This document shows, one piece after another, positions 1-20,000 of a stretch of DNA of 20,000 nt. A program made the position numbers and the translations under genes. Origin of the DNA: an uncultured virus (IMG/VR IMGVR_UViG_2660238585_000005) (taxonomy: Duplodnaviria > Heunggongvirae > Uroviricota > Caudoviricetes); IMG/VR virus record IMGVR_UViG_2660238585_000005, one strand, 5' to 3'. The notes beneath the pieces were generated by a model that had not been told where the DNA came from, did not search any database, and was given only the letters and a program-made list of their open reading frames with translations. Numbering within the stretch: position 1 is the first letter of the stretch; the number at the start of each line of letters is the position of its first letter.

Positions 1-462
1 AACTTTATAATTTTTTATTTCAGTTACATCAAATTCAAAATTAAAATTATCCCATATATCATCACCAAACATATCATCTGAATATCTAAACGGCTTGGCA
101 TTTATTTTTATATTAAATTTCCCTAAATAATTTATTTCTTCGAAATCACTAAAATTGGTAACTTCACCTATCCAAAATCCTCTAATATCTTCAAATTTAA
201 CTCTCACTGTCGAATTTTCTAAAAATAAAGTCTGTAGATAATTATAAATATTGTTTACATAGGCTAACTTTTCATCCATAACTGTGTACTGTAAGTCTAT
301 AATTCTATCATCATAATTATAGGTTCCTGATATTTTACTGAAATCAAAAGACCCATTCATAAAAGGAATTGATTCTTTTATAATAATAGGTTTTGCAGAA
401 CCAATATTTCTACTATTTAGAATCAATCCCTGTTTCTCTAATTCTTCAATTATATTTATCAT
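1..462 (-). CDS. Distal tail protein (Dit)-like, 3' end truncated by the window edge
   Basis: Not in the ORF track. ATG at 462-460 overlaps the tape measure TGA (ATGA). The frame is open to base 1: MINIIEELEKQGLILNSRNIGSAKPIIIKESIPFMNGSFDFS...AKPFRYS...IWDNFNFE. It lies directly after the tape measure gene. Confidence 0.8.
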   Translation of the reverse strand, partial: MINIIEELEKQGLILNSRNIGSAKPIIIKESIPFMNGSFDFSKISGTYNYDDRIIDLQYTVMDEKLAYVNNIYNYLQTLFLENSTVRVKFEDIRGFWIGEVTNFSDFEEINYLGKFNIKINAKPFRYSDDMFGDDIWDNFNFEFDVTEIKNYKV

Positions 463-3400
463 CTACCTACTAACCTCTTTTCTAATGCTAAATTCTTTCC
501 TTGTATTTTATCTACAACTTTAGCAATTACCCTATCTTCGAGGATTACAGGTATATTTATGTTTATATCTTGTGTTACAGTAGAGCCTGTCCTAACTTCT
601 GAATATTTTCCATTTTCTTCTGCTGTTAAGACTCTTTCTCCTTTATGCAATCTCGCAATATATCCATCATAAGGTACATAATCTAACCCATTATAATGAA
701 ATCCAGTTTTTGATGGACTTGGTTCTCTTGTTATCATATCGAACACTTTTTTTACAGGATGCCAATTTTCCCACCAATCTTTCATTTTATCCCAAGTACT
801 CTTAACTTCTCCAGTTGTTGTATCAACATCCTTTTTTATGTTAGAATTCATAGATGTTATTTGTTCTACTGCTTGATTTCTAGTATCTTTAGCAGCTTTA
901 ACCGTATCATCTCTTTGCTTCTTAGCATCTTCTATAAGCTTTTTAGCTTGATCTGCACTAATGACTTTACTCTCATCTCTCATTCTAATTATTTCAGAAA
1001 TTCTTTGATCACACTCACTATTAGCAGCTTCAATGGATTTATCTCGAGATTTATTTAATTCTTTAATATGCTTAGAAGCCATTTCGGCAGTTATATTCTT
1101 ATCATAATCTTTCATTCTTTCAAGAATAACTTTACTCTCAACTTCATTTGCAGACAATGTTTTAACTGCATTTTCTTTCATTTTTTTTTGAATTTCATCA
1201 ATAGTTGAAGATTCTTTATCACTTATCTGTCTATGTTCTTCAGATGCTTTTTGAATTATATCATTTATTTTTTTCTGGTATCCATCTATTTTCACTTTTT
1301 TTTCATTCCAATGTTTTTCAGTATCACTTAAAATTTGAGCTTCTTCTTTAGTTGAAAGGGCATTAGACTTATCAAAAAAACCTTTTTGACTTTTTAGTTC
1401 AATATCTCTTTTTTTATCTAAACCATCCTTAATCTTAGTACTCATATCTGTATAAATTTTTTGTAAATCTTGAGATTGTTTTTTAGTTAATCCTGTACTT
1501 TGATTTAATGTATCTCTAAAATCTTTTATAGTCTGATCTTTTTGCTTTTTAGTCAATCCTTTAGTTCCATTAACCATTGAAGCATATTGCCTTATTATTT
1601 CATCTTTATTTTTTTTAGTTAGATGTCCAGTATCTGTTACTAACTTTTTAAATTCTACAGTCATTTTCTCTTTTTGATCCTTAGATAAATTACTAGACTT
1701 TTTACTCATTTCTGTAAAATTATTTATAACACTATCTTTAGTTGCTTTAGTAAATTTATTTGAATTTATTTTTAAACTCATCATTGATTCACTTGCTTTT
1801 TTGTCTAAATCTAAATAAGATTTAACACTATCTTTAGTTGCTTTAGATATTTTAATCACATCTTTTTTAGTAGCTTGTGCATAATTCCCAAATTTGTCTT
1901 TACTAAATTCAACTTTATCTGCAAATAAATCTACAGCTGGCGTTGCGCTGGAATTTAAGTATTCAGCAGTTTTGTACCCTGCATAACCTATAGCTGCTAC
2001 ACCAGCTGCTACACCAGCAACAGTTCCAACTAATGGTAGTGAAATTCCTCCTAATAATCCTAATCCAATAGAAGTCTTTGATATTAATTCAATTCCTGTT
2101 CCTAATCCAGTTAAAACAGGTCCTGCTGCTACTGCAAATAGACCTAGTTTTAAGATTAAATTCCTAGTACCTTCATCCATAGAAGCAAAGCTCTTAACAA
2201 TCTCTGTAGCCTTTTGAATCATTGGAGTTAACGTAGGAAGTAATCCAGTTCCAATTTCAGAACTAAGTTCTTTTGTTGCTTCAGAAAATATTTTTAATGA
2301 ATTAGATGCTCCATCATTTCCACTTGCAAAATCATTTTGCATGTCCTTGGTTTTTGACATAACATAATTGTATCTAAGTTGCACTAATTCAGCTTGTGTC
2401 ATATTATTTATTTTCTTTTTTATGCCTTCATTAGATGCAAATTGCTGTAAATTAGCATCTGTCATAGTTATTCCTAGTTCTTTAAGCGCTTTTGTTTCTC
2501 CAGTGTATATACCTGTTAGTGCTTCGTTTGCTCTTTCTATAGTTATATTTTTATAAGAAGACATATCTGCCGCTAACTGTGCCAGATTTATAGCATAATC
2601 TGTTGTATCTTTAGATGTTAGCTTCATACTTAACCCCATATCTCCAAATTTATTAGCTAACTCTAATGCACTTGACTGGCACATTCCCATAGATTCTAAT
2701 GAATTGTTTGACCAATCCTTTACAGTTTCACTATTTTCTCTAAATATACTATCTGTTTTACCTAAGTTATCATCTAAATCCATAGCAGCTGTAAAACTAG
2801 CTTTTCCTACTTTTAATATTGGTAGAGTTACTTTAGATGTTAACGTTGATCCTAAATCCTTTAATTTTCCAGAAACCTTTTCTATCTTTTCATTTATATT
2901 AGAAAGCCTAGTTTTTTTAATCTCTTCATTTGTTTCATTTAAAGCATTTTGTGTTTCTAATAATTCCGTTTGCGTTTCATTTAGCTTAATATTATAATTA
3001 TTCAAATTATTTTTAGCTTTGTCTACAGCTTCCTTATTTCTATCATACTCAACGTTTAATTTATTTATTTCTCTTTGTAAACTTTTAGCCTGTCGACTAT
3101 TTTTTCCAAAACTATTTTCAACTCTTTCATGCTCTCTTGTTAAATCATTTAATTTTTCTTTTAGTCTTGTACTCTTATCAGTATATGATGTTAAGCTTCT
3201 CTGCGCTTGATCATATCCATGCTTAGCTAAAGTAATGGCCCTTGATTGCAATTTAATTTTATCTGATAGCTCATTTTGTTTTGACGCTAAAATCCCAATT
3301 TTATCTCCCAATAAAGCTGCACTAGCTCCTGCTAACTTAAATCCCGATTCAGCTAATCTTGAATCATTGTTAAGTTGTTTAAACTGTTCTTCTAATCGAG

Positions 3401-3497
3401 AACTCCCTTGAGTTGCCTCATCTATACCTCTATTGAAATCATCTAAGTTTGCTCTTATTTCACAAACTAATGGTGCTAATTCTATTCCACTAGCCAT
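459..3497 (-). CDS. Tail tape measure protein
   Basis: 1012 aa, coiled-coil rich, Gly/Ala hydrophobic middle, C-terminal GLDYVPYDGYIARLHKGERVLT motif. RBS AGGAGG. It follows the chaperone genes. Confidence 0.93.
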   Translation of the reverse strand: MASGIELAPLVCEIRANLDDFNRGIDEATQGSSRLEEQFKQLNNDSRLAESGFKLAGASAALLGDKIGILASKQNELSDKIKLQSRAITLAKHGYDQAQRSLTSYTDKSTRLKEKLNDLTREHERVENSFGKNSRQAKSLQREINKLNVEYDRNKEAVDKAKNNLNNYNIKLNETQTELLETQNALNETNEEIKKTRLSNINEKIEKVSGKLKDLGSTLTSKVTLPILKVGKASFTAAMDLDDNLGKTDSIFRENSETVKDWSNNSLESMGMCQSSALELANKFGDMGLSMKLTSKDTTDYAINLAQLAADMSSYKNITIERANEALTGIYTGETKALKELGITMTDANLQQFASNEGIKKKINNMTQAELVQLRYNYVMSKTKDMQNDFASGNDGASNSLKIFSEATKELSSEIGTGLLPTLTPMIQKATEIVKSFASMDEGTRNLILKLGLFAVAAGPVLTGLGTGIELISKTSIGLGLLGGISLPLVGTVAGVAAGVAAIGYAGYKTAEYLNSSATPAVDLFADKVEFSKDKFGNYAQATKKDVIKISKATKDSVKSYLDLDKKASESMMSLKINSNKFTKATKDSVINNFTEMSKKSSNLSKDQKEKMTVEFKKLVTDTGHLTKKNKDEIIRQYASMVNGTKGLTKKQKDQTIKDFRDTLNQSTGLTKKQSQDLQKIYTDMSTKIKDGLDKKRDIELKSQKGFFDKSNALSTKEEAQILSDTEKHWNEKKVKIDGYQKKINDIIQKASEEHRQISDKESSTIDEIQKKMKENAVKTLSANEVESKVILERMKDYDKNITAEMASKHIKELNKSRDKSIEAANSECDQRISEIIRMRDESKVISADQAKKLIEDAKKQRDDTVKAAKDTRNQAVEQITSMNSNIKKDVDTTTGEVKSTWDKMKDWWENWHPVKKVFDMITREPSPSKTGFHYNGLDYVPYDGYIARLHKGERVLTAEENGKYSEVRTGSTVTQDININIPVILEDRVIAKVVDKIQGKNLALEKRLVGR

Positions 3498-3812
3498 CTA
3501 TTCGCCTCCTCTCTCACTAAAATTTTGTATCTTTTTATAATCAGCTTTAGTCTGAGTAAGTCCCCATAGTGTAGCTAGGAATTCTCTTCCCTTTTCAGAT
3601 TGTTTTAGTCCATATATCCAAGCTTCTTTTCGATATAATAAAAAAAGCGAGTATGGAAGATTATAAATTTCATTAAAATTTAATCCAGTATACTCACTTA
3701 TACTTTTTATATCTGCTGTTAAATTTATATAATCTTTCTCCCATTCTTCAGAAGGAAAATATTTATCTACTATAGCTTCTCCTATAGGTCCTTCAGGAAT
3801 GGGATTTTTTAG
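3498..3812 (-). CDS. Tail assembly chaperone C-terminal extension (gpGT-like), reached by -1 frameshift
   Basis: 104 sense codons with no ATG (LKNPIPEGPIGEAIVDKYFPSEEWEKDY...SERGGE*). The TAG abuts the tape measure ATG. It is entered from the C CCA AAC heptamer at 3818-3812. Confidence 0.82.
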   Translation of the reverse strand, partial: LKNPIPEGPIGEAIVDKYFPSEEWEKDYINLTADIKSISEYTGLNFNEIYNLPYSLFLLYRKEAWIYGLKQSEKGREFLATLWGLTQTKADYKKIQNFSERGGE

Positions 3813-4117
3813 TTTGGGTTTGTTTCGGCTCCCACTATTGCTTTTATTAATTCATTATATAAGGCCTTAATTGCACTAAAGGTTAAGCTTTCAATAAAGT
3901 CTTCCTTAAATACTTTCTTATCTAAATTATTGTTTAAAAATTCTAAAAGTATATTTGATTGATTTTTATATATTTCATCTTCATTCATTTTTATAAAATC
4001 TCTTTCATATGCTCTAACTTTTTTTGCTAAAGCAAATGAAGGTTGATTAACCTTTATAATATTCTTATCTATTTTCATTTCTATAGCTTTTCCATTTATC
4101 AAATCTAAATCTAACAT
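3809..4117 (-). CDS. Tail assembly chaperone (gpG-like)
   Basis: 102 aa between tail tube and tape measure. RBS GGAGG. Ends at a slippery site (AAC CCA AAC TAA). Confidence 0.8.
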   Translation of the reverse strand: MLDLDLINGKAIEMKIDKNIIKVNQPSFALAKKVRAYERDFIKMNEDEIYKNQSNILLEFLNNNLDKKVFKEDFIESLTFSAIKALYNELIKAIVGAETNPN

Positions 4118-4126
4118 AATTTCCTC

Positions 4127-4645
4127 CTATAATTCTTGTTCAAACTCTGCTAAGAAGTTCTTTATTTTTTCTATTCCTTGTAATTCTGCATTTATTGAAG
4201 TTTCTTTATCTCCAAAATCTAATCCAAATCCATTTCCACCTTGTCCAATCATAGTAAATCTTAATTTTTTTCCATTTTCTTCATGTACAAATCTTAATAA
4301 AACAGTTTTTAGTGATCCACCACCACCAAATGTAAGTTTCTTAGTTTTCTTTTCTTCATTATTTGTTATTTTAGCAGTAGATAAAAGCGCTAACTTATTT
4401 AAATCCCAAGTTATTATTCCAGTCTTAGCACTTATTTTTTCATCTGTTATAAAGCTTTTTACAACTCTACCATATTGATTTTTCACATCATATTTTTTAG
4501 GTTTATAATCTATTTTAAACCCACTATTACAATAACCTACGTTATTATCATCAGTTTCTATAGCATCATGTTCAGGTAAAGTATCTCCTTCAAATTCCAT
4601 CATATATACTTCTCCAGAACCTAACATTATCTCATTTTTTTCCAT
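4127..4645 (-). CDS. Major tail (tube) protein
   Basis: LGSGEVY N-terminal motif, beta-strand-rich composition and position. Start is probably the ATG at 4645 (GAAGGGA RBS) rather than 4654. Confidence 0.78.
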   Translation of the reverse strand: MEKNEIMLGSGEVYMMEFEGDTLPEHDAIETDDNNVGYCNSGFKIDYKPKKYDVKNQYGRVVKSFITDEKISAKTGIITWDLNKLALLSTAKITNNEEKKTKKLTFGGGGSLKTVLLRFVHEENGKKLRFTMIGQGGNGFGLDFGDKETSINAELQGIEKIKNFLAEFEQEL

Positions 4646-4650
4646 TTTTA

Positions 4651-5028
4651 TCATCCCTTCTTGTATTTAATTATAAAAAAGACACTATTTTCGAACATTT
4701 GTAAATCTTCGTTATATAGTATCCCTCCACCACTTTTAATAGCTTTAAAGTATAAATTTTTATAACTCTTAAATCTTTTATCACTTATATTATTACTAAG
4801 TAATTTTTCTAAGCAATTCTCAATTTTTTTTACTTCATCATAATCATTCCAAATTATTTTTACTTCTAACTGAACTTGACTTATATAGTCAGTTATAATA
4901 GGAGTATAATTATAAACTAATGATGGATTATTAATATCTGTTGTAAATATAGGAAATAATCTATTTTCTCCAATTAACTTTACTAATTCTTCACTACTAT
5001 TTATATAGTCTATAATTATATTTTCTAT
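4651..5028 (-). CDS. Tail completion/terminator protein (SPP1 gp17-like position), non-canonical ATA start
   Basis: Not in the ORF track. 125 codons: (M)ENIIIDYINSSEELVKLIGENRLFPIFTTDINNPSLVYNYTP...FFIIKYKKG*. GGAGG lies 7 nt upstream of the ATA. It fills the gap between the gp10-like gene and the tail tube gene exactly. Confidence 0.8.
   Translation of the reverse strand: MENIIIDYINSSEELVKLIGENRLFPIFTTDINNPSLVYNYTPIITDYISQVQLEVKIIWNDYDEVKKIENCLEKLLSNNISDKRFKSYKNLYFKAIKSGGGILYNEDLQMFENSVFFIIKYKKG
4675..4723 (-). terminator. Terminator-like hairpin with U-tract just upstream of the major tail gene
   Basis: Minus strand GATACTAT...CGAA...TTCG...ATAGTGTC followed by TTTTTT. The stem is imperfect and lies inside a CDS. 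Confidence 0.4.
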
Positions 5029-5429
5029 TTTAACCCCTCCCCTAATATGCCTGGAATTTGAGTTATAGTTGAAATTTTAGCATTTTCTAAAAATGGTTGT
5101 TTTTTATTATATCCATAACCCATCTCACTAAAATTTTTTTGGTTATTATATGATTTTATGATTTTATTCTCATCAGTTTTGCATATTCCAGTTCCTTGAT
5201 GAACTTTAACTGCTTTCTCACTTTTATTTCCAATTACTCCAACTATATAATTATCTTTAATAAATACATCGCAAAACATCTCGTCAATTATATTCGATTC
5301 TATTGGTGATAACTCTTGCTTAGCTCTTTCCTCAACTAATTTACATACTTTACTCATATTTTGTAAAATTATTTCTTCTGTATCTTGCTTTATACAATCA
5401 AAGCTATCTCCAAATTTAATATTAGACAT
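5025..5429 (-). CDS. HK97 gp10-like tail/neck component (divergent)
   Basis: VHQGTG and QPFL motifs, and position after the head closure gene. Confidence 0.72.
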   Translation of the reverse strand: MSNIKFGDSFDCIKQDTEEIILQNMSKVCKLVEERAKQELSPIESNIIDEMFCDVFIKDNYIVGVIGNKSEKAVKVHQGTGICKTDENKIIKSYNNQKNFSEMGYGYNKKQPFLENAKISTITQIPGILGEGLK

Positions 5430-5730
5430 TTTTTATCTCCTTTAAAAAAACCTGACTTATTCGTCCTTGTGAGATTACTCCATTTATATTGTAAATTTTG
5501 TCTTTATCTTTTAATCTATTTCCTACCATTATTATTTTATTAAAAGTCAATCCGATATGAGAACTTTCATTGTATCTAATACTAGATGTGTTTACTCTGC
5601 TATCAGTCTCATATATAGCTATAAAAACTTCACCTTTGTCACTCCATTTATTTTTTCTATATCCACTAGGAGTTATAATTTCTTTATTTTCCTGTAAAAT
5701 TAGCTTTTTCATACTACTATTAATACTCAT
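5422..5730 (-). CDS. Head closure protein (SPP1 gp16-like)
   Basis: 102 aa with TPSGY..W and terminal YNINGV beta pattern. RBS AGGAG. Synteny. Confidence 0.7.
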   Translation of the reverse strand: MSINSSMKKLILQENKEIITPSGYRKNKWSDKGEVFIAIYETDSRVNTSSIRYNESSHIGLTFNKIIMVGNRLKDKDKIYNINGVISQGRISQVFLKEIKNV

Positions 5731-5738
5731 AAATTCTC

Positions 5739-6044
5739 CTATCTTGGAAGTTTCCTATATCTATTCAACTTTTTGGTAATATTTTTTGAAAATCCATCTA
5801 TATAAGTAGTTGAAATTCCACTAAAACTTTCACTTTTTATTCCTTCTGATCCTAGCTTATTACATTTAGCAATAACTATCTCAATTAAAGAGCCTTCCAA
5901 TCCAATTGGAATTTCTAATAAATTAGTATATTGAAGAATCTCATTTTGAGTTTCTTCAATTAGGTCATTTAAAAGTTCACAGTCTATGTTATTTGCTGAA
6001 TTACTTCTTCGCTTTATTTTTTCTACTAATAAATTATAATTCAT
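5739..6044 (-). CDS. Head-tail connector/adaptor (SPP1 gp15/HK97 gp6-like)
   Basis: NKLGSEGIKSES..GISTTY...LNRYRK motif. It follows the capsid gene. Confidence 0.85.
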   Translation of the reverse strand: MNYNLLVEKIKRRSNSANNIDCELLNDLIEETQNEILQYTNLLEIPIGLEGSLIEIVIAKCNKLGSEGIKSESFSGISTTYIDGFSKNITKKLNRYRKLPR

Positions 6045-6070
6045 ATCAATACCCTACATAGCAACTGTGA

Positions 6071-6886
6071 TTATGCTTGTACATTAGATACAGTTACATT
6101 AGGATTTAATGTATATGGTTGAATTATAATAGCTTCATCTCTTAAAATAACACTATCATACACACATAATCCTCTAATTCCATCAGCAAATGATCCCTGT
6201 AATCTCATAGCTTCTGTTTCTGATAGTTGCTTGGCTGCTCCTATAGCACTTTTATGATGAGCTATTATAGTATTAGCAGGAAGTTCTTCGCTCGCCATTA
6301 CCTGCATACCATTTATTTTTTGTCCTTCTACAAAGCCATTAGATAATACATTTGGATTTCTAGTAAATCTAGCGTCTTTAGACAATAATCCTAGTATTTC
6401 TGCATCTACAGTTACAAATCTATCTGTTTTTGGTACTTTATTCTTGCTTAATTTAGTTCCCATATCTACTATTACATCATATACATTTAATGGAGTTAAT
6501 TCTTTACTAGTTAATGAGTTCTTTTTATTATTTGCAAGCTTAGCTAATACATATTTATCATATGTCTCTGCTAATACGGCCGCATGTTCAGCAGTTGTTG
6601 CTTTCATAATATCACCTTTTAATTGAACCTTATCTGCATCATCAAGACAAAAAGCAAAATATTTCTTCTGTTCAAAAGTCATCTCTACAGGAGTTGTATT
6701 TATATCATCCCAAGATATTGATCCTTTATAATCTTTTATTGTACCTGCACCTATTCTATTAAATGTTACTTTATTACCTTTTACATCTGTTGGTTTAGTT
6801 GTTATTGCATCTGCTATACTTATGTTGTGGAAATTAGCAAGTAATGCTCCTTCCCAAAGTTGTGGTTTAAAACTTTCTACTGACAT
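6071..6886 (-). CDS. Major capsid protein
   Basis: FKPQLWEG N-terminus, QKKYFAF..DD.DKVQ, VPKTDRF, FADGIRGLCVY motifs typical of Firmicute phage coat proteins. It follows the scaffold. Confidence 0.9.
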   Translation of the reverse strand: MSVESFKPQLWEGALLANFHNISIADAITTKPTDVKGNKVTFNRIGAGTIKDYKGSISWDDINTTPVEMTFEQKKYFAFCLDDADKVQLKGDIMKATTAEHAAVLAETYDKYVLAKLANNKKNSLTSKELTPLNVYDVIVDMGTKLSKNKVPKTDRFVTVDAEILGLLSKDARFTRNPNVLSNGFVEGQKINGMQVMASEELPANTIIAHHKSAIGAAKQLSETEAMRLQGSFADGIRGLCVYDSVILRDEAIIIQPYTLNPNVTVSNVQA

Positions 6887-6902
6887 TAATCATCATCCTT
6901 CC

Positions 6903-7508
6903 TTATTTTATATTGTTATATGCATCTGCTATTTGTTCAGCAGTCATACTATCAGCATTACTCACAAGATCTTTCCAAGAATTTCCTATTATTATCTTGT
7001 TGTCTGGATTTTTTGGTGTTCCTCCAGATAAAGAAACTTCAAACATATCTTTATATGTTTTCTTTAAATCATTGAGTTGCTCATCTAGTCCTATTACATT
7101 TCCTTGATCATCTATTTCAATTTTTTCTCTATCAAACTTAGTAGCTAGTAAATCTGAATGTTTTGCTTTTGATTTAGTTAATAAATTATTGATTGCACTG
7201 TCTATAGTTAAACTTCTTATTTTTTTCTGACTATCTTCCTTTAAAGTTTTTATAGTATCTTCATGCTTTTTTATAATTCGTTGTAATTGTTCATCGTCAA
7301 CATTATTTTTCTTGAGATTTTTAATAGTATTACTAGATGCCTTAATTTGATTTTCTAAATCATCTCTTTGACTTTTAAGCTTTTTATATCTTTCATCTAT
7401 ATTTTCATGTGTTGTAATAAAAATTTTCTCTTTGCTCATAGCTTTAACAATTGATTTAATTTTGTTTTCATCTAGTTCATATTTTTTTAGTAGTTCTTCA
7501 AATTTCAT
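6903..7508 (-). CDS. Capsid scaffolding protein (GP20-like)
   Basis: Charged coiled coil with GLDEQL..LK..Y..MF and GGTP motifs. Likely start is the ATG at 7508 behind GGAGG; the ORF-track ATG at 7523 overlaps that RBS. Confidence 0.85.
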   Translation of the reverse strand: MKFEELLKKYELDENKIKSIVKAMSKEKIFITTHENIDERYKKLKSQRDDLENQIKASSNTIKNLKKNNVDDEQLQRIIKKHEDTIKTLKEDSQKKIRSLTIDSAINNLLTKSKAKHSDLLATKFDREKIEIDDQGNVIGLDEQLNDLKKTYKDMFEVSLSGGTPKNPDNKIIIGNSWKDLVSNADSMTAEQIADAYNNIK

Positions 7509-7605
7509 TTTTATTACCTCCATATACGCTTTTTACAAGTGTTGCTCTTGTAATGTGGTTTTGCTAACTCTCTTTTACGTCTATAGATAGCAATTGAAGA
7601 CAATA

Positions 7606-7633
7606 TAAAAAGCCTTAATATTAAGGCTTTTTA
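7606..7633. terminator. Perfect 28-bp palindrome, bidirectional intrinsic terminator-like, overlapping the portal stop codon
   Basis: TAAAAAGCCTTAATATTAAGGCTTTTTA is its own reverse complement, with T5 tails on both strands. Confidence 0.7.
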
Positions 7634-9006
7634 ATTTCTTTATTCAATTGTTCTTGTTCTTCTCTTAAATTTTTAACCCATGGGTGATTTGCAATTATAG
7701 TTTTATCGCTTACTATTCCTTTAGATTTAATACAATTTTCTATAGTTTCAGCTTCATTTATTTTTATATTTTTATTAAAAATTAGTTCTATATCTTCATC
7801 TTGATATATCCCTTGGTTAGTTTCCCTAAGATATGTGTTTACAAAATATATTAGTTCCTCAAAAGCTCTAGTAAATAAAACTTCTAATGAATTACACTTT
7901 AAGTCTATACCACTATATAAAAACTTTAGTGCTATACCACTGGGAGAACTTCCGAACTTATCTAAATCTTTATTTATACCTTGTCCACACTCATTTATAT
8001 CACGTTTTAATTGTTCATAATGTATTTTTATAGCATCTATATCCATATTAGGACTTAATGTTTCTACACTACCTTCAGATGCATCATCTATAGCTATGGC
8101 TCTATAGAAATTTAATTTATCCATAAAATCCCCTAAATTTTCTCCTCCATAACCTTTTAAAACGAATATTAAATTTTTTACTTCATCTATAAAATTTGCA
8201 ACATCACTTCTGCTTAAATCATAATTGTCTATTAAGCTTTTCACAAATTTTATATCGGACTTTTCAATTCGATTATTTTTAAAAGGTATAAATGGTATTT
8301 TACCCCATACCTCCCAAAATCCATCTTTTATATAATGGCCTTTTTCACCTTCAATGTTAAGATACTCTTCACTATCTAACATTATCTTATCTCCATCTTT
8401 TATATAGTGTTCTAGTTTATCTTTAAACCATAGCTCTATTTTAGTTATAGTTTTCTTCTTTGTACCTTCATAAGTTATTACATCATAGAATCTTATTAAT
8501 CTATCTATCTCATTATGTTTTCTACTTTTCCAAATAGGAATTATTTGTTCACTAGGGATAACCATTGTATCAAATTTACCTTTTTCATTTATATATATAT
8601 GTAGCCATCCGATTCCTTTATTACTAGCTTCATACCCTAACTCATTAAAAGTGTCTTGAAAATATTTACCTAAAGTATCTTTTACTTTATCTATATAATC
8701 TTCATTTTTTGATTTTAAAGTGTATGGTTTAGTTAATAAATATCCAACTTTTTCATCCACTAAGTTTTTATAAAAACCATGTGCTAATTTATTATTAGAT
8801 TTATATTTTAATTCTTCTTCTCCTCCACTTTTTAACGGTCTAGTTATTTTTCTACTTAATATATCATTCTCTACTCCATAGTATCTTTCTCCTGTAAGCA
8901 TGAGTTTTCTATTACTAGAATTTATAAATTCTTGAATTTCTTCCTCTAACCATTGTATAGTAGTCATTGATCCATCTGATTCTTCTGTCTTTCCAAACCA
9001 AAGCAT
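7621..9006 (-). CDS. Portal protein, SPP1 gp6-like
   Basis: NNKLAHGFYKNLVDEKVGYL, IPFIPFKNN, LIDNYD, SGIALKFLY, NHPWV motifs. Confidence 0.95.
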   Translation of the reverse strand: MLWFGKTEESDGSMTTIQWLEEEIQEFINSSNRKLMLTGERYYGVENDILSRKITRPLKSGGEEELKYKSNNKLAHGFYKNLVDEKVGYLLTKPYTLKSKNEDYIDKVKDTLGKYFQDTFNELGYEASNKGIGWLHIYINEKGKFDTMVIPSEQIIPIWKSRKHNEIDRLIRFYDVITYEGTKKKTITKIELWFKDKLEHYIKDGDKIMLDSEEYLNIEGEKGHYIKDGFWEVWGKIPFIPFKNNRIEKSDIKFVKSLIDNYDLSRSDVANFIDEVKNLIFVLKGYGGENLGDFMDKLNFYRAIAIDDASEGSVETLSPNMDIDAIKIHYEQLKRDINECGQGINKDLDKFGSSPSGIALKFLYSGIDLKCNSLEVLFTRAFEELIYFVNTYLRETNQGIYQDEDIELIFNKNIKINEAETIENCIKSKGIVSDKTIIANHPWVKNLREEQEQLNKEIKKP

Positions 9007-9020
9007 ATACTACCTCCTCA

Positions 9021-10235
9021 CTAAATCATTAACCTTAATCCACTACCTTTGCTCTCTGTATAAATTGCATATCTAAGTGCATCCAATACATCATCCCACA
9101 GCTTAATAGGTTCTCCCGTTGTTTTATTCCAAGCATACATAAAAATTTCTTTTTTAAATAAATCAGTATGTTCCTTTACTACCTTTAATTTATTAGTCTT
9201 AAATCCTTTTGCTACTACTTCAATTCCACTTAATACTGATTTATCAGCATTTTTAGCTCTTAGACCTTCCTTTTTAAATCTTGCTACATGTTCAGGTCTT
9301 GCACTATCACAATAAAAAATTATATTTCCATATTTACTTTTTATTGTTTTAGCTACATCTACCCAATAATCAATTTCTTCATATTGTCTTGCATACTCTC
9401 TTAATAAATATAAATTTTCATTATCATCTTTTCCTATAACAACTATAGAACCATGATGTTCATATCCCCAGTCAACACCTGCAAAAAATTTTACAAAATT
9501 TATATTTTTTAAATTACTTTCACTTATGTAATGAATATCTTTTCTAAAGTCTCTATAAACAATTCCTTCTGCAGATACCCATAATCCCTTTATATCTCTA
9601 TCATAAAACATTCCAGATGGAGTTGATGCTTTAATATTGTTTCTATATCTCTCACTTAAAAATGTATTCTCATCTAACTCATAGTGATAAGCTTGTATTA
9701 TTTTTCCATCTGCTTTATCTATAAAATTTGATTTTAGCCAGTGTTCTGGTTGATCTGGATTTGTATCTATTAATATTCGTGCTCCTTCACCAGAACATCT
9801 TGCTTTAATTTCATTAAAAACTTCTTCATTTGCCATAGTTCCTTCGTTTATATATGCTCCAAATGAAGTCATCCCTCTTATTCTTCCTAAATCATTTTTT
9901 TTTGAATGTCCAAAACAGCATACTTGAACTCCAAATAAAATAAATCTATTGTGTTTGTCAAACTTAAACTCAATATCATATTTATTGGTAAGTTCATTTA
10001 AAACATTTCTTTGAACTGATCCTAAATCAGCACCTGCTAAAATATATTGAGGTAATGTAATATTTAATTCATCAGCTATCTTTCTAACTCTTCTTAATTC
10101 ATATATAAATAGATCATTATCTAAAATAGTTTTTCCTGTTCTTTTAGCACCATGATTAATTAACATAAAAAAATCGTTGGTCATTGCAAAGTTCATTACT
10201 TCTAATTGTTTTTTATGATATAAATCATTTAACAT
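9021..10235 (-). CDS. terL: Terminase large subunit, PBSX family
   Basis: Walker A GAKRTGKT, YINE Walker B, DTNP coupling motif, GVDWG and DDVLDALRY nuclease motifs. Confidence 0.95.
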   Translation of the reverse strand: MLNDLYHKKQLEVMNFAMTNDFFMLINHGAKRTGKTILDNDLFIYELRRVRKIADELNITLPQYILAGADLGSVQRNVLNELTNKYDIEFKFDKHNRFILFGVQVCCFGHSKKNDLGRIRGMTSFGAYINEGTMANEEVFNEIKARCSGEGARILIDTNPDQPEHWLKSNFIDKADGKIIQAYHYELDENTFLSERYRNNIKASTPSGMFYDRDIKGLWVSAEGIVYRDFRKDIHYISESNLKNINFVKFFAGVDWGYEHHGSIVVIGKDDNENLYLLREYARQYEEIDYWVDVAKTIKSKYGNIIFYCDSARPEHVARFKKEGLRAKNADKSVLSGIEVVAKGFKTNKLKVVKEHTDLFKKEIFMYAWNKTTGEPIKLWDDVLDALRYAIYTESKGSGLRLMI

Positions 10236-10920
10236 TTATATGTTCCTCTAATTTCGTAAAATATTGATCTATTTTTTCTTCTCTATTTTTTTCATTATTA
10301 ACTATTCTAGACTTTAAGACTTCTATTCTAGCTTTTTGTTCTTCAGTAGCTAAATTAAAATTAGAATTAATCATATTGTCATATTGCTTAATTAAACTCC
10401 TTAATTCGCTCATTGCTCTACTTTGAGCATTAAGAAAAGAAGCTTGTCTATCCCATGCAAATTGAAGTTCATACTCTATCTTTTGAGATAACTCACTTTG
10501 TTCCTCTTTTTTTACTTCTCTTATTATTTCATCTTTTTCAGCAACATACATAATTTTTTGAGCTCTTATTATAGCCGCATACTGTATTACAATTTGTTCC
10601 CAAAGTATATCTATCTGTTTTTTTTCAACTATAGAATCCATTAACTCTAAAGTTTCATCTGGTAAGTATTTAGAAAAAAAGCCAAACTTTTCAGCATTTT
10701 TATTTCCTTTTGGGGCTCCATGTCCAACTGCATTTTTATTATTAAGAGGAGCTCCTCCAGTATTCTTAGGTATTCCCTTTCGCCGTTTTTCTTCAGCCCA
10801 TTTATATCTACTTATCCATGATTTCAGTGTATTTATATTAATTCCATGATTTTTACATATTTGTTTTTGTTTTATTCCATTTAGATAATCTATTTTAGCT
10901 AAATCCTTTAAATCTGCCAC
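10225..10920 (-). CDS. terS: Terminase small subunit (YjcR-like HTH)
   Basis: N-terminal HTH (NTLKSWISRYKW), tandem GAPxxNKNA motifs, WDRQASFLNAQSRAM. GTG start with GAGGTG RBS. Confidence 0.9.
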   Translation of the reverse strand: MADLKDLAKIDYLNGIKQKQICKNHGININTLKSWISRYKWAEEKRRKGIPKNTGGAPLNNKNAVGHGAPKGNKNAEKFGFFSKYLPDETLELMDSIVEKKQIDILWEQIVIQYAAIIRAQKIMYVAEKDEIIREVKKEEQSELSQKIEYELQFAWDRQASFLNAQSRAMSELRSLIKQYDNMINSNFNLATEEQKARIEVLKSRIVNNEKNREEKIDQYFTKLEEHINVK

Positions 10921-10946
10921 ATCACCACCTCAATTCTTTGTTAAAT

Positions 10947-10986
10947 AAAAAAGCCACTAATCTTTTTAAGATTTAGTGACTTTTTT
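10947..10986 (-). terminator. Intrinsic terminator 26 nt upstream of terS (possibly bidirectional)
   Basis: Minus strand AAAAAA-GTCACTAAATCTT-AAA-AAGATTAGTGGC-TTTTTT. Confidence 0.75.
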
Positions 10987-10994
10987 ATTACTAT

Positions 10995-11078
10995 GCATTT
11001 AAACATATGAAAACTTGTTGCAAAATAACAGTTTTAGTTTATACTCCATACCGCTATAGAGTTCTCAAAGAGCCGTAA
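10995..11078 (-). ncRNA. Candidate structured RNA element in the late leader
   Basis: Relatively GC-rich island. Hairpin ACTCTATA-GCGG-TATGGAGT (11062-11043) and a long bulged stem TAAAC-AAAACT-GTT/AAC-AGTTTT-GTTTA (11041-11000). Confidence 0.45.
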
Positions 11079-11090
11079 AGTTATAATATT

Positions 11091-11164
11091 TGATGAGAAT
11101 ATATGGTTTCGAACCATATTCTACTAATAAATTTAGCTGTTTTCCCATATTAAACTATATCCTC
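11091..11164 (-). tRNA. tRNA-like element or pseudo-tRNA with shortened anticodon arm
   Basis: GAGGATA TA GTTT AATATGGGA AAAC A GCTAA ATTTA TTAGT AGAA TATGG TTCGAAA CCATA TATTCTC A TCA. It has a 7-bp acceptor stem, a D arm with GG and a canonical T arm, but a 5-nt anticodon loop and TCA in place of CCA. Confidence 0.78.
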
Positions 11165-11215
11165 ATATATAGATTAAATACAAATCTATCTTAATTATTT
11201 TATATAAAATAATGT

Positions 11216-11284
11216 AATCGATAGTAAGTAGTTAATATTGTATAATTTCTTTATACTAATATAATATCATACTTACTATCAATT
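11216..11284. promoter_or_regulatory. 15-bp inverted repeat around the putative late promoter
   Basis: AATCGATAGTAAGTA (11216-11230) and TACTTACTATCAATT (11270-11284) are 14/15 complementary. A minus-strand TG-A-TATTAT extended -10-like element lies between them, just downstream of the late regulator gene. Confidence 0.5.
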
Positions 11285-11344
11285 TAATTCTTCACTTTTT
11301 CCGAAGTTTTTCTAAAAATATATACTCATTCAAGATTAAAATTT

Positions 11345-11830
11345 TTATCTACTATGATTTTCAAAATTATAAAGTGGAAAAATTATAGGTATAGATTTTT
11401 TTATCATATTTTCTCTTATGGAGTAATACGTATCTTTTCCTACATTCATTTTTAATCCATATACTTGCCAATTTTTTATATTTTGTATGTATCTAATATT
11501 AAACATTTCATTTTCTTCTTTATTAAAGTTATCTATAGCTCTCTCAACTCGTTTTATACTTACCTCTTTTTCATACTTTAATTGTTCTAATAACTGTAAC
11601 TTCTTCTGTTTTTGAATAATTTCTATTTCAACAGGTGAATTTATATTATCACTTTTTTGAACTTTTTCTAAATACTCAGTTGACCTAAAACCATTGTAAT
11701 CAAACTTTATAAATTCTATCTCTTCTTCTATACATATAACTTCTCTTTTTAAATCTTTAAATTGATAAAATAGACTTTCAACTTTATTAAATAAGTTATG
11801 TTTTTTTGATACTTTTACTGTAGTACTCAT
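11345..11830 (-). CDS. Late transcriptional activator, ArpU/RinA-like
   Basis: N-terminal VESLFYQFKDL, coiled coil, C-terminal sigma-region-4-like HTH (MFNIRY...WQVYGLKMNVGKDTYYSIR). It is the last gene before the packaging module. Confidence 0.75.
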   Translation of the reverse strand: MSTTVKVSKKHNLFNKVESLFYQFKDLKREVICIEEEIEFIKFDYNGFRSTEYLEKVQKSDNINSPVEIEIIQKQKKLQLLEQLKYEKEVSIKRVERAIDNFNKEENEMFNIRYIQNIKNWQVYGLKMNVGKDTYYSIRENMIKKSIPIIFPLYNFENHSR

Positions 11831-11846
11831 AATATCACCTCTATTA

Positions 11847-12251
11847 TTATTCTAATTCTTCGATTATAACTTCAACTCTAGGATTATTATCAAAGTATTT
11901 ATTTGCAATTAATTCAACAATTTGTGTATCATCATTATAAGCAACTTTATTTAAAGCATCACATATTATTTTTACAACATTATCTATGTCTGGCTTAATA
12001 TTAAAAGGTCTTACTTTACCACTTAATTTTGATTCTTTTAGCTTTTTATTATCACTTTTAGCTATTTTATAATAGCAATTTATAGTTAGTTTTATAGCTT
12101 CAGAAAAATAAGGTTTATTTTCTGCTCTATATAATAGTTTTATATAATTTTCATAAATAATAGTTTCTTCTGGTGTTCTTATTTTTCCATAACTTAACCT
12201 TGGTCTATCCTTTCCTTTTGGTTTTCCATTTATAATAAATTTAGCTTTCAT
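11847..12251 (-). CDS. rusA: RusA family Holliday junction resolvase
   Basis: GKPKGKDRPR and KPDIDNVVKIICDALNKVAYNDDTQIV catalytic signature. Confidence 0.93.
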   Translation of the reverse strand: MKAKFIINGKPKGKDRPRLSYGKIRTPEETIIYENYIKLLYRAENKPYFSEAIKLTINCYYKIAKSDNKKLKESKLSGKVRPFNIKPDIDNVVKIICDALNKVAYNDDTQIVELIANKYFDNNPRVEVIIEELE

Positions 12252-12260
12252 ACTAATCTC

Positions 12261-12479
12261 CTAATAATTTTTCGAATTAAAATCATCTTCATTTGATTCT
12301 CCACCTTTAATGCCCCATACACTCATTACCTTATCAGCACTTTGTGGATAATTTATTTTCCCATTTATCTCTTTACCACATATACACTGAGCTAAAGCCA
12401 TATAATTTGGATATGTTTTTGAGTCACTAGGCTTAAAAAATGTTTTTTGTACACTGGGTATGTACGCTTCTTTTTTCAT
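12261..12479 (-). CDS. Hypothetical phage protein (NYMAL motif)
   Basis: GGAGGG RBS favours the ATG at 12479 (72 aa). Co-oriented in the operon. Confidence 0.7.
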   Translation of the reverse strand: MKKEAYIPSVQKTFFKPSDSKTYPNYMALAQCICGKEINGKINYPQSADKVMSVWGIKGGESNEDDFNSKNY

Positions 12480-12598
12480 AAATCTGCCCTCCATAAATTT
12501 TTAAATTAACACTTTATTTTAATTTATAAACTTGTTGTTTGTTTTTTATAAATATTTAATTTAATAATATTGTTTTTTCATATTTATAAGTTATAATT

Positions 12599-13138
12599 TT
12601 AACAATTAAATTTCTTATTATCTTTAATTTCTATTTTATATCTTTGCCTAAATAACCTTTTAGCTTCTATAGCTTGTTTTAAATTTCCTCGGCTAGCATT
12701 TAAGTACTCACATGCTTTATTAATGCTTTTTATCTCAATAATTTCATTTTTCAAAGTATCTGTAATTCTAACTTCCTTACATTTTATCCTTTCAATATTC
12801 TCTGGTACTTCAATCATATATCGTTTTTTGAATTTAATTTTATGTTTTATATATATAGTTATATCTGATCTTCTAATGTTTAAAAATTTACAACAATCAT
12901 TTAATGTATTAAACTCATAAACCTTATTTTCAACCTCATCTGTAACCCTCGCTCTATGATTATAACTTTTTTTAGGGCTTTTAATATTCCTATATGCTCC
13001 ACCCTCTCCATATCTAGCATCCTCTAAAATTATATGTTTAATTGCTTTTCCAATACTTAATTTAGGGTTTAGTATACAAGCTAGTAATGCCATATAGTTT
13101 TCTGTAAAGTCAAAATCATATGTATTGCTATATTTCAT
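12599..13138 (-). CDS. Putative DNA-binding protein with two NUMOD1-like HTH repeats
   Basis: Repeats ITD..N.V.EFNTLNDCCKFLNI and ITD..N.I.EIKSINKACEYLNA, each ending in K/Q-RY.IE. RBS AAGGAG. No nuclease motif seen. Confidence 0.65.
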   Translation of the reverse strand: MKYSNTYDFDFTENYMALLACILNPKLSIGKAIKHIILEDARYGEGGAYRNIKSPKKSYNHRARVTDEVENKVYEFNTLNDCCKFLNIRRSDITIYIKHKIKFKKRYMIEVPENIERIKCKEVRITDTLKNEIIEIKSINKACEYLNASRGNLKQAIEAKRLFRQRYKIEIKDNKKFNC

Positions 13139-13171
13139 ATCTGATAGCTTCTCCTTTTCTGCTTTTCACCT

Positions 13172-13966
13172 TTACTTAGCTTCATAAATTCTATAATTTA
13201 ATTTTTTACCTTTCATTATAACTGTATAATTTTTGCATTTTTCATATAACCTAGACCCTATAGCTTCATCAATTTCTAATAAGTTACTCAATGATTTTTC
13301 AGTAGTAATTATCATGGGAAGGTTTTTGAAGTATCTATAATCAATTATTTCATACATTATGTTTATATCAGATTCAGTAATTCTTCCCTTAAATAAATCA
13401 TCTATAAATAAAATCTGAGCTTCCTTATATTTGATTATTTCTCTTTGATAATTTTCTTCATCAGTTATACACTGCTTAATTTTAGTTATGATGTTTCTAT
13501 AAGGCATATATATAACGCCTTTACCATCATCTAATAGTATATTTGATATAGCCATAGCTAAATGTGTTTTACCACTTCCAACTTGTCCCATTAGCATTAT
13601 TGAATTTTGCTTCTTATTAATAATAGATTTAAATTCTTTAGAGTAAGTCTTTGATGTTACATACGCTTCCATTGCCTCAATACTACTTTCATACTTAAAA
13701 TTTTCAAATCTCATTTTTCTAAATTCTTCACTTATCCCTGATAGTTTTAACTTATTCTCTGCTATTCTTAAGTTTCTACATTTACATGGTGCAAAACTTC
13801 CATCATCTAGCTCTATAAAGAGCATATCTCTACATTTAGAACACTTATATTCATTTTTTGCTAAGCTCTTTGCACTTTTCAAGCAATCTAATTTTTCTTG
13901 ATTCTTCACTTTCTCTACTATCATTTGTACTCTTTTTTGTAGATTTATCTTTTCTTGTTCTAACAT
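13172..13966 (-). CDS. DnaC/IstB-like AAA+ helicase loader
   Basis: CSKC...CKC zinc motif, Walker A GQVGSGKT, Walker B LFIDD, IGSRL arginine finger. AAGGAG RBS favours the ATG at 13966. Confidence 0.92.
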   Translation of the reverse strand: MLEQEKINLQKRVQMIVEKVKNQEKLDCLKSAKSLAKNEYKCSKCRDMLFIELDDGSFAPCKCRNLRIAENKLKLSGISEEFRKMRFENFKYESSIEAMEAYVTSKTYSKEFKSIINKKQNSIMLMGQVGSGKTHLAMAISNILLDDGKGVIYMPYRNIITKIKQCITDEENYQREIIKYKEAQILFIDDLFKGRITESDINIMYEIIDYRYFKNLPMIITTEKSLSNLLEIDEAIGSRLYEKCKNYTVIMKGKKLNYRIYEAK

Positions 13967-14744
13967 ATAGATCATCTCCTTTATACAATTTGGCTTCTAT
14001 ATTTTTTTCTATATTTGATCTGTATAGTTTTAATTTATCCACCGTAGTAATTCCAGCTTCTAACCACTTATTTATAATACCTTCTATGTAGTATATAGAT
14101 TTTATATTTGATTTTATAGATATTCTCATTGCTTCTATAAATAACTCATTTTGTATTTTTTTTGATAATTTAACTATCCTATCTTGTTCAATTGAATTTA
14201 ATATATAATTACTAGCTATTTCTCTTTTATAAAAGTTTATTATATCTTCTATAGTAGTCTCTTTTGTTTTATCCAAATTATTTAAACTTATATTTTTAAT
14301 ATTGTTATTATTAAAGCTTTTATTATTAGGGGGGTTAATTTGATTACTATCAAGTTGACTACTATCAAATTGACCATTGTCAATTTGACTAGTATCATAT
14401 TCTTCTCTTGCAACTTTTATTTCTCTAGTATCCATTATTAATTCATATAAGTTGCTGTCATTTCTATTACCTTTTCGTCTCTTATAAACACGTATATATC
14501 CATGTTCTTTTAATTGTTTTATATTTTTATTAAATCTTCTCTCCGTTGTTGCTAGTTCAGCAAGCATTAATTCTTTTCCCGGAAAACAACTACCATTACT
14601 TCCTGCAAAACTAGCTAAATATGCATATATAGCTTTTGCTTCTAAGCTTAACAATTTATCTCTAGTTATCTTTTTAGGAATTAAACCATATCCTTCATTT
14701 AAAATACTGGTACTTTGAAAATATGGTTTATCTTTCACTTCCAC
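13851..14744 (-). CDS. Phage replication initiator (N-terminal wHTH plus DnaD-like domain)
   Basis: LSLEAKAIYAYLASFAG...CFP N-terminus and YIEGIINKWLEAGITT DnaD-type motif. Contains internal iterons. GTG start. Confidence 0.88.
   Translation of the reverse strand: MEVKDKPYFQSTSILNEGYGLIPKKITRDKLLSLEAKAIYAYLASFAGSNGSCFPGKELMLAELATTERRFNKNIKQLKEHGYIRVYKRRKGNRNDSNLYELIMDTREIKVAREEYDTSQIDNGQFDSSQLDSNQINPPNNKSFNNNNIKNISLNNLDKTKETTIEDIINFYKREIASNYILNSIEQDRIVKLSKKIQNELFIEAMRISIKSNIKSIYYIEGIINKWLEAGITTVDKLKLYRSNIEKNIEAKLYKGDDLYVRTRKDKSTKKSTNDSRESEESRKIRLLEKCKELSKK
14340..14399. repeat. Four tandem 15-bp iterons (putative phage origin)
   Basis: TTGATTACTATCAAG / TTGACTACTATCAAA / TTGACCATTGTCAAT / TTGACTAGTATCATA, next to an AT-rich tract at about 14275-14328. 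Confidence 0.8.
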
Positions 14745-14782
14745 TATATTTCACCTTCTTTTGTATTAAATAGCCATTATCA

Positions 14783-15595
14783 TTATTGAGTAATATTTAT
14801 TTCTTCACTTTCATCTTTTAATTCAAATCCAACCTCAATAGGTTCTATTTCATCTTCGATTAAACTCATATCTTCATCTATTTTAGATTTAACAGTTTCA
14901 TCTGAGTTAACTGCCTTTTGAATTTCTATACTTAGTGGAGCGTATTTTAAAAGTTGTTTTATAACAGTTTTCTTTGCCATTGCATTAAAATCAGTTTGCC
15001 AAGGTCCATTTTTAAAAGTCTTACTTTTACTTCTAGCATGATTTAACACTTCTTCTTTGGTCATGAATATAAAACTATATCCACCTGAAGTTAAATGGTA
15101 AACTGAGTAATAACCTATAACTTCTCCTCTTTCCCCAGTTATTACAGGCTCATGTATAATATCTTGATTTAGTCCATACTTTACTTCAAACTTATCATTT
15201 TCTCTAACCTCATGTGCATATAAACTCTTTATTTGTCCACTTCTTAATGCCAACTCCAGTAATCCCTTATATCCAATTTGAAATTGAACTTTATTACCAT
15301 ATGGAATTAGATAGGCTTGTCCTAGTGGTGTATTTGGTTCTAAACCTAGTTGAGCTGAATCCATCATAGCTGCTAAAAAACTCATAGGATCACAACTTAA
15401 AAATTTAGAATTACTTCCAAATGCTGTTAAAACTAGTCTTTGAAATCTCTCGCTTGATATATGTTCTGGTAAGGCTTTCTTTATTTGTCCTGACATTTGT
15501 CTCATTAATTGCTCCATAGCTTTATTTGGGCTAGATTTTTTGACATTTATTGTTTCTGATGCTTTATTTGCTAGTTTATTTTTTAAATCTGTCAT
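14783..15595 (-). CDS. recT: RecT family single-strand annealing recombinase
   Basis: AQLGLEPNTPLGQAYLIPY, FQIGYKGLLELALRSG, PWQTDFNAMAKKTV motifs. Start is 15595 or 15607. Confidence 0.95.
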   Translation of the reverse strand: MTDLKNKLANKASETINVKKSSPNKAMEQLMRQMSGQIKKALPEHISSERFQRLVLTAFGSNSKFLSCDPMSFLAAMMDSAQLGLEPNTPLGQAYLIPYGNKVQFQIGYKGLLELALRSGQIKSLYAHEVRENDKFEVKYGLNQDIIHEPVITGERGEVIGYYSVYHLTSGGYSFIFMTKEEVLNHARSKSKTFKNGPWQTDFNAMAKKTVIKQLLKYAPLSIEIQKAVNSDETVKSKIDEDMSLIEDEIEPIEVGFELKDESEEINITQ

Positions 15596-15613
15596 TTTAT
15601 ATACCATCCTTCT

Positions 15614-16591
15614 TTATTTTTCTTTTCCAATCTTAAAAATTCTTGAAGTGCTAATTTTCATAAATTGTTCTGCTATATCTGGCATCTCAGCTTTTAATCT
15701 TTTACTATCTAAAGTTTTTCTAGAAGAATTTTTCCATGTTATTTTTCTAGTTCCTATTCTAGCTACTTCAAATTCTTTCATATGAGCTTGTATTTCTTGT
15801 TCTATTAATTTTTTCTCCTTCTCTAATTGTTTTATATCTGATAATATGTCATCATATCTTAAAAGCTTTTCTTTCCCATTTTCTAAAAAATGCAATTCTA
15901 TTTCTTCATTATTAGAAAATTTATATTTCTCTTTTAAATACTCACTGTATGCATCTGATCCATCTGGTAAAGGTACAATATCTTTTAATATGTTTTCTTC
16001 CCAAAACCTTTTTTCTATTTGCATAAGATAGTTTATCGACTCTTCATCCCTAACTAATTTATGAAATAAGAATTCACTGTTCCCAATTAACACAGCTATA
16101 TAGCAATGTGTAGCACCTGTTATAGCCATATAATGTAAGCATTGAATTTCATAATGTATTGGAATCCCTTCTTGCCATTCTTTTAGTGAATATGAACCCG
16201 TTGTTTTACACTCTAAAAAAGCTTTTTCTCCTAAAATAGCTCTATCTATATTTCCTAGTGCAAAAGGATATTTATCATTTTTAAGTATGCCATTAACATT
16301 TCTTACCTTTAATCCAGTTTTTTCTGTAAATAATTCAGCAACCAAGCCCTCTAATCTATTTCCTAATTCAAGTCTAAAAGATTTAACTTCTTTTGGACTA
16401 TCTGCTTTTTTTTCCATATAAAGTTGTATTGAACTCTTCCATGGATTAACTCCTATAACTGCAGATGCATCACTACCTCCTATTCCCGATTGTCTGTACT
16501 TTAGCCATTTATCCTTTTTTATATCTTTTGTATCAACTACTATGTATGAATCTAAATATTTTCTTTGCCTTTCACATTTATTTCTATTCAT
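15614..16591 (-). CDS. YqaJ-like viral exonuclease
   Basis: WLKYRQSGIGGSDAS, GNRLE, NIDR, LECKT, QCLHYM motifs. Start is probably the ATG at 16591 (alternative GTG at 16600). Confidence 0.93.
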   Translation of the reverse strand: MNRNKCERQRKYLDSYIVVDTKDIKKDKWLKYRQSGIGGSDASAVIGVNPWKSSIQLYMEKKADSPKEVKSFRLELGNRLEGLVAELFTEKTGLKVRNVNGILKNDKYPFALGNIDRAILGEKAFLECKTTGSYSLKEWQEGIPIHYEIQCLHYMAITGATHCYIAVLIGNSEFLFHKLVRDEESINYLMQIEKRFWEENILKDIVPLPDGSDAYSEYLKEKYKFSNNEEIELHFLENGKEKLLRYDDILSDIKQLEKEKKLIEQEIQAHMKEFEVARIGTRKITWKNSSRKTLDSKRLKAEMPDIAEQFMKISTSRIFKIGKEK

Positions 16592-16664
16592 AAAATCCAC
16601 CCTTCTATTGGACTATTATATTTAATAATTTATTTAAAATTAAGCTTGTCCTAATTTGTATGTA

Positions 16665-16687
16665 TAGCTACTATTTTTTAGTAGCTA
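16665..16687. terminator. 9-bp hairpin over the stop codon of the 59-aa ORF
   Basis: TAGCTACTA-TTTTT-TAGTAGCTA perfect stem, with no good U-tract. Confidence 0.4.
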
Positions 16688-16850
16688 ACTTACCTTCTTG
16701 GTATAACCTTTTTGCTATTCTATAATTAATCTTTGCTATTCTGTCAAGGATTGCCTGAATTTCTTCATCTGTTTGCTTTCTTCCAAGCCTCACTTCTGGA
16801 GAAATTATTTCTATTATCGCATTTTCAGTTTCTACCTTATAAATATCCAT
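16671..16850 (-). CDS. Small hypothetical protein, 59 aa (candidate recombination directionality factor)
   Basis: Not in the ORF track. AAGGGGGG RBS. MDIYKVETENAIIEIISPEVRLGRKQTDEEIQAILDRIAKINYRIAKRLYQEGKLATKK*. Confidence 0.8.
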   Translation of the reverse strand: MDIYKVETENAIIEIISPEVRLGRKQTDEEIQAILDRIAKINYRIAKRLYQEGKLATKK

Positions 16851-16940
16851 AATGTAATCCCCCCTTTATAATTTATATGAATTATAAAAATTGTCCTATT
16901 CAACACTATTTCTATGTAAATATGAAAAATATTGATATGT

Positions 16941-17141
16941 CTATATAGTTTTTTTAAATAGCATTTTTAAATCACACTCTGGAAAAAATTGTTCTTGTAT
17001 TTTAAGAGCTTCATCATAAGTAAATGAATACTTACCTGATAGTTTTAAATTTAAAGTATTGTAAGTTTTGCCTATGTATTTGGCTATAGATGCTTTTTTT
17101 ATTTTTTTCCTAGCTATCTCAGCCTCTAAATTAAGATACAT
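16941..17141 (-). CDS. Cro-like XRE HTH regulator
   Basis: 66-aa HTH (NLEAEIARK...TLNLKLSGKYSFTYDEA). AAGGAGG RBS. Divergent from the repressor. Confidence 0.88.
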   Translation of the reverse strand: MYLNLEAEIARKKIKKASIAKYIGKTYNTLNLKLSGKYSFTYDEALKIQEQFFPECDLKMLFKKTI

Positions 17142-17159
17142 TTGATGCTTCCTCCTTTG

Positions 17160-17300
17160 AACGTTATTTCGTTTGTAATTTTATGTTATACTAAATTTCG
17201 TTTAAAATCAACATTTTTTTTATTTTTTTATAAAATTTAAATATTTTTAAATGAAATTTCGTTTATTATGATTGAATTTACGTTTATAAAATGCTAATAT
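17160..17300. promoter_or_regulatory. Lysis/lysogeny switch: divergent sigmaA promoters with four operators
   Basis: Leftward TTGATT-17-TAACAT (17211-17183). Rightward TTGAAT-17-TAATAT with extended TG (17272-17300). Operators resembling AACGAAATTTCGTT at 17160, 17189, 17250 and 17271. Confidence 0.8.
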
Positions 17301-17325
17301 ATACAATAGAAAGGAGGTTTTTATA

Positions 17326-17808
17326 TTGAATAAAACTAATAAATTAAAACAACTAATTTTAAATAAATATGGTAGTATAAGAGAATTTTCTAGAATTGTA
17401 CAAATACCTAGCACCACATTAACCAGTGCACTAGATAAAGGTATTGGCGGAATGGCTGTAGACCGAGTTATTAAAATTTGCGATATATTAAATATAGATA
17501 TAAAAACATTTGATCCTCTAGATCAAGATAATGAAATTTTTTCTAAAAAAGATGATTTAGATAAAAATAAAGTTAATAGTTTTAAATCTGTTAAGGAACA
17601 AAATTTATTAAGCAATTTCTATAAACTTAACGATTTAGGAAAAGATGAAGCAATTAAAAGGGTTTATGAATTAACTCAACTAAAAAACTATACTGAAAAA
17701 AACACTAGCTTAAATATAAAAACTATAGCTGCCCACAATGACCATTTAACCGAGTATGGTGAAATGGATAGAATATTAGAAGATATAAAAGATATGAATA
17801 ATTGGTAA
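17326..17808 (+). CDS. CI/ImmR-like XRE repressor
   Basis: N-terminal HTH (YGSIREFSRIVQIPSTTL), C-terminal IAAH motif, no S24 peptidase domain. TTG start with AAGGAGG. Confidence 0.87.
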   Translation: MNKTNKLKQLILNKYGSIREFSRIVQIPSTTLTSALDKGIGGMAVDRVIKICDILNIDIKTFDPLDQDNEIFSKKDDLDKNKVNSFKSVKEQNLLSNFYKLNDLGKDEAIKRVYELTQLKNYTEKNTSLNIKTIAAHNDHLTEYGEMDRILEDIKDMNNW

Positions 17809-17824
17809 AGTTTAGGTGATTTAT

Positions 17825-18301
17825 ATGAATATATATGAGGAATTACAACAAGAAGCACATGAAAATAATATAATAGTAAAAGAAGTTTCACTTAAGTCAA
17901 GCTCTGATGGTCTATATTATGATGGAAAAATTGCTATAAATAAAACTAGATTGACTACTAATAAAGAAAAGGCATGCGTTTTAGCAGAAGAGCTTGCCCA
18001 TCATTATAAAAGTTATGGAAATATATTAGATACAGATGATATGTCAAATGCTAAACAAGAATATAAAGCTAGACTATTTTCTTATGATAAGTTAATCGGT
18101 TTAAATGGAATTATAAATGCTTGGAAAAATTATTGCAGAACTAAAGAAGAAATAGCTGACTATTTAAATGTCACTATTCCTTTTTTGGATGAAGCTATAG
18201 AATGCTATAAAAAAAAATACGACCCTTCTGTTCAGATAGATAACTATGCAATATCATTTTCTCCTAGTTTAATTATAACCGAACTTATCGATATATTTTA
18301 A
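17825..18301 (+). CDS. ImmA/IrrE family metallopeptidase (anti-repressor)
   Basis: DGLY...IAIN...EKACVLAEELAHH...KQEYKAR. It lies between repressor and integrase. AGGTGA RBS favours the ATG at 17825. Confidence 0.9.
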   Translation: MNIYEELQQEAHENNIIVKEVSLKSSSDGLYYDGKIAINKTRLTTNKEKACVLAEELAHHYKSYGNILDTDDMSNAKQEYKARLFSYDKLIGLNGIINAWKNYCRTKEEIADYLNVTIPFLDEAIECYKKKYDPSVQIDNYAISFSPSLIITELIDIF

Positions 18302-18461
18302 TACTATTTATGAAAGATTGCTATCAGCTTAATATATTCTAACTAGTATTTTTTCATAAATGTATTAATAGATTTTTTATAATCGCATATCTTTAATTAA
18401 TAAACTCTATACAAAATTAATATAATTTAATATCTTAATTAAAATAAATTTATAAAGGTGA

Positions 18462-20000
18462 ATGACTATGATAAAAACCTGTATTTACTTAAGAAAATCA
18501 CGTTCTGATGAAGAATGTGAAAAACAAGGAGAATTCGAAACTCTAAGTAGACATAGATCTACTCTTTTAAAATTAGCAAAAGAACAAAATCTAGATATAA
18601 TTGAAATAAAAGAAGAGCTAGTATCAGGAGAAAGTATTTCTTATAGACCTAAAATGATAGAACTTTTAGACGAAGTAAAAAATGGCCTTTATGATTCTGT
18701 ATTAGTTATGGATATAGATAGACTTGGTAGAGGTAATATGCAAGACCAAGGTATTATACTTGAAACTTTTAAAAAGTCAAATACTAAAATTATAACACCT
18801 AGAAAAACATATGACTTAAATAATGAATGGGATGAAGAATACTCTGAGTTTGAAGCATTTATGGCACGTAAAGAACTTAAACTCATAAATAGGCGTATGC
18901 AAAGAGGTCGAGTTAAAAGCGTTGAAGAAGGCAAATTTATAGCTAGTAAACCTCCCTATGGTTATAAATTTATATTTGATGAGTCTGGAAAAAAATCTAT
19001 GATCATAGATAATGATAAAGCAGAAGTTATAAAAATGATATTTGATTTGTATGTTAATAAACATTATGGAGGAGTTAAAATATCTTCCCACTTAAATTCA
19101 TTAGGATTAAAAACATCTACAGGTAGAACTTGGTATCCTAAAGTAGTTAGAGATATATTAAAGAATAAAACTTATGCAGGCTATGTTGTATGGAATAAAG
19201 TTGATAGAGGGAAAAACAATTCTAGAACTAGGCCCGTTGATGAGCATATTGAAGCAAAAGGAATTCACGAGCCTATAATAGATGAATCTATCTTCATAGA
19301 AGCTCAAAACCTATTTAAAAATAGCTCAATCCCATCTACAAAAAAAAATACATCTATAACAAATCCCCTAGCAGGTTTGATAATTTGCTCTGAATGTGGT
19401 CATAAAATGATAGCTCAACAGTCAACTTATAAAAATAACGAATTGGTTAAGTTTTTAAAATGTCTAAACTGTGGTAAAAATAGAGGTTCTAAGCTTAGTA
19501 TTGTTGAGAAAGAAATAATCAATGAGCTTGAAAATTGGATAGCTTCTTATCAAGTTTCAATTAAAAACCTAGAGTCTCCTAAGAATAATAATTCAAATTT
19601 AGAGTCTTACTACTCTATTATAAAATCACTTGATTGTGAATATAAAACATTATTAAAACAAAAAGAAAATTTACATAATTTATTGGAGCAGGATATTTAT
19701 GATGTAGACACATATCTTGATAGATCTAAAGTTCTTGCTGATAAAATTGATTTAAACAGAGACAATTTAACACAAGCAAAAAAAGATTTAAAAAAAGAAA
19801 AAGAGTCTAATTTTTCTATATCCGATATACTACCTCAAGTTGAGAACGTTTTAGAATTATATTATCAAAGTAATAATATGCAAGAAAGAAATGATTTGTT
19901 AAAAGAAGTTATAGACTATATAGAATATAGTAGAGAACCTAAAAAAAGACTTTCAAAGTTCAACATCAAAATATATCCAAGACTTAGATATAATAAATAA
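18462..20000 (+). CDS. Large serine recombinase (integrase)
   Basis: IYLRKSR catalytic Ser, DIDRLGR, PPYGY, HEPII, LAGLIICSECG...CLNC zinc ribbon and coiled coil. Start is 18462 or 18468. Confidence 0.96.
   Translation: MTMIKTCIYLRKSRSDEECEKQGEFETLSRHRSTLLKLAKEQNLDIIEIKEELVSGESISYRPKMIELLDEVKNGLYDSVLVMDIDRLGRGNMQDQGIILETFKKSNTKIITPRKTYDLNNEWDEEYSEFEAFMARKELKLINRRMQRGRVKSVEEGKFIASKPPYGYKFIFDESGKKSMIIDNDKAEVIKMIFDLYVNKHYGGVKISSHLNSLGLKTSTGRTWYPKVVRDILKNKTYAGYVVWNKVDRGKNNSRTRPVDEHIEAKGIHEPIIDESIFIEAQNLFKNSSIPSTKKNTSITNPLAGLIICSECGHKMIAQQSTYKNNELVKFLKCLNCGKNRGSKLSIVEKEIINELENWIASYQVSIKNLESPKNNNSNLESYYSIIKSLDCEYKTLLKQKENLHNLLEQDIYDVDTYLDRSKVLADKIDLNRDNLTQAKKDLKKEKESNFSISDILPQVENVLELYYQSNNMQERNDLLKEVIDYIEYSREPKKRLSKFNIKIYPRLRYNK

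What the first reader, a model, noticed from the sequence alone, without database searches (positions are those of the whole stretch)
11091..11164. tRNA mimic with intact elbow and acceptor stem but a 5-nt anticodon loop in the late leader
Seen: a 74-nt cloverleaf in which all four stems pair fully (two G-U pairs), with U8, A14, D-loop GG and T-loop TTCGAAA. The anticodon arm is 2 nt short: a 5-bp stem with AUUUA, or a 4-bp stem with AAUUUAU centred on UUU (Lys-like) but lacking U33. The 3' end is A-UCA, and flanking bases extend the acceptor stem to 9 bp. Retained pairing in such an AT-rich sequence suggests selection on shape rather than decoding. Inference: it could be a decoy for host anticodon nucleases or tRNA-targeting toxins, an RNase P/Z processing signal for the late transcript, or part of an antiterminator. 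It sits between the late activator and terS, so it would be made during lytic growth.
Basis: partly seen in the sequence, partly recalled or inferred. Interest (0 to 1): 0.78.

Follow-up and report, generated by a model that had tools for sequence, protein, structure and literature searches.

The report
Prophage tRNA gene with broken anticodon loop
This is a real tRNA-derived gene in a prophage that has lost two bases from its anticodon loop and can almost certainly no longer read codons; relatives in other prophages are normal tRNAs, yet most copies of this family have lost the same part, which hints that the tRNA shape rather than decoding may be what is kept.

Summary
The cloverleaf exists as described, on the minus strand (11164 to 11091). 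ARAGORN calls it tRNA-Lys(UUU); Rfam's tRNA model does not find it. It lies between a RinA/sigma-like late regulator gene and terS in one of two tandem prophages. It is not an orphan. It belongs to a tRNA family fixed at this locus and always followed by a conserved 45-nt box and an intrinsic terminator. However, in a census seeded only on the box, 17 of 61 sites have a canonical loop. Of the rest, 36 have shortened arms, 3 a ~65-nt insertion in the loop, 4 a two-helix mini element, 1 nothing. All tRNA-derived lesions hit the anticodon arm. In the commonest truncated type the tRNA body varies less than neighbouring third codon positions and spacers. My odds: decaying relic 0.5; shape-selected processing or late-control element 0.35. 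No expression, processing or defence link was shown.

The parts
11091..11164 (-). tRNA-derived element, 'type A' of the family; 71 nt plus TCA. Acceptor 11164-11158 / 11101-11095; D arm 11155-11139; anticodon arm 11137-11123; T arm 11118-11102; discriminator 11094; TCA 11093-11091.
   Evidence: Sequence; ARAGORN tRNA-Lys(ttt) 11092-11165 minus; family model R1 68.1 bits, E 4e-12; no RF00005 hit.
11123..11137 (-). Shortened anticodon arm, 15 nt instead of 17: GCTAA-ATTTA-TTAGT. The last loop base (11128) is A here and G in near-identical relatives and in the laid record.
   Evidence: A/G polymorphism in L002 and L003 and in genome.fa.
11169..11189 (-). AT-rich hairpin ATAGATT-TGTATTT-AATCTAT ending 4 nt before the tRNA 5' end. 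Other family types have a hairpin of different sequence at the same place.
   Evidence: Sequence; family contexts printed.
11037..11081 (-). Conserved 45-nt box ACTTTAC...GAGTATAAAC, starting 9 nt after the TCA end (12 nt after the discriminator). It is present after every tRNA or tRNA-like member of the family.
   Evidence: Low diversity in type B: 4 of 46 columns vary.
10944..10986 (-). Intrinsic-terminator-like hairpin GTCACTAAATCTT-AAAAA-GATTAGTGGC followed by TTTTTT. terS starts 26 nt after the T run.
   Evidence: Sequence. My script found a hairpin plus T run 43-86 nt after the box in 61 of 61 census loci. The consensus scanner listed no terminator here.
11345..11830 (-). 161-aa late-regulator candidate (Ltr/RinA-like, sigma-like).
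   Evidence: phrog_36, E 1.4e-17. No Pfam or NCBIfam hit. Atlas look-alikes with DUF722, DUF1492, Sigma70_r4 and 'RinA family' (leads). 31% identical to the regulator upstream of the paralogous element.
10225..10920 (-). terS, first gene after the terminator.
   Evidence: phrog_509, E 6.9e-89; NF040601 TerS, 182.7 bits.

Best explanation
The element is a genuine tRNA-derived gene: a decoding-dead allele of a prophage tRNA family whose intact members are tRNA-Glu(UUC), tRNA-Lys(UUU) and tRNA-Pro(UGG). The family occupies one fixed slot: late-regulator gene, hairpin, tRNA, conserved 45-nt box, 43-86 nt, intrinsic terminator, first late gene. In this copy the anticodon loop has lost two bases. 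It is either a 5-nt loop on a 5-bp stem, or a 7-nt loop without U33 on a 4-bp stem, so it cannot present an anticodon normally. Acceptor, D and T arms are intact. The RNA, if made, should still be recognised by RNase P at the 5' end, and by RNase Z and the CCA-adding enzyme at the 3' end (U74 instead of C74). These enzymes need only the acceptor/T-arm half of a tRNA (recalled knowledge; inferred, not shown here). I read it as a relic: decoding was dispensable in this host's prophage pool, the T-rich loop is prone to slippage, and this copy belongs to a very young clade that has had no time to decay further. Shown: origin, synteny, loop defect. Inferred: no decoding, processing, lack of a new function.
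For: Homologues with a 7-nt loop and CCA occupy the same locus. The cloverleaf is supported across 14 canonical members: 97.9% of cells paired against 40-51% when partners are slid, and 5 pairs change on both sides. The window element matches the family model at 68.1 bits, below canonical members (80-100 bits) and above types C (60-64) and B (44-56). The only polymorphism inside the element among the type A copies is in the loop (A/G at 11128). A37/G37 variation would not be tolerated in a working tRNA-Lys(UUU) (recalled). The type A sites are almost identical: third codon positions of the neighbouring gene have pi 0.0037. Perfect stems here therefore say nothing about constraint. The tRNA is dispensable for the module: box and terminator occur without any tRNA at L319 and L359. 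The commonest truncated type B shows erosion. It has two acceptor mismatches and the polymorphisms T6>C and T6>G, which break a pair. Its RF00005 scores fall to 26-34 bits.
Against: Only 17 of 61 box-seeded sites keep a canonical loop, while 39 tRNA-derived sites keep acceptor, D and T arms but have a damaged anticodon arm. These fall into five different lesion classes: A, B, C, a 6-nt loop, and a ~65-nt insertion. None has a lesion elsewhere. In type B (23 distinct contexts), 8 of 58 tRNA-body columns vary. That compares with 36 of 88 third codon positions (Fisher p 4e-4) and 26 of 43 spacer columns (p 1e-6). Type C goes the same way but is not significant: 3 of 56 against 22 of 153, p 0.09. 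The insertion alleles keep a covarying anticodon stem (GATAA/TTATC against GGCAA/TTGTT) around a diverged insert. A pure relic model does not predict these patterns. It needs slippage bias, hitch-hiking with the conserved box, or cassette recombination to explain them.
Confidence: 0.5

Rival explanations
1. Shape-selected tRNA-like RNA. The family's conserved job does not need an anticodon. The L-shaped body (acceptor/T-arm helix plus elbow) serves as an RNase P/RNase Z cleavage handle. It may also act as the structured partner of the adjacent box in the transcript that crosses from the regulator gene into the late leader. In that role it would set RNA ends or stability, or help RNA polymerase read through the terminator in front of terS. 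Intact members decode as a bonus; truncated ones keep only the structural job.
For: 43 of 61 sites lack a canonical loop, and the tRNA-derived ones keep the other arms. The type B body is less variable than third codon positions, the upstream intergenic stretch (43 of 138 columns) and the spacer. The spacing is fixed: the box starts about 5-13 nt after the tRNA's 3' end, and a terminator lies 43-86 nt after the box in 61 of 61 sites. In type A and several canonical types the next ORF starts only 20-30 nt after the T run. That leaves no room for a promoter, so late expression must read through the terminator. Contigs from two RNA libraries run unbroken from terS across the terminator and box into the element's 3' part: X1 to 11096, X2 to 11147. 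These may be DNA carry-over.
Against: The module exists without the tRNA at 2 sites. Stem changes inside the truncated lineages are mixed: three preserve pairing (G4>A in C; G50>A and T64>C in B) and three break it (T6>C, T6>G, T63>C in B). The diversity contrast may reflect mosaic recombination of the regulator gene, whose second codon positions have pi 0.032, close to the body's 0.025. Counted as events, the arm remnant is not clearly faster than the body: by columns, Fisher p 0.065. No processing or expression data exist.
Confidence: 0.35
2. Decoy or pseudo-substrate for host tRNA-targeting defences (anticodon nucleases, acceptor-end toxins). The phage makes an uncleavable tRNA body that soaks up or blocks the effector.
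For: The intact family members are Glu(UUC) and Lys(UUU). tRNA-Lys(UUU) is a known nuclease target; PrrC is named in passages of PMC10264068. Phage tRNAs that neutralise such systems appear in the listing (PMC11464382 and PMC11555353, abstract starts only). The anticodon changes quickly on otherwise identical bodies: UUU/UUC and UGG/UGA/UUC.
Against: Nucleases that read the anticodon loop would not bind an RNA without one. No tRNA-targeting defence or counter-defence gene was found among 35 ORFs of the record scanned against PADLOC. No experiment bears on it. The published cases are substitutions in a 7-nt loop, not loop loss; passages of PMC10264068 contain no 'decoy', 'truncated' or 'deletion'.
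Confidence: 0.07
3. It still decodes: an unusual tRNA-Lys(UUU) with a 4-bp anticodon stem and the 7-nt loop AAUUUAU.
For: ARAGORN accepts this reading. All other arms are intact. AAA is expected to be a very common codon at 22-31% G+C (inference).
Against: U33 is replaced by A, and the arm is 2 nt short. The MFE fold prefers the 5-nt loop. Position 37 is A or G in otherwise identical copies. RF00005 does not score it.
Confidence: 0.05
4. Chance cloverleaf in AT-rich DNA.
For: The fold z-score is only -2.06, and Rfam is silent.
Against: 68.1 bits against a model built from canonical homologues at the same locus. The first 15 bases are shared with all family members, and so is the flanking box.
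Confidence: 0.01

Closest known systems
Phage-encoded tRNA genes, including those with anticodon-loop changes proposed to evade anticodon nucleases (PMC10264068, passages read; PMC11464382 and PMC11555353, listing and abstract starts only)
   Same: A tRNA gene carried by a phage. The family's intact members are Glu(UUC) and Lys(UUU), and the loop is the fast-changing part.
   Different: Published cases keep a 7-nt loop and decode. Here the loop is shortened (this copy), nearly deleted, or split by an insertion, in 39 of 61 sites. The gene sits at a fixed slot in the late-control region of temperate phages rather than in a tRNA cluster.
tRNA pseudogenes / degenerate tRNA genes
   Same: Descent from a normal tRNA, loss of a canonical anticodon loop, and a drop in covariance-model score.
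   Different: The damage is confined to one arm in five separate lesion classes. In type B the rest of the molecule varies less than neighbouring neutral proxies.
Non-decoding tRNA-like RNAs used as processing or protein-binding modules: bacterial Y RNA (YrlA) tRNA-like domain, gammaherpesvirus 68 tRNA-like RNAs that drive RNase Z processing, mascRNA, phage T4 stable RNA species 1 and 2 (all recalled, no call)
   Same: Acceptor, T and D arms mimic a tRNA while the anticodon arm is missing, altered or replaced. RNase P/Z recognition without decoding.
   Different: No sequence or Rfam match to any of them. Processing of this RNA is not shown. Here true tRNAs and tRNA-like forms are alleles of one locus.
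Ltr/RinA-controlled late promoter region of Gram-positive temperate phages (PMC3152322, abstract; PMC3753634, passages)
   Same: An ltr-type regulator gene directly upstream of terS, with an intergenic region that holds a terminator and the late control site.
   Different: Those papers mention no tRNA in the interval ('tRNA' occurs 0 times in PMC3753634). They place the terS promoter after the terminator. Here the terminator abuts the terS ribosome-binding site.
rrn / lambda nut-type boxA antitermination signals (PMC13753749, passages)
   Same: A short conserved linear motif just after a structured RNA and upstream of a terminator. The window box contains GGCUCUUUGAGAAC. The paper gives UGCUCUUUAACA for E. 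coli and AUGAUCUUUGAAA for B. subtilis. An rrn leader of a related-family genome has AGAACUUUGAAAA.
   Different: The resemblance rests on a 6-9-nt core. Family types G and mini lack GCUCUU. NusB binding is untested. Lead only.

Membership tests
Functional tRNA (Rfam RF00005 / canonical cloverleaf) | 7-bp acceptor stem, 4-bp D stem, 5-bp T stem | tested here: met
   Read from the sequence; all pairs standard, two G-U; full-length match to family model R1.
Functional tRNA (Rfam RF00005 / canonical cloverleaf) | Conserved elbow and core bases (U8, A14, G18 G19, T54 T55 C56, A58, G53-C61) | tested here: met
   Present in the sequence: D loop AATATGGGA, T loop TTCGAAA.
Functional tRNA (Rfam RF00005 / canonical cloverleaf) | 5-bp anticodon stem closing a 7-nt loop with U33 and a purine at 37 | tested here: not met
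   15-nt arm. Either a 5-nt loop ATTTA, or a 7-nt loop AATTTAT with A33 on a 4-bp stem. Position 37 is A/G polymorphic.
Functional tRNA (Rfam RF00005 / canonical cloverleaf) | Score at or above the Rfam gathering threshold (29 bits) | tested here: not met
   No RF00005 hit at gathering, none at E<=10, none in the own-record search. Type A loci L045 and L067 also gave none. ARAGORN does call it.
Functional tRNA (Rfam RF00005 / canonical cloverleaf) | Processing, CCA end, aminoacylation | not testable with these tools
   The 3' end encodes A-TCA, not CCA. Contigs of RNA libraries cannot show ends or strand.
Prophage tRNA family at the regulator-box-terminator locus (defined here) | Sequence and structure homology to canonical members | tested here: met
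   R1 68.1 bits, E 4e-12. The first 15 bases are identical to all 14 canonical members.
Prophage tRNA family at the regulator-box-terminator locus (defined here) | Synteny: phrog_36-type regulator upstream; conserved box and terminator downstream | tested here: met
   The paralogue in the same record has the same layout.
   Type A has too little diversity: 0 of 55 body columns and 1 of 135 third positions vary. Type B: 8 of 58 against 36 of 88, p 4e-4. Type C: p 0.09. Recombination and relatedness are not controlled.
   Three pair-preserving and three pair-breaking changes.
   17 of 61 sites have canonical 7-nt loops with CCA, and the short arms differ from type to type.
boxA/nut-type antitermination site (for the adjacent box) | boxA-like core, structured RNA just upstream, terminator downstream | tested here: inconclusive
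   A core like published consensus sequences is present in types A to F but not in G or mini. A terminator follows in 61 of 61 sites. A mismatch search in two genomes was at chance level.
boxA/nut-type antitermination site (for the adjacent box) | Binding of NusB/S10 and terminator read-through | not testable with these tools

The most novel reading that the evidence does not exclude
This locus holds a family of phage RNAs in which a tRNA body, not an anticodon, is the conserved working part. The anticodon arm is repeatedly shortened, deleted or expanded by a ~65-nt insert, while acceptor, D and T arms persist. The element is hard-wired to a boxA-like motif and an intrinsic terminator in front of the late operon. 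On this reading the tRNA-shaped RNA plus box form an rrn-style processing and antitermination cassette. It decides whether transcription from the early side reads into terS. True tRNA-Glu/Lys alleles and anticodon-less alleles would then be interchangeable versions of that cis element.
Probability: 0.2. Interest if true: 0.8.

Novelty: new variant of a known kind. Interest (0 to 1): 0.5.

Why it matters
Taken alone, this is a broken phage tRNA gene, which is ordinary. The family around it is less so. The same slot in the late-control region holds normal tRNAs in some temperate phages and anticodon-less tRNA bodies in most of the sites sampled. If the body is kept by selection, phage tRNA genes can have a job that does not involve decoding, such as RNA processing, late-operon read-through or interference with tRNA-binding host factors. 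That bears on the old question of why phages carry tRNAs. It also matters for annotation: ARAGORN missed types B and C in 7 of 7 representative loci, and Rfam missed type A. Such elements are therefore invisible in routine prophage annotation.

Tried and rejected
- Rfam on the window and on 501 bases at E<=10: only chance-level snoRNA/miRNA-type hits, no tRNA.
- DNA search of GenBank phages with the window interval and with a canonical homologue: no family match. The latter gave 11 short hits of 32-40 bases in unrelated staphylococcal and mammaliicoccal phages.
- terS-seeded scan of genome contigs: 3 distant loci, none informative.
I went on with locus-based searches.
- I suspected an invertible segment between window and record at 11241-11300. 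It is a 1-base indel offset, not an inversion.
- scan_promoters_terminators listed 0 terminators and only chance-level promoter-like sites: 5 found against 7.0 expected. The terminator is called from the sequence and my own script.
- RNA-library contigs: X1 covers 10106-11096 and X2 covers 10000-11147. The uncovered stretches (11097-11273 in X1, 11148-11446 in X2) and the contig ends are not interpretable. Contigs show neither strand nor ends, and DNA carry-over is possible. X4 and X6 cover only terS.
- Window box allowing 3 mismatches in two Firmicute genomes: hits no more frequent than the reversed control.
- 16S search in G001 and G002 found nothing, so their rrn leaders could not be compared. 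One rrn leader from G047 was read instead. The 16S there is partial, and no ITS follows it.
- Literature search for the box string: primers and unrelated hits only.
- PADLOC on 35 ORFs: no tRNA-targeting system.
- Diversity comparison for canonical groups D and F failed, because their upstream genes are not alignable. Groups G and A have too little diversity.
- Box-tail pattern in 401 sampled genomes of the class: 0 matches. In the 112 genomes of one family: 7 genomes, 8 sites, of which L375 (1 mismatch) is unrelated.

Full report
**Observation**

The minus strand from 11164 to 11091 reads as follows.
- Acceptor GAGGATA.
- TA at positions 8-9.
- D arm GTTT-AATATGGGA-AAAC.
- A at position 26.
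- Anticodon arm GCTAA-ATTTA-TTAGT.
- Variable region AGAA.
- T arm TATGG-TTCGAAA-CCATA.
- Acceptor 3' strand TATTCTC, discriminator A, then TCA.

Every stem pairs, with two G-U pairs. U8, A14, the GG of the D loop and the T loop TTCGAAA are present. Two flanking pairs can extend the acceptor helix to 9 bp. The anticodon arm has 15 nt instead of 17.

- ARAGORN calls tRNA-Lys(ttt) at 11092-11165 minus. It is the only call in the window and in the 63,206-base record at default settings.
- The MFE fold has the 5-bp/5-nt anticodon hairpin. It is only modestly better than shuffles: z -2.06, 7 of 200 as good.
- Rfam's tRNA model does not report the element at gathering, at E<=10 in a 501-base scan, or in the own-record search.

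**Context**

The record is two tandem prophages. Each has a large serine recombinase, an ImmA-like protease, a repressor, a replication or recombination module, a phrog_36 regulator, packaging, head, tail and lysis genes.

In the window, the 161-aa ORF 11345-11830 hits phrog_36 'transcriptional regulator' (E 1.4e-17). It has no Pfam or NCBIfam hit. Atlas look-alikes carry DUF722, DUF1492, Sigma70_r4 or the name 'RinA family' (leads only). Next come the element and then terS at 10225-10920 (phrog_509, E 6.9e-89; NCBIfam TerS).

Published work on such regulators places them directly upstream of terS. The intergenic region is said to hold a terminator and the late promoter (PMC3152322, abstract; PMC3753634, passages). 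That paper never mentions a tRNA there.

**A second copy and a family**

The own-record RF00005 search found a different element at G000:C1:25267-25331 (32.7 bits). It lies in the other prophage, again just downstream of a phrog_36 regulator. That regulator is 31% identical to the window's.
- The first 16 bases of this copy equal the window element's.
- Its anticodon arm is reduced to about 10 nt.
- It ends in ACCA.
- It is followed by the same conserved sequence as the window element.

Exact-word scans of IMG/VR recovered a family found only in isolate-derived proviruses. The seeds were the box, the 5' 15-mer and the box tail. The scans gave 29 distinct tRNA-region sequences.

ARAGORN results on 23 representative loci:

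| Loci | Call |
|---|---|
| 13 canonical | Glu(ttc) 10, Lys(ttt) 1, Pro(tgg) 1, 'Ser'(tga) 1 |
| 2 type A | Lys(ttt) |
| 7 types B and C | none |
| L254 | none |

RF00005 scores:

| Group | Bits |
|---|---|
| 8 canonical loci | 54.8-61.9 |
| type G | 37-38 |
| type C | 42-48 |
| type B | 26-34 |
| L254, spanning an insertion | 43.5 |
| type A | no hit |

Across 14 canonical sequences the cloverleaf is well supported. 97.9% of cells pair, against 40-51% with slid partners. Five pairs change on both sides: three in the anticodon stem and two in the T stem. The acceptor varies on its 3' strand only.

A covariance model built from these 14 gave the following scores:

| Group | Bits |
|---|---|
| canonical members | 80-100 |
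| window element | 68.1 (E 4e-12) |
| type C | 60-64 |
| type B | 44-56 |
| insertion allele L330 | 56 |

So the element is tRNA-derived beyond doubt.

**Census independent of the tRNA sequence**

A degenerate pattern for the box tail gave 61 sites in IMG/VR. Reading the upstream sequence of each:

| Class | Sites |
|---|---|
| Canonical 7-nt loop | 17 (Glu UUC 13, Lys UUU 2, Pro UGG 1, UGA 1) |
| Shortened arm | 36 (type A 4, B1 4, B2 18, C 8, F-type body with the 6-nt loop CTTTAT 2) |
| ~65-nt insertion inside the loop | 3 |
| 52-nt two-helix element resembling an acceptor/T-arm minihelix | 4 |
| No structured element | 1 |

In the insertion class the anticodon stem is kept by compensatory change: GATAA/TTATC in L330, GGCAA/TTGTT in L321 and L338.

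These sites come from related isolates and are not independent. The independent units are the lesion classes: A, B (B2 then B1), C, the 6-nt loop and the insertion. All five hit the 17-nt anticodon arm of a 73-nt molecule. By simple arithmetic that is about (17/73)^5 = 7e-4 if lesions fell at random. The loop and its 3' stem are runs of T that invite slippage, so this figure overstates the case (inference).

The anticodon also changes on otherwise identical bodies: L292 UUU against L308 UUC, and L335 UGG against L324 UGA against L342 UUC.

In species-representative genomes the box tail occurs in 7 of 112 genomes of one family, the family of the Romboutsia genome reached. It occurs in 0 of 401 sampled genomes of the class. 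The 8 sites in those 7 genomes:
- 3 canonical tRNAs (Glu, Glu, Pro);
- 1 insertion allele;
- 2 mini elements;
- 1 box without tRNA;
- 1 unrelated hit with a mismatch.

No short-arm allele was seen in those genomes.

**Is the body kept by selection?**

Type A is too uniform to say. Among 4 sites, 0 of 55 body columns, 1 of 15 arm columns and 1 of 135 third codon positions vary.

Type B, from box-seeded loci only, 23 distinct contexts:

| Region | Variable columns | pi | Fisher test against body |
|---|---|---|---|
| tRNA body without the arm remnant | 8 of 58 | 0.027 | - |
| Third codon positions of the regulator gene | 36 of 88 | 0.098 | p 4e-4 |
| Spacer after the box | 26 of 43 | - | p 1e-6 |
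| Upstream intergenic stretch | 43 of 138 | - | - |
| Arm remnant | 6 of 16 | - | p 0.065 |

Four of the six variable arm columns are one ATTT indel.

Type C (8 sites) shows 3 of 56 body columns against 22 of 153 third positions, p 0.09.

Points against selection:
- Second codon positions in the type B regulator gene have pi 0.032, close to the body's 0.025. That suggests mosaic alleles inflate the comparison.
- Stem substitutions within truncated lineages are three pair-preserving and three pair-breaking.
- Type B carries two acceptor mismatches.
- The module exists without a tRNA at two sites.

I therefore regard selection on the body as suggested, not shown.

**The module around it**

The tRNA or tRNA-like element is always followed within roughly 5-13 nt of its 3' end by a conserved 45-nt box (window 11081-11037). 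In type B, 4 of 46 box columns vary.

In 61 of 61 census sites a hairpin with a T run follows 43-86 nt after the box. Its stem sequences differ between types. In type A the terS start lies 26 nt after the T run, and in several canonical types the next ORF starts 20-30 nt after it. A promoter cannot fit there, so late genes must be reached by reading through this terminator (inference).

Contigs from two RNA libraries run from terS across the terminator and box into the 3' part of the element. This is weak evidence, because contigs carry no strand or end information and may derive from DNA.

The box contains GGCUCUUUGAGAAC. This resembles the boxA consensus strings quoted in PMC13753749 and the motif AGAACUUUGAAAA in an rrn leader of a related-family genome. 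Types G and mini lack that core, and a mismatch search was at chance level. I record it as a lead only.

**Mechanism**

Shown:
- descent from a tRNA;
- conserved slot and flanks;
- a defective anticodon loop.

Inferred:
- The RNA cannot decode. Position 33 is A or the loop is 5 nt, position 37 is A/G polymorphic, and the arm is short.
- It can still be cut by RNase P and RNase Z and receive CCA. These enzymes need only the acceptor/T-arm half and the elbow, and U74 instead of C74 favours RNase Z in Firmicutes (recalled, no call).

Two readings remain close.
- Relic, 0.5: decoding was dispensable, the loop slipped, and this young clade has not decayed further.
- Shape-selected, 0.35: the tRNA body is the working part, a processing handle or the structured partner of the box in late-operon read-through.

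The decoy idea has no support here. No tRNA-targeting system was found among 35 ORFs. Loop-reading nucleases should not bind a loop-less RNA.

**Known relatives and novelty**

No GenBank phage holds the family at the DNA level. The nearest described things are:
- phage tRNA genes with loop substitutions (PMC10264068, passages);
- ordinary tRNA pseudogenes;
- non-decoding tRNA-like RNAs (recalled);
- the Ltr/RinA late-control region.

I found nothing in print on a tRNA or tRNA-like element in that interval. The searches were made, and a word search of PMC3753634. Supplements were not read.

**Verdict**

The strong form of the interpretation, a purpose-built mimic, is not supported. The weak form, shape kept and decoding lost, remains open at the family level.

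Noticed in passing
G000:C1:25267-25331 (L025:1501-1565, minus), outside the window: A paralogous tRNA-like element in the other prophage of the same record. It has the same first 16 bases, an anticodon arm reduced to about 10 nt, and ends ACCA. RF00005 scores it 32.7 bits, but ARAGORN does not call it. It is followed by the same box and a terminator.
   Followed up: yes
window 11037-11081 (minus) and 10944-10986 (minus): A conserved 45-nt box and an intrinsic terminator between the element and terS. The terminator is present in 61 of 61 family sites, and terS starts 26 nt after the T run, so late genes seem to need terminator read-through. The box has a boxA-like core (GGCUCUUUGAGAAC). This is a lead only.
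   Followed up: partly
L330:750-885 (minus); L321, L338, L361: Alleles with a ~65-nt insertion inside the anticodon loop. Acceptor, D and T arms are intact. The anticodon stem covaries between the two insert variants (GATAA/TTATC against GGCAA/TTGTT). Whether the insert is an intron-like element or an added RNA domain is unknown.
   Followed up: partly
L297, L299, L322, L326 (IMG/VR); L362, L363 (species genomes): At the same slot, a 52-nt element of two coaxial-looking helices (6 bp + 6 bp, 7-nt loop, 9-nt bulge). It resembles an acceptor/T-arm minihelix. Descent from the tRNA is not established.
   Followed up: partly
L292/L308; L335/L324/L342: The anticodon switches on otherwise near-identical tRNA bodies: UUU against UUC, and UGG against UGA against UUC. 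The UGA form has no long variable arm, so it is unlikely to be a serine tRNA.
   Followed up: no
whole record G000 (63,206 bases): The 'provirus' is two complete tandem prophages (about 1-33.7 kb and 34.7-63.2 kb). Many related IMG/VR records are likewise double, each half carrying its own truncated allele.
   Followed up: partly
window 7851-11300 and beyond, compared with G000:C1:43207-63206: The window and the laid record differ at 100 positions, including the loop base 11128. A run of apparent differences at 11241-11300 is caused by a 1-base indel offset, so the laid record is a very close relative rather than the identical sequence.
   Followed up: yes
window 11220-11280: An 11-bp inverted repeat (GATAGTAAGTA ... 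TACTTACTATC) with a 39-bp AT-rich spacer, between the regulator gene and the element. It could be a terminator or an operator.
   Followed up: no
window 12599-13138 (minus): A 179-aa ORF with weak NUMOD1 / I-HmuI-NUMOD-like and HTH hits below the Pfam cut-offs. It may be a homing-endonuclease remnant in the replication module.
   Followed up: no
L357:1400-1650 (minus), L361: In some relatives the second half of the box is duplicated in tandem: two units of ACTC-loop-GAGTATAAA.
   Followed up: no
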